Origin: an uncultured delta proteobacterium
GTDB taxonomy: Bacteria; Myxococcota_A; Polyangia; Polyangiales; Polyangiaceae
DNA length: 64,000 bases
Assembly (NCBI GenBank): GCA_963782055.1
Contig: CAWAIF010000003.1
Span: 2,528,001-2,592,000, forward strand
Reading direction: 5' to 3'
The notes under the pieces: generated by a model
What the model was told of the DNA's origin: nothing
The model's input: only the letters and a program-made list of their open reading frames with translations
The model's database searches: none
Made by a program: the position numbers and the translations under genes
Shown: positions 1 to 64,000 of the stretch, one piece after another
How positions within the stretch are numbered: the stretch's first letter is position 1
Layout: each line of letters opens with the position of its first letter

Positions 1-72
1 GGCTGCTGCGATGTAAGCGGGCGTGTGTACGGCAACCCCGATAATCCATACCAGACCTGCCCGTAGCACATC

Positions 73-1074
73 GTGATGAGCCAATCTCCTTCGGCATCAA
101 TCAACCGCTACGTGAACCAGGGGCACTGCGACGACGGTGTGCAGGATCAGCCGGCCGCGGCCTTCGACACCACGGTGTTCCCGCCGCGGCTCTGGGTGGC
201 GTGGCGGCACAACGGATCCGGAGGCACCTATGGTGCGTGCGTGCAGTATTTCGACATCGATCCCATCGCGAGAGCCGTCATTCCCTCGCCGAACCCTCCG
301 CAGGAGGTGCAAAACCTGGACCGCACTCCGTTCTACGGCGTCGGTGGACTCATCGTTCGCGCGCAGAACAGTCGCGTCAGCCTCGTCTATTCGAACTCGG
401 ATCACCACTGGGATTGCCCGACGTCGCCGGACAAGGAGATGAAGTGGTTCTCGGTGTCCTCGGATGACGCCGGGGTTAGCTGGACCCCGAGCAACCTGAT
501 TCGCGACACGACGACCTTCGCCCCGTGCCTCGCCGCCAACAACATGAGCAACGAGATGCGCACCTTCGGCTTCATCAACGACAGCAGCGGCGACTACTAC
601 GTCGCTCTCCCGGTGGCGAAGGATCAGATCGAGGTCTGGCGAAGCACGACGCAGGGGGACAGCTGGCTTCCTGGGCCGGTGTGGACGACGTTCGCGCGCG
701 GTGGCTCGGGCTCGCGCGCGCAACCGTTCCTGGCTTCGGATGGTGCGTCTCGACTCGGGCTGATGTACTACGAGACCGACACCGCCACGGACACCAGGGT
801 CACGCCGAGACTGGTGGCGGCGACGAACGCTGCGTCGGGCTTCTGGGACCCGCCGCAGGCGGCCGGCTCGAGCTTCGTCATCGACACGGCGGCGGGGCCG
901 TGCAGCCAGAACACGCAGCAGTGCCGCACACTCGGGGACTACGCCGGGATCGCTGCGAGGGTGAAGAATACCCGCGGGCCGACGTATCTCCCGGCGTGGA
1001 CGGCGTTTCCGCCGGGGCGACCCAACGTCGTCGGTGAGGAGCGCGCGACGGCCGTTGCTGCTACCGTCAACTGA
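73..1074 (+). CDS. Large secreted beta-rich (BNR/Asp-box-like) protein, C-terminal part; probably continues upstream through an in-frame TAG at 64-66
   Basis: Asp-box-like motifs SDDAGVSW and STTQGDSW. C-terminal LGDYAGI...AWT motif shared with 8494-10201. Frame 1 is open from base 1 to TAG64. Confidence 0.6.
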   Translation: MMSQSPSASINRYVNQGHCDDGVQDQPAAAFDTTVFPPRLWVAWRHNGSGGTYGACVQYFDIDPIARAVIPSPNPPQEVQNLDRTPFYGVGGLIVRAQNSRVSLVYSNSDHHWDCPTSPDKEMKWFSVSSDDAGVSWTPSNLIRDTTTFAPCLAANNMSNEMRTFGFINDSSGDYYVALPVAKDQIEVWRSTTQGDSWLPGPVWTTFARGGSGSRAQPFLASDGASRLGLMYYETDTATDTRVTPRLVAATNAASGFWDPPQAAGSSFVIDTAAGPCSQNTQQCRTLGDYAGIAARVKNTRGPTYLPAWTAFPPGRPNVVGEERATAVAATVN

Positions 1075-1475
1075 TGCGGACGCTGATCATCGCGACGTGC
1101 CTCCTCGGGATCTGCCACTGCGGGCGCGTCGCCGGTGACGACAACGCCACCGGAGATGCCGCAGGTGACCAGGCACCGGCGGGGCCCTGGGACTGCGGTG
1201 ACGCGGGCCTCCCCAAGTTCCCCGCGCCGTGCGATGATCCGGCGGCGTGTCAGGCATGGCAGCAGTCCTTCATTCATCACGGGACGGTGCACACCATGTG
1301 CGGCGGCCTCTCAGGGGGGCTGCCAAAGTGCTGGGCGGCGGACCATGACGTCTCATCAGGGGGCTTCGACGACTACGAGTGCGGCAATGGACTGGGGTGC
1401 GCGGCCTTGCATCAGATCTGTGTGAGCGACACGCCTGGCGGGACACCTCATTGTGTGAAGCCGTGCAGTCAGTGA
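1074..1475 (+). CDS. Small Cys-rich putative lipoprotein
   Basis: Signal peptide ending LGICHCG; many Cys; start overlaps the upstream stop (TGATG). Confidence 0.7.
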   Translation: MRTLIIATCLLGICHCGRVAGDDNATGDAAGDQAPAGPWDCGDAGLPKFPAPCDDPAACQAWQQSFIHHGTVHTMCGGLSGGLPKCWAADHDVSSGGFDDYECGNGLGCAALHQICVSDTPGGTPHCVKPCSQ

Positions 1476-1891
1476 CAGCCGTCCTCGCCCTCGTCGCGGG
1501 GTGCACCGCGCTCGGTTGCGGCGGGCGCATCGACGCCGCGACCGACGCCGGTGCTCCTGCCGATGGCGGCGCCGGTGAACCATGGGCGTGCGGGGATCTG
1601 GATGGCGCTCCGGAGGTCGTCCTCTGCACCGAGGGCGCCAAGGCGGCCTGCCAGACCTGGGCGCAATCTCTTGTCCATGATGGCGTGGCGCAGTCGGCCT
1701 GCGTGGACGACGACGCCGCTGCATGGCCTCCGGTCGGCTGCGTGCCGGCGAGCGAGTGCCACCAGATCGCCCAGGACGTCTTCACTTGCAGCTGTGGCGA
1801 CCAGGGCGGCGCCTGCATCCTGGGTCGGCAGGTGTGCGTGAGCGATGGACTGGCGCCGCATGGGCGCTGCGTTCCGGCGTGCAGTCAATGA
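1472..1891 (+). CDS. Small Cys-rich putative lipoprotein, tandem paralog of 1074-1475
   Basis: GTG overlaps the upstream stop; ALGCGG lipobox-like. Shared motifs AACQxWxQSxxHxG and QxCVSD...CVxxCSQ*. Confidence 0.7.
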   Translation: MTAVLALVAGCTALGCGGRIDAATDAGAPADGGAGEPWACGDLDGAPEVVLCTEGAKAACQTWAQSLVHDGVAQSACVDDDAAAWPPVGCVPASECHQIAQDVFTCSCGDQGGACILGRQVCVSDGLAPHGRCVPACSQ

Positions 1892-2398
1892 GCGCCGATG
1901 AGCTTGCGCACGCCTGCCCGATGGCCCATGCTCGCGTGAGAATGTACTGAGGTGGCGGCCCGCGGGCGAGCTCGCGACGCCGCGGCAAGCCAGGCGAGCG
2001 AGATCCTCCAGCCGACCAGGGAGCGCCCTGCCAGTGGCCGCCAGGAGGGAAATGCTGCGAGGGGACGGACTGCCCGTGGACCGGCAGGGCCGCGGCCAGT
2101 ACTTCCACGCACCTTCGTGGCATGCAGTGCTGGTCGACGGCGCGCCCTCCGTGACTGGGGGAGCGCCTACTCGGTCGGCGACGCCGTGCTGGTCGTGGCG
2201 CTCGGCGCACCAGGAGGGTTGCTTTCCCACGACGTCCGCCGGTACTTCCCGCCCTGAATCCGCGACTCGCAACGAGGGTGCTCTGGCGCGCGTGACGAGC
2301 CACGACGAGGTCACGCCGATTTTGCGACGGAGTGACCTCTTCTCGGGCATCATAGACGTGGACCGACTGACCAGGAGGGAAGGGATGGCAGCCGACTT

Positions 2399-2433
<35 letters not shown>

Positions 2434-2508
2434 GGTGAGCGCGTGACCGCTCGGCGCGCGTCGGGAGCGTTCGCGACGCACCGTGCCCGGGCGCTCCACC
2501 CGAGCATC

Positions 2509-3125
2509 GTGGACGAGCCGATCCCGGTGCTCTGGTCGAGGACCACCTCCTCCTCGGGCGCGCGCTGAAGCGGCGCCTCTCGAGCTTCGCGGACGTGGCC
2601 ACGAGCGTCTGCACGACGGCGACTGCCGCGATCCGCGAGATCGAGCGGCGTGCCTTCGCGCTGATGATCGTCGACCTGGCGCTCGAGAGGGGCGCCGACG
2701 GGCTGCCCGTCCTCGATCGTGCTCGGGCCTTGCAGCCGGCAGCACCGGTGATCGTCCACAGCGGGCATCGCACGGCCTTCGGGGCAAAGGTCGCGGGACG
2801 CGGCGTGCCCTTCCACGACAAGCCGATGCCCGAGGAGGAGCTGCGCCGCGTACTCCTCTCCGCCGTCGAGGAATGGCTCCTCGCCAAGGGGCGAGTGGTC
2901 GATCTGGTCCACGCCATCGCCGAGGCTTCGGGCGTGGCACCGATGCCCCGTGTCGTGCTCTTTCACCTGATGCGGGGTCGCGGGGGCGACGAGATCGCGC
3001 TGCTCCTTGGCGTGACCGCGGAGACGGTGCGCTCGCACGTCGCGGCGCTGTACGAACGGCTCGCCGTGCACTCGATCGACCAGCTCATCCTGCGTACGGT
3101 CGCGCCGGTCCTCCGGCGTGCGTGA
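2509..3125 (+). pseudogene. NarL/LuxR-family response regulator with an apparent 1-bp frameshift near the N-terminus
   Basis: VDEPIPVL in frame 1 joins LVEDHLLLGRAL...LMIVDLAL in frame 3. C-terminal HTH EIALLLGVTAETVRSHVAALYERL. Confidence 0.65.
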
Positions 3126-3148
3126 GCGGCCGAGCAGCCTGCGGGCGG

Positions 3149-3631
3149 CTACTTGAAGTCCTGCACCGCCCACACCTTGCCGTCCGGCAGCGTGGTGAAG
3201 CCGCAGGCGACCTTGGTGTACTTGGTGCTCGACATGTTGATGTAGTGCCCGTGCGTGGAGAAGTCGGAGCCCGGGCCCTCCGCCCACATCATCTTGAGGC
3301 AGCTGGGGATCATGGTGGAGGGCGGGCCGGGCCAGCCGGGGCACTCGTTCTGCGCCGACTCGCCGCACGCCTGGAAGGCGCCGTGGGCGGTGCCGGAGCT
3401 GGAGTCGCTCTTGGCCTGGCCGTCGGCGCACGACTCGCTGTCGGTCCAGCGCTGGTAGGGCGCGAGGCCGAGCGTCGCGCGGTACTGGTTGATGGTGTCG
3501 ACGCAGAGCTGCTCGGCGGTGCCGTCGCCGTTCTGCCCGGTCCCGCCGTCGCCGGTCGTGTCGTTGCTGCCGCCCCCGCCGCACGCCGCCACCAGCACGA
3601 CCGCCGCGACCATGCCGAACAGTTTGCGCAT
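3149..3631 (-). CDS. CAP/SCP-domain lipoprotein
   Basis: Lipobox VAACGG; INQYRATLGL, AQNEC, GHYINM, KVACG motifs typical of CAP domains. Confidence 0.8.
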   Translation of the reverse strand: MRKLFGMVAAVVLVAACGGGGSNDTTGDGGTGQNGDGTAEQLCVDTINQYRATLGLAPYQRWTDSESCADGQAKSDSSSGTAHGAFQACGESAQNECPGWPGPPSTMIPSCLKMMWAEGPGSDFSTHGHYINMSSTKYTKVACGFTTLPDGKVWAVQDFK

Positions 3632-3669
3632 GGCCTCAGAGTAGCCCGGATGCGACATCGCATCCAAGC

Positions 3670-3710
3670 GGGGTCGGGGTTGGGGCTGGGGCTGGGGTCG
3701 GGGTCGGGGG
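3670..3710. repeat. GGGGTC/GGGGCT hexamer tandem repeat
   Basis: Read directly. Confidence 0.85.
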
Positions 3711-3757
3711 GTTGAACTCGGGGGGACATGCTCGTCGCGCCCAGGGAATGGGCGGAC

Positions 3758-3901
3758 GCGAGGGGTCGCGTCTTGGTCGGTCACGCCTTTGCGCGCAGGA
3801 TTCCTGCCAGCGCTGGGCGCGGTGTGTGCACGATGCACGTATCGCACTGTCATGAATCCTGCGCGATGGGGGGCATGACCGACCAAGACACGACCCCTCG
3901 C
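3758..3901 (+). promoter_or_regulatory. Long inverted repeat covering the start codon of the four-helix-bundle gene
   Basis: Arms 3758-3787 and 3872-3901 complementary at 28/30; inner stem CGCGCAGGATTC/GAATCCTGCGCG. Confidence 0.7.
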
Positions 3902-3903
3902 TG

Positions 3904-5419
3904 GTCTCTGCTTAGCGGCCGGAAGACGGCCCGCGGCCCGGGCGTGACGTCGACCGTCGGAGGACTCGCCGGCTAGTGGGCAAAGACAGACGGAGGCGGC
4001 TTGCCGTGGAGGTGACTTTCGTACAGCCCGATGACGAAGCCCCGAAGCGGGAGCTGGCACTTGCGCCGCGTCTGCGTGATGCTCATCCAGTGCGCCAGGG
4101 TGGCGCTGCCGGCGGCCGAGCGCGTTCCGCCGGTCATCGCGCGGTGCCGCCCGTGGGCGCGGATGTCGCGTTCGGTCGCGTTGTTCGTGGCCGGGACGTC
4201 GGGGCGGTCGATGAAGAGCGTCACCCCCACCTTGTGCTCGTCGAGGCGCTCCTGCAGCCGGACGATGTCCGGGAACTCCACGAAGTTGGTGCTGCTGATG
4301 AGATGGCCGAGGCGGATGCGCGCGCCTCGGCGCTGCTCGGGATCGCCGCTCGCCGCGGCGTGCTTGCCCGCGACGTAGAAGCCGATGAGTCGGTCGCGGA
4401 ACTCCTCGGTCGCGGCGCACGGGGTGAGCTCGGCGATCTTCTTGGCCTCGCGGATGGTGTGCGCACCGCAGTAGGCGTGGGTCCAGCCGTCGTGACTCGT
4501 GTACACGCCGTAGAAGTCGGTGCACAGGACTCCTTTGAAGCTCGCGCCGAGCATCGACTCGGCGACCCACGCGCCGCGCGACAGCTCGGCGCGGAAGACC
4601 GAGACGCGGTCGGTGCGCATCAGCCACATCCAACCCGGCACGCCGTCCTGTCGATGGCCGCTCTCGTCGAGGCCCGCCACGGGCGATGCGCGCACCGCGT
4701 CGACCAGCTCGTCGTAGCTCGGCGCCGAGCGGCGTCGCAATCGGTCGAACATCTGCGCCAGGCCGCCGGTCGTGATCGAGATGCCGAGCCACTGTCCGAG
4801 GAACGCACTGATCTTGCCCAGCGGCATGTCGCGCTCGAAGCGCAGGTCCAGCGCCATCGCCTGCACGTTGGGGCCGAACGACACCGCGGCGACGCTCTTG
4901 CCCGCCGCCGGCGCGCCCGGCAGCTTCGCGACCACGCGCTTGTGGCACACCTCGCAGCTGCCGACGTGCGCCACGTGATGCGTCTGCCGCGGCTGCACCA
5001 CTGGGATGTCGGTGACGACTGTGCTGTCCGTCTCGCCCGTCGCCACGACTGCCCCGCCACAGCTGCACGTCGCCGGCATCTCGTGCACGACTTCGTCGTC
5101 GACGTGGGCCGGTGCGGCGGGCCGCGATCCGACATGGCCCACCTTGCGGCCGCGCGGCTTGCCCGAGGGCGCCCGCCGACCCTCGGAGCGCGACGTCCGC
5201 CGCTTCCCGCGCTCCCGGAACCCGCGCTTCCACTCCTCGATCTCCTTGCGCAGCTTCGCCAGCTCTTCGCGAAGCGCGGCGTTCTCCTGCTCCAGCTCCT
5301 GGATCCGCTGCTCGGGCGTCACGTGATCCGGGATGCTCCCGATCAGGTCCCATGGAAAGAACTTCTCGCATCAGGAACGAAGAATGGACCCACAGTGTGC
5401 GACACCGCTAAGCAGACAC
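3904..5419 (-). mobile_element. IS66-family insertion sequence (single-ORF, ISBst12-like)
   Basis: Terminal IRs GTCTCTGCTTAGCGG (3904-3918) and CCGCTAAGCAGACAC (5405-5419), 14/15 match. Target duplication CCTCGCTG (3896-3903) / CCTCGCTC (5420-5427). Confidence 0.85.
3973..5322 (-). CDS. tnpC: IS66-family transposase
   Basis: N-terminal coiled coil, CSCGG...CEVC zinc finger, LDESG, TDFYGVY, CGAHTIRE, TNNATERDIR. Confidence 0.9.
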   Translation of the reverse strand: MTPEQRIQELEQENAALREELAKLRKEIEEWKRGFRERGKRRTSRSEGRRAPSGKPRGRKVGHVGSRPAAPAHVDDEVVHEMPATCSCGGAVVATGETDSTVVTDIPVVQPRQTHHVAHVGSCEVCHKRVVAKLPGAPAAGKSVAAVSFGPNVQAMALDLRFERDMPLGKISAFLGQWLGISITTGGLAQMFDRLRRRSAPSYDELVDAVRASPVAGLDESGHRQDGVPGWMWLMRTDRVSVFRAELSRGAWVAESMLGASFKGVLCTDFYGVYTSHDGWTHAYCGAHTIREAKKIAELTPCAATEEFRDRLIGFYVAGKHAAASGDPEQRRGARIRLGHLISSTNFVEFPDIVRLQERLDEHKVGVTLFIDRPDVPATNNATERDIRAHGRHRAMTGGTRSAAGSATLAHWMSITQTRRKCQLPLRGFVIGLYESHLHGKPPPSVFAH

Positions 5420-5776
5420 CCTCGCTCTCTTCCTCATCACAAGCTGGTGGCCTATCGGGTCGCGGTGGAGCTGCTCGTCGCGGTGCGGGCGGCTGGCGTG
5501 CGCGACGCGAAGCTGCGCGACGAGGCGATGCGCGCCGCGAAGAGCGCGTGCCTCAACGCGGCGGAGGGCGCGGGACGGGTGACGCGGCGGGACAAGGCGC
5601 GGGCGTTCGCGATCGCGCGAGGCGAGGCAGTCGAGGCGGTGGCTGCGGTGGAGATCGCCGCGGCGGCCGGCGAAGCGGACGTCGCTGCGGCCGCGCGGTG
5701 CGTGCGCATCGCTGATCGACTCGTGGCGCTGCTCACCGGCCTCACCCGGTGACACGCTCGCTCGCGCCTTCGCTCA

Positions 5777-5950
5777 CGCCCACGCGCCCGCGCTCGCCCA
5801 CGCGCCCGCGCTCGCCCACGCGCCCGCGCTCGCCCACGCGCCCGCGCCCGCGCTCGCGGCACCTGGGCTGGGGCGAGGGTCGGGGTCGGGGTCGGGGTCG
5901 GGGCTGGGGTCGGGGCCTGGGAGTGGGACTGGGGGCTGGGGTTGGGGCTT
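5777..5950. repeat. 18-mer CGCCCACGCGCCCGCGCT x~4 followed by GGGGTC/GGGGCT hexamer array, between convergent four-helix-bundle genes
   Basis: Read directly. Confidence 0.85.
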
Positions 5951-6012
5951 CTTGGGACAGCCCTGCGCGATGGCGGAAGCCGGCGGCGTGCCGGCTCCCG
6001 CGCATCGCCCGC

Positions 6013-6336
6013 TCAGTGGCCGCCGACCAGACGCACCAGGGTGCCGAGCACGTGATCGAACCGCCCGCGCAGCTCGGGGTCGAGCTCGTCGACGTACCCG
6101 AGCGCCGAGGCGACCTCGAAACACGAGAGCACCTCGCGCAGCGACCCCAGCGCGTTGTGATAGCGCGCCTTCCGGTTGCGACCCTGCGAGTACATGCCCT
6201 CGCCCACGTTCAGCGGCCCGCTCGCCAGCGCCCTGCGACACTGCCGAGCCAGATCCGGATCGTGCCTCTCGAGCTGCCGCACCATCGGCGCCAGCGCACG
6301 CACCAGTTCGAGCAACACCGGGTAGATTCGAAGCAT
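6013..6336 (-). CDS. Four-helix-bundle (23S rRNA IVS/Avd-like) protein, copy A
   Basis: [11 protein letters not shown]...[20 protein letters not shown]...[29 protein letters not shown]. Confidence 0.85.
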
Positions 6337-6612
6337 CGAGCAACTCCTTGTTCGCGCCCGCGCCCGCTGCGCGGGGGCACCCGCCCAACCCCGCCGCGCG
6401 CAGGAGTCCGCCGAGCCGTGCAGAGCGTAGCGGAGCACGGCGAGCTGCTCGCGGGGTGTCGGGGGCGGTGCCCCCCGACCACGAAGGCGAGCGACAGCGA
6501 GCACCGCCCGGAGCCGCGCGCAGGGCGCGAAGCGCCCGAGCACGGCGAGGACGGCCCCGGCCTTGCGGACTCCGAGCACGGCGGGACGCTGCCCTCCCCC
6601 CGAGCGAGCCCC
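6337..6612 (-). ncRNA. Conserved structured leader of four-helix-bundle gene, copy A (putative)
   Basis: Homologous to 47387-47595 and 48396-48652; nested stems including GGAGTCCGC/GCGGACTCC. Confidence 0.5.
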
Positions 6613-6703
6613 TTCCTCTCCTCCCTCTCCCTCTCGCGCCCGCGCTCGCCCCCGCGTCCGCTCCCGCGCTCGCGCTCGCGCCCGCGCCCGCCCCCGCGCC
6701 CGG
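6613..6703. repeat. CT-rich tract plus CGCGCC/CGCGCT hexamer repeats
   Basis: Read directly. Confidence 0.75.
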
Positions 6704-6741
6704 GCTTTGGTGCGGCGCGCATGAGTGCTAGGCCTTGGGCC

Positions 6742-8400
<1,659 letters not shown>

Positions 8401-8433
8401 CGAGCAGTTTTGGGACTGCGCTGTAGCTTAGCC

Positions 8434-8462
8434 TTGACGACCACTAGCTCCAAGCGTATTAA
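8434..8462 (+). promoter_or_regulatory. Sigma70-type promoter
   Basis: TTGACG-17 nt-TATTAA in an AT-richer intergenic region. Confidence 0.6.
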
Positions 8463-8493
8463 ACCCCAGTACAACGTACCGCGGAGGTGGTGT

Positions 8494-10201
8494 ATGATGT
8501 GTGGAAACAGGGGGGGGGCGTCGCACACGTCCTCTATCGCGCTACGGTGCGCGCTTCGTCCTGGTCAGCTTGATCGGGCTGGCTGCGGCGACAGGTAGCA
8601 TGGCATGCTCGTCGTCGGCCCCGCCGGAGACCGTGGGTTCCACGTCGAGCGCGGTCACGGTGGCACCCAACACTCCGGTGGAGACTGACTACGGCTACGA
8701 CACCACGAGCGTCGCCGTGTACAGCGGGGCGTGGATCAGCGTGTGCGGGGGCGGCGGTGCCTGTGGCCCCTTCGAGATCGTGGGCATGCAGGACGACGTC
8801 CCCGCGGACTGGAGCCAGAGCTTCCGGAACCTCGACGCTTACGCGACGTCGGAGGAGGCTCCCAACACGATCCACACGTCGGCCGAGTGGGGCCTGCCGT
8901 CGGAGGCGCCCTCCTACCCGGACACCTTCACAGGGTACACCGGCCATCCGAACATGGTGAGCGTCGACGGCTACAACTTCGACTACGTCGGGCTCGGAGC
9001 GACCGGCACCGGCTACCTGAACACCGAGGTGACCGTCCACGGCTTCCGCGAGGATCAGACCCACTTCCTCACGACGACGCTCAACCCGGCCATCTATCCC
9101 TTCCTCTCGACGAGCGGCAGCCCCGGCGGCTACCCGACGAACACTATCACCGACGTGTCGGTCGCCGCGGATCCCGCTTCCGGTCTCGTCTGGGTGCTCT
9201 GGACGATCCCGCAGTACTGCGACCCCGCCTTCGGGTGCGGGCCCGACGCGCGGACCCTGCTGACCAACTACCACTTTGACGCCGCGGGGGGCTTCGTTCA
9301 CGGCCCGACGTGGAGCCTGACGTACACCTCGCCCACAGGAGGCACCTTGCCGGTCGCGCCGGTCGGGCTGACGCGCATGGCGTTGAAGTCGATGGGCGGT
9401 GGGCCGCCCCTGCTGTACATCGGGTGGCCCGATGAGCCCGACATCACCTGGACCTGCAACCCCTCGTACCCGCTCAACTGGCACGTCACCACGGTCCAGC
9501 CCTCGACCGATCCCTCGGGGCACTCCCAGCCGCCCGTCGTCACCGACCGGATCGTCCTGAGCGATCCCTACCACCAGAACTGCGCCAACGTGGCGTCGCC
9601 CAACCCTGGGTACACCTCCGGACGGCCGGCGATGTTCTATGACGCGCAGTCGGACGAGGTCTGGCTCCTGGCGAACAAGACCCAGTACTACAACGGGTAC
9701 AACTACGGCATGCGCGTGGTCTTCGCGTTCGACGACGGGAACTACCAGGGCCCGATCACTGGGTACTACCAGTCGTGCGCCACCCCTCGTCGGATCCTGC
9801 CCGACGGCACCGGCGACGGCATCCAGTGTTTCCAGTGGGATCCCGGGGCGACGGTGTCCCCTGTGCCCGAGCAGCAGGGCAACATCGCGATCTACACGTG
9901 GCGAGAGGCGGCGCCGGCGGACGGCTACAAGGTGAACTACTGGGGTTCCTCCTTCACTCCGCTGCTGCCGCTCAACCAGACCTTCTTCAAGGTGGCCCAG
10001 TTTGCACAGCCCGGCATCGAGGTGCCCTGGTTCCAGACCAACCCCATCGACTACGCGGCCATGCCGTGGGGAAGGTACGACGGGATCGCCGCGGACCCCG
10101 CGACCGGTACCTTCTTCGCTGCCTGGACGGACAACCGGGCGGACGCGCCGAGCAACCGGCGCTCGAACGTATGGACCACCACCATCCAGTCGCCATGGTG
10201 A
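8494..10201 (+). CDS. Large secreted/lipoprotein of unknown function; ATG8494 is out of frame at a G9 tract (in-frame GTG8501 also possible)
   Basis: Hydrophobic signal ending SMACSS; C-terminal WGRYDGIAAD...AAWTDNR; RBS GGAGGT at 8483-8488. Confidence 0.7.
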
Positions 10202-10485
10202 GCCGGAAGTGGATCATCGCTGCCGCGCTCGTCGCGCTGCCGCCGTACCTCTGCCTGCACTGCGGCGGCAAGACGGAGACGGTCCAGGAGCCGCCGCAAG
10301 GGCACTGGTGTCACGAGAAGCTGGGGCTGCTCGACGCGGCCCCGGATCCGGTGACCCCCATCGATTTCTACTGCGAGGCGGGGTCCGTGTGCTCCGTCAA
10401 CTGCAACGACATGGAGTACCATTGCCTCTACGTCCCCGACGTGTTTCTGGAGCAGGGGACCCCGCACTGCGGACCGGACCTCTGA
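10195..10485 (+). CDS. Small Cys-rich putative lipoprotein
   Basis: Signal peptide ...LCLHCGG; several further Cys; start overlaps the upstream stop. Confidence 0.6.
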   Translation: MVSRKWIIAAALVALPPYLCLHCGGKTETVQEPPQGHWCHEKLGLLDAAPDPVTPIDFYCEAGSVCSVNCNDMEYHCLYVPDVFLEQGTPHCGPDL

Positions 10486-10523
10486 GTCGCACGGACACCC
10501 GGACTTGCGTGCGCCCGCGCATC

Positions 10524-10694
10524 TCGCGCGGGGCGCAGGCCCGGCCCCACCGCGCACAGGATCACTGGGGGAGGTGGCGGCGTGCTTCGAGGTCGCCGCG
10601 GCCCTCCGGTACACGGGCGAGATGGACGCGGCGATGCGGCGGCGGTTCGACCACGTGCTCGGCACGGCTGGTCCGGCTCGTCGGCGGTCACTGA
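10524..10694 (+). pseudogene. 3' remnant of a four-helix-bundle gene
   Basis: GSLGEVAACFEVAAALRY...RFDHVLGT, then a +1 frameshift, then LVRLVGGH*, matching the copy A C-terminus. Confidence 0.8.
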
Positions 10695-10800
10695 GCGTGA
10701 CTCCTGGGTTCCGATGTTCTGGGGTTCCGTCTGCGGGCGCGGGGCGATGGATGACGGGTCAAGGGTTGTTCGCCCCGGCGCGCGCGCGTAGGCTCCACGC

Positions 10801-12486
10801 ATGAGCTCGCGCAAAGGCGTGTTCCTCTCCGCCGCGGGTGCGGCCGCCCTCGTCGCCGCCGCGCTCTCGGCCGCATGCGGGAGCGACGACACGGCGGCGT
10901 CGCGCTTCGACGGCGGCGCGATGGACGCGGGCGACGATCTGCAGCTCGTCACCGACGGGATCGCCCCCGTCGACGCTCAGCAGGGGCCGTACTCCGACTT
11001 CCCGCAGGACCCCATCGTCGTCTCCGGCGACGGCGGCGCCGGCGCGCCGAACGACTCGTCCACCCTCTTCGGCGATCCCGACGGCGGCGCCGGGAGCGGC
11101 GGCCCGTGCCTCGTCGAGCCGGAGGTGGGCGCGCTCTACCCGCAGAACTGGCTGCGCCCGCGCTTCCACTGGATCGCCCCCGGCGGGGAGAACCTCTTCG
11201 AGGTGCGCGTCCACGCCGACAACCAGCAGAACGATCTGGTCGTCTACACGACGTCCACCATTTGGACGATGCCCAAGGCCCTCTGGGACGGCCTCCGGAT
11301 GCACTCCGCCGACGTGCCCATGACCATCCGCGTGCGCGGCGGCGTCTTCGACGGCAAGAGCCTCACCGCCGTCGCGCTGGGCTCGACGGGGCCGATCGGC
11401 ATCGCGCCGGTGGAGGCGCCGGGGAGCGTCGTCTACTGGACCACCAAGCCCAACCCGCTGCTCAAGGGCTTCTCCATCGGGGACGAGACCGTGGGCGACG
11501 TGCTCACGCCCTCGCAGGTCTACGAGCGCGGGAAGAACGGTGTCGCGTGCATCGGCTGCCACGCCTCCACCCCCGACGGCAAGTACGCGGGCGCCGTGGT
11601 GTTGCAGAGCAACCCCAACAACAACAGCATCGCCGGCGTGGAGCAGGGCAACACCGGCAACCCGCCGCCCTTCCTCGCCGCCGGCGGCAAGGCGGCGATC
11701 GACTCCATGCAGGGCGTCCCCGCCTACAGCAAGGCGCACTGGGGCTCCGGCGATTACATGGAGCTGCTGCTGAGCGGCAAGAACCTGGCGTGGGTCCAGC
11801 TCGACGCCGCGCAGGCGGGGCAGGGGAATGCCTGGGACGTCCTCGCCCGGAGCGGCGACGGCAACGCCGCGGCGATGCCGACGTGGAGCCACGACGGCAA
11901 CACCATCGTCTACGTGTCGACCAAGGGCAGCGTGCCCGACGGCCGCGTCGCGGCGGGGCCGATGGATCTCTTCTCCGTCCCGTACAACAACCGCGCGGGC
12001 GGCGCGGCCAAGCCCGTCGCCGGCGCGAGCGACCCCGACGCCATCGAGTATTACCCGGCGTTCTCGCCGGACGACGCGTGGCTGGTCTTCAACAAGGTCG
12101 CCGGCGCCAGCTCCAGCGCCTACAACAACGCCGCCGCGGAGGTCTACCTCGTGCCCTCCGCCGGCGGCACCGCCACGCGCCTCGCCGCCAACGACCCGCC
12201 CGCGTGCACTGGCAAGAAGAGCCCGGGCGTCACCAACAGCTGGGCCAAGTGGGCGCCCAGCGTCGGCAAGACGAAGGACGGGCGCTCCTTCTACTGGATC
12301 GTCTTCTCCTCCACACGCGACGAGAACGGCAACCCGCAGCTCTACGTCTCGCCGGTGGTGGTGGACGGCAAGGGCAAGGTGACGACCTACCCCGCGCTCT
12401 ACCTCTGGAACCAGCCGGCCGACGAGAACAACCACACCCCGGCGTGGGACGTGTTCAAGATCCCCCCGCCGCCCCCGCCGAACTGA
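10801..12486 (+). CDS. Lipoprotein with TolB-like/PD40 repeats
   Basis: Lipobox SAACG; PTWSHDGNTIVY, PAFSPDDAWLVF, WIVFSSTR repeats. Confidence 0.8.
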   Translation: MSSRKGVFLSAAGAAALVAAALSAACGSDDTAASRFDGGAMDAGDDLQLVTDGIAPVDAQQGPYSDFPQDPIVVSGDGGAGAPNDSSTLFGDPDGGAGSGGPCLVEPEVGALYPQNWLRPRFHWIAPGGENLFEVRVHADNQQNDLVVYTTSTIWTMPKALWDGLRMHSADVPMTIRVRGGVFDGKSLTAVALGSTGPIGIAPVEAPGSVVYWTTKPNPLLKGFSIGDETVGDVLTPSQVYERGKNGVACIGCHASTPDGKYAGAVVLQSNPNNNSIAGVEQGNTGNPPPFLAAGGKAAIDSMQGVPAYSKAHWGSGDYMELLLSGKNLAWVQLDAAQAGQGNAWDVLARSGDGNAAAMPTWSHDGNTIVYVSTKGSVPDGRVAAGPMDLFSVPYNNRAGGAAKPVAGASDPDAIEYYPAFSPDDAWLVFNKVAGASSSAYNNAAAEVYLVPSAGGTATRLAANDPPACTGKKSPGVTNSWAKWAPSVGKTKDGRSFYWIVFSSTRDENGNPQLYVSPVVVDGKGKVTTYPALYLWNQPADENNHTPAWDVFKIPPPPPPN

Positions 12487-12598
12487 GAGGATGTGATGTG
12501 CGGAGAGGTGGGCAACTGCCGCATAGTGGTTCCACGCTAGGAGTTTTGCGTTGTAGATCAGCTTGCGCCAGCGTAGCCTCGTACCGAGGAGGTGGGGC

Positions 12599-14603
12599 AT
12601 GGGCAAGACTCGGCGAATCGCCATGAGCATGGTGGCTACGGCATCGGCGCTTGCGTTCGCGAGGTGCAGCCCGGCCCCCCCCCCCCAACAAGCCGCCGTT
12701 CGTGTTCGAGATCCGGGGCCCCGGCGCCGACGCGACGGGCGGAGGTAGCGCCGGAGAGGTCGTGCTCTTCCACTACTCAGGACCGAAGTCGGCCGGCTTC
12801 GAGGAGCTGAGCTACGCCTTCGGCAGCCAGGACTTCGGGGCGGCACCCTTCGCGTCGCTTCAGGGCGCCAACCAGGCGTCCTTCCCCATCCGCGCCATCC
12901 TCGACTCGGCCGACAATCCCACCTCCCTGCCGGCCATCCCGCTCTCCCCCAAGCCGTACGACGTCACGGTGTTCGCCTTCGATCCGGAGCGTCGCTTCGA
13001 GGATCTCGGTCACGCCCTCGACGACGCGACGTGGAAGTCGCTGACGCGCACGGCCGGTCTCGTGACGTTGCCCGACGGGCTCGGGCTGCCTTCGACGCTC
13101 GTCCCGTTCGGGTCGACCCCGACCGACCTTCGCGTCACGCCGGCGGCGTTCAGCGAGGCGCAGGGGCCGCTCGCGGGCGAGGCGGCGCTGCCGTTCGGCG
13201 CGGGGAGTGTCAAGGCGGCGCGGCTCGTGCAGGACGGACTGTGCTCGCAGTTCGTCCCCTACTCCACCTTCTTCCAGCCGATCGATGCCGGAATCCGCCA
13301 GGCGCTGCTCACGGGTTACGGGTCGGCCTGTTACAAGAGCGACGGCACCAGGACGGACGGGTACGGCCAGATTTCCGCCGAGAACATGGTGAGCTTCCTG
13401 GGCCACGAACCGTTGGTTCCTTCGAGCGTCCGAGGCGGGTTCCTGCTCAATCTCGACGTGACGGTGAAGAGCGCCGCGTTCCCTCTCCAGTTCGTGAGCG
13501 GATCCGATCAGACCTGCCGGATCCAGACCACGGCCGGGTACGAGCCGTACCTCGACAGCTACGGCGTGCTGAACGTACAGACGGGCGTGGGGGTCTACCA
13601 GCAGAAGAACTTCGCCGGCGACTACCTTCCTGGCCTCGAGCAGCACTCCGATACCCTGGCTTGTCGGGGCTTGACCATCGCGCTGCCCTTCCCGCCGTAC
13701 ACGGCAACGTTCGACGGCTTCTCGGCGATCTTCCAGCAGGCACTGCAGAACGACGTTCCCTCCCAGGTGCGAGCACGGGCGGAGGCGAGTCAGTATTACC
13801 CGCCAGTGTGGGACACGAGCTTCGACGACGACGCGACATGGTATTGCGATCCCACGGAGTACGATTCTGCTTACACGTGTCCGCCTCAAACCGAGGACCG
13901 GTGTGGGACTGTTGCGGACATCGTTGGAGGGGCGGCCAAGGCAAGCGCCATTGCCTTCGGGATGGACGCTGCGGCCGCCGAGACACTTCGCCTCAGTATC
14001 GTGGCGAAGGATGGAAACTCGCAACGGCTTCTGCGCTGGCGGTGCGTGGGCCGTCCCGCCACCGCTGGTTCACCGAATCCGCAGGCGTGCGTCGACCCGC
14101 ACAAGGGTCGGTGCGAGTTCATCGTGCCCATCAAGAGGCTGAATACTCGGCCTGACGGGATCGAGGCGGTGTTCTTCGATCGCGAGGACGATGCCAACAA
14201 CGCCGCGCTCGCCATCTTCTTCGCCTCCTTCTATGACGCGAAGACGGACTCGACCGACGTGACGAGCACGGCGTATCGAGCGCTGTGCTCCCTCGGGCGT
14301 CCGAGCGTCGACAATCCGAGCGTCGACACCCGTCGGTTCGAGCCCCGGCCGTTTGCGAAGCTCGCCGGAAAGCCGTCGATCTGCGATCAGACTCTGGGTC
14401 TCGGTCCTCCTCCCGAGTGCGCCCTGGATTGTGGGGATCTGGCGAGTCCTACGGCCTGCTCGACGAACGCCGACTGTACCGGCCTGTACATGCAGGGTCG
14501 TAGTTGCCCTGGAGGAGCGTGTGCATGCGTCAACCGCGTGTGTAGCCCCCGATGCTTCACGGCGCCGCCACCACGCGCGGCGTGTGGTCCAAGCCCGATG
14601 TGA
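12599..14603 (+). CDS. Large secreted/lipoprotein with Cys-rich C-terminus, frameshifted at a C12 tract (12675-12686)
   Basis: RBS AGGAGGT; ATG12599 gives signal MGKTRRIAMSMVATASALAFARC. C11 would fuse it to the 12651-14603 ORF. Confidence 0.7.
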
Positions 14604-14613
14604 GCGGTGCCAT

Positions 14614-15402
14614 ATGACCAGAGGAACCCCGCTCGTCCACGTTGTCGTGCTAGCAACGCTTCTCTCCTGCGGCGGAACCGTCCAGGGCTCCTCCGATGCG
14701 GGCCCCGATGCGTCCGGCGACACCGCGGACGACGTCGCACGTGACGACGCGGGGTACGGCCAGTGCACCTCGCCCTCCGGCTACCGCGTGTGCGGCGGCA
14801 CGGGGCAATGCACGTACGTGGAGGGAGCCAACCGGTGCATCTGCTGGGGCAAGGAGACGAGCTCTCAACCGAATGTCTGTGGCGACAACAAGCTCATCGA
14901 TCAGGGGTACGACGGCGCCATGTGCAACACGTGCCCCGACGGTTCGCTCTGCGGCGACTTCGGCCTGCTCGCGACCCCGGACGGTGAGCTGAGCTGCATG
15001 CCCTACGAGATGGGCATCCTCTACCTCAAGAACGGGGCCACCACCGACCGCATCCGCTACTACGACCGCGGTCTCTTCGACGGCGGGCCAATCCCCAATC
15101 CGACGGTGTGCCCCTCCCTTCCCGGCATCCGTGTGTGCGGAGGGAGCTGCGGCGGGTGCCCGCTGGGCCAGTACTGCGTCGGTCGATCGCCGCTCCATCC
15201 GGTCGGCTTCTGCTACACCCCCGGCCAGCCGGACGTCTGCAGCCCCGGCAAGCATGCGTGCAGCGATGGCCGGCCGTGCTTCACCTTCAAGGTCGAACCG
15301 GAGGCGCAGCCGATCGCCGACAAGAACGGTCTCTGCATACCGCTCGCGCTCTGCCAGGCGCTCGCGCAGTCGCTCCCCGGGGGAGGCACGTGCACGCCGT
15401 GA
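14614..15402 (+). CDS. Cys-rich lipoprotein
   Basis: Lipobox LLSCGG; about 20 Cys. Confidence 0.75.
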   Translation: MTRGTPLVHVVVLATLLSCGGTVQGSSDAGPDASGDTADDVARDDAGYGQCTSPSGYRVCGGTGQCTYVEGANRCICWGKETSSQPNVCGDNKLIDQGYDGAMCNTCPDGSLCGDFGLLATPDGELSCMPYEMGILYLKNGATTDRIRYYDRGLFDGGPIPNPTVCPSLPGIRVCGGSCGGCPLGQYCVGRSPLHPVGFCYTPGQPDVCSPGKHACSDGRPCFTFKVEPEAQPIADKNGLCIPLALCQALAQSLPGGGTCTP

Positions 15403-16202
15403 AGGGCGGGCTCCTCGCGACGGTCATCGTGGCGTGCGGCGCGCGCACCGGGCTCGGCGGTGGAGACGGTAACGGCGGCGTGGCCTGGCTCCCGCACCCG
15501 CTCTGCGAGTCGGCGAGCGGCGTGCGCCTCTGCGGCGGCAGCCCGCCGTGTCCGGAGATCCCCGCCCCCGAGTGCCGTGGCTACGCGTGCGAGCACGGCG
15601 CGGACGTGGTGACGAGCGCGCCGGCGTCGGGTGGCGCGTGCCTGTCCGACACGCCGGGCGACGCGAGCTCCCTCTGCCACGCGTGCCCCGACGGCGACGC
15701 GTGCCTGCTGCGGCCCACGGGCGATTTGGTCTGCGTGCCGGCGGACGTCTGCCACGCGCTCTGGGACATCGGCGTGCGCGACGTGTGCCGCTACGCCGAC
15801 AAGAGCGCCTATGACGATCGGCCGCTCGCCGAGGGCGGCAAGTGCCCGTGGTCGCTCGGGGATCCGATGCGATGGGCGCTCTGCGGCGGTGGGTGCGGCG
15901 CGTGTCAGGAGCCCACATGGTCGTGCACCGGACGCTCGGCGACGCGCGGGTGGGGTATCTGCCAGACGAGCACGTTCAAGCCGACCATCCCGTCGTGCAG
16001 CCTGACCCCGAGCGGCAGCGTGGTGAGGTGGTGCGACACGCAGTTTCCCGACGGCTGGGCGTGCGGCGTCTATCGGAACGCGCCGACGGACGTTGCCGCG
16101 AGCCGCCTCTACGGCACGTGCCTCGGCCCGGCGCTCTGCGTCCGTCTGCGCGGCATCCTGGGGCTGGACTGCTACGACGCGTCGGGCGTGCTGATCCAGT
16201 GA
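15399..16202 (+). CDS. Cys-rich lipoprotein, tandem paralog of 14614-15402
   Basis: IVACG lipobox; shared CxSxSGxRxCGG, CxxCPDGxxC, CGGxCGxC, CxGRS motifs. Confidence 0.75.
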   Translation: MKGGLLATVIVACGARTGLGGGDGNGGVAWLPHPLCESASGVRLCGGSPPCPEIPAPECRGYACEHGADVVTSAPASGGACLSDTPGDASSLCHACPDGDACLLRPTGDLVCVPADVCHALWDIGVRDVCRYADKSAYDDRPLAEGGKCPWSLGDPMRWALCGGGCGACQEPTWSCTGRSATRGWGICQTSTFKPTIPSCSLTPSGSVVRWCDTQFPDGWACGVYRNAPTDVAASRLYGTCLGPALCVRLRGILGLDCYDASGVLIQ

Positions 16203-16232
16203 CGCGGCCGCCGCGGTGGAGCGTGCGGGCCT

Positions 16233-16268
16233 CGCCAATATCGGCGGTCCAGGTCGCCAATATTGGCG
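16233..16268. promoter_or_regulatory. Two tandem palindromes CGCCAATAT(C/T)GGCG, 22-bp period
   Basis: 16233-16246 and 16255-16268; the second is a perfect 14-bp palindrome. Confidence 0.55.
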
Positions 16269-16281
16269 GGGCGCTGCTACC

Positions 16282-16617
16282 ATGCCCGCCGTGCCCCACC
16301 GCGAGCGTTACCTCTTCGTCTGCACCAACCGGCGCGATCCGGACAACCCCAAGGGCTCGTGCGCCCAGAAGGGCTCGGAGGAGCTGGTGCCGCGCTTCAA
16401 GCAGCTCCTCAAGCAGAAGGGCCTCGCCCTGCGCCTGCGCGCGTGCTCCACGAGCTGCCTCGACCTCTGCGAGAGCGGCGCGACGGTGCTGCAGGAGCCC
16501 GATCACGTCGCCTACGGCGGGGTGACCCTCGCCGACGTGGAGGAGATCGTGGACGCCGCCGCGGAGGGGAAGGTCGTCGGGCGCCTGGTCGTGGCGCCGA
16601 AGCCGGAGGGAGAGTGA
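16282..16617 (+). CDS. Thioredoxin-like [2Fe-2S] ferredoxin
   Basis: FVCTNRR...SC and TSCLDLCESG motifs. Confidence 0.85.
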   Translation: MPAVPHRERYLFVCTNRRDPDNPKGSCAQKGSEELVPRFKQLLKQKGLALRLRACSTSCLDLCESGATVLQEPDHVAYGGVTLADVEEIVDAAAEGKVVGRLVVAPKPEGE

Positions 16618-16618
16618 G

Positions 16619-17062
16619 ATGCCCGGGTTCCGATTCGCCGAGACGATGCGCGGCAGCTACCACCTGCTCGCCGACCCCACCGACGAGCGCGCGATGGAGT
16701 TCACCATCGAGGCCAGCGTCCGCGGCCTGCGCCGCTTCTCCAGGGACCTGAACGCCGCCATCCGCGGGCGGGTCGTGATGGAGGGCTTCGCCGACGCGCC
16801 CATCGAGGGCACGCTGGGCATGAAGGTGCTGCGCGAGCGCCGCCTGCCCTACGAGTTCGGCTTCGTCGCCGCCGACGGCAAGCGCTACACCTTCCGCGGC
16901 CAGAAGGACGTCACCCTGCTGGACATCCCCGGCTCGATGACGGTGCTCCCCGCGAGCCTCTACGACGCCGAGGGCGAGGAGATCGCCCGCGCCACCTTGC
17001 GCTTCGACCTGCGCGGCGACATCGTGAGCTTCCTGCGCTCCTTCCGCCCGCGCGTGCTGTAG
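16619..17062 (+). CDS. Hypothetical protein
   Basis: RBS, GC3-rich codon usage, operonic position. Confidence 0.7.
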   Translation: MPGFRFAETMRGSYHLLADPTDERAMEFTIEASVRGLRRFSRDLNAAIRGRVVMEGFADAPIEGTLGMKVLRERRLPYEFGFVAADGKRYTFRGQKDVTLLDIPGSMTVLPASLYDAEGEEIARATLRFDLRGDIVSFLRSFRPRVL

Positions 17063-17071
17063 AGGTCTCGC

Positions 17072-17635
17072 ATGGAACGACTCGTCCCCGCGCACACCGC
17101 CCTGCTCGTCGTCGACGTGCAGGAGAAGCTCGCCCGCGTCATGCCGGAGGCGGCGCTCGAGCGACTCGTGCACAATACACTGATCCTGCTGGAGGCCGCG
17201 CGCCTGCTCGGGGTGCGCGTCGTCGCGACCGAGCAGTACCCCAAGGGCCTCGGGCCCACGGTGGCGCCGCTGCGGGAGAAGCTCGGGACCATGGGGATCG
17301 AGCCCATCGAGAAGCTGGACTTCGACGCGCTGGCCGAGCCGCGCGTGGCGCAGGCGCTCGCCGCCGGCCCGAGCCGCGTGCAGCGGGTCGTCGTCGTCGG
17401 GATGGAGTCGCACATCTGCGTCTTCCAGACCGCGCGCGAGCTCGCCCGCCGCGGCTACGGGCCGCAGGTGGTGGAGGACGCCGTCGCCTCGCGCCGGGAG
17501 GAGAGCCGCCAGGCCGGCCTGCACCTGTGCGAGCGCGCCGGCGCGGTGCGCACCGTCACCGAGACCGTCGTCTTCGACCTGCTCGCCCGCGCCGAGGGCG
17601 ACGCCTTCAAGGCGCTGTCGAAGCTGGTGAAGTAG
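17072..17635 (+). CDS. Isochorismatase-family cysteine hydrolase
   Basis: LLVVDVQEKL, TEQYPKGLG, GMESHICVFQT. Confidence 0.9.
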   Translation: MERLVPAHTALLVVDVQEKLARVMPEAALERLVHNTLILLEAARLLGVRVVATEQYPKGLGPTVAPLREKLGTMGIEPIEKLDFDALAEPRVAQALAAGPSRVQRVVVVGMESHICVFQTARELARRGYGPQVVEDAVASRREESRQAGLHLCERAGAVRTVTETVVFDLLARAEGDAFKALSKLVK

Positions 17636-17648
17636 CTCCGGATCGCCG

Positions 17649-18248
17649 CTACTTCCACAGCGAGCCGAGCGCGAGCTCCACCGCGTCGAACGGCTCCGCG
17701 CGGACGCGCGCCTCGTCGCGCCACACGCCGACGAGGTTCCACTCGGTGGTCTTGCGGCGCTTCTTCGCGCGCGACGGCGGCACGTGGCGAAACACCTCCA
17801 GCGTGCGCGCGACCGGATCGACGAGCCACACGTGCGGGATGCGTTCGCGCGCGTGGATGGTCATCTTCTCCGAGCGGTCGAGCGCGCGCGTCGAGTCGGA
17901 CAGGACCTCGCACACCCAGTCGGGCGCGAGGGTGAAGAAGACCACGTCGGGCACCTCCGGCATGCGCTCGCGACGCCAGCCGGCGAGGTCCGGAACCAGG
18001 ATGTCCTCCTCGCGCCTCGGACCGAAGTGCAGCTCGGGCTCGTCCAGAAGGATCCAGCCTCCCGGACCGCCCCTGCCGTCGTCGAAGGGCGGGCCGAGCT
18101 CCACGCCCAGGCGTGACGAGGCGCGCGTGTGCTTCGCGGCCGGACGCGGGTGGGTGTACAGGACGCCGAAGAGGACCTCGGCCACCACGTGCTCCGGAGC
18201 GGCGAGCACGTCGTCGTAGGACGCGCGCGGCTTCGGACGAGCGATCAC
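17649..18248 (-). CDS. Uma2-family endonuclease-like protein
   Basis: VPDLAGWRRERMP, APDWVCEVLSDST, WLVDP. Confidence 0.9.
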   Translation of the reverse strand: MIARPKPRASYDDVLAAPEHVVAEVLFGVLYTHPRPAAKHTRASSRLGVELGPPFDDGRGGPGGWILLDEPELHFGPRREEDILVPDLAGWRRERMPEVPDVVFFTLAPDWVCEVLSDSTRALDRSEKMTIHARERIPHVWLVDPVARTLEVFRHVPPSRAKKRRKTTEWNLVGVWRDEARVRAEPFDAVELALGSLWK

Positions 18249-18312
18249 GCCGCAAGCATACGACGACGACGCGGTCCGGGCGAAGCACCCTCGAGGGTCG
18301 ACGGTCGAGTGA

Positions 18313-19911
18313 TCAGGCCGCCGGCGCCTCCGCCTGCGGCGGCGGGTTCACCATCGTCAGCACGACGTACGAGACGGCGGCGACGCCCGCGCCGACGAAC
18401 CACGCGTAGTCGAAGAGCGGGCGGAAGAAGGGGATCACGAGGCCGACCCACGCCAGGCCGCAGCCCAGGCCGGTCGCGAGCACGGCGTTCCAGTTGGTGC
18501 CCAGGCCCGTCACGCTCGTCACCACGGTCTTCGCCGCCGACTCGCGGTACCCGCTGCCCGCGTCCGCCGGCACCTTCATCCGCGTCACCACGCCGTAGGC
18601 GTACGCGCCGTCGCGCCGGTAGAGATCGGCCAGGCGCAGCCGCCGGTGGCGCAGGATCCAGTAGTCGGTGATGAGCACGCCGGCGATGGAGCCCAGCCCG
18701 CCGGAGTAGCCGAGCAGCCACTGGAAGATGTAGCCGTGCGGGTCGGCGATGAGCTTCCACGGCATCATCAAGACGCCGATGACGCCGGTGATGACGCCGC
18801 CCATCTTGAAGGAGATGTGCCTGGGCGCCATGTTGGCGAAGTCGTTCGCCGGGGAGACCACGTTGGCGGCGATGTTCACGCTCAGCGTCGCGATGACGAT
18901 GGTGAACATGGCGATGCCCACGAGCCAGCGCGACTCGAACTTGCCGACCAGCTCGATGGGGTCCCACATCGCCTTGCCGTAGATGATCTGCGAGGCGCTG
19001 GTGATGATCACGCCCATCGCGGCGAAGACCGTCATCGTGGTGGGCAGCGAGACCACCTGCCCGATCATCTGCTCCTTCTGCGATCGCCCGAAGCGGGTGA
19101 AGTCGGGCATGTTGAGCGAGAGCGTCGCCCAGAAGCCCACCATCGCCGTCACGCTCGGCACGAACACCTTCCAGAACCCACCGGGCGTCTTGAAGGTGTG
19201 ATGCGCGGTCATGATCGGCCCGAGGCCGTGCGCGCGGCGGATGGCCCACACCACCAGCAGCGCCGTCATGATCAGCACGAAGGGCGCGGCGAGGTTCTCC
19301 ACCTTGCGCAAGAGGTCCATCCCGCGCACCACGATGGCGATGTTGATCGCCCAGAAGAGGGCGAAGCTGAGCCACTCGGTCAGCAGGTGGCCGCCGGGCG
19401 TCGCGGTGCCGAGCACGGTCGGCCAGCCGGCCCAGAGGGAGTGGAAGAAGGTCTGCAGCGCCTGCCCGCCGATCCACGCGTTGATGCCGAACCACCCGCA
19501 CGCGACGATGGCGCGCATGAAGGCCGGGACGTTGGCGCCGTAGACGCCGTAGGAGGCGCGCGCGAAGACGGGGAAGGGGATGCCGTACTTGGTGCCCGGG
19601 TGCGAGTTGAGCAGGATCGGCCCGAGGACGATCAGGTTGCCCAGCAGGATGGTGACGAGCGCCTGCCACCAGCTCATGCCGAGGCCGATGAGGCTCGCGG
19701 CGAGCATGTACGTGGGGATGCAGTGCGCCATGGAGATCCACAGCGCGGAGAAGTTGTAGGTGGTCCACGTGCGCTGCGCGACGCGCGTCGGCGCGAGGTC
19801 GTGGCTGTAGAGCGAGGAGCCCTCCAGGCTCACCGACTCGCGCAGCTCGACGCGGCCGTCCGCGTGCTGGACTTGCTCGTCGTCGGTCTCGGTGGAGGCG
19901 GCGGCGGTCAT
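18313..19911 (-). CDS. NCS1 nucleobase:cation symporter
   Basis: GTKYGIPFPVFARASYG, LNMPDFTRF, NIAANVVSPA; many TM segments. Confidence 0.92.
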   Translation of the reverse strand: MTAAASTETDDEQVQHADGRVELRESVSLEGSSLYSHDLAPTRVAQRTWTTYNFSALWISMAHCIPTYMLAASLIGLGMSWWQALVTILLGNLIVLGPILLNSHPGTKYGIPFPVFARASYGVYGANVPAFMRAIVACGWFGINAWIGGQALQTFFHSLWAGWPTVLGTATPGGHLLTEWLSFALFWAINIAIVVRGMDLLRKVENLAAPFVLIMTALLVVWAIRRAHGLGPIMTAHHTFKTPGGFWKVFVPSVTAMVGFWATLSLNMPDFTRFGRSQKEQMIGQVVSLPTTMTVFAAMGVIITSASQIIYGKAMWDPIELVGKFESRWLVGIAMFTIVIATLSVNIAANVVSPANDFANMAPRHISFKMGGVITGVIGVLMMPWKLIADPHGYIFQWLLGYSGGLGSIAGVLITDYWILRHRRLRLADLYRRDGAYAYGVVTRMKVPADAGSGYRESAAKTVVTSVTGLGTNWNAVLATGLGCGLAWVGLVIPFFRPLFDYAWFVGAGVAAVSYVVLTMVNPPPQAEAPAA

Positions 19912-20007
19912 TGGGGGCAAGCCGCATTACCTGACGGTGACCGGACCCCGCAAGGGTGGGCAGGTACTTCATTGCACGAAACTAAACCATGAGTTACTGT
20001 CTGTGCG

Positions 20008-20589
20008 GTGAGCCTTCCCCCCGGCAGACCGGACTGGGACCGCCTCTTCCAGACGGCGGCCGCCCAGGAAGGCTATTTCACGACCCGCCAAGCGGCGGAC
20101 GCCGGCTACTCGTCGCAGCTGCTGCTCAAGCACATCCACGCCGGCCGCGTCACTCGGATGCGGCGAGGCATCTACCGGCTCGTCCACTTCCCGGCGGGCG
20201 AGCACGAAGAGCTGGTCACCGCCTGGCTCTGGTCGGAGCGGGCAGGAGTCATCTCGCACCAGAGCGCGCTCGCCCTCCACGGGCTCTCCGACGCGCTGCC
20301 TGCGCGCATGCATCTGACGCTGCCGGGCGCGTGGCGCCGGCGCCGCTTCAGGGTCCCCGCCGGCGTCGTGCTCCACCACGCGGATGTGCCGCCGGAGGAC
20401 CGCACGTGGTTCGGGGCGGTGCCCACGACCGACGCGCGCCGCTCGCTGCGCGACTGCGCCCTCGAGGGCCTGTCGCCCGAGCTGCTGCGACAGGCGGCGC
20501 AGCAAGCCCTGAGGCGCGGTCTGGTGACCAGGGACGAGCTCGGCGACGTCGAGCAAGCGCTCGCGCCGTTCGGTGGTCTCGCTGCATGA
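20008..20589 (+). CDS. abiEi: Type IV TA antitoxin, AbiEi family
   Basis: QEGYFTTRQA, RGIYRL, ISHQSALALHGLSD. Confidence 0.85.
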   Translation: MSLPPGRPDWDRLFQTAAAQEGYFTTRQAADAGYSSQLLLKHIHAGRVTRMRRGIYRLVHFPAGEHEELVTAWLWSERAGVISHQSALALHGLSDALPARMHLTLPGAWRRRRFRVPAGVVLHHADVPPEDRTWFGAVPTTDARRSLRDCALEGLSPELLRQAAQQALRRGLVTRDELGDVEQALAPFGGLAA

Positions 20590-21494
20590 CGGCGCGCACG
20601 TACTCCTCGCCCGAGGCGTTCAAGCAGGCGCTCGAGCAGCGCCTCCGAGCGTCCGCGAAGACGGGCGCCGGATTCGCGCGCAAGCGGCAGCTGCTGGTGT
20701 TCGCTCGCTTCCTCGCGCGCAGCATGGCCGTGCTGGGCGACGCGGCGACGCTCAAGGGCGGCCTCGTCCTGGAGCTCCGGCTCGCGCGGGCACGGACCAC
20801 GAAGGACGTCGACCTGCGCATGACGGGCTCGCCGAGCGACATCCTGGCGAAGCTGCAGGAGACCGCGCGTCGCGACGCCGGCGACTTCATGACCTTCGAG
20901 ATCGGCCCGGACCGCGACCAGGCCGAGATCCGGAACGACGGCACGCAGTACGATGGGCTCCGCTTCCGCGCGCAGTGCAAGCTCGCCGGCAAGCCGTACG
21001 GACAGCCCTTCGGCGTCAACGTCGCCTTCGGCGATCCGATGCTCGGCGAACCCGAGCGCGTCGTGGCGGAAGACGTCCTGGCCTTCGCGGGCATCGCGCC
21101 CCCGACGCTGCGGCTCTATCCGATCGAGACGCACGTCGCGGAGAAGCTCCACGCGTACACGATGCCACGCGCGCGCCCGAACTCGCGCGTGAAGGATCTG
21201 CCCGATATCGCCCTCCTCGCGACTGCGCAGGTCATCGAGGCGAAGCGGCTGCGGGCGGCCCTCGAGCAGACCTTCACCTTCCGCAAGACCCACCCCCTTC
21301 CGGTGATGCTTCCCGATCCCCCGCCCGCGTGGACCACACCCTACGCCGCCATGGCGCGCGAGGAGCGGCTCGCGTGGCCCACTCTGGGCGAGGTCACGCA
21401 GGCGGCGAGGACGTTCCTCGACCCCGTGCTCGCCGGCGACCCCGACGCCGCATGGAACCCCGGGACGTGGTCGTGGGGCTCATCACGCCGCTGA
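20586..21494 (+). CDS. abiEii: Type IV TA toxin, AbiEii nucleotidyltransferase
   Basis: LKGG...RTTKDVDL, AEKLHA, SRVKDLPD; ATGA overlap with the antitoxin. Confidence 0.88.
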   Translation: MTARTYSSPEAFKQALEQRLRASAKTGAGFARKRQLLVFARFLARSMAVLGDAATLKGGLVLELRLARARTTKDVDLRMTGSPSDILAKLQETARRDAGDFMTFEIGPDRDQAEIRNDGTQYDGLRFRAQCKLAGKPYGQPFGVNVAFGDPMLGEPERVVAEDVLAFAGIAPPTLRLYPIETHVAEKLHAYTMPRARPNSRVKDLPDIALLATAQVIEAKRLRAALEQTFTFRKTHPLPVMLPDPPPAWTTPYAAMAREERLAWPTLGEVTQAARTFLDPVLAGDPDAAWNPGTWSWGSSRR

Positions 21495-21604
21495 AGGGGG
21501 CCGGCGTCGCGCTGGCCATCCGTTCCGTATGACATTGTGCGCTTTCTGCGGTAGAAACGGCCTCTTCACCTCTCGCGCAACCTGGGGAGAAGCTGGGAGC
21601 AATC

Positions 21605-22909
21605 ATGGAGGAGCTGGACCGCGATCGATCCGAGGACGTCTTCGAGGACTACAAGGGCGAGTACACGCGGGAGCAGACGGTGGTGGAGGCGAACCGGTGC
21701 CTGTTCTGCACCGACGCGCCGTGCATGAAGGCGTGCCCCACGCACATCGACATCCCGCAGTTCATTCGCAAGATCGCGACGGACAACGTCAAGGGATCGG
21801 CCCGCACCATCTTCGACGCCAACATCCTCGGCATGAGCTGCGCGCGCGTGTGCCCGGTGGAGGTGCTCTGCGTCGGCGACTGCGTCTACAACGAGATGGG
21901 CGTCCCCCCGATCCAGATCGGCAAGCTGCAGCGCTTCTCCACCGACCGCGCCTTCGAGGACGGCTGGCGCTTCTTCGAGGCGGGCGCCGACACCGGCAAG
22001 AGCGTCGGCCTCGTCGGCGGCGGCCCGGCGAGCCTGGCGTGCGCCCACGAGCTGCGCCGCCTCGGCCACCGCGCGACGATCTACGAGAAGCGCCCGCGCC
22101 TCGGCGGGCTGAACACCAGCGGCGTCGCCCCGTACAAGATGAAGGCGGACCGCAGCGTCCAGGAGGTCGACTGGGTCCTGGGCATCGGCGGGATCGAGGT
22201 GAAGACCGGCGTCTCCGTCGGCGACGACGTGTCGCTCGAGGAGCTGGAGAAGCAGCACGACGCGGTCTTCTTCGGCGCGGGCCTCGGCGCCGATACCCCG
22301 ATGAAGGTGCCCGGCGAGGACCTCCCCGGCGTCTTCGGCGCGGTGGACTGGATCGAGCGCATGAAGACCGGCAAGGTCTCGGCGGAGGGAGTGAAGAACT
22401 GCGTCGTCGTCGGCGGCGGCAACACCGCGCTCGACGTGGTGCGCGAGGCGCGCGGCCTGGGCGTCGCGCGCGTGACGATGGTGTACCGCGGCGTCGAGGA
22501 GAAGATGAGCGGCTACGCCCACGAGTGGAAGGCCGCCGAGACGGAGGGCGGCCGCGCGGAGTGGCAGGCGGTGCCCGTCGCCTTCGAGGGCAAGGGCAAG
22601 GTGGAGCGCGTGCGCTGCCACAAGCTGGACGCGAGCAAGAAGCCCATCCCCGGCGAGGAGGTGACGCTGGACGCCGATCTGGTGCTCGTCGCCATCGGCC
22701 AGTCCAAGCTGGGCGAGATGCTGGCGAAGCTCTCCGGCATCCGCATCGACAAGGGGCGCGTCGTCACCGACGAGTCCGGCTTCACCGGCCGGGCGAAGTG
22801 GTTCGCCGGCGGCGACTGCCGCAACGGCGGCAAGGAAGTCGTCAACGGCGCGGCGGAAGGCAAGGCCGCCGCGCGCGCCATCCACGCCATGCTCTCCGGA
22901 GGGAAGTGA
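21605..22909 (+). CDS. preT: Dihydropyrimidine dehydrogenase, GltD-like subunit
   Basis: RCLFCTDAPCMKACP, GGGPASL, GGGNTALD; coupled to preA. Confidence 0.88.
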   Translation: MEELDRDRSEDVFEDYKGEYTREQTVVEANRCLFCTDAPCMKACPTHIDIPQFIRKIATDNVKGSARTIFDANILGMSCARVCPVEVLCVGDCVYNEMGVPPIQIGKLQRFSTDRAFEDGWRFFEAGADTGKSVGLVGGGPASLACAHELRRLGHRATIYEKRPRLGGLNTSGVAPYKMKADRSVQEVDWVLGIGGIEVKTGVSVGDDVSLEELEKQHDAVFFGAGLGADTPMKVPGEDLPGVFGAVDWIERMKTGKVSAEGVKNCVVVGGGNTALDVVREARGLGVARVTMVYRGVEEKMSGYAHEWKAAETEGGRAEWQAVPVAFEGKGKVERVRCHKLDASKKPIPGEEVTLDADLVLVAIGQSKLGEMLAKLSGIRIDKGRVVTDESGFTGRAKWFAGGDCRNGGKEVVNGAAEGKAAARAIHAMLSGGK

Positions 22910-24177
22910 TGCCGGACCTGACGACCAACTGCGGCGGGATCATCTCCCCCAACCCCTTCTGGCTCGCCTCCGCGCCGCCCGCCAACTCCGGCGGCCAGGT
23001 GCAGCGCGCCTTCGACGCCGGCTGGGGCGGCGCGGTGTGGAAGACGCTCGGCCAGCCGATCCAGAACGTCTCCAGCCGCTTCGGCGCCACCAACGTGCGC
23101 GGCGTGCAGGGCGCGGGCTTCAACAACATCGAGCTCATCACCGACCGCTCCCTCGAGATCAACCTGAAGGAGATCTACGAGACCAAGAAGAAGTACCCGA
23201 AGCACGCCGTCATCGTCTCGCTCATGGTGGAGACGAAGGCGGAGTGGAAGGACATCGTCAAGCGCTCCATCGACGCGGGCGCCGACGGCCTGGAGCTCAA
23301 CTTCGGCTGCCCCCACGGCATGTGCGAGCGCGGCATGGGCTCGGCGGTCGGCCAGGAGCCGAAGGTCAACCAGGAGATCACCTCCTGGGTCGTCGAGTAC
23401 TCCACCGTGCCGGTGCTGGTGAAGCTCACGCCGAACGTGTCGGACATCGTGCCGCACGGCCTGGCCGCGCAGCGCGGCGGCGCCCACGGCGTCTCCCTCA
23501 TCAACACCATCAAGAGCATCATCGGCGTCGACATCGACCGCTTCGTGCCGGAGCCGCGCGTCGCGAGCCTCTCCACCAACGGCGGCTACTGCGGCGCGGC
23601 GGTCAAGCCCATCGCCCTGCACATGGTCGCCGCGCTCTCGCGCGACGACCGCTTCGACATCCCCATCAGCGGGATCGGCGGCGTCAGCAACTGGCGCGAC
23701 GCGGTGGAGTTCATGCTCCTCGGCTCCAGCTCGGTGCAGGTGTGCACCGAGGTGATGCTCCGCGGCTACCGCGTCGTGGAGGACATGATCGAGGGCCTGG
23801 AGGAGTACATGCGCTCCCACGGCTTCGATCGCGTCGACCAGATGGTGGGCAAGGCCGTCCCCGCCTACTCCGAGTGGGGCAACCTGGATCTCAACTACGA
23901 GACCATCGCCAAGATCGACGCGGACAAGTGCATCGGCTGCCAGCTCTGCGTCACCGCCTGCGAGGACGGCGCGCACCAGTGCCTGCACCCGCAGCCCGGC
24001 ACCCGCGTCCCGCTCGTCGACGAGTCGGAGTGCGTCGGCTGCAACCTCTGCAAGATCGTCTGCCCCGTCGCCGACTGCATCTCCATGGTGGAGGTGAAGA
24101 ACGACTTCCCCCCCGCCACGTGGAACGAGCACGTGACCGAGGGCAAGAAGCTGCGCCCCAAGAAGGGGGCGCATTGA
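22909..24177 (+). CDS. preA: Dihydropyrimidine dehydrogenase subunit PreA
   Basis: NPFWLASAP, ELNFGCPHGM, KLTPN; two C-terminal 4Fe-4S motifs. Confidence 0.93.
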   Translation: MPDLTTNCGGIISPNPFWLASAPPANSGGQVQRAFDAGWGGAVWKTLGQPIQNVSSRFGATNVRGVQGAGFNNIELITDRSLEINLKEIYETKKKYPKHAVIVSLMVETKAEWKDIVKRSIDAGADGLELNFGCPHGMCERGMGSAVGQEPKVNQEITSWVVEYSTVPVLVKLTPNVSDIVPHGLAAQRGGAHGVSLINTIKSIIGVDIDRFVPEPRVASLSTNGGYCGAAVKPIALHMVAALSRDDRFDIPISGIGGVSNWRDAVEFMLLGSSSVQVCTEVMLRGYRVVEDMIEGLEEYMRSHGFDRVDQMVGKAVPAYSEWGNLDLNYETIAKIDADKCIGCQLCVTACEDGAHQCLHPQPGTRVPLVDESECVGCNLCKIVCPVADCISMVEVKNDFPPATWNEHVTEGKKLRPKKGAH

Positions 24178-24305
24178 GAGGATGTGAATGAATTCACATC
24201 CCTCTCAAGACAGGTCTCAGGGGCGGCACGCGCCGCCCCTCCCCGCCCAAGTGAATTGGGCGGGGCCCCTCCCCACGCGGCCCCTCCGCTGCGCGTCGGG
24301 GGGTA
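24176..24305. repeat. Cluster of consecutive hairpins (REP-like) within the operon
   Basis: GAGAGGATGTGAAT/ATTCACATCCCTCTC; AGGGGCGGC/GCCGCCCCT; CCCCGCCCAA/TTGGGCGGGG. Confidence 0.65.
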
Positions 24306-24359
24306 GGACATGCAGGATCTCTCGACACGTCGACACGAACTTTCGAGGAAATGAGGTAA

Positions 24360-26717
<2,358 letters not shown>

Positions 26718-26736
26718 GAGAGCGAGGAGTATCCCG

Positions 26737-28227
26737 ATGATCCCGAAGTTCAGTGCACGTTCCAACGAGTTCGCGGAGTACGTCCCCGCGCGCAACTACA
26801 TCGCCGGCGAGTGGTGCGATCCGCGCACCTCCAAGACCACGCTGGAGGTCATCAACCCGCGGCACGGCAAGGCGATGAGCAAGGTCGTGATGAGCGGCGC
26901 CGACGACGTCGACGCCGCGGTCAAGGCGGGCGAGGCGGCCTTCAAGGAGTGGCGCGGGTGGCCCGTCCGCGAGCGCGCGCACGTCATGTACAGGCTGCGC
27001 GAGCTCATGGTGGCGAACCTGGAGGAGCTCTCCTGGCTGGTCTCGCACGAGAACGGCAAGATCTACCCCGAGGCGAAGGCCGAGGTGGAGAAGGGCATCG
27101 AGTGCGTGGAGTTCGGCTGCTCGCTCCCCAACCTCGCCGCCGGCAGCCAGCTGGAGGTGAGCCGCGGCGTGACGTGCGAGGTGGTCCACGAGCCGCTCGG
27201 CGTCGTCGCCGGCGTCGTGCCCTTCAACTTCCCCAACATGGTGCCGCTCTGGATGATCCCGCAGGCGCTGGTGGGCGGGAACGCCTTCGTCCTCAAGCCG
27301 AGCGAGCAGGTGCCGCTGTCGTCGCTGCGCCTGGCCGAGCTGCTCACCGAGGCCGGCCTGCCGCGGGGCGTCTTCAACCTGGTGCAGGGTGGGCGCGAGG
27401 TGGTCGAGGCGCTGTGCGATCACCCGCGCATCAAGGCGCTCGGGTTCGTCGGGTCGACCAAGGTGGCCAAGCTCGTCTACGGCCGCGCGAGCACGGCCGG
27501 CAAGCGCGCGCTCTGCCTGGGCGGCGCGAAGAACCACCTCATCGTGGTGCCCGACGCCGACATGGCGGTCACCGCGGAGAACGTCGTCGCCTCCTTCACC
27601 GGATGCGCCGGCCAGCGCTGCATGGCGGCCTCGGTGCTCCTCGCCGTCGGCAAGGTGGACCACATCCTGGACGCCGTGCGCGAGCGCGCGGCGAAGCTGG
27701 TCACCGGCAAGGAGATGGGCCCCGTCACCAACCCCGCGGCGGTGGAGCGCATCACCCGCTACATCGACGAGGCGGAGAAGGCCGGCGCCAAGATCGTGCT
27801 CGACGGCCGCAAGGCGAAGGGCGACGCCGGCGGCTACTGGGTCGGCCCGACGATCATCGACCACTGCACGCGGGACATGCCCGCCGCGTGCGAGGAGATC
27901 TTCGGCCCGGTCCTCTCCATCGTGCGCGTGCCCAACCTGGAGACGGCGATCGAGATCGAGAACGCCAACCCCTACGGCAACGCGTCCAGCGTCTACACCA
28001 CCAGCGGCGACGTGGCGCGCCGGGTGATGCAGAGCGTGGAGGCCGGCATGTGCGGCGTCAACGTGGGTGTCCCCGTCCCGCGCGAGCCCTTCGGCTTCGG
28101 CGGGTGGAACGACTCCCTCTTTGGACACGGCAACCTCACCGGCTGGGACGGCTACCTGTTCTGGACGCGCCAGCGGAAGATCACCAGCAAGTGGGCCCTG
28201 CAGAAGGACCAGAGCTGGATGAGCTGA
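26737..28227 (+). CDS. mmsA: CoA-acylating (methyl)malonate-semialdehyde dehydrogenase
   Basis: PFNFP, KPSE, GGAKNH, AGQRCMA, EEIFGPV, VGVPVP. Confidence 0.9.
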   Translation: MIPKFSARSNEFAEYVPARNYIAGEWCDPRTSKTTLEVINPRHGKAMSKVVMSGADDVDAAVKAGEAAFKEWRGWPVRERAHVMYRLRELMVANLEELSWLVSHENGKIYPEAKAEVEKGIECVEFGCSLPNLAAGSQLEVSRGVTCEVVHEPLGVVAGVVPFNFPNMVPLWMIPQALVGGNAFVLKPSEQVPLSSLRLAELLTEAGLPRGVFNLVQGGREVVEALCDHPRIKALGFVGSTKVAKLVYGRASTAGKRALCLGGAKNHLIVVPDADMAVTAENVVASFTGCAGQRCMAASVLLAVGKVDHILDAVRERAAKLVTGKEMGPVTNPAAVERITRYIDEAEKAGAKIVLDGRKAKGDAGGYWVGPTIIDHCTRDMPAACEEIFGPVLSIVRVPNLETAIEIENANPYGNASSVYTTSGDVARRVMQSVEAGMCGVNVGVPVPREPFGFGGWNDSLFGHGNLTGWDGYLFWTRQRKITSKWALQKDQSWMS

Positions 28228-28237
28228 GCCTCCCGGC

Positions 28238-28324
28238 CTCACCCCCCCGGCCCCCCTCTCCCTACGAGGGAGAGGGGGGAGAAGAAAGAGGGGGGAGAAG
28301 AGAGGGGAGAGGCGAGAGGGGGGA
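28238..28324. terminator. GC hairpin CCCCCCTCTCCC/GGGAGAGGGGGG plus purine tract between convergent genes
   Basis: Read directly. Confidence 0.55.
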
Positions 28325-28744
28325 CTAGGACGGGATCCGGAAGCCGGCGGTGGCGAAGTGGTGGTCGAAGGTGAAGGCCACGCGGATCTTGGACTTCGTC
28401 ATCAGGACGAAGCTGGTCGCGTCCACGGCGGAGAGCTTGTGCAGGTCCCTGCGCCGGAAGTAGCTCCACGCCTTTCGCACGTCGGCGGACGTGCACTCGA
28501 GCACCTGGAGACGCTTCACCTCGTCGAGGCCGTCCTTCCAGGCGAGCGCCACGTCGCGGGTGGTGTTGCGCTCGAGGAAGGTGAAGGTCTCCAGGATGAC
28601 CGGCACCGAGGTGAAGCAGCGTGCGCCGGCCGCGTCCATGGCGTCCCACGTCTCGACCGCGCGCGCGTGGAGCGGGTCGCGCGTGAGCGCCAGCGCGATC
28701 CACGCCCCCGTGTCGACGAAGACCGCCTCCCCCGAGCGGATCAC
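28325..28744 (-). CDS. vapC: PIN-domain VapC toxin
   Basis: VFVDTGAWIA, ILET, SAVDATSF, FTFDHHF. Confidence 0.9.
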   Translation of the reverse strand: MIRSGEAVFVDTGAWIALALTRDPLHARAVETWDAMDAAGARCFTSVPVILETFTFLERNTTRDVALAWKDGLDEVKRLQVLECTSADVRKAWSYFRRRDLHKLSAVDATSFVLMTKSKIRVAFTFDHHFATAGFRIPS

Positions 28745-28950
28745 GGCGCGTCGTAGATCGAGTCGTGGTCGGCGGACGAGGTGGGCACCTCCCCGTCCCA
28801 GAGCGACACGGGCCCGGCCGCGTGCGCGCCGAGCGACCGGCGGATCGCCTCGCGCACCAGCTCCGCGACGCTCTTGCCGGAGCGCTTCGCCGCGCGATGG
28901 AGCGCCTGGAGCTCCTCCTCCGGAAGGTAGACCTGAGTCTTGACCATCAT
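28741..28950 (-). CDS. vapB: RHH/CopG-type antitoxin
   Basis: KTQVYL...SVAELVREAI...DHDSIY; overlaps the vapC start. Confidence 0.82.
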   Translation of the reverse strand: MMVKTQVYLPEEELQALHRAAKRSGKSVAELVREAIRRSLGAHAAGPVSLWDGEVPTSSADHDSIYDAP

Positions 28951-28981
28951 GGGTGTCAGTATGAGATCGGCGCTGACACCC
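28951..28981. promoter_or_regulatory. Inverted repeat, likely antitoxin operator
   Basis: GGGTGTCAG-N13-CTGACACCC directly upstream of vapB. Confidence 0.6.
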
Positions 28982-29040
28982 GTCAACGTCCCCATCGCCG
29001 CGCCTTTCCGGGCGCCGTGACGTGTGGTAGCTCGCGGCCC

Positions 29041-30360
29041 ATGGATTCGAAGGAAATGATCGACCTGTGCACCAGGCACAGCCTGTTCTCGTGGTCGGCG
29101 ACGGGGAAGGTGGCGCCGCTGCCCATCGCGCGGGCGGAGGGGGTGTACCTGTACTCGCCGGAGGGCAAGCGGTGGCTGGACTTCAACAGCCAGCTCATGA
29201 GCGTCAACATCGGCCACGGGCACCCGAAGGTGATCGAGGCGATCAAGAAGCAGGCGGACACCCTCTGCTTCGCGGCGCCCAGCATGGCGACCGAGGTGCG
29301 CGCGCGCCTGTCGAAGCGCCTCGCCGAGGTGGTGCCGGGCGACATCAACACCTTCTTCTTCACCCTGGGCGGCGCGGAGGCGAACGAGAACGCCATCAAG
29401 GCGGCGCGCCTCTTCACCGGCAAGAACAAGATCCTCGCGCGCTACCGCAGCTACCACGGCGCCACCCACGGCGCGATGTCGCTCACCGGCGATCCGCGCC
29501 GCTGGCCGAACGAGCCGGGCATGGTCGGCGTGGTGCGCGTGATGGACCCGCACCCGTACGACTACTCCTTCGGTACCACCGACGAGGAGATCACCAAGAA
29601 CAACCTCACCTACCTGGAGGAGGTCATCCAGTACGAGGGCCCGCAGACCATCGCCGCGATGTTCATCGAGACGGTGACCGGCACCAACGGCATCCTCCCG
29701 CCGCCGAAGGGTTACCTCGCCGGGCTGAAGAAGCTGCTGGGGAAGTACGGCATCCTCTTGGTGTGCGACGAGATCATGTGCGGCTGGGGCCGCACGGGGA
29801 AGCTCTTCGCCTTCGAGCACGGCGGCATCGTCCCGGACATCGTGACGATGGCGAAGGGCCTCACCAGCTCGTACATGCCGCTCGGCGCGATGGGCCTGTC
29901 CGACCGCATCGCCAACCACTTCCGGGAGAACGTCTTCTGGGGCGGCCTCACCTACAACGCCCACCCGATGAGCCTCGCCTGCGCGCTCGCCGTCATCGAC
30001 GTGATGGAGGAGGAGAAGCTGGTGGAGCACTCCGCGAAGATGGGCGAGGTGATGCGCGGCCACATGGAGCGCATGAAGGACAGGCACAAGTGCGTGTGGG
30101 AGTCGCGCAACATCGGCCTCTTCGGCGTGATCGAGCTGCGCAAGAACTCCAAGAACGAGCGCCTCGTCCCGTACAACGGATCGCACCCGGTGATGGCGAA
30201 GCTCGGCACCTTCTTCCGCGACAATGGCCTGTACGCCTTCCTCCGGTGGAACGGCGTGATGTGCAATCCGCCGCTCACCATCACCGAGGCGGAGCTGGCC
30301 GAGGCGTTCGACATCGTCGACAAGGGCCTGGCCATCGTGGACGAGGTGTTCGAGGGCTAG
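29041..30360 (+). CDS. Class III aminotransferase (probable beta-alanine transaminase)
   Basis: SYHG, DEIMCGWGRTG, PDIVTMAKGL; pathway context. Confidence 0.88.
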   Translation: MDSKEMIDLCTRHSLFSWSATGKVAPLPIARAEGVYLYSPEGKRWLDFNSQLMSVNIGHGHPKVIEAIKKQADTLCFAAPSMATEVRARLSKRLAEVVPGDINTFFFTLGGAEANENAIKAARLFTGKNKILARYRSYHGATHGAMSLTGDPRRWPNEPGMVGVVRVMDPHPYDYSFGTTDEEITKNNLTYLEEVIQYEGPQTIAAMFIETVTGTNGILPPPKGYLAGLKKLLGKYGILLVCDEIMCGWGRTGKLFAFEHGGIVPDIVTMAKGLTSSYMPLGAMGLSDRIANHFRENVFWGGLTYNAHPMSLACALAVIDVMEEEKLVEHSAKMGEVMRGHMERMKDRHKCVWESRNIGLFGVIELRKNSKNERLVPYNGSHPVMAKLGTFFRDNGLYAFLRWNGVMCNPPLTITEAELAEAFDIVDKGLAIVDEVFEG

Positions 30361-30387
30361 CCCTGCGCTGACATCCTGACGCCATCG

Positions 30388-30412
30388 TTGACAGCCTGTC
30401 GTTTGCTGTCAA
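30388..30412. promoter_or_regulatory. Inverted repeat TTGACAGC-N9-GCTGTCAA upstream of the regulator
   Basis: Perfect 8-bp arms; the left arm is a consensus -35 (TTGACA). Confidence 0.55.
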
Positions 30413-30421
30413 ACTGGCGCC

Positions 30422-31840
<1,419 letters not shown>

Positions 31841-32008
31841 GCCGCACCTGGCCCCCGTTTCCTTGCGAGCGAGAGGCGGAGGTAGAGCGTCAGGGCGGCT
31901 TGTCAGTTTGTCGCGCGCGCGACGGAACACGGCGCAGAGGCGCCAACCTGTCTTGCCTACATTGTCATACACGCGCGGAAAGTCTTTGAAATCTCATGGC
32001 TTCTCTCA

Positions 32009-32024
32009 TGGCATGAGGCTCGCT
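32009..32024 (+). promoter_or_regulatory. Sigma54 -24/-12 promoter of the gsp operon
   Basis: TGGCATGAGGCTCGCT (GG-N10-GC), 26 nt before the gspC ATG. Confidence 0.65.
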
Positions 32025-32050
32025 TTGTCCCCCTCCGGAGCTCCGTCCTG

Positions 32051-33013
32051 ATGGCCATCGACCAGTTTCTCAAGCGCCACTTCTGGCTGCCCACGCTGCT
32101 GTTCACCGGCATGGCGTCCCTCTTCGGCGCCAAGGGCGTGGCCAACCTCGCGGGCGTGAGCCTGGGCGCCAGCGACAAGCAGCTCGCGCAGGGGCCGCTC
32201 ATCATGAAGACCCCGCCTGTCTCCTCCGGCGGCAGCGAGAAGGCGCGGAGCGACGAGGCCATCCTCTCGCGCAACCCCTTCGACTCGCAGACCGGCCCGC
32301 TCACGCCGCAGCCCGTCGACTCCGTGGGACTCACCCCGCCGGTGGACCTGAGCGATCCGGACAACGCGCCGGTGTGCGAGGGGGTGAAGGTCCTGGTCAT
32401 CGCCGCCTCCTCCGACCCCGACTGGTCGCTCGCCGCGCTGCAGGCGCCGGGCGATCACACGAGCGTGTTGCGGCGCCGCGGGGGCGATTTCAACGGCAAG
32501 CAGGTCAAGTACATCGGCTGGGACCGCGTGTGGTTCGTCAACAGCGGGCAGCTCTGCCAGGCGCAGATGTTCCAGCCCGACACGCCGCCCGCGACGCGCC
32601 CGGTGACGAACATCCCGCCGCCCGTCGTGGCCACGCGCGGGGGCGCCGGCGCCGTGCCGCCGGACATCGCGAAGGGCATCCAGCGCGTGAGCGCCAACGA
32701 GTTCAACGTCGACCGCGGCGTGGTGGACAAGATCCTGGAGAACCAGGCCGAGCTGATGAAGCAGGCGCGCATCGTGCCCGAGCAGGAGAACGGCAAGGTC
32801 GTCGGCATCCGCCTCTTCGGCGTGCGCCCGGACACCCTGCTCGGCGTGCTCGGCATGGAGAACGGCGACCGCCTGCAGTCGATCAACGGCTTCGACATGA
32901 CCAGCCCGGAGAAGGCGCTCGAGGCGTACGCGCGCCTGCGCACGGCGGACCACATGACCGTCCAGATCAACCGCCGCGGGTCCAACATGAACCTCGATTA
33001 CAACATCAAGTGA
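32051..33013 (+). CDS. gspC: Type II secretion protein GspC
   Basis: N-terminal TM, C-terminal PDZ (LGMENGD...ING); first gene of the operon. Confidence 0.85.
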   Translation: MAIDQFLKRHFWLPTLLFTGMASLFGAKGVANLAGVSLGASDKQLAQGPLIMKTPPVSSGGSEKARSDEAILSRNPFDSQTGPLTPQPVDSVGLTPPVDLSDPDNAPVCEGVKVLVIAASSDPDWSLAALQAPGDHTSVLRRRGGDFNGKQVKYIGWDRVWFVNSGQLCQAQMFQPDTPPATRPVTNIPPPVVATRGGAGAVPPDIAKGIQRVSANEFNVDRGVVDKILENQAELMKQARIVPEQENGKVVGIRLFGVRPDTLLGVLGMENGDRLQSINGFDMTSPEKALEAYARLRTADHMTVQINRRGSNMNLDYNIK

Positions 33014-33052
33014 ACCCCGTTTGAGCCCCAGCCCGAAGAAGAACCGATCGCC

Positions 33053-33277
33053 ATGGCCGCCGAAGACTCACTCATGAAGCAGACCCTGCGCACGACGCTC
33101 CTCATGCTCGTGCCGATGGCCCTATTTCTCGCCGTGCTCAGCGTCATCACGGTGGCGCTGCGCCCCGCCTCGAAGGGCGCGTCGCCCTCCGTGCAGGCCC
33201 GCTCACTGGGCGAGAACACCGCGGCCGGGCCGGCGACCGACAAACCTCGAACCGGCAAGCTCCCTGCCGAGATCTGA
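33053..33277 (+). CDS. Small membrane protein
   Basis: One hydrophobic segment; lies between gspC and gspD. Confidence 0.4.
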   Translation: MAAEDSLMKQTLRTTLLMLVPMALFLAVLSVITVALRPASKGASPSVQARSLGENTAAGPATDKPRTGKLPAEI

Positions 33278-33367
33278 TCGCGAGAACCCATGCCGATCGC
33301 ACAGCGTGACCGACGACCCTTCGCCCCGCGCGCACGCCGCACGCCGGGGGACGCTCCGCGCGCCACC

Positions 33368-35905
33368 ATGCGCGCGATCTCCGTCGCGGCGCTCGTGCTC
33401 GCGCTGCCGGGCATGGCGCTCGCGCAGCGGTCCTTCGCGCGGCCGGGCGTGGCCCTGGCCGGTGCCGCCCAGGGGCACGCGGCGGGCGCCGGACGCGCGC
33501 CCGTGCCCATGGGGGGCGCGGGGGCGAGCAACGCCGGCGGGGCCTCGGGCGGGGCGGCGGGCGGCGCCGCGGCGGGCGGGGCGGCCGGCGGGGCGAGCCC
33601 GAAAATCGGGCCCGGCGGCAAGGCGCTCGGCGACACCAGCGACCTCCCCCAGTTCGAGGACAGCAAGTCGCTCGAGTACGCGCCGCGCAGCCCCAACTAC
33701 AAGGTCTCCTTCTCGCTCGAGGACGCCGACCTCCCCGAGCTGGTGCGCGTCATCGGCCAGCTCACCGGCAAGCGCTTCATCTTCGGCGGCAAGGTGCGCA
33801 ACATCAAGGCGTCCATCTACTCGCCGCAGAAGGTGACCGTCGCGGAGGCCTACCAGGCCTTCCTCTCCATCCTTCAGACCAACGGCCTGACGGTGGTGCC
33901 GCACGGGCGCTTCCTCAAGATCGTGGAGACGGGCGGCATCGCGACCGAGGCGACGCCCACCTACGGCGAGGGTCAGGCCGCCCCGAGTGAGGACCGCTAC
34001 GTCACGCGCCTCTACCGGCTGCAGCACGCGAGCGCCGACGAGGTGTCCAACGTGCTCGGCCACTTCAAGTCGAAGGACGGCGACATCACCGTCGCGGGCG
34101 ATCTGCTCATCATCACCGACACCGGCTCCAACATCCGCCGCATGATGCAGATCATCGACGAGGTGGACGTCGGCGAGGCCGGCGACCAGATGTGGATCGA
34201 GCCCATTCACTACGCCTCGGCGGCCGACATCGCCGCGCGGATCAACGAGCTCTTCGACCTCAAGGGCGGCAGCAGCCGCAGCGCGCCGGTCCGCCGCGGC
34301 GGGAAGGTCGTGGCGGCCTCCGCCGCCGGCGGCGGCTCGCTCCACGTCACCAAGGTCGTCGCCGACGACCGCACCAACTCGGTGGTGATCGTGGCGACGC
34401 AGGAGGCGTACCTGCGCATCCTGGAGTTCATCAAGCGCATGGACGTCCCGCAGACCGGCGAGGGCGAGATCCACGTGCTGCCCCTGCAGCACGCCGACGC
34501 CGTCGAGCTGACCAAGACGCTCAACGACATCGTGGGGGGCGCCGCCGGCGGCAAGGGCGCGCCGCGCGCCGGCGGCAACGTCGCCGCCAACGAGCAGGTG
34601 TTCGAGGGGCCGATCAAGCTGAGCGCGGACAAGGCGACGAACTCCATCGTCGTCACCTCCTCCCTGCGCGACTACGCCTCGCTGCGCGCGGTGGTGGACC
34701 GCCTCGACCAGCCCCGCCGTCAGGTGTTCATCGAGGCGGTGATCATGGACCTCTCGGTCAACCGCACCGACACGCTCGGCGTCAACTTCCACGCGGGCGC
34801 CCTCTTCGACTCCGGCATCGGCAACGGTCAGACCCTCGCCTACGGCGGCCTGAACCCGCTCAACACCATCCTGCCGCCCGGTGCGGGCACCGACCCGTCC
34901 ATCCTGCAGGGCCTGGCCCTCGGCCTGCGCGGCCCGGGCATCCCCGGCACCGAGACCCTGCTCGGCACCGGGCAGACGGTCCCCGCCTTCGGCGTGATCA
35001 TCAGCGCGCTCGCGACGACGGGCGACGTGGACGTGCTCTCCACCCCGCACATCCTGGCGACCGACAACGAGAAGGCGGTGATCAACGTCGGCGAGAACGT
35101 GCCGCTGCAGCAGAACATCGGCGGCATCCCCAGCACGACCAGCGGGGCCAACTCGCAGGTGCCCTCCTTCGGCTTCGGCTTCGGCGCCTCGCCGCAGCGC
35201 CAGGACGTGGGCACCAAGATCGAGATCACCCCCCACCTCAACGAGTCCAACGAGGTGCGGCTCGACCTCAACGAGGAGATCAGCGAGGCGCGCGAGCCGC
35301 AGGGCCAGCTCGGCGTGGTGCCGATCACCAAGCGCACCGCGCAGACCAAGCTCATCGTGCGAGACCAGGAGACGGTGGTCATCGGTGGCCTGATGCGCAA
35401 TCGCCTCGCCCACTCGCAGCAGAAGATCCCCGTGCTCGGTGACATCCCCGTGCTCGGGGCGCTCTTCCGCAAGAGCACCAACGTCATGGAGAAGTCCAAC
35501 CTGGTGCTCGTGCTGACGCCCTACATCATCCGCGAGCAGTCGGACCTGCGGACCATCTTCGAGCGCAAGATGCAGGAGCGGCAGGAGTTCCTCGACCGCT
35601 ACTTCGTCTTCTCCGACGAGCTCGACTACCAGCCGCCGAAGGACTACTCGCGCACCAACGGCCTGCTCGAGGACATCCGCACGACCTTCATGGGGCTGGA
35701 GGAGCAGCAGCGGCTGGACGACCTGACCCGCCCCAAGGAGCTGCAGACGCACGCGCCGAGTGAGCCGCTCGACCTGCCCATGCACCGCGACGAGACCGGC
35801 GCCGGGGCGAACCCGGCCCCCGCGGCCGCCGGCGGCGCGCCGCCGCCCCCGGCGAACATCACCGTCACCCCGAAGGTCCGGCGCGTCCAGCGCATCGAGA
35901 GGTGA
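33368..35905 (+). CDS. gspD: Type II secretion secretin GspD (alternative start 33290)
   Basis: N domains, QVFIEAVI, LSTPHILATDNEKA, KIPVLGDIPVLGALF. Confidence 0.95.
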   Translation: MRAISVAALVLALPGMALAQRSFARPGVALAGAAQGHAAGAGRAPVPMGGAGASNAGGASGGAAGGAAAGGAAGGASPKIGPGGKALGDTSDLPQFEDSKSLEYAPRSPNYKVSFSLEDADLPELVRVIGQLTGKRFIFGGKVRNIKASIYSPQKVTVAEAYQAFLSILQTNGLTVVPHGRFLKIVETGGIATEATPTYGEGQAAPSEDRYVTRLYRLQHASADEVSNVLGHFKSKDGDITVAGDLLIITDTGSNIRRMMQIIDEVDVGEAGDQMWIEPIHYASAADIAARINELFDLKGGSSRSAPVRRGGKVVAASAAGGGSLHVTKVVADDRTNSVVIVATQEAYLRILEFIKRMDVPQTGEGEIHVLPLQHADAVELTKTLNDIVGGAAGGKGAPRAGGNVAANEQVFEGPIKLSADKATNSIVVTSSLRDYASLRAVVDRLDQPRRQVFIEAVIMDLSVNRTDTLGVNFHAGALFDSGIGNGQTLAYGGLNPLNTILPPGAGTDPSILQGLALGLRGPGIPGTETLLGTGQTVPAFGVIISALATTGDVDVLSTPHILATDNEKAVINVGENVPLQQNIGGIPSTTSGANSQVPSFGFGFGASPQRQDVGTKIEITPHLNESNEVRLDLNEEISEAREPQGQLGVVPITKRTAQTKLIVRDQETVVIGGLMRNRLAHSQQKIPVLGDIPVLGALFRKSTNVMEKSNLVLVLTPYIIREQSDLRTIFERKMQERQEFLDRYFVFSDELDYQPPKDYSRTNGLLEDIRTTFMGLEEQQRLDDLTRPKELQTHAPSEPLDLPMHRDETGAGANPAPAAAGGAPPPPANITVTPKVRRVQRIER

Positions 35906-35906
35906 C

Positions 35907-37757
<1,851 letters not shown>

Positions 37758-37760
37758 CCC

Positions 37761-39197
37761 ATGGCGGTCTTCGAGTACCGCGGCCTGTTCGCTGCCACGG
37801 GCAAGCCGACGCACGGCTTCCGCGACGCGGACAACCCCAAGGCGCTGCGCGCGGCGCTCAAGCGCGAGGGGGTGCTGCTGACGAGCGCCGAGGAGGACAC
37901 CAAGGCGCGCGCGGGCGGGGCGCGCCGCTCGCTGGACGTCGCCGCCTTCTTCCAGCGGGTGAGCGTGGGCGACGTCGCGATGATGACGCGGCAGCTCGCC
38001 ACGCTCGTCGCCGCGGGCATCCCGCTGGTGGAGGCGGTCTCCGCGCTCACCGAGCAGGTGGAGAAGCCGGAGCTGCAGCGCGTGCTCACCCAGGTCCGCG
38101 ACCGCCTCAACGAGGGTCAGTCGCTGGCCAAGGCGCTCGAGCCGCACCCGCGCGTCTTCCCCAACCTGTACGTCAACATGGTCGCCGCGGGCGAGGCGTC
38201 CGGCACGCTGGAGCAGGTGCTCGAGCGGCTGAGCGACTTCATGGAGAACCAGGCCAAGCTGCGCAGCAAGGTGGGCGCGGCGCTCGCCTACCCGATCCTC
38301 ATGATGATCATCGGCACCGCCCTCATCAGCGTGATGATGATCGCCGTCGTGCCGAAGGTGACGAGCATCTTCGCCAGCCTGGACCGGGCGCTGCCCTGGT
38401 ACACCGCGCTGCTCATCCTCATCTCCAACGTCGTCAGCTCCAACCAGATGGTGGGCTTCGCGCTGACGGTCGCCACCATGTCCGTGGGCCGCAAGGCGAT
38501 GGCCTCCCCGCCCAAGAAGGAGCACGACCCCCGCGCGTCGAAGCAGGGCGCCTCGGGCGGGAACATCGTCTGGGTCACGGTCGCCGTCGTGCTCCTGCTG
38601 GTGATGGTGCTCGCCGGGTTCGCGGTGGAGTCCGTCGGCGCGTACTTCGTCGGCATCGGCCTCGGCCTCGTCGCCGGCCTGGCGGCGGCGCGCTTCGTCG
38701 CCTTCCTGAGCACCGAGGCGGGGCGCCTGTGGCGGGACACCTTCTTCCTGCGGCTCCCGCTCTTCGGCCCGCTGGTGCGGATGATCGCGGTGGCCCGCTT
38801 CTCGCGCACCCTCTCCACCCTGCTGCAGAGCGGCGTGCCCCTGCTCAAGGCGATGGACATCGTCAAGAACGTCCTGGACAACGCCAAGCTGGAGAGGGTC
38901 ATCGAGACCGCCATCGGGTCCATCCGCGAGGGCGAGTCCATCGCCGCGCCGCTCAAGCGCAGCGGGGACTTCCCCCCGATTGTCACCCACATGATCGCCG
39001 TCGGCGAGAAGAGCGGCCAGCTCGAGAACATGCTGGAGAACGTCGCGCGGGCCTACGACATGCAGGTGGACACCCGCGTGCAGGCGCTGACCAGCCTCCT
39101 CGAGCCGCTCATCATCGTCATGCTGGGCGGCGCGGTGGGCTTCATCGCCTTCTCCATCATGATGCCCCTCATCCAGATGAACGACTTCGTGCAGTGA
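37761..39197 (+). CDS. gspF: Type II secretion platform protein GspF
   Basis: TRQLATL, AGEASGTL, ALAYP, GEKSGQL, LLEP. Confidence 0.93.
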   Translation: MAVFEYRGLFAATGKPTHGFRDADNPKALRAALKREGVLLTSAEEDTKARAGGARRSLDVAAFFQRVSVGDVAMMTRQLATLVAAGIPLVEAVSALTEQVEKPELQRVLTQVRDRLNEGQSLAKALEPHPRVFPNLYVNMVAAGEASGTLEQVLERLSDFMENQAKLRSKVGAALAYPILMMIIGTALISVMMIAVVPKVTSIFASLDRALPWYTALLILISNVVSSNQMVGFALTVATMSVGRKAMASPPKKEHDPRASKQGASGGNIVWVTVAVVLLLVMVLAGFAVESVGAYFVGIGLGLVAGLAAARFVAFLSTEAGRLWRDTFFLRLPLFGPLVRMIAVARFSRTLSTLLQSGVPLLKAMDIVKNVLDNAKLERVIETAIGSIREGESIAAPLKRSGDFPPIVTHMIAVGEKSGQLENMLENVARAYDMQVDTRVQALTSLLEPLIIVMLGGAVGFIAFSIMMPLIQMNDFVQ

Positions 39198-39204
39198 GAA
39201 CCCC

Positions 39205-39615
39205 ATGGCGCAGAGCAAGCGAAACCGAGCCGTCTTCTTCCCGTGGGAGAAGCGCCGTGGCCTGCTCGGCTTCTTCGGCCGGGCGCGGGCGGGCTGGCTC
39301 GCCTTCGGGGCGCTCGTGGTCCTCGGCGTCGTGCTGGTGCACCGCCGGGAAGAGCACGACGCCTCCGTCCGGGCGACCCGGGCGACCATCACCTACGCGC
39401 ACGAGCTGGTCATGGCCTACCGCGCGGACCACGATGGCGGGTGCCCCAAGAACCTCGCCGACGTGGTGGCGGCCGGCTACGCCCATGACGTGCCGGTGGA
39501 CGCCTGGGGTCGCCCGCTACGGCTCACCTGCCCGGGCGTCCGCGACCCCAAGGGCTTCGACATCTCGAGCGACGGCCCGGACGGAATTCCCGGCGGGCTC
39601 GATCGTGTGGAGTAA
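39205..39615 (+). CDS. GspG-like domain protein without a canonical prepilin motif
   Basis: DAWGRP...ISSDGPDG C-terminal motif. Confidence 0.7.
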   Translation: MAQSKRNRAVFFPWEKRRGLLGFFGRARAGWLAFGALVVLGVVLVHRREEHDASVRATRATITYAHELVMAYRADHDGGCPKNLADVVAAGYAHDVPVDAWGRPLRLTCPGVRDPKGFDISSDGPDGIPGGLDRVE

Positions 39616-39651
39616 CGACGGACATCACGCTGTTCGACAGGAAGGACGAAC

Positions 39652-40086
39652 ATGAAATCGAACCACCGAGACTTTCGCACGATGGCCCTCATCCAGCGCC
39701 TCCGGCGCGCCCGCGAGCGCGGCGTGACGCTCGTCGAGATCCTCATCGTGCTCGCCATCGTCGGCCTCATCGCCGGCGGCATCGCCGTCTACGCCATCCC
39801 CAAGTTCATCCAGGCGCAGAAGGACAACACCAAGAACTCGGAGAAGGCGCTGCACGCCGTCGCCGAGGCGTGGCGCGCCAACCACGCCAACGATTGCCCG
39901 ACGGTGCAGCGGCTCAAGGAGGAGAAGGAGATCAGCGCCGCCTCCGACATCAACGACGCCTGGGGTCAGCCCTACAAGATCCAGTGCGACGACGAGGACA
40001 CCACCATCGTCAGCTTCGGGCCGGACAAGAAGGAAGGCACGCAGGACGACATCCGCTTCCCGGAGGCCACCGAGAAGACCGAATGA
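39652..40086 (+). CDS. gspG: Major pseudopilin GspG
   Basis: G|VTLVEILIV, DAWGQPY, SFGPD. Confidence 0.85.
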   Translation: MKSNHRDFRTMALIQRLRRARERGVTLVEILIVLAIVGLIAGGIAVYAIPKFIQAQKDNTKNSEKALHAVAEAWRANHANDCPTVQRLKEEKEISAASDINDAWGQPYKIQCDDEDTTIVSFGPDKKEGTQDDIRFPEATEKTE

Positions 40087-40856
40087 CCGGAGTCGCCCTC
40101 GCCCGCCCCCTGGACCTCCTCCACGCGCGCCGCCGCGCGGTGGCCCGCGTGCGCGCGGGGGGGCTCACCCTCGTCGAGATGCTGGTGGTGCTCGCCATCG
40201 TGGCGCTGCTCTTCGCCGGCGTGGTGATGGGCAGCGGGCAGCTCGCCGGGGCCAAGCTGAGCAAGGGCGTGACGACGCTCAACGGCCTCATCCGCGTGGC
40301 GTACGTGCGCGCGACGGTCACCGACAAGAGCCTGCGCATCGTCTTCGACCTGGACCACAGCACCTTCTGGCTGGAGGAGTCCGACCAACCGATGCTCGTC
40401 CAGGAGAAGGACGCGACGGGTACCGGAGGCGCCGACCCGATGACCGTCGCGGAGAAGGCGGCGATCGCCGAGGGCGATCGCATCATCAAGGGGCCGCAGG
40501 TGCCGCGTCCGCACTTCCACGCCGTGAAGCCCAGCCTGTACACGGCGGGCGACGAGAAGGGCACCGGTGTCGAGCGCTCGCTGCCCCGCGGCGTGACCTT
40601 CCGCCAGGTGGAGACGCCGCACGACGAGGCGGCGCGCACCAAGGGGCGCGCGTACCTGTACTTCTGGCCGGGCGGCATGACCGAGCGCGCGAGCATCGTG
40701 CTGCGCAAGGGCACGTCCACCGAGGACAACGACGCCATGACGCTGCTCGTCTCTCCGCTCACCGGCAAGGTGACGGTGAAGTCGGGGAGGGTGTCCTTGC
40801 CCACCATCAACGACGAGTCGGACCTCTCCGAGCGGGAGGACCACGGGACGCCATGA
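40083..40856 (+). CDS. gspH: Minor pseudopilin GspH
   Basis: G|LTLVEMLVV; gene order. Confidence 0.75.
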   Translation: MTGVALARPLDLLHARRRAVARVRAGGLTLVEMLVVLAIVALLFAGVVMGSGQLAGAKLSKGVTTLNGLIRVAYVRATVTDKSLRIVFDLDHSTFWLEESDQPMLVQEKDATGTGGADPMTVAEKAAIAEGDRIIKGPQVPRPHFHAVKPSLYTAGDEKGTGVERSLPRGVTFRQVETPHDEAARTKGRAYLYFWPGGMTERASIVLRKGTSTEDNDAMTLLVSPLTGKVTVKSGRVSLPTINDESDLSEREDHGTP

Positions 40857-41632
40857 GCACCCGTCTCCGCTCCGCTCGCCCGCGCGGCTTCTCGCTGCTG
40901 GAGGTCATGGTGGCCCTGGCCATCTTCGGCCTGATGATCTCCGGCATCCTGGCCGCGCAGGCCGGCCTCGCCGCCAGCAACAAGAAGGCGGCGAACATGG
41001 GCCAGGCGGTGAACCTGGCGCGCTGCCGCATGACCGAGGCGGAGGAGAAGCTCCTCAAGTTCGGCTACCCCGAGCTTGACGACATCGACGACGGCGCGCC
41101 CTGCTGCGACGGCATACAGTCCAGCACCTTCACCTGCGACACCAAGGTGGAGAAGATCATCCTGCCCGACCCGCCGGTGAGCACCTTCGGCGAGGACGGC
41201 GGCGCGTCTTCCCTCATCAACGCCTTCGGCCCCGACGCCGGGGCGGGCCCGGCGGGCAACGCCACGCTCAACTTCAACGGCGGCATCGGCAGCCTGGGCA
41301 GCGCCATCTCGCAGCAGACGGGCGGGCAGGGGGCGGCCGGCCTGGTGAACATGGCGATGGGCATGGTCTACCCGACGATGAAGCCCATGATGGAGTCCAG
41401 CATCCGGAAGGTCACCGTCACGGTGCACTGGAAGGAGGGGCCGAACCCGCAGACCTTCGATCTCGTCCAGTACGTCACCAACCCGCAGCGCGGCGGCTTC
41501 ATCTCCGGCGTGCCGTCCGCGGGCGGCGCCAACGGCGCGGCCGGCGCGACGGGCAACCCCGGCGGCTCCACCGGCACGCGCACCTCCGGCCCCGCCGCGG
41601 GTGGCATGAACGGCTTCGGGGGGCCGCGATGA
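40853..41632 (+). CDS. gspI: Minor pseudopilin GspI
   Basis: G|FSLLEVMVA; gene order. Confidence 0.75.
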   Translation: MSTRLRSARPRGFSLLEVMVALAIFGLMISGILAAQAGLAASNKKAANMGQAVNLARCRMTEAEEKLLKFGYPELDDIDDGAPCCDGIQSSTFTCDTKVEKIILPDPPVSTFGEDGGASSLINAFGPDAGAGPAGNATLNFNGGIGSLGSAISQQTGGQGAAGLVNMAMGMVYPTMKPMMESSIRKVTVTVHWKEGPNPQTFDLVQYVTNPQRGGFISGVPSAGGANGAAGATGNPGGSTGTRTSGPAAGGMNGFGGPR

Positions 41633-42336
41633 GAACCGTGCAATCTGCACGCAAGTCGCGCGCGCGCGGCCTCACGCTGGTGGAGGTGCTCGTCGCCCTC
41701 GCGGTGCTCAGCATGATCGGCGTGCTCCTCTACGGCGCCTTCGACTCCATGGCCCGCGGCAAGAAGGCGGAGGCCATCCGCGGCGACCGCGCGCGGGAGG
41801 GGCGCGCCGCGGTGCTGCGCATCGCCCGCGATCTCTCCAGCGCGTTCCTCTCCGCCCACAACCCCAACAACATCGCCCTGCAGACGCGCGTCGTCGCCTT
41901 CATCGGGCAGAGCGCCTCCCCCTTCGACCGCGTGGACTTCTCCGGCTTCGCCCACCAGCGGCTGGTGCGCGACAGCAAGGAGTCGGACCAGGCGGAGGTC
42001 GGCTACTTCGTCGTGCCGGACCCCGACGTGGACGGCAAAAACGACCTGGTGCGCCGGGAGCAGACCCCCGCCGACATGGAGCCCAGGCGCGGCGGCGTGG
42101 TCAACGTCCTCTGCGAGGACGTGGAGAGCTTCGACCTGCACTACCTCGACCCGACGACGGGCCAGTGGCTGGAGACGTGGGACTCCACCCAGGTCACCGC
42201 GCAGCAGAACCGCCTGCCGCTGGAGGTGCGCATCACCCTCACCCTCGCGCACGTGCCCGCCGGTCTCGAGCCCACCTACATGACCAAGGTCATGCTCCCC
42301 ATCCAGCAACCCCTCTCCTTCGGGATCCCGCAATGA
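41629..42336 (+). CDS. gspJ: Minor pseudopilin GspJ
   Basis: G|LTLVEVLVA; WDS...LPLEVRI. Confidence 0.8.
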   Translation: MRTVQSARKSRARGLTLVEVLVALAVLSMIGVLLYGAFDSMARGKKAEAIRGDRAREGRAAVLRIARDLSSAFLSAHNPNNIALQTRVVAFIGQSASPFDRVDFSGFAHQRLVRDSKESDQAEVGYFVVPDPDVDGKNDLVRREQTPADMEPRRGGVVNVLCEDVESFDLHYLDPTTGQWLETWDSTQVTAQQNRLPLEVRITLTLAHVPAGLEPTYMTKVMLPIQQPLSFGIPQ

Positions 42337-43781
42337 AGAGGGCGCGCGAGCACGCGAAGCGGGACGCCACCTGGGAGAGCGCGCGCGAGCGCCGCGCCGC
42401 CCGGGTGAAGCGCGCGCGCAAGCGTCGGGCGAAGGAGCGCGGGATCGCCCTCATCATGGTGCTGGGCGCGCTCTCCATCCTCACCGTCATGCTCGCCGAG
42501 TTCCAGGCGGACACCAGCGCCACCCTCGCCAGCGCGATGGCCGACCGCGATGGCGTGCAGGCGGAGTACATCGCCCGCAGCGCCGTCAACCTCTCCCGCC
42601 TGCTCATCGCGATGGAGCCGACGATCCGCCAGAGCATCGCCCCGCTCTTCATGCTGATGAAGCGCGCGCCTCCGCAGCTCCCCCTCTGGAAGTTCGCCGA
42701 CCGCATCCTCGCCCCCTTCAACGACAAGGCCTCCACCGACGAGTTCGCCTCCAGCGTGGGGGTGGACTTCGGCACGGGCAAGAACCTGGGCATGCCCGGG
42801 GGCCGCTTCGAGCTGCAGATCGTCGACGAGGACGCCAAGATCAACGTCAACCTGGGCGCCTCCAACGACATCGCCCACATCCGCCTCGCCAAGGAGCTGA
42901 TGGGGCTGATGGCGCCGCTGCAGTACAACCCGCTCTTCGAGCAGCGCGACTCGCAGGGCCAGTACAACAACCGCCTCACGGTGTGCCAGTCCATCATCGA
43001 CTGGGCGGACATCGACGAGCAGGCGTTCTCCTGCGACATGAGCCAGAACGCGCCCGCCGGCAACGCGGTGGAGGACTCCTACTACCAGCTCCTGAAGAAG
43101 CCATACCGCCGCAAGAACGCGCCCTTCGACTCCCTCCAGGAGCTGCACATGGTGCGCGGGATCAGCGACGACTTCTGGTCCACCTTCGTCGACCCCGACC
43201 CGACCAACCCCGACAAGCGCGTGATGACGGTGTGGGGGCAGGGGAAGGTCAACGTCAACAGCGCCAACGCGCAGACGCTGCTGGGGGTGGTGTGCTCCGG
43301 CGCGCCCGACGCGGGCGTCTGCAACGACCCCAACCAGGCGAGCCTGTTCCTGATGGGCGTGACGATGGCGAGCGGCGTCACCATGGGCGCGCCGCTCTTC
43401 GGCAGCCCCAAGGACTTCATCGCCACGATGGAGGGGAAGGGGATGCTCGGCCCCATGCTCGTCAAGATGGGCATGACGCCCGTCAAGTTCCTCTCCGAGA
43501 GCGAGTTCGCCAAGACCATCACCACCGAGAGCAAGGTCTTCAGCATCTACGCCGTGGGCATCATCAAGGGCTACAAGCGGCAGACGCGCCTGAGGATCCA
43601 CGCGGTGGTGGACTTCCGGCAGGCGCCCGCCCTCGGCGGGGGTCTGTTCCCCCAGCAGAAGGGCGTGGGCCTCGGCCAGCCGCCGCAGCAGACCAGCAAC
43701 AACCTCACCAGCGATCAGTCCATCCAGGCCGCGCTCACGCCCAGCACCGGCGGCACCATCCTCTACTATCGTATCGAGTAA
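42333..43781 (+). CDS. gspK: Minor pseudopilin GspK
   Basis: RG|IALIMVL, DEDAKINVN, KVNVNSA. Confidence 0.88.
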   Translation: MKRAREHAKRDATWESARERRAARVKRARKRRAKERGIALIMVLGALSILTVMLAEFQADTSATLASAMADRDGVQAEYIARSAVNLSRLLIAMEPTIRQSIAPLFMLMKRAPPQLPLWKFADRILAPFNDKASTDEFASSVGVDFGTGKNLGMPGGRFELQIVDEDAKINVNLGASNDIAHIRLAKELMGLMAPLQYNPLFEQRDSQGQYNNRLTVCQSIIDWADIDEQAFSCDMSQNAPAGNAVEDSYYQLLKKPYRRKNAPFDSLQELHMVRGISDDFWSTFVDPDPTNPDKRVMTVWGQGKVNVNSANAQTLLGVVCSGAPDAGVCNDPNQASLFLMGVTMASGVTMGAPLFGSPKDFIATMEGKGMLGPMLVKMGMTPVKFLSESEFAKTITTESKVFSIYAVGIIKGYKRQTRLRIHAVVDFRQAPALGGGLFPQQKGVGLGQPPQQTSNNLTSDQSIQAALTPSTGGTILYYRIE

Positions 43782-43809
43782 CCGGGTCCCGGACCCAGGA
43801 ACACGTCTC

Positions 43810-45342
43810 ATGCCGAAGTACGTCGGAATCGACATCGGAACCGCCAGCGTGAAGGTCGTCGTCGTCAAGTCGTCGTACCGCAAGCAGGAGGTGGAGGGGC
43901 TCGCCTCGGCGGAGATCACCGGGGACGTGCTGGTGGCGATCCGCGAGGCGACGCAGAAGGCGCTCGGCGGCGCCGGCGCGGGGGACGCGGTGGCCGCCGC
44001 GCTGCCCGGCACGCGCGCGGCGGTGCGCATCGTCTCCATCCCGGCGAGCGCGGAGCGGCAGCTCGCCGACGTGCTGCCCTTCGAGCTGGAGGCGCAGACG
44101 CCCTTCGACCTGGACGAGAGCGTGGTCGACTACCGCATCCTGGGCGGTGGCGCGCGTGGCGCGGGCGTGATGCATGCCGAGGAGGGCGCCCTCGCGGTGA
44201 TGGCGGTGGTCGCCAAGATCGAGGACGTGCGCGCGCGCATCGACCTGGTGCGCGACGCCGTCTCCGTCGAGCCAGAGCGCGTGGGCGTGGGCGGCTTCCC
44301 GCTGGCCAACCTGGCCCCCCTGGCGACCTCCCTCTCGGAGGAGGGCCCCGTCGCCCTGCTCGACCTCGGCACCCGCACAAGCGACCTGCTCGTCCTGCGC
44401 CGGGGGGAGACCGTCTTCTCGCGCACCCTGTCGCTGGGGACCGAGGGCCTGCCCGGCACCGCCGCGAAGCTGGCGCGGGAGGTGCGACTCTCCCTCTCCG
44501 CGCTGCAGGCGCAGGGCGTCGAGGCGCCCTTGCTCGTCTACCTCTGCGGCGGCGGCGCCTTCGTCTCCGGCGCGGAGTCCTTCCTCGCCGGCGAGCTGGA
44601 GCTGCCGGTCAAGCGCCTGCCGCAGCTCTCCGTCGATCTCGGCCCGCGCGCTGCCCCGGCGACGGACATGCCCCTGTATGCCAAGGCGCTCGGCCTGGCG
44701 ATGGGCCTGGCGACGCGCGGCCCCAGCTTCGATCTGCGCAAGGGCCCGCTCGTCTACGAGCGCGGCTTCGGCTGGCTCCGCGACAAGGTCCCGGTGCTCG
44801 TCGGCCTGGGGGCCGTCCTCGCCGTGAGCTTCATCTTCTCCTCGTGCACCGCCATCTACGCCGAATCGAAGGAGCGCTCCACGCTGGAGAGCGCCCTCGG
44901 GCAGGTGACGCAGGAGGTGCTCGGGGAGAAGACGACGAGCGCCACCCACGCCGAGGAGCTGCTCGCCCAGCAGGGCACCCCCGACGAGGACCCGCTCCCG
45001 CACGCCGACGCCTTCGACGTCATGGTGCGCCTCTCCGAGCATATCCCGCAGTCGATGACGCACGACATCGAGGAGCTGGACGTGCAGAAGGGCCACGTCA
45101 CGGTGCACGGCATCGTCGGGAGCATCCCCGACGCGCAGTCCATCGCGGAGTCGCTCTCCAAGAACGAGCCGTGCTTCGACGACGTGAAGATCACCCGCAC
45201 CAACCAGGTCGTCGGCGGGGACCGGCAGAAGTACGTGCTGGAGTTCGACCTCAAGTGCCCGGAAGATCAGCACGCGAAGAAGAAGAAGAAGAAGAGCTCG
45301 GCGGGGACGAGCAGCTCCGCCTCGGCCGGAGGGGGTAAGTGA
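43810..45342 (+). CDS. gspL: GspL (PilM/actin-like N-terminus)
   Basis: VGIDIGTASVK, LPFELE; single TM. Confidence 0.8.
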   Translation: MPKYVGIDIGTASVKVVVVKSSYRKQEVEGLASAEITGDVLVAIREATQKALGGAGAGDAVAAALPGTRAAVRIVSIPASAERQLADVLPFELEAQTPFDLDESVVDYRILGGGARGAGVMHAEEGALAVMAVVAKIEDVRARIDLVRDAVSVEPERVGVGGFPLANLAPLATSLSEEGPVALLDLGTRTSDLLVLRRGETVFSRTLSLGTEGLPGTAAKLAREVRLSLSALQAQGVEAPLLVYLCGGGAFVSGAESFLAGELELPVKRLPQLSVDLGPRAAPATDMPLYAKALGLAMGLATRGPSFDLRKGPLVYERGFGWLRDKVPVLVGLGAVLAVSFIFSSCTAIYAESKERSTLESALGQVTQEVLGEKTTSATHAEELLAQQGTPDEDPLPHADAFDVMVRLSEHIPQSMTHDIEELDVQKGHVTVHGIVGSIPDAQSIAESLSKNEPCFDDVKITRTNQVVGGDRQKYVLEFDLKCPEDQHAKKKKKKSSAGTSSSASAGGGK

Positions 45343-45926
45343 TGGCCGCCGCGATCTTCGAGCGCATGGGCCTCAACGCCCGCGAGCAGCGCCTCGCCCA
45401 GGTGCTGATCATCGTCTTCGGCGTGATGCTCTTCTTGGGCCTGCCGCTCGGCCTGGAGTCGTACGTGGCGAGCAAGCGCTCGAGCAACGACGAGCTCCGC
45501 CAGGCGCTGGAGGACGTGCAGACCGGGCGGGCCGCGGTGCGCGACCGCGAGGCCAAGAAGGAGGCGATCGCCATGCGCTACCAGAGCAAGGCGCCGGAGC
45601 TCGCCGGGTTCCTGGAGCAGGAGGCGCGCAAGCAGAAGCTGGAGGTGACCGACTCGGTCGACCGCCCGCCGGTGCCGCACGGCAAGCGCTACACCGAGCG
45701 CAGCACCATCATCCACCTGAAGAAGGCGGGGCTGCTCGCCATCAGTGAGTTCATGCAGTCCATCGAGCAGTCGGAGAGCCCCATCTCGATCAACCGGCTG
45801 AACATCCGCAAGCGCACCGGCGAGCCGGACTCGTACGACGTGGAGATGGGCGTCTCGGCGTACGACCGCGTGGAGAAGCCCGCCGCCGCGGCGTCCTCCG
45901 CCGCGCCGAAGGGGGGCAAGCCGTGA
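45342..45926 (+). CDS. gspM: GspM
   Basis: LNAREQR followed by a TM and coiled coil; gene order. Confidence 0.7.
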   Translation: MAAAIFERMGLNAREQRLAQVLIIVFGVMLFLGLPLGLESYVASKRSSNDELRQALEDVQTGRAAVRDREAKKEAIAMRYQSKAPELAGFLEQEARKQKLEVTDSVDRPPVPHGKRYTERSTIIHLKKAGLLAISEFMQSIEQSESPISINRLNIRKRTGEPDSYDVEMGVSAYDRVEKPAAAASSAAPKGGKP

Positions 45927-46972
45927 CCGAGCAGATGAAGCGCTGGGCCAAGTGGGTCGGCTACCCGACCTTCTACCTGCTCTCCTTCGCGCTCTTTCTC
46001 TCGCTCGTCTTCCCGTACGACAAGCTGAAGGAGCGCATCGTCACCTCCTTCAACGCGCAGCAGAAGGCGGCGGGCGCGCAGCAGGAGCTCCACATCGACA
46101 CGATGGGCTGGTACTGGTTCACCGGCGTGCGCGCGAAGGGCATCCGCCTGGTGAGCGCCCCGCAGGAGCCGGGCAAGCCGCCGGCGGAGATCCACATCGA
46201 CGAGGCGCGCATCAAGATGGGCCTCTTCGCGTCGCTGGTCGGCAAGCGCGACGTCACCTTCCACCTGGACGCGCTGGGCGGCACCATCGACGGCGAGTAC
46301 CAGGAGAGCAAGGACGAGCGCGACGTCGACGTCACCCTGGATGGCGTGCACCTGGACCAGGTGGACGCGCTGAGCCAGGCGATCGGCCTGCCGGTGCAGG
46401 GGACCATCGCCGGGACCATCAAGCTGCAGATGCCGGAGGGCAAGGCCTCGAAGGGCAACGGCACGATCGACCTGGAGGGGACCGACGTGGCCATCGGCGA
46501 CGGCAAGGCGAAGCTGAAGGGCGCGCTGGAGATGCCCAAGCTCGTCGTCGGCGCGCTCACCTTCAACGCCGAGGCCAAGGACGGGGTGCTGAAGATCACC
46601 AAGTTCTCCGCGGGCGGAAAGGACCTGGAGCTCAACGGCGAGGGCAAGGTGCAGATGCGCGAGCTCGCCAACGAGAGCAGCCTGGACGTGAACCTCAAGT
46701 TCAAGATCAACGACGCGTTCCGGGGCAAGAGCGAGATCACCAAGAACCTGTTCGGCGCGCCCGGCTCGCCGAAGGGCGGCGACATCGAGCTGTTCGTTCC
46801 GGAGATGAAGCGGGCGAAGCGGCCGGACGGGTTCTACTCGTTCCAGGTGCGCGGGCTGCTGGGGCACCTGCAGTTCCAGCCGATGCCGAACTTCGTGGAG
46901 CCGGGAGGGGGCGGCGCGGCGGGGGCGGCGGGGAGGCCGCCGAGGATGGGGGCGACGCCCAGGTTCCCCTGA
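45923..46972 (+). CDS. gspN: GspN
   Basis: N-terminal TM, FPYD, beta-rich body; last gene of the operon. Confidence 0.75.
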   Translation: MTEQMKRWAKWVGYPTFYLLSFALFLSLVFPYDKLKERIVTSFNAQQKAAGAQQELHIDTMGWYWFTGVRAKGIRLVSAPQEPGKPPAEIHIDEARIKMGLFASLVGKRDVTFHLDALGGTIDGEYQESKDERDVDVTLDGVHLDQVDALSQAIGLPVQGTIAGTIKLQMPEGKASKGNGTIDLEGTDVAIGDGKAKLKGALEMPKLVVGALTFNAEAKDGVLKITKFSAGGKDLELNGEGKVQMRELANESSLDVNLKFKINDAFRGKSEITKNLFGAPGSPKGGDIELFVPEMKRAKRPDGFYSFQVRGLLGHLQFQPMPNFVEPGGGGAAGAAGRPPRMGATPRFP

Positions 46973-46996
46973 GGGAGGGGAAGGGGGGCCCCTCCT

Positions 46997-47105
46997 GGCG
47001 CCATGCTCGGGCTCGTGCTCGCCTTCTCGCGTGCCGCCCGTGTGTGCATGATGCAAGGATTCCGGCACGCGAGAAGGCTTGCGCGCGAGCCCTGCGCGTG
47101 GCGCC
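46997..47105. other. Long hairpin with a perfect 16-bp core
   Basis: GCCTTCTCGCGTGCCG (47021-47036) / CGGCACGCGAGAAGGC (47063-47078). Confidence 0.65.
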
Positions 47106-47175
47106 TCCTCCCCTCGGTGTCGCGCTCCGCGCGCCACACGGGGAGGATGGTGCGCGATCGGCCACGTGAGAGAAC

Positions 47176-47346
47176 GGGAAGGGGAAAGGGGACGGGGAAG
47201 GGGGACGGGGAAGGGGGACGGGGAAGGGGACGGGGGACGGGGAAGGAGAGGGGCTCTCGCTCGGGGGAGGGGATAGCGATGCACTCCCCACACGCCCTCG
47301 TGCTCGCGCCCGCGCCCGCGCCCGCGCTCGCGCTCGCGCTCGCGCT
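47176..47346. repeat. GGGAAG/GGGACG purine repeats, then CGCGCC/CGCGCT hexamers
   Basis: Read directly. Confidence 0.8.
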
Positions 47347-47386
47347 CCTCCGTTGGCGCGGAAGGTGAAGGGGGAAGGAGCGGGGA

Positions 47387-47595
47387 GGGGGCTGTCGCTC
47401 GGGGGGAGGGGATGGTCCCGCCGTGCTCGGAGCTGTCGAGGCCAGGCCGTGCTCGCCGTCCTCGGGCGCTTCGCGCCCTCCGGGCGGCTGCGCGCGGTGC
47501 GCGCTTCGCGCGCAGCCTCGACAGCTCCTGCGCGCGGCGGGTGTGGGCTTGGGCCCCCCGCGCGCGGTGCGCGGGGCGTTGCCGAGGAGCGCGTG
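47387..47595 (+). ncRNA. Conserved structured leader of four-helix-bundle gene, copy B (putative)
   Basis: Perfect 14-bp stem GGAGCTGTCGAGGC (47429-47442) / GCCTCGACAGCTCC (47515-47528) inside CCCGCCGTGC/GCGCGGCGGG. Confidence 0.55.
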
Positions 47596-47922
47596 ATGAA
47601 CCTTCGAATCTATCCCGTGGTGCTGGAGCTGGTGCGCGAGGTCGGGCCGCGGTTGCGGGAGCTCGGGCGGCACGATCCGGATCTCGCGCGGCAGTGCCGG
47701 CGGGCGCTGGCGAGCGTGCCGCTCAACGTCGCGGAGGGCGCGTACGCGCGCGGGCGAAACAAGCAGGCGCGCTACCACACCGCGCTGGGCTCGCTGCGCG
47801 AGACGCAGGCGTGCTTCGAGGTGGCGGCGGCGCTCGGCTACATGCCGGAGCTGGAGGCGGCGCTCGAGGCGCGCTTCCGGCACGTGCTGGGAACGCTGGT
47901 GCGGCTGGCGGGCGCGCACTGA
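47596..47922 (+). CDS. Four-helix-bundle protein, copy B
   Basis: MNLRIYPVVLEL...[17 protein letters not shown]...GSLRETQACFEV; RBS GAGGAG. Confidence 0.85.
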   Translation: MNLRIYPVVLELVREVGPRLRELGRHDPDLARQCRRALASVPLNVAEGAYARGRNKQARYHTALGSLRETQACFEVAAALGYMPELEAALEARFRHVLGTLVRLAGAH

Positions 47923-47985
47923 GGCCCGGCCGCAGGCCCGGCGGGCGCGATGTCCTGTCTCATCGCGCCCGCCCGGTTCCGGCCA

Positions 47986-48071
47986 CGCGCTCGCGCCCGC
48001 GCTCGCCCTCGCGCTCGCCCCCGCGCCCGCCCTCGCGCTCGCGACCGCCCTCACGCCCCCGCCCCCGCGCC
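47986..48071. repeat. CGCGCT/CGCCCT hexamer-type repeats between convergent copies B and C
   Basis: Read directly. Confidence 0.8.
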
Positions 48072-48395
48072 TCAGCGCGCGACCACGAGGCGGACCAGCG
48101 TGCCGAGCACGTGGTCCACGCGGTCCCGCAGCCCGGCCTCGAGCCCGGGCAAGTAGCCGAGCGCCGCGGCGACCTCGAAGCAGGCCAGCACCTCGCGCAG
48201 CGATCCCTGCGCGGTGTGATACCTCGCCGCGCGATTCCGCCCGCGCGAGTACATCCCCTCGGCCACGTTGAGCGGCGCGCTCGCCAGCGCCCGCCGGCAC
48301 TGGCGCGCGAGATTCGGATCATGCCGCTCGAGCTCCCGCACGAGAGGTGCCAGCGTCCGCACGAGCTCCAGCAACACAGGATAGATACGCAACAT
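48072..48395 (-). CDS. Four-helix-bundle protein, copy C
   Basis: [11 protein letters not shown]...[17 protein letters not shown]...GSLREVLACFEV; RBS AAGGAG. Confidence 0.85.
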   Translation of the reverse strand: MLRIYPVLLELVRTLAPLVRELERHDPNLARQCRRALASAPLNVAEGMYSRGRNRAARYHTAQGSLREVLACFEVAAALGYLPGLEAGLRDRVDHVLGTLVRLVVAR

Positions 48396-48652
48396 CGTTC
48401 GACTCCTTGCATGCGCCCGCGCACCCTCGCGCGGGGGGCGAACGCCCAAGCCCGCCGCGCGCAGGAGTCGGCAAGGCTGCGCGCGGAGCGCGCACCGCGC
48501 GCAGCCGCCCGGAGCCGCGCGCAGGTCGCGCGCCGCGTCCATCGTTCACCGAGGCGCACGCGCGGCCGAGCACGGCGAGGACGGCGAGCACGGCCCGGCC
48601 TTGCCGACTCCGAGCACGGCGGGACGATGACCTCCCCCCCGAGCGAGCCCCC
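48396..48652 (-). ncRNA. Conserved structured leader of four-helix-bundle gene, copy C (putative)
   Basis: Perfect 14-bp stem GGAGTCGGCAAGGC (48464-48477) / GCCTTGCCGACTCC (48598-48611). Confidence 0.55.
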
Positions 48653-48870
48653 TCCTCTCCCGCCCGCGCCCGCGCCCGCGCTCGCCCCCGCGCTCGCCCC
48701 CGCGCCCGCGCCCGCACTCGCGCCCGCGCCCGCGCCCGCGGAGGGGAAAGGGAAAGGAGAAGGGGAAAGGGGAAAGGAGAAGGGGAAGGGGAAAGGAGAA
48801 GGGAGAAGGGAAAGGAGATGGGGAAAGGAGAAGGGGAAGGGAGAAGGGGAAGGGGAAGGGGGGAGGGGAA
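48653..48870. repeat. CGCGCC hexamers, then a ~130-nt GGGAAG/GGAGAA purine tract
   Basis: Read directly. Confidence 0.85.
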
Positions 48871-48980
48871 GCGTGCTTCGAGGTCGCTCCGGCGCTCGGC
48901 TTCATGCCGTGGCTGGGGGCTCGAGGCGCGCGCTCCCACCACATGCTCGAGGCGTCGCCCGGTCTGCCGGTGCTCACGGA
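48871..48980 (+). pseudogene. Degenerate 3' remnant of a four-helix-bundle gene
   Basis: ACFEVAPALGFMP aligns with copy B ACFEVAAALGYMP. Confidence 0.65.
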
Positions 48981-49056
48981 TCGCTGTCCTGCACCGGGCT
49001 TCAACGACCCGCCGCACACCGTTAGCATGCGGACCTGCGAACTCTCGACCGGCCAC

Positions 49057-49135
49057 CCCTTCTCCGTCTCCCTTCTCCTTCTCCTTCTCCTTCTCCTTCT
49101 CCCTCCTCCTCCCCCTCCTGCCCCGCACTCCCCCC
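49057..49135. repeat. (CTCCTT)n pyrimidine tract
   Basis: Read directly; complementary to the purine tract at 48741-48870. Confidence 0.8.
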
Positions 49136-49924
49136 ATGCCCAAACCCAAACTCCTCGCCGCGGTCATCCACGCCCCCCCTCTCCCCGGCTCCCCCCGCGC
49201 CTGGACGATGCCGCGCGTCCTCGCGCAGGTCGCCCGCGACGCGTCGCTCCTCGCGCGCGCCGGCTTCGAACGCATCGTCGTCGAGAACTTCGGCGACGCG
49301 CCCTTCTTCGCCGCGCGCGTGCCGCCGGTCACCGTCGCCGCGCTCACCGCGTGCGTGCTGCAGGCGCGCGCCGCGGCGCCGGACGCGATGGTCGGCGTCA
49401 ACGTGCTGCGCAACGACGCCGAGGCCGCCATCTCCATCGCCGCGGTGACCGGCGCGTCCTTCGTCCGCGTCAACGTCCACGCCGGGGCGCGCGTCACCGA
49501 CCAGGGCGTCGTCCAGGGCCGCGCCGCCGAGACGATGCGCCTTCGCGCGTCGCTCGCCGCGCGAGCGGCGGTCTGGGCGGACGTGGACGTCAAGCACTCC
49601 GCCCCCCTCGGCGCTCGGCCGGTCGAGGACGAGGCGCGTGACGTCGCGCTGCGCGGCCTGGCCGACGCCGTCCTAGTCACCGGTAGCGGCACCGGGCGTG
49701 CGGTGGACCTGGGCAAGCTCGGCCGCGTGCGCGCCAGCCTGCCGCCGCGCACGCAGGTGCTCGCCGCCAGCGGCGCCACCGCCGCCTCGCTGCGCGACCT
49801 GCTCGCCGCGTGCGACGGCGTGGTCGTGGGGAGCGCCCTGAAGGTGGGCGGCAGGGCCGGGGCGCCCGTCGACCCAGCCCGCGCCCGCCGCTTCGTGGCC
49901 GCTTTCCGCCGCGCTGCGGGCTAG
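49136..49924 (+). CDS. BtpA/SgcQ-family protein
   Basis: HAPPLPGSP, ENFGDAPF, GVNVLRND, ADVDVKHS, VTGSGTG. Confidence 0.9.
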   Translation: MPKPKLLAAVIHAPPLPGSPRAWTMPRVLAQVARDASLLARAGFERIVVENFGDAPFFAARVPPVTVAALTACVLQARAAAPDAMVGVNVLRNDAEAAISIAAVTGASFVRVNVHAGARVTDQGVVQGRAAETMRLRASLAARAAVWADVDVKHSAPLGARPVEDEARDVALRGLADAVLVTGSGTGRAVDLGKLGRVRASLPPRTQVLAASGATAASLRDLLAACDGVVVGSALKVGGRAGAPVDPARARRFVAAFRRAAG

Positions 49925-49958
49925 GGCCGCCGGCCCCCGCTTCGGGTACACTCGGAGC

Positions 49959-50909
49959 GTGGGCCCACCTCTCGAGCCCGGCAGCAAACTGGGGCGCTAC
50001 GAGCTGCTCTGTCCCATCGCCCAGGGGGGCATGGCCTCGGTGTGGCTCGGCCGGCCGCGCGACGCGCACGGCGCCGAGCTGCTCGCGATCAAGACGATCC
50101 TGCCCCACTACGCGAGCGACCTCCGCTTCCAGCGCATGTTCCTGGACGAGGCGCGCATCGCCGCGGGCATCCACCACCCCAACGTGGCGCACATCCTGGA
50201 CGTGGGCGACGAGGACGGGGTGCTCTACCTCGTCATGGAGTGGGTGGACGGCGACTCCCTCGCCCGCCTCTTTCGCGCGTGCGAGCGCGCGGGCATCGCG
50301 ATGCCGGTGGGGCTCGCGTGTCGCGTGGTGGCCGACACCTGCGCGGGCCTCCACGCCGCCCACGAGCTGCGGGGCGTCGTCCACCACGACGTCTCTCCGC
50401 AGAACGTGCTCGTCAGCGTGCGCGGCGAGGCCAAGCTCATCGACTTCGGCCTGGCCGGCAAGACGATCGGCGAGCGGACGGTGAAGGGCAAGCTGCTGTA
50501 CATGGCGCCGGAGCAGGCGACGGGGCAGCCGGTGGACCGGCGCGCCGACCTCTGGTCGGTGGGCGCGATGCTCTACCACCTCATCGCGGGCTTTCCGCCC
50601 TTCGAGGGAGAGAGCCAGCGCGACACCTACCTGCGGCTCATCGGCGACGCCCCCCCGCCCCCGCTTCCCCCACACATCCCGCAGGAGGTGGCCGACGTCA
50701 TCGCCCTGGCGCTGGTCCGCGATCCCGCCGAGCGCGTCGCCAGCGCCGAGCACATGCGCCGCCTCATCGAGGATGCCATGACCGAGAGCGATCTGCGCGC
50801 CACGACCGAGGAGGTGGCGCGCTTCGTCCAGGAGCAGCTCGCCGACCGCGCGGAGGCACGTCGACGCGCGGTGGAGCTGGCGTTCGAGGCGGCCGCGCAG
50901 CGGGGCTGA
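49959..50909 (+). CDS. Ser/Thr protein kinase
   Basis: GGMASV, AIK, HHDVSPQN, DFG, YMAPEQ. Confidence 0.9.
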   Translation: MGPPLEPGSKLGRYELLCPIAQGGMASVWLGRPRDAHGAELLAIKTILPHYASDLRFQRMFLDEARIAAGIHHPNVAHILDVGDEDGVLYLVMEWVDGDSLARLFRACERAGIAMPVGLACRVVADTCAGLHAAHELRGVVHHDVSPQNVLVSVRGEAKLIDFGLAGKTIGERTVKGKLLYMAPEQATGQPVDRRADLWSVGAMLYHLIAGFPPFEGESQRDTYLRLIGDAPPPPLPPHIPQEVADVIALALVRDPAERVASAEHMRRLIEDAMTESDLRATTEEVARFVQEQLADRAEARRRAVELAFEAAAQRG

Positions 50910-50918
50910 CCGGTTGCT

Positions 50919-51773
50919 TCAGCCCGCGGCGCGGGCGCGGCCTTGCTCCAGGATGCGCGCGATGTCCTCCGGGCCCAGTTGCCTGGCGCGCTCGCGCAGT
51001 CTGTCGAGGGCTGCCTGCGCGTCGGGGGAGGCCGCGGCGGTGGCGGGCGGTGGTGCCGGAGCCGGCGGTGGCTCCGGAGCGGAGGCCGGCGGCGCGGACG
51101 CTTCGGAGGCCGGCGGCGCGGCCACCGCGATCTCCGGCTCGCTCGGCGGCTCCGCCGGCAGCTCCCCGCTGGAGACGTCCAGCACGATGGGGATCGACGG
51201 ATCGGCGTCCGGCACCGAGATGGGCACGGAGTCTGGCCCAGCCAGCAGCTCCGACGCCGACACGATCTCCGGCGCGGAGGAGACCTCCGGCGCCGACGAG
51301 ATCTCCGCGGGCTCCGCCGACACCGGCTCGGGATCGGCCTCGCGCGCGGCCCGTGGCGGCAGCGGCGGCGGCTTGCCCTTCGCCGCCTCCGGCAAGGGCG
51401 GCGGCCTGGCGCTGGGCGCCGCGGCGCTGGGTGGCGGCGGCGCGCCCGACCGCCGCTCCTCCTTCATCGCCGCGGCGCGGTCGACGAGCGCCTTGGACTT
51501 GGAGTCCAGGCGGGTGAACCGGAGCGAGAGGCCCGGCTCGCTCCCGACGGCGGCCGCCTTGTAGCCGACCACGCGACCCTCGCCGCGCAGGATGGGCGTG
51601 CCGTCGGCCAGCGAGACCTCGAAGCGGAGCACCACGCCCTCCGGTCGCGACTGCGCGCCGACGAGGGTGACCCCGGTGCGCGAGAAGGTGTCCAGCTCGT
51701 GCGCCAGCAGCTCCTCCACCGTGGCGTAGGGGCGCGTGATGCGGATGGCGACCGGCGTGCGGACTGCGCTCAC
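50919..51773 (-). CDS. Hypothetical protein: PilZ-like N-terminus and Pro/Ala-rich tail
   Basis: LRFEVSLADG...GEGRVV...LRFTRLD pattern; codon usage. Confidence 0.6.
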   Translation of the reverse strand: MSAVRTPVAIRITRPYATVEELLAHELDTFSRTGVTLVGAQSRPEGVVLRFEVSLADGTPILRGEGRVVGYKAAAVGSEPGLSLRFTRLDSKSKALVDRAAAMKEERRSGAPPPPSAAAPSARPPPLPEAAKGKPPPLPPRAAREADPEPVSAEPAEISSAPEVSSAPEIVSASELLAGPDSVPISVPDADPSIPIVLDVSSGELPAEPPSEPEIAVAAPPASEASAPPASAPEPPPAPAPPPATAAASPDAQAALDRLRERARQLGPEDIARILEQGRARAAG

Positions 51774-51835
51774 GCTCCCAGAATAGACCGGCCGTACGGC
51801 GCGTGGACGGGGATTTTGGGTTACAAGTGGCGCCC

Positions 51836-53098
51836 ATGGCACGTGTCCTCGTCATCGGCTCGGGCGCCCGGGAGCACGCGCTGGTCCAGCGCTTCGCGCG
51901 GGAGGGGCACGAGGCGCTCGCCCTGCCCGGCAACGCGGGGACCGCCCGCGACGGGCGCAACCTCCCCGGCCGGGCGGATGACGTCCCGGGGATCGTCGCG
52001 GCGGCCACCCGGGAGAAGGCGGAGCTGGTGGTGGTGGGCCCGGAGGTGCCCCTCACCCTGGGCGTCGTGGACGCGCTGGCGGCCGCGGGTTTCCGCGCCT
52101 TCGGGCCCTCCCGCGCCGCCGCCCGCCTCGAGGCGTCCAAGGCCTTCATGAAGCAGTTCCTGAAGCGTCACAGGATCCCCACCGCCGACTTCCAGGTGTT
52201 CGACGACGCCGACGCCGCCGAGGCGCACGTGCGCGCCGCCGCGCGGCCGCTGGTGGTCAAGGCGGACGGCCTGGCGGCCGGCAAGGGAGTGGTGGTCGCG
52301 AGCTCCGCCGACGAGGCGCTCGCCGCTGTGCGATCGATGATGCGCGACGGCGCCTTCGGCGACGCCGGCAAGACGGTGGTGATCGAGGAGCTGTTGCCAG
52401 GGCAGGAGGCGAGCTTCCACGTCCTCTGCGACGGCGAGCGCGGGGTGGCGCTGGCGCCCGCGCAGGATCACAAGCGCGTCCTGGACGGCGACCGCGGCCC
52501 CAACACCGGCGGGATGGGGGCGTACGCGCCGGCGCCCGTGGTCACCGAGGCGGTGCGCGCCGCCGTCATGGACCGCGTCGTCACGCCCACCCTGCGCGGC
52601 ATGGCGGCGGAGGGCGCCCCCTTCCGCGGCGTGCTCTTCGTCGGCCTGATGATCGACGCCGGCGAGCCGCGGGTGCTGGAGTTCAACGTGCGCTTCGGCG
52701 ATCCGGAGACGTGCGTGCTGCTGCCGCTGGTGGACGGGAGCCTCTACGACCTGTTGTACTCTGCAACCACCGGACGTCTGCCCGCGGAGGTGCCGGTGCG
52801 CGCCGGCGCCGCGCTCTGCGTGGTGATGGCGGCGGAGGGCTATCCTGGCAAGCCCGCAACTGGCGACGGCATCGAGGGGCTGGACGCGCCGCTCGCCGAG
52901 GGGCAGTTCGTGCTGCACGCCGGGACGAAGGTGCGCGAGGACGGCGCCGTCGTGACGAGCGGTGGGCGCATCCTGACCGTGGGGGCGTCCGCGGCCACGC
53001 TCGCCGACGCGCGCCGTCTCGCGTACGAGGTGGTGGCGCGGATCCGCTGGCGCGGCGAGCACCACCGGAGCGACATCGGCTGGCGCGCGCTCGGGTGA
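51836..53098 (+). CDS. purD: Phosphoribosylamine--glycine ligase
   Basis: GSGAREHA, KADGLAAGKGV, GPNTGGMGAY, EFNVRFGDPE. Confidence 0.96.
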   Translation: MARVLVIGSGAREHALVQRFAREGHEALALPGNAGTARDGRNLPGRADDVPGIVAAATREKAELVVVGPEVPLTLGVVDALAAAGFRAFGPSRAAARLEASKAFMKQFLKRHRIPTADFQVFDDADAAEAHVRAAARPLVVKADGLAAGKGVVVASSADEALAAVRSMMRDGAFGDAGKTVVIEELLPGQEASFHVLCDGERGVALAPAQDHKRVLDGDRGPNTGGMGAYAPAPVVTEAVRAAVMDRVVTPTLRGMAAEGAPFRGVLFVGLMIDAGEPRVLEFNVRFGDPETCVLLPLVDGSLYDLLYSATTGRLPAEVPVRAGAALCVVMAAEGYPGKPATGDGIEGLDAPLAEGQFVLHAGTKVREDGAVVTSGGRILTVGASAATLADARRLAYEVVARIRWRGEHHRSDIGWRALG

Positions 53099-53157
53099 CG
53101 GGCCTGACGCGGAGAGGGCTTCGCGGCGCGCTCGCTTCATGCTAGCGAGAGTCGTTG

Positions 53158-54489
53158 ATGGCCGAGATCGCCCCGCTCACGCCGCTCCGGTACGACCTGC
53201 CACGGCTGCCCGGTGGTCTGGCGCGCGTCGTGGCGCCTCCGTACGACGTGATCGACGCCTCGCAGCGCAAGGAACTCGCCGCGCGCGATCCGCACAACAT
53301 CGTGCGGCTGATCCTCCCGGAGGGGGAGGGTGACGCGAAGTACGCCGAGGCCGCGCGGCTCCTCGGCGCGTGGCAGGAGAGCGGCGTGCTCATCCGCGAC
53401 ACAGAGCCCGCCTTCTACCGCTACGACCAGACCTTCGTTCCCCCGGGCGGCGGTCCCGACCAGAAGGCCATCACCCGCCGCGGCTTCCTCGCGGCGGTCC
53501 GCCTGCACCCCTTCGCCGACCGGATCGTGCTCCCCCACGAGCGCACCCTCTCCGGCCCCAAGGAAGACCGGCTCAAGCTCTTCCGCGCCACCGGCACCAA
53601 CCTCAGCCCAGGGTTCATGCTCTACCGCGACCCGCGCCACCAGCTCGAAGCGCCGCTCGAGACGGGCCACGTGCTCACGCAGTTCTCCACGCCCGACGGC
53701 GTGCACCACGTCCTGGCGAAGGTCACCGCGCGCGACGCGGTCATCGCCATCGTGGACGGCGTGCGCAAGTCCTCCCTGCTCATCGCCGACGGCCACCACC
53801 GCTACGAGACGGCCCTCCACTACCGCGACGAGGTCTCCGCCCAGCACCCCGCCGCGCCGGAGCGCGCGGAGCACCGCTACTTCATGACCTTCCTCGTCAA
53901 CGGGGACGATCCCAACCTGGTCGTCTTCCCGACGCACCGCCACATCCACTCCCTGCCCGTCTTCTCCTACGACGAGATGCTCCAGCGGGTGGCGGACCTC
54001 TTCGACGTCCGCCCCCTGGCGCAGGGCGCCACCGCCGAGGTGGCCACGAAGGAGCTGGGCGAGGCGGGGCAGAAGCGACCGAGCTTCGCGGTCGCCGCCC
54101 CGGACGGCCGGGTGACCCTGCTCTCGCTGAAGGAGGGGGCCGATCTCGCCGGCCACGCCCTGCTGGGCGCCCGCCCGGAGGCCCTGCGCCGGACGGACGT
54201 CGCCCTCCTCCACGACGGCATCCTGGAGGCCGTGCTGGGGATCACCCGGGAGGCTCAGGCGGCCAAGGCCAACATCTACTACCCGCAGGACGCCCGCGCC
54301 GCCCTGGCCGAGCTGCGCGCCGGCAAGGGCCAGGTGCTCTTCTTGATGAACGCCACGCCCGTCACCCAGGTGCGCGACGTGGCCGAGGCAGGCGAGGTCA
54401 TGCCGCAGAAGTCCACCTTCTTCTATCCGAAGGTGCTGACCGGCCTCGCCGTGCACACGCTCGATCCCACCCGGGTCGTCCCCACGTGA
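53158..54489 (+). CDS. DUF1015-family protein
   Basis: APPYDVI, PHERT, IADGHHRY, MPQKSTFFYPK. Confidence 0.9.
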   Translation: MAEIAPLTPLRYDLPRLPGGLARVVAPPYDVIDASQRKELAARDPHNIVRLILPEGEGDAKYAEAARLLGAWQESGVLIRDTEPAFYRYDQTFVPPGGGPDQKAITRRGFLAAVRLHPFADRIVLPHERTLSGPKEDRLKLFRATGTNLSPGFMLYRDPRHQLEAPLETGHVLTQFSTPDGVHHVLAKVTARDAVIAIVDGVRKSSLLIADGHHRYETALHYRDEVSAQHPAAPERAEHRYFMTFLVNGDDPNLVVFPTHRHIHSLPVFSYDEMLQRVADLFDVRPLAQGATAEVATKELGEAGQKRPSFAVAAPDGRVTLLSLKEGADLAGHALLGARPEALRRTDVALLHDGILEAVLGITREAQAAKANIYYPQDARAALAELRAGKGQVLFLMNATPVTQVRDVAEAGEVMPQKSTFFYPKVLTGLAVHTLDPTRVVPT

Positions 54490-54692
54490 ACGGCACCCTC
54501 GCCCTGCCCGAACGATGGGGGAGCCCGTCGCTCTTGGTGGGCTGGCGCGAAGCTTGCCCAGTGTTTAGCTTCGCTCAGGTCAGGTCGCAGCAGACTGATA
54601 CGTGGCGAACAGAACCGAAGCTTTTCCCCCGGCAGCGTGCTCGTGCAACGCTCCCTGGGCCTGCCCGAACGGCCACGACGGAGAGGTAAGAC

Positions 54693-57101
54693 ATGTCCGA
54701 AAAGAAAGTGCCCCCGCGGGAAGAAGAGGTCGTGCAGTTCGGTGACGAGCTGCCCGTCCTCCCCATCCGGAACGCTGTGCTGTTCCCCGGGGCCGTGGCT
54801 CCGTTCGACGTGGGCCGGGAGAAGTCGGTCGCCCTCGTCGAAGACGTCGACAGCCTGCCGTCCCCGGTCATCGCCATCTTCGCCCAGAAGGACCCGTCCA
54901 CCGACGACCCGGGCATGGATGATCTGCACGTCGTCGGCTGCGCGGCCCGCGTCCTCAAGGCGCTCAAGCACAGCTCCGGCAACTACTCGCTCATCCTTCA
55001 GGGCCTGACGCGCATCCGCCTGGAGGACGTGAGCCAGAGCGCCCCGTACCTCAAGGCCAAGGTGCGCCGCCTGGAAGAGGCGGGCGTCGAGGACGACGAG
55101 GCCGAGGCCCTGAGCATGAGCCTGCGCGACATCGCCAAGCAGGTCATCCAGCTCATGCCCGAGCTCCCGCGCGAGGCGGGCTCCCTCATCGACTCCATCC
55201 AGGCGCCCGGCGCCCTGGCGGACCTGGTGGCCGCCAACCTGGACGCCCCGGTGGAGGAGAAGGCCGGCCTGCTCGAGACGGTGGACGTGAAGGAGCGCAT
55301 CCGCAAGGTGCTGCGCCTGCTCACCCGCCAGCTGGAGATCCTCAAGATGCGCGAGCGCATCAACTCCCAGATCAAGGAGGAGATGGGCAAAAACCAGCGC
55401 GAGTACGTCCTGCGGCAGCAGCTCAAGGCCATCAAGGAGGAGCTCGGCGAGGATGACGGCGACCAGGGCGACCTGGACGGCCTGGAGGATCGCATCGCCA
55501 AGGCCAACCTCCCCAACGAGGCGGAGACGGTCGCGAAGAAGCAGATCAAGCGCCTGCGCAACATGCAGGTGGGCTCGGCGGAGTACACCGTCGTGCGCAC
55601 CTACCTGGACTGGATCCTGGATCTGCCCTGGCACACCCAGACGCCGGACAACCTGGAGATCGCCGCGGTGCGCAAGGTCCTGGACGAGGACCACTACGGC
55701 CTGGAGAAGGTCAAGAAGCGCATCCTGGAGTACCTGGCCGTCCGCAAGCTGAAGAAGGACAAGAAGGGTCCCATCCTCTGTCTGATCGGCCCGCCCGGCG
55801 TCGGCAAGACGTCGCTCGGCCGGAGCATCGCGCGGTCGCTGGGGCGCAAGTTCCACCGCATCTCCCTCGGTGGCGTGCACGACGAGGCGGCCATCCGTGG
55901 CCACCGGCGCACCTACGTGGGCGCGCTCCCCGGCCAGATCATCCAGGGCATGAAGAAGGTGGGCACCATCAACCCCGTCTTCATGCTCGACGAGGTCGAC
56001 AAGATCGGCCACGACTTCCGCGGCGATCCCGCGGCCGCCCTGCTGGAGGTGCTCGACCCGGAGCAGAACTTCAGCTTCGCCGACCACTACCTGGAGATCC
56101 CGTACGATCTCTCCAACGTCATGTTCGTCGCCACGGCGAACATCGCCGACCCCATCCCCGCCCCCCTGCGCGACCGCATGGAGATCCTGGAGATCCCCGG
56201 CTACACGCGCAACGAGAAGCTCGCCATCGCGCGGCAGCACCTCATCCCCAAGCAGATCGAGGAGCACGGCATCGCGAAGGACCAGCTCGTCATCGCAGAC
56301 GAGGCGGTGGACACCATCATCGACTACTACACGCGAGAGGCCGGCGTCCGCACGCTGGAGCGGCAGATCGCCAGCGTCATCCGCGGCGTCGCCGTCAAGA
56401 TCGCCGAGGGCGACAACTCCCCCCGCAAGATCGAGACGGAGGACCAGATCCGCGAGTTCCTCGGGCCGCAGCGCTTCACCTCCGAGGTCGCCGAGCGCAC
56501 CGAGGAGCCCGGCGTCGCCACAGGCCTCGCCTGGACGAGCGTCGGCGGCGAGATCCTCTTCATCGAGGCGACCCGCATGTTCGGCTCCGGCAAGCTGCAG
56601 CTCACCGGGCAGCTCGGGGACGTGATGAAGGAGTCCGCTCAGGCCGCCCTCTCCTACGTGCGCACCAACGCCGAGCGCCTCGGCATCGCGCGCGACTTCC
56701 TGGAGAAGAGCGACATCCACATCCACATCCCGGCGGGCGCCATGCCCAAGGACGGCCCCTCCGCCGGCGTGACGATGTTCACCGCGCTCGTCTCGATGCT
56801 CACCGGCATCCGCATCCGCCACGACGTGGCGATGACCGGCGAGATCACCCTGCGTGGCCGCGTGCTGCCCATCGGCGGTCTCAAGGAGAAGGTGCTCGCC
56901 GCGCACCGCGCGGGCATCAAGCGGGTCATCGTGCCCGAGCGCAACAAGGCCGACCTCGACGAGGTCCCGGCCGAGGTGAAAAACGACCTGGAGTTCGTCT
57001 TCGTCGCCAAGATGGAGCAGGTGCTCGAGGCCGCGCTGGAGGAGATGCCGAAGCCGCGTCCGGAGGAGAAGAAGGAAGCGGCCCCCCCTCCCACCAACTA
57101 G
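54693..57101 (+). CDS. lon: ATP-dependent protease La
   Basis: GPPGVGKTS, DEVDK, PKDGPSAG, IGGLKEK. Confidence 0.97.
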   Translation: MSEKKVPPREEEVVQFGDELPVLPIRNAVLFPGAVAPFDVGREKSVALVEDVDSLPSPVIAIFAQKDPSTDDPGMDDLHVVGCAARVLKALKHSSGNYSLILQGLTRIRLEDVSQSAPYLKAKVRRLEEAGVEDDEAEALSMSLRDIAKQVIQLMPELPREAGSLIDSIQAPGALADLVAANLDAPVEEKAGLLETVDVKERIRKVLRLLTRQLEILKMRERINSQIKEEMGKNQREYVLRQQLKAIKEELGEDDGDQGDLDGLEDRIAKANLPNEAETVAKKQIKRLRNMQVGSAEYTVVRTYLDWILDLPWHTQTPDNLEIAAVRKVLDEDHYGLEKVKKRILEYLAVRKLKKDKKGPILCLIGPPGVGKTSLGRSIARSLGRKFHRISLGGVHDEAAIRGHRRTYVGALPGQIIQGMKKVGTINPVFMLDEVDKIGHDFRGDPAAALLEVLDPEQNFSFADHYLEIPYDLSNVMFVATANIADPIPAPLRDRMEILEIPGYTRNEKLAIARQHLIPKQIEEHGIAKDQLVIADEAVDTIIDYYTREAGVRTLERQIASVIRGVAVKIAEGDNSPRKIETEDQIREFLGPQRFTSEVAERTEEPGVATGLAWTSVGGEILFIEATRMFGSGKLQLTGQLGDVMKESAQAALSYVRTNAERLGIARDFLEKSDIHIHIPAGAMPKDGPSAGVTMFTALVSMLTGIRIRHDVAMTGEITLRGRVLPIGGLKEKVLAAHRAGIKRVIVPERNKADLDEVPAEVKNDLEFVFVAKMEQVLEAALEEMPKPRPEEKKEAAPPPTN

Positions 57102-57137
57102 CGCGGGAGAAGAGGGGTGGGTTGTGGCGTGGGGCCA

Positions 57138-58643
57138 TCATCTTGTGCGGCGGCGGATGACGCTGTGCGAGTAGCCGTACGAGAAGTAGACGACCAGGCC
57201 GATCGCCAGCCACACGACGAGCCTGAGCCAGTTGGAGAGCTCCAGGCCGGCGATGAGCGCCACGCACGCCAGCGCCGAGAGGATGGGCGTGACGGGGAAG
57301 AAGGGGACCTTGAAGGGCCGCAGGCGGTTGGGGTAGCGCAGGCGCAGGACGATCACGCCCAGCGAGACCAGGATGAAGGCGAAGAGGGTGCCGATGTTGG
57401 TGAGGCCGATCGCCTGGTCCGGGGTGAGCACCGAGCACCCGATCGCCACGACCAGCCCGGTGAGCCACGTGGAGACGTGCGGGGTCTGGAAGCGCGGGTG
57501 GATGCGGCTGAAGACCTGAGGCAGCAGGCCGTCGCGCGCCATGACCATGAAGATGCGCGTCTGGCCGAGCTGGAAGACGAGGAGCACCGCCGTCATCGCG
57601 ACCACGGCCCCGAAGCCGAAGATGGTCGCGAAGTTCTGGTAGCCCATGTACTCCATGGCCTTCGCGAGCGGGTCGTTGGTCGTCATCTGACTCATCGGGA
57701 CGACGCCGGTGAGCACCGCCGCCGTGAGGATGTAGAGCACCGTGCAGACCACGAGCGAGGCGATGAGGCCGCGCGGCATGTCGCGCTGCGGGTTCTTGCA
57801 CTCCTCGCCCGCCGTGGAGACCGCGTCGAAGCCGATGTAGCTGAAGAAGCCGAGCGCCGCGCCCTGCCAGATGCCCTTGAAGCCGTTGGGCGCGAAGGGG
57901 TGCCAGTGCGTCTCGCCGCGGTGCAGGATGGTGCGGAAGCCCAGGGCGATGAAGATGCCCACCAGCGTCAGCTTGAGGATGACCATGACGGCGTTGACGC
58001 GCGCGCTCTCCCGGATGCCGACGAAGAGCAGCACCGTGAGGAGCATGGTGATGCCGAAGGCCGGCAAGTTGAAGGCGACGACGTGACCGGCCACGTGGGG
58101 GAACCACACGCCCGCGTTCTCCGGCGCGCGCGCCATCGCGGTCGCCGTCTGCACGTCCTTGGTGAGCCACAGCGGGAGCTGCCAGCCGAGCAGGCCGTGG
58201 AGGAAGGTCTGGAAGTAGTCGCCCCAGCTCTGCGCCACGTAGATGTTGCCGATCGCGTACTCGATGATGAGGTCCCAGCCGATGATCCACGCCACCAGCT
58301 CGCCGAAGGCCGCGTAGGAGTAGGAGTACGCGCTGCCGGAGACCGGCACCATCGCCGCGACCTCCGCGTAACAGAGCGCCGCGAGGCCGCACGCGACGGC
58401 CGTCAGCACGTAGGAGATGATCACGGCGGGGCCGGCGCCGTGCATCATCAGGTGGCCTTCGGCGTCGAAGCGCCCGACAATCATCTCCTTGATGCTCGAG
58501 AAGAGGCCCGCGCCGATGATGGCGCCGATGCCCAGGAGGGTGAGGTCCAGCGCGGTCAAAGAGCGCCGCAGCCCGTGACCCTCGGGGGCGGGCTCACCGT
58601 CCTCCTCCACGTGCTTTCGAAGAAAGAGCGACCGGAAGTCCAT
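57138..58643 (-). CDS. APC-family amino acid permease
   Basis: GIGAIIGAG, GSAYSY, GFDAVST, RDGLLP. Confidence 0.9.
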   Translation of the reverse strand: MDFRSLFLRKHVEEDGEPAPEGHGLRRSLTALDLTLLGIGAIIGAGLFSSIKEMIVGRFDAEGHLMMHGAGPAVIISYVLTAVACGLAALCYAEVAAMVPVSGSAYSYSYAAFGELVAWIIGWDLIIEYAIGNIYVAQSWGDYFQTFLHGLLGWQLPLWLTKDVQTATAMARAPENAGVWFPHVAGHVVAFNLPAFGITMLLTVLLFVGIRESARVNAVMVILKLTLVGIFIALGFRTILHRGETHWHPFAPNGFKGIWQGAALGFFSYIGFDAVSTAGEECKNPQRDMPRGLIASLVVCTVLYILTAAVLTGVVPMSQMTTNDPLAKAMEYMGYQNFATIFGFGAVVAMTAVLLVFQLGQTRIFMVMARDGLLPQVFSRIHPRFQTPHVSTWLTGLVVAIGCSVLTPDQAIGLTNIGTLFAFILVSLGVIVLRLRYPNRLRPFKVPFFPVTPILSALACVALIAGLELSNWLRLVVWLAIGLVVYFSYGYSHSVIRRRTR

Positions 58644-58684
58644 CGGATGGGCAGCATACCCGGCGTGCTAACCTCGCGTCCCCC

Positions 58685-59971
58685 ATGACGAAGCCGGTGC
58701 GTATCGGTCTCCTCGGGTGCGGTGTCGTCGGCGGCGGCGTGGTGCGCCTGCTCACCGACAACGCCCGCTATCTCGCCGAGCGCGTGGGCGCGCCGCTGGA
58801 GATCGCGCGCGTGCTGGTGCGCGATCCGGACAAGGAGCGCGTCCTCGAGCTGGACCGCGCGCTGGTCACCACCTTGCCGGAGGTGCTGCTCGACGACCCC
58901 GACATCGACGTGGTCGTCGAGACGATGGGCGGCCTGGACCCGGCGCGCGAGTACGTCGAGCGCGCCATCGAGAACAAGCGCGGCGTGGTGACGGCCAACA
59001 AGATGCTCCTCGCGATGCACGGCCCTGCGCTGGTGGACCGCGCGATCATGGCCGGCGTGGACATCGCCTTCGAGGCCTCGGTCGGCGGCGGCATCCCCAT
59101 CATCCGCACCCTGCGCGAGGCCTTCGCCAGCGACTGGGTGACCTCCCTCGCCGGCATCGTCAACGGGACGTGCAACTACGTGCTGTCCCGCATGCACGAG
59201 GACGGCCTGGACTTCGACGCCGCCGTGAAGGAGGCCCAGCGCCACGGCTACGCCGAGGCGGACCCCGAGCTGGACGTGGGCGGCCACGACGCCGCGCACA
59301 AGCTGGTCGTGCTGGCGATGCTCGCCTTCGGCGCGCGCGTGGACTCCGCCAGGGTACCGACGGAGGGCATCCGGGAGATCGAGCCGGTGGATCACCGGTT
59401 CGCCGCGCGCTTCGGCTACGCCATCAAGCACCTGGCGATAGGCCGCGACCGCGACGGGGAGGTGGAGCTCCGCGTGCACCCCGCGCTGGTGCGCAAGGAC
59501 ACGCCCCTGGCCAACGTGGGCGGCGTGCTCAACGCCATCGCGCTGGAGGGCCGCGCCCTGGGGCCGTGCCTGCTCTCCGGCCGCGGCGCCGGGGAGATGC
59601 CGACGGCCGTCAGCGTGGTGGCCGACGTGCTGGACGTGGCGCGCGCGCTGCGCAGCGGCGTGCCCGGCCTGATGACCCGCGGCATCCAGTTGCAGGCGCG
59701 CGCCGTGGCGCCCCTCGCCCGCGTCCGGACGCGCTACTACCTGCGCTTCACCGCGCACAATCACGCGGGCGTGCTCGCGCGCATCGCCGCGGCGCTCGGC
59801 GACGCGGGCGTCACCGTCGAGCAGATGGTCCAGGAGGAACGCGAGCCGGGCGTCGCGCAGATCGTGATGACCACCCACGAGGCCACCGAGAAGGACATGG
59901 ACGCCGCCCTCGCCGCGCTCGCGGGGCAGAGCTTCGTCGTGCGCCCGACGCGCCGCATCCGCATCCACTGA
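58685..59971 (+). CDS. hom: Homoserine dehydrogenase with ACT domain
   Basis: GCGVVGGG, VTANK, EASVGGGIP, NGTCNY, GYAEADP. Confidence 0.95.
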   Translation: MTKPVRIGLLGCGVVGGGVVRLLTDNARYLAERVGAPLEIARVLVRDPDKERVLELDRALVTTLPEVLLDDPDIDVVVETMGGLDPAREYVERAIENKRGVVTANKMLLAMHGPALVDRAIMAGVDIAFEASVGGGIPIIRTLREAFASDWVTSLAGIVNGTCNYVLSRMHEDGLDFDAAVKEAQRHGYAEADPELDVGGHDAAHKLVVLAMLAFGARVDSARVPTEGIREIEPVDHRFAARFGYAIKHLAIGRDRDGEVELRVHPALVRKDTPLANVGGVLNAIALEGRALGPCLLSGRGAGEMPTAVSVVADVLDVARALRSGVPGLMTRGIQLQARAVAPLARVRTRYYLRFTAHNHAGVLARIAAALGDAGVTVEQMVQEEREPGVAQIVMTTHEATEKDMDAALAALAGQSFVVRPTRRIRIH

Positions 59972-60264
59972 CCGTCCACGGCGAGCGGCGCGCCGCGGTG
60001 CCGGCTCCGAGCGCGCTGGCGCCGGCTCCGGTCGTTCCGGAGCGGCTCGGCGTGGGTCTCGTAGAGCAGGCAAATCCCTCGCGGGTGACCTGCCACGCGC
60101 CCGCGCCCGGCCAGCGCTTCCACGGCCTCGTCGCGGCGCTCTCGCCGGTGCTCGACCCGCGAACATGGGACGTCGGCCGCGTCGTGACCTCGCCTTCGCA
60201 CGGACCGAGCTCCGGTGGCGCGTGGCGTAGACGTTCCTCGGCGACCCACCGTGGCGGCGCGCCC

Positions 60265-62511
60265 TCAGCTCCAGAGCTCGGCCACGCGTGCCGCCACCGC
60301 GGCGCGTGCCTCGGCGAAGCGCGGATCGTCGCGGATGCTCGCCAGCGCGGGGCACCGGTCCATCCAGAGCAGGTCGGTCTGCGGGATCCGCGTGAACGCC
60401 TCGACGTACGAGAGCGCGCGCTCCGGCTCGCCCAGGGCGGCGTACAGCTCCGCGCCAATCTCGTGCATCATGCAACGATGTCGCGGGGCGACGTCTGGCT
60501 GCACCGTCCAGGCCAGCATGTCGCCCGCCATCGGCGGCAGCTCGCCCTGGACGAAGGCGCGCATGAGCGCGGCGATGCCGTCCCACGCCGCGCCGGCACT
60601 CGCCTGCGTCACCACCTCGGCGATGCGCGCCGCGTCCTCACAATCCTCCAGCCAGATCGCCAGCCGGGAGTCCAGGACCGCGGTGGACAGCGGGCCGGCG
60701 CGCTCGCGTGCCCGCCGCAGGATCTGGCGGGCGGTGTCCACCTCCCCGAGCAGCGCCGCGACTCGCGCGCGCTGGAACGCGATCGTGATCTGCGTGGGGT
60801 CCAGCCGCTCCGCCAGGTCCAGTCGCCGCCGGCCCTCGGCGAGGTGCAGCGACTCGCAGAGGAGCTGGCCCAGCGTCTGGTGGGCCTCCGCGTAGTAGGG
60901 CGCCTGGCGAAGGCACTCCTCCTCCGCGCGCAGGAACGCTCCGAGCTCGCCCGACGCCAGCCGGATGAGGGCCACCACGTGGAGTGCGTCGGCGACGGCA
61001 GGGTCCGCCGCGAGGGCGCGGAGCGCGAGCTCCTCCGCGCGGGAGACCATCGCGGCGTCCCGCGCGCCCATCTGCGCCCAGGCCTCGATCAGCATGCGCG
61101 CGAGCAGGCCGCGCACGCGCGGATCGCCGGGCGCCCGGGCCTCGATGTCCTCGAGCAGCGTCATCCCGCGCCGGATGTCGGGCAGCGAGAATCGCGCGAA
61201 GGCCGCGCGCGCCTGCTCGTACGGCTCGCGCAGGGCGGGGTCGGCGGGGACCGGCACCCGCGCGGTGCGCGCCCGCACCGCCTCGAGCACGGCCTCCACC
61301 ACGCGGTCCTCCAGGTCCAGCGTGTCCGACGCGGCCGCGTCGACGTGCCCGGCCCACACCGGCGCCGCCTTGCGCGCCTCCACCAGCCTGAGCCGCGCGC
61401 GCACGCGTTCCTTCGAGGTGTGCAGCGAGCCCTGGACCGCCATGTCCGCGCTCGCGCCGCCCAGCAGAACCTGCCCCACGCGCGCCTCGGTGAGGCCGCC
61501 CTCGATGGCGCCCTCCAGCATCCGCGCGAGCGGCGCGGACGCCTGGTCGGCGGCGAGCTTCTCGACGGCCACGGTGCGCGGCTGCGCCCACGCGGTGAGC
61601 GACTCCTGCGAGAGCGAGGGCAGCTTCGGCCCCGTCCGACCTTCGCGCGGGGCGTTGCCGCGCAGCGCCTCCACGCGGTCCAGGACGGTCTGCGCGTCGG
61701 GGCGGTCCTCCCGCCGGCGCGCGAGCATGTCGTCGACGAGGCTCGCCACCGACTCCGGCAGCGCGGCGTCGACGTGACGCACGCTGGGTGGGTCCGCCGT
61801 GAGACGCTGCGCGGCGATCGCGATCGCCGAGTCGCCCTGGAACGGCAGGCCCCCGGTCAGCAGCTCGAAGAGCATGGTCCCGAGCGCGTAGACGTCGGTG
61901 CGCCCGTCCACCGCGCGGCTCTCCAGCTGCTCCGGCGCCATGTACGCCGGCGTCCCGACAATCGTCCCGGTGCGCAGCGCGTCGGCGACGCCGTCGGCCG
62001 CGCGCGCGATGCCGAAGTCGGTGATGACCACGCGGTCCTCCGAGAGCATCACGTTCTCCGGCTTGAGATCGCGGTGGACCACGCCCGCGCCGTGCGCGGC
62101 CGCCAGCCCGCGAGCGATCTCCGCCGCGAGCCGGAGGGTCTCAGGGAGCGACGCCCGGCTCCGGCCGAAGTGCGCGGCAAGGGACTGCCCCACGATGAGC
62201 TCCATCGTGAGGAATCGCAGTCCCTCGTGCACGCCGAGGTCGAAGGTGCGCGCCACGTTGCGGTGGGTGACCCGCCGGGCGAGCTTCACCTCCCGCAGGA
62301 AGCGCGAGAGGGCGGCGGGGTCGGTGGCCGCCTCGGCGTGCAGCACCTTGAGCGCCACGTCCTCGTCCAGTTCGCCGTCGTGGGCGCAGAAGACGGTGCC
62401 CATGCCGCCCTCGCCGAGCAAGGCGCGCAGCTCGTAGCGATCGGCGAGGACGGAGCCCAGCCCGAACGGGAGGGCCTGCGTCACGGCGAGCGCTGCGCGG
62501 GTATCGGTCAT
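60265..62511 (-). CDS. Ser/Thr protein kinase with TPR-like C-terminus
   Basis: [26 protein letters not shown]. Confidence 0.9.
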
Positions 62512-62662
62512 CGCTCCGAGTGTACCCGCTGCCCAGGCTCTTCGGCGCGTCGCCGTGCAGGGCCGTCCCGAAGCAGGCCCTCGCCGCTGCGGCGTCCGGC
62601 CTGCAGGTGGAGGCTGCGCCTCCGGGACCGCCGCCGGCCAGGCCGTGCTATCGCATGTGTCC

Positions 62663-63475
62663 ATGGCAAGCGACGCACCGCTGGGGGTGTTCGACTCCGG
62701 GCTCGGCGGGCTCACCGTCGTGCGCGAGCTGCGCCGCGTGCTGCCCGCGGAGGACATCGTCTACCTCGGCGACACCGCGCGGGTGCCCTACGGCACGCGC
62801 GGGCCGGCCACGGTCGTCAAGTACGCCATGGGCTGCGCGCGCTACCTGGTGAAGCAGCGCGTGAAGGGCATCGTCATCGCGTGCAACACGGTGAGCGCCG
62901 TCGCGCCGGAGCGGCTGCGCGTCGAGCTGGATCTACCGGTCCTGCCCGTCATCGAGCCCGGGGCGCGCGCGGCCGTCGCCGCGACGCGCGCCGGTCGGGT
63001 GGGCGTGCTCGCCACCGCGGCGACGATCGCCTCGGGCGCCTACACCCGTGCCGTCGCCACCATGTCCACGCGGTGCGAGGTCGTCGGCCAGCCCGCGCCG
63101 CTGCTGGTGCCGCTCGCGGAGGAGGGGTGGACGGAAGGGGAGGTGCCGCGCCTCGCCGCGCGCCGCTACCTCGAGCCGCTCGCCCGCGCCAACGTGGACG
63201 TCATCGTGCTCGGCTGCACCCACTACCCGCTGCTGCGCGAGGTGATCGAGCACGAGGCACACGATCTCATGGGACCGGACGTGCGGATCGTCGACAGCGC
63301 GGCCGCGGTCGCCCAGGACGTCCACGCCTTCCTGCACGGCCGGGGTCTGGCGCGCGAGTCGACGGCGGCCGGGCGGCTCCACCTGGCGGTGACCGACATC
63401 CCCAAGACCTTCGCGGAGGTGGCGCGCCGCTTTTTGGGGCAGGACGCACGGGACGTGGAGCAGGTCGACCTCTAG
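62663..63475 (+). CDS. murI: Glutamate racemase
   Basis: FDSGLGGLTV, IACNT, LGCTHYP. Confidence 0.96.
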   Translation: MASDAPLGVFDSGLGGLTVVRELRRVLPAEDIVYLGDTARVPYGTRGPATVVKYAMGCARYLVKQRVKGIVIACNTVSAVAPERLRVELDLPVLPVIEPGARAAVAATRAGRVGVLATAATIASGAYTRAVATMSTRCEVVGQPAPLLVPLAEEGWTEGEVPRLAARRYLEPLARANVDVIVLGCTHYPLLREVIEHEAHDLMGPDVRIVDSAAAVAQDVHAFLHGRGLARESTAAGRLHLAVTDIPKTFAEVARRFLGQDARDVEQVDL

Positions 63476-64000
63476 CGCTGCGGCGATCGGTTCGGGACGT
63501 AGCGCACCGCGCCGTGCTCGCTCTCCACCAGATTGCCGCCCTTGCGCTCCACGCGGACCAGGCGCTGGTTGCCGTGGCGGTCGCCGCGGGGGGCCACGAG
63601 CACGCCACCCTCCGGCAGCGCATCGAGCCACTCCGACGGGATCTCGGCCACCGCGAAGGTGCACGTGATCCGGCTGGCGTCGCCCCAGAGCATGGGGCTC
63701 TCCACCGCGTCGGCGCAGAAGACGTGGACGTTGGGCAGGTCGGCGAGGAGCCGCTTCGCCGTCGCCGCGAGGTCCGCGTCGATCTCGAAGGTGCGCACGC
63801 TGCCGCGCGGGCCGACAATCGCCGCGGCGAGGGCCGCGCCGTAGCCGGTGCCGCTTCCCAGCTCCACCACGCGGTCGCCGGGTCGCAGGTCGAGCAGCCG
63901 GAAGCTGAGCAGGTAGGCGTGCGGCGCGCTGATGGTGGAGCGCCCGGCGTCGTCGAGCGGAAGCGGCCTGTCGAGGTGCGCGCTCGTGCGATCGGCGGGC
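63472..64000 (-). CDS. pcm: Protein-L-isoaspartate O-methyltransferase family (5' end outside window)
   Basis: STISAPH, VELGSGTGYGAA, VRYVP. Confidence 0.8.
   Translation of the reverse strand, partial: PADRTSAHLDRPLPLDDAGRSTISAPHAYLLSFRLLDLRPGDRVVELGSGTGYGAALAAAIVGPRGSVRTFEIDADLAATAKRLLADLPNVHVFCADAVESPMLWGDASRITCTFAVAEIPSEWLDALPEGGVLVAPRGDRHGNQRLVRVERKGGNLVESEHGAVRYVPNRSPQR

Follow-up and report, generated by a model that had tools for sequence, protein, structure and literature searches.

The 64,000-nucleotide stretch of DNA analysed here (the window) contains three intact genes for small four-helix-bundle proteins, each preceded by a homologous non-coding segment which can be folded into nested stems. 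The first-pass annotation of this locus took the segments for a structured RNA leader that forms a unit with an Avd-like protein. This raises the question of which strand folds, whether the element is RNA or DNA, what the fold does for the gene behind it and how far it belongs to this protein family.

Genes and structure of the encoded proteins

Gene A (6013-6336, - strand; 107 aa), gene B (47596-47922, + strand; 108 aa, pI 9.9, Shine-Dalgarno word at 47586-47589) and gene C (48072-48395, - strand; 107 aa, pI 10.3), which converges with B, are intact as annotated and score above the curated cut-offs of both PF05635 and TIGR02436. A protein 99% identical to the product of gene A is encoded elsewhere in the same genome (G000:C3:3701570). 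Gene D (5420-5752, + strand) represents a second four-helix subfamily and converges with A. Its start is cut off by an IS66 insertion, which also separates it from a leader of a different type (about 3712-3900) that follows a GGGGTC tract (3665-3712). The 3' remnant of a further four-helix-bundle gene is present at 48871-48925 (+ strand). The first-pass annotation had overlooked gene D, the hexamer repeats described below and some 20 additional copies elsewhere in this genome. The Pfam model gives 19 matches here and protein C gives 23, and relatives of the protein are present in 22 of the 41 genomes searched, the named ones being mostly Polyangiaceae and other Myxococcota assemblies. A search of viral contigs with one peptide pattern found no relative.

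Modelling of protein C yields a four-helix bundle (pLDDT 95.8). Its best structural matches among 48,161 chains are 2RLD (Z 14.8, rmsd 1.8, 104 aligned), 2GSC (Z 14.2, rmsd 1.9, 104 aligned) and Avd, 4DWL (Z 13.3, rmsd 1.9, 103 aligned), while the next unrelated bundle scores Z 11.7; a profile match to 2GSC has an E value of 1.7e-9. This structure comparison confirms the fold of the proposed Avd/S23-type family. The S23/23S rRNA IVS proteins and the Avd of DGRs, which goes with the Sp RNA stem-loop, have the same fold and are likewise basic (2GSC, 2RLD, 4DWL). By analogy, nucleic-acid binding is probable for this basic Avd-like protein, and a pentameric state of the family proteins is suggested by 2GSC (five chains per entry) and by Avd. 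However, identity with Avd is 11%, and the structured neighbour lies upstream here and seems to fold as DNA. A 23S rRNA intervening sequence was rejected, as neither rRNA nor any other Rfam family is found in the window and the flanks are protein genes. A DGR was rejected as well: no DGR-type RT or template/variable repeat pair is found beside the genes, and the RTs nearby are group II introns.

Predicted folds of the leaders

The leaders are homologous and measure 276 (A), 209 (B) and 257 (C) nt, in line with the 200-280 nt first estimated. Module B (47387-47565) is predicted to fold on the - strand, the template strand of the gene, into a long hairpin. It consists of an outer stem P1, a bubble, a 6-bp P2 (47417-47422 with 47536-47541), a conserved internal loop (47423-47429 with 47528-47535), a 13-bp P3 (47430-47442 with 47515-47527) and inner hairpins with GNA triloops. 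Module C (48420-48652) is predicted to fold on the + strand, again the template, and so is module A (6337-6612), which has an inner insertion of about 70 nt compared with its twin copy. The stem CCCGCCGTGC/GCGCGGCGGG and the variable GGAG...CTCC stem lie where they had been placed and form in all three predicted folds. The outermost stem is predicted in C and A but is absent from the minimum-energy fold of B. Single-sequence folding z-scores are modest for the three leaders (-2.5, -2.2 and -1.4). Nonamers of the type GCCGT(G/C)CTC, thought to number two or three per leader, were counted three times in B and four times in A and in C, and are nested repeats of one internal-loop module. The ribosome-binding site was correctly placed just outside the fold: a Shine-Dalgarno-like word is present within 20 nt upstream of the start codon in 139 of 140 leaders.

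Conservation and covariation of the helix

Comparison across genomes shows that the leader structure is real and well conserved. Of 191 family genes collected, seven were dropped for having less than 120 nt of upstream DNA, and the core is present in 142 of the remaining 184; in a structural scan of this genome it precedes 18 of the family matches. The core is built from P2 (6 bp), a fixed internal loop in which GTGCTCG faces CTGCGCGC, P3 (13 bp) and an interior that varies. Among the 42 genes that lack it by the anchors used are several visible variants or truncations and about 15 members of subfamilies whose hairpin is shorter and of another kind. In the 104 distinct cores, Watson-Crick pairs fill 591 of 624 cells of P2 (shuffle 0.56) and 1249 of 1352 cells of P3 (shuffle 0.64), the stem that had served row selection. 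In an alignment of 41 rows drawn from these cores, partly chosen for P3 pairing, double changes occur at 17 of the 25 pairs of the helix, and 0 of 500 shuffles reached the score. In this alignment 95.4% of 1025 cells are paired, against 71.9% after shuffling and 30-48% with the partners slid.

To remove the selection effect on P3, metagenomes and viral contigs were searched with a pattern in which conserved letters alone were prescribed and all scored P2 and variable P3 positions were left free. This motif-first set has at least 125 matches. Among the matches listed, 599 of 708 P2 cells are paired (shuffle 0.53), and so are 545 of 708 cells belonging to the six variable pairs of P3 (shuffle 0.48). 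The earlier remark that the stem varies in sequence yet keeps pairing thus holds across genomes, with covariation far beyond chance. Support for the outer stem in the larger sets is modest: it forms in 56 of 140 gene-first leaders (shuffled mean 32, maximum 41) and in 88 of 116 motif-first matches among those listed (63 shuffled). Rfam 15 has no match in the window, in six relative loci or in the 20 of 125 motif-first loci compared with it. At least five module matches, among those listed, lie in viral contigs, and a phage collection searched with one module locus gave no match.

Strand and chemical nature of the fold

A helix that forms in sense RNA is expected to keep G·U pairs and to purge A·C. 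Among the motif-first matches listed (118 distinct), sense G·T occurs 9 times against 113 for A·C, and pyrimidine pairs outnumber purine pairs by 131 to 19. After clustering of the listed matches (76 clusters), the non-pattern positions show 4 G·T against 68 A·C, over most columns. As this pattern is opposite to the expectation for sense RNA, folding of the antisense strand is favoured. Transcription-linked deamination would shift the mismatch balance the opposite way. If the leaders of four-helix genes are taken by themselves, the asymmetry is weak (22 G·T against 40 A·C; 15 against 24 in 58 clusters), and the phylum-wide set has 3 G·T against 6 A·C. The internal loop also keeps a U·G pair on the sense strand in 37 of 41 rows, which counts against antisense folding.

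The interior loops provide a second line of evidence. Sense C(TNC)G, which is antisense C(GNA)G, prevails by 137 against 10 of 208 triloops in the gene-first set, and antisense C(GNA)G by 85 against 3 of 176 triloops among the motif-first matches listed; the terminator loop control had 15 triloops only. C-T-N-C-G words stand in triloop register 156 times, in UNCG tetraloop register once and in neither 121 times, so the interior loops are triloops and not misread UNCG tetraloops. C(GNA)G mini-hairpins are a DNA motif that is much weaker as RNA, and GNA mini-hairpins are known from phage ssDNA origins and N4 ssDNA promoters (PMC13037366). In addition, one inner hairpin alternates Watson-Crick pairs with pairs that are tandem G·A on the antisense strand only (34, against 0 on the sense strand). 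Folding energy does not discriminate between the strands, antisense being more stable in 47 of 104 cores as DNA and in 35 of 104 as RNA. The kinds of mismatch, the register of the loops and the tandem G·A pairs thus favour antisense-strand DNA folding over the structured RNA leader first proposed, and the element is probably DNA rather than RNA.

In the alternative explanation, a structured 5' RNA of the sense strand would bind the Avd-like pentamer, for autoregulation or as an RNP. The place of the leader 5' of the ribosome-binding site would suit such a role, and RNA energies slightly favour the sense strand (69 of 104). Avd binds its RNA stem-loop through a flipped-out U and G (bioRxiv 2023.10.23.563531), and the sense internal loop has an unpaired U. 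Against it stands the triloop rather than UNCG register of the loops, together with the evidence given below from the other strand and from the insertion sequences.

Promoter-like boxes on the template strand

On the antisense strand, the 3' arm of the helix has a TTGAC-like -35 hexamer inside the duplex, followed after 16 nt by N-A-N-N-N-T. The predicted boxes of B (- strand) are TCGACA (47434-47439), which lies within the P3 duplex, and 16 nt away GACCAT (47412-47417), with A-11 and T-7 just outside P2. Those of C are TTGCCG (48601-48606) and GACGAT (48623-48628) and those of A are TTGCGG (6563-6568) and GACGCT (6585-6590), all on the + strand. Both A-11 and T-7 are present in 123 of 125 gene-first leaders, in 104 of 121 motif-first matches among those listed (the positions being outside the search pattern) and in 27 of 28 matches of a third, phylum-wide set (301 genomes of the phylum), while everything around them varies. 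The other arm, taken as a control at any of eight offsets, reaches at most 3 of 124 in the gene-first set and at most 9 of 120 among the motif-first matches listed. No comparable -10 is present on the coding strand.

P2 ends at -12 and the -10 core would be unpaired at the fork; the outer stem encloses a bubble some 10-15 nt long, and the start codon lies 31-73 nt beyond the helix. In duplex DNA the boxes point away from the gene and they face it only when the strand is folded. The spacer is 16 and not 17 nt, and T at -12 is rare (21%). Judged from these sequence features, it appears reasonably likely that the leader is a single-stranded-DNA promoter of the four-helix-bundle gene, with the hairpin on the template DNA strand.

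The boxes would also form an ordinary outward-facing dsDNA promoter. In an explanation built on this, the promoter would fire outward from the gene and the inverted repeat would be a cruciform or operator regulating it. The antisense linear sequence does read -35, 16 nt, -10, and IS ends often carry outward promoter halves. Junction promoters are also mentioned for IS elements (bioRxiv 2024.04.26.591405). However, the transcript would enter a repeat tract with no gene, the helix ends exactly at -12, and a cruciform or operator predicts neither strand asymmetry nor freely covarying arms 25-143 nt apart. We regard this explanation as very unlikely.

Promoters that work on single-stranded DNA have been described from the leading regions of plasmids, namely Frpo1 and Frpo2 of F, ssi1-3 of ColIb-P9 and classes 1-3 of pESBL (PMC9849209, PMC11541004, PMC12672017), and such promoters are inactive in duplex form (PMC12672017). 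The module shares with the Frpo/ssi type a long template-strand hairpin upstream of a gene and boxes which face the gene only when folded, in the module by prediction. The same layout is seen in the hairpin upstream of klcA in F, where a paired TTGCAT, 15 nt and TAAGAT at the bubble lie on the 3' arm of the template strand, the -35 and -10 boxes being assigned in this analysis from the sequence. The pESBL homologue is assigned to the class 2 ssDNA promoters, and its start has been mapped (PMC12672017). In Frpo1 and Frpo2 of F, in contrast, the box spacing of the module was not seen under the search used. A model of the module run on F 50000-67500 did not find the F promoters (best E 0.75), and the two module arms were never found together in the Frpo/ssi table of PMC11541004, as far as its searchable supplement files go. 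Furthermore, the module is located in chromosomal multi-copy cassettes and beside IS transposases, whereas Frpo/ssi occur within the leading region next to oriT. The module may therefore be called Frpo-like by geometry, and it would fall outside the described classes by sequence (F and the PMC11541004 table) and by location.

Association with insertion sequences

Within Myxococcota, a four-helix gene follows 26 of 28 motif-first matches, which fits the first-pass view, and also the sense-RNA explanation, of a leader and protein that belong together. Outside the phylum the core mostly adjoins transposases without a four-helix gene. Among the metagenome and viral matches listed, such a gene follows 4 of 110. 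The leader is thus not specific to the Avd-like protein and, outside the phylum, the module family, although without a match in Rfam, is largely unlinked to four-helix genes, which goes part of the way to refuting the first-pass view.

The neighbours of 85 of the 125 motif-first loci were scanned, the other 40 being too short, by taking the two longest open stretches per side, and their categories were tallied by hand. An IS transposase gene adjoins the module in 38 of the 85 scanned loci among the matches listed, with IS110 in 24, IS21 (IstB) in 7, IS3 in 4 and ISL3 in 3. Ten further loci among those listed have a serine recombinase, an AAA_25 helicase or other transposase domains, and any mobile-element gene stands beside the module in 48 of 85. 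At the listed IS110 loci the transposase lies upstream and co-oriented in 18 and converges with the module in 6. A shared word is present 84-112 nt past the module in 17 of 117 matches among those listed, after which 16 different flanks follow, and it occurs in 7 of the 18 listed IS110-upstream loci. This word looks like a putative IS right end, with the module inside the element. For ISAzs32, similarity with the other copies of IS110 ends before the module is reached, so the module is not always inside an IS110 element. The IS110, IS21, IS3 and ISL3 families form circles (bioRxiv 2023.06.07.543989).

The position of the module, between the transposase stop and, in those 7 of 18 listed loci, the putative right-end word, resembles that of the seekRNA or bridge RNA region of IS1111/IS110, and IS1111-type elements keep a non-coding seekRNA downstream of the transposase (bioRxiv 2024.04.26.591405). 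A sense RNA as considered above would, beside IS110, be part of such a seek or bridge RNA. However, the same 18 IS110-upstream loci, among the matches listed, show sense G·U 0 times against 21 for A·C, mismatches which favour the opposite strand. The module is also common to IS21, IS3, ISL3 and the four-helix cassettes, which have no guide RNA. The protein gene is missing downstream in 106 of the 110 metagenome matches listed, Rfam offers no match, and the promoter boxes of the opposite strand are left unexplained by a sense RNA. Taken together, we consider a functional sense RNA, whether beside four-helix genes or IS110, quite unlikely.

Organization of the cassette

In this genome, the module, the gene and hexamer repeats make up a cassette that is present in about 20 copies dispersed over the largest contig. 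GC skew on the main contig is too irregular to assess replichore bias. A search of sequencing runs gave no RNA run and one DNA run, with a share of 0.06. The B/C cassette is inserted between the chromosomal genes gspN and btpA, which here are 2.16 kb apart. At this one site examined, 6 of 6 congeners lack the cassette and have the two genes within about 170 nt of each other. The left hexamer tracts of the cassette (47175-47386), first purine-rich ones of GGGGAA type and after them GCGCCC-type ones, contain a truncated copy of the 5' end of the leader near 47251-47300, and a GCGCCC-type tract lies between the stop codons of B and C (47985-48071). The right tracts (48656-48870), GCGCCC-type and then GGGGAA/AGGAGA-type, have the same orientation as the left ones. 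Tracts of hexamer type also lie between genes D and A (5753-6012). A near-identical B/C pair is present elsewhere in the genome, and the likeness extends to the tracts on both sides. The junctions of the cassette fall within repeat tracts, and no target duplication apart from these is seen. The genome also has collapsed and broken copies, the collapsed pairs consisting of two inverted leader ends between repeat tracts (G000:C3:4157150-4157800).

The association with repeats is general. Tandem repeats are found within 200 nt of 100 of 133 leaders, compared with 30 of 2000 random pieces; 94 of them are hexamers, and their units are genome-specific. The possibility that the leader is the template of the repeats was rejected, as the units differ between genomes and the 5' word of the leader is, by eye, constant. 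Convergent pairs include 74 of the 191 family genes and head-to-head pairs none. Tract orientation was scored in 21 of 37 pairs, the other 16 being not scorable; of the 21, 16 have direct flanking tracts, 0 have inverted ones and 5 are ambiguous.

The suggestion of a mobile element stands in so far as leader and gene travel together as a multi-copy inserted cassette; the RT or HUH transposase expected to accompany it was not found. The genome has 13 RVT_1 matches. Three of these lie near family genes and are ORFs of group II introns in a recombinase/IS91 composite, while the others include eight with one identical score and one weak match. Y1_Tnp (PF01797) has 0 matches in this 97% complete genome (G000), and a RAYT partner was rejected on this ground. 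IS91 Y2_Tnp gives 20 profile matches here and has matches in 29 of 41 genomes. It was not found in G005 and G019 (98-100% complete), which both bear leaders, and IS91 was consequently rejected as mobilising partner.

A further explanation has to be weighed here, in which the hairpin is a ssDNA recognition end or target, similar to those of REP/REPIN or IS200/IS605, of a transposase acting in trans, and the promoter-like letters are a protein site or a by-product. The window has a gene-less dispersed repeat (46975-47160, + strand; 48 copies of at least 120 nt in the genome, 40-48 by scan) with the same internal-loop module, and the two inverted leader ends left by collapsed pairs would be expected of such ends. 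IS genes stand on either side of the module and in either direction, and the ISAzs32 boundary would also agree. The cassette resembles REP/REPIN-RAYT systems in its dispersed intergenic palindromes, inverted pairs, gene-less relatives and likely folding as ssDNA, but it is much longer, carries a cargo gene, promoter-like boxes and hexamer tracts, and comes without a Y1 transposase in this genome. Apart from the distribution of Y1_Tnp and Y2_Tnp, two observations speak against this explanation. The -35 box and T-7, both of which the leaders keep, are missing from the gene-less family, and chance would hardly produce the -35/16/-10 spacing so exactly in each of three independent sets. We hold it to be unlikely.

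Returning to a single-stranded-DNA promoter as the preferred reading of the leader, we infer more weakly that the cassette as a whole may be a small enzyme-less mobile element with a single-stranded stage. That it moves between direct repeat tracts through this stage is conceivable, though we give the idea less than even weight.

Model for expression from an exposed strand

Our analysis suggests how such a promoter could work. The template strand would become exposed as incoming transferred DNA, as a displaced strand or in a gap, the source being a matter of inference, and would fold into a mimic of an open promoter. Housekeeping RNA polymerase could then bind this fold, which would offer it a fork-junction or pre-melted promoter, use the other arm of the hairpin as template and run into the ribosome-binding site and the gene. 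The sense RNA would encode the basic four-helix protein and could also prime second-strand synthesis, and the promoter would shut once the duplex is restored. In the convergent pair B/C there is one module per strand, so that one gene would fire whichever strand is exposed.

A broader and more doubtful proposal is that the module represents a widely shared, undescribed class of RNA-polymerase-dependent single-strand promoters or origins of chromosomal mobile DNA. The circle-forming IS110, IS21, IS3 and ISL3 elements might rely on it both for priming their single-stranded intermediates and for expressing them. The four-helix cassettes might be minimal enzyme-less elements which move between short tandem repeats via a single-stranded stage, the paired genes covering both strands. 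Our full-text literature search, in which most subscription journals and bioRxiv supplements were outside coverage, found no paper on the module or on repeat-flanked four-helix cassettes; PMC5524665 gives no more than the gene name.

Single-strand promoters have so far been described from plasmid leading regions and phage origins. If the proposal is true, the module would extend them to transposition, and would offer a possible explanation of what primes the displaced strand of a copy-out circle and of how expression of its genes begins. PF05635, a large unexplained family, would gain a testable trigger, the exposure of single-stranded DNA, and a link to bacterial short tandem repeats. The module itself is small, about 90-180 nt.

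Gene-less repeat and rearranged cassettes

A dispersed palindromic family which carries no gene has a member in the window at 46975-47160. This family is represented by 48 copies of at least 120 nt in the source genome and is weakly present in congeners too. Its stems covary, its internal-loop module is the same as that in the leaders of the four-helix genes, and a frequent position of the repeat is immediately 3' of a stop codon.

In a collapsed cassette (G000:C3:4157150-4157800, on contig C3 of the source genome), the gene is absent and two leader 5' ends, inverted, are fused between repeat tracts. A truncated leader end resembling those of this cassette is located at 47251-47300 of the window. 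Isolated 3' remnants of four-helix genes are present at window positions 10559-10670 and 48871-48925, both starting near residue 64-72, and the ends of other broken copies in the genome lie near the same point. At G000:C3:6974719-6975772 the entire cassette is duplicated in tandem, head-to-tail; the repeat tract flanks the pair on both sides and also separates the two copies.

Gene D and other four-helix subfamilies

Gene D, with its leader and tract (window 3665-5752), represents a second four-helix subfamily. The leader is structured and of its own type, unlike the module, and a GGGGTC tract is also present. An IS66 insertion lies directly past the start codon of gene D; copies that look intact are found at G000:C3:3700609 and on contig C2. 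Further subfamilies show, instead of the module, a simple long hairpin enclosing the ribosome-binding site (partner genes at loci L082-L086, L090, L093, L094, L097, L099 and L100).

Module and mobile elements

The hairpin module also accompanies a group of IS110-family elements (L185, L189, L192, L197, L199, L200, L210, L226, L243, L253, L266, L270, L274, L282, L287, L295 and L297), which have a putative right-end word in common and in which a guide RNA was not located. A second conserved block, seen with this group, is present in 64 of the 121 listed motif-first matches to the module. At L219, L236 and L240 the module has a lytic transglycosylase gene on one side and an S26 peptidase gene on the other, a pair typical of conjugation modules.

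A composite that joins a tyrosine recombinase to an IS91-type transposase and a group II intron, the intron carrying an inserted IS4-like element, is found at three places (G000:C3:6184000-6189500, 5212500-5217700 and 2270000-2274200), each at a distance of 1-7 kb from a four-helix gene or remnant. Several C-type genes are followed at their 3' side by a palindromic repeat of ~20 nt, in two tandem copies (G000:C3:2486400, 6183820, 3737490 and 1820590).
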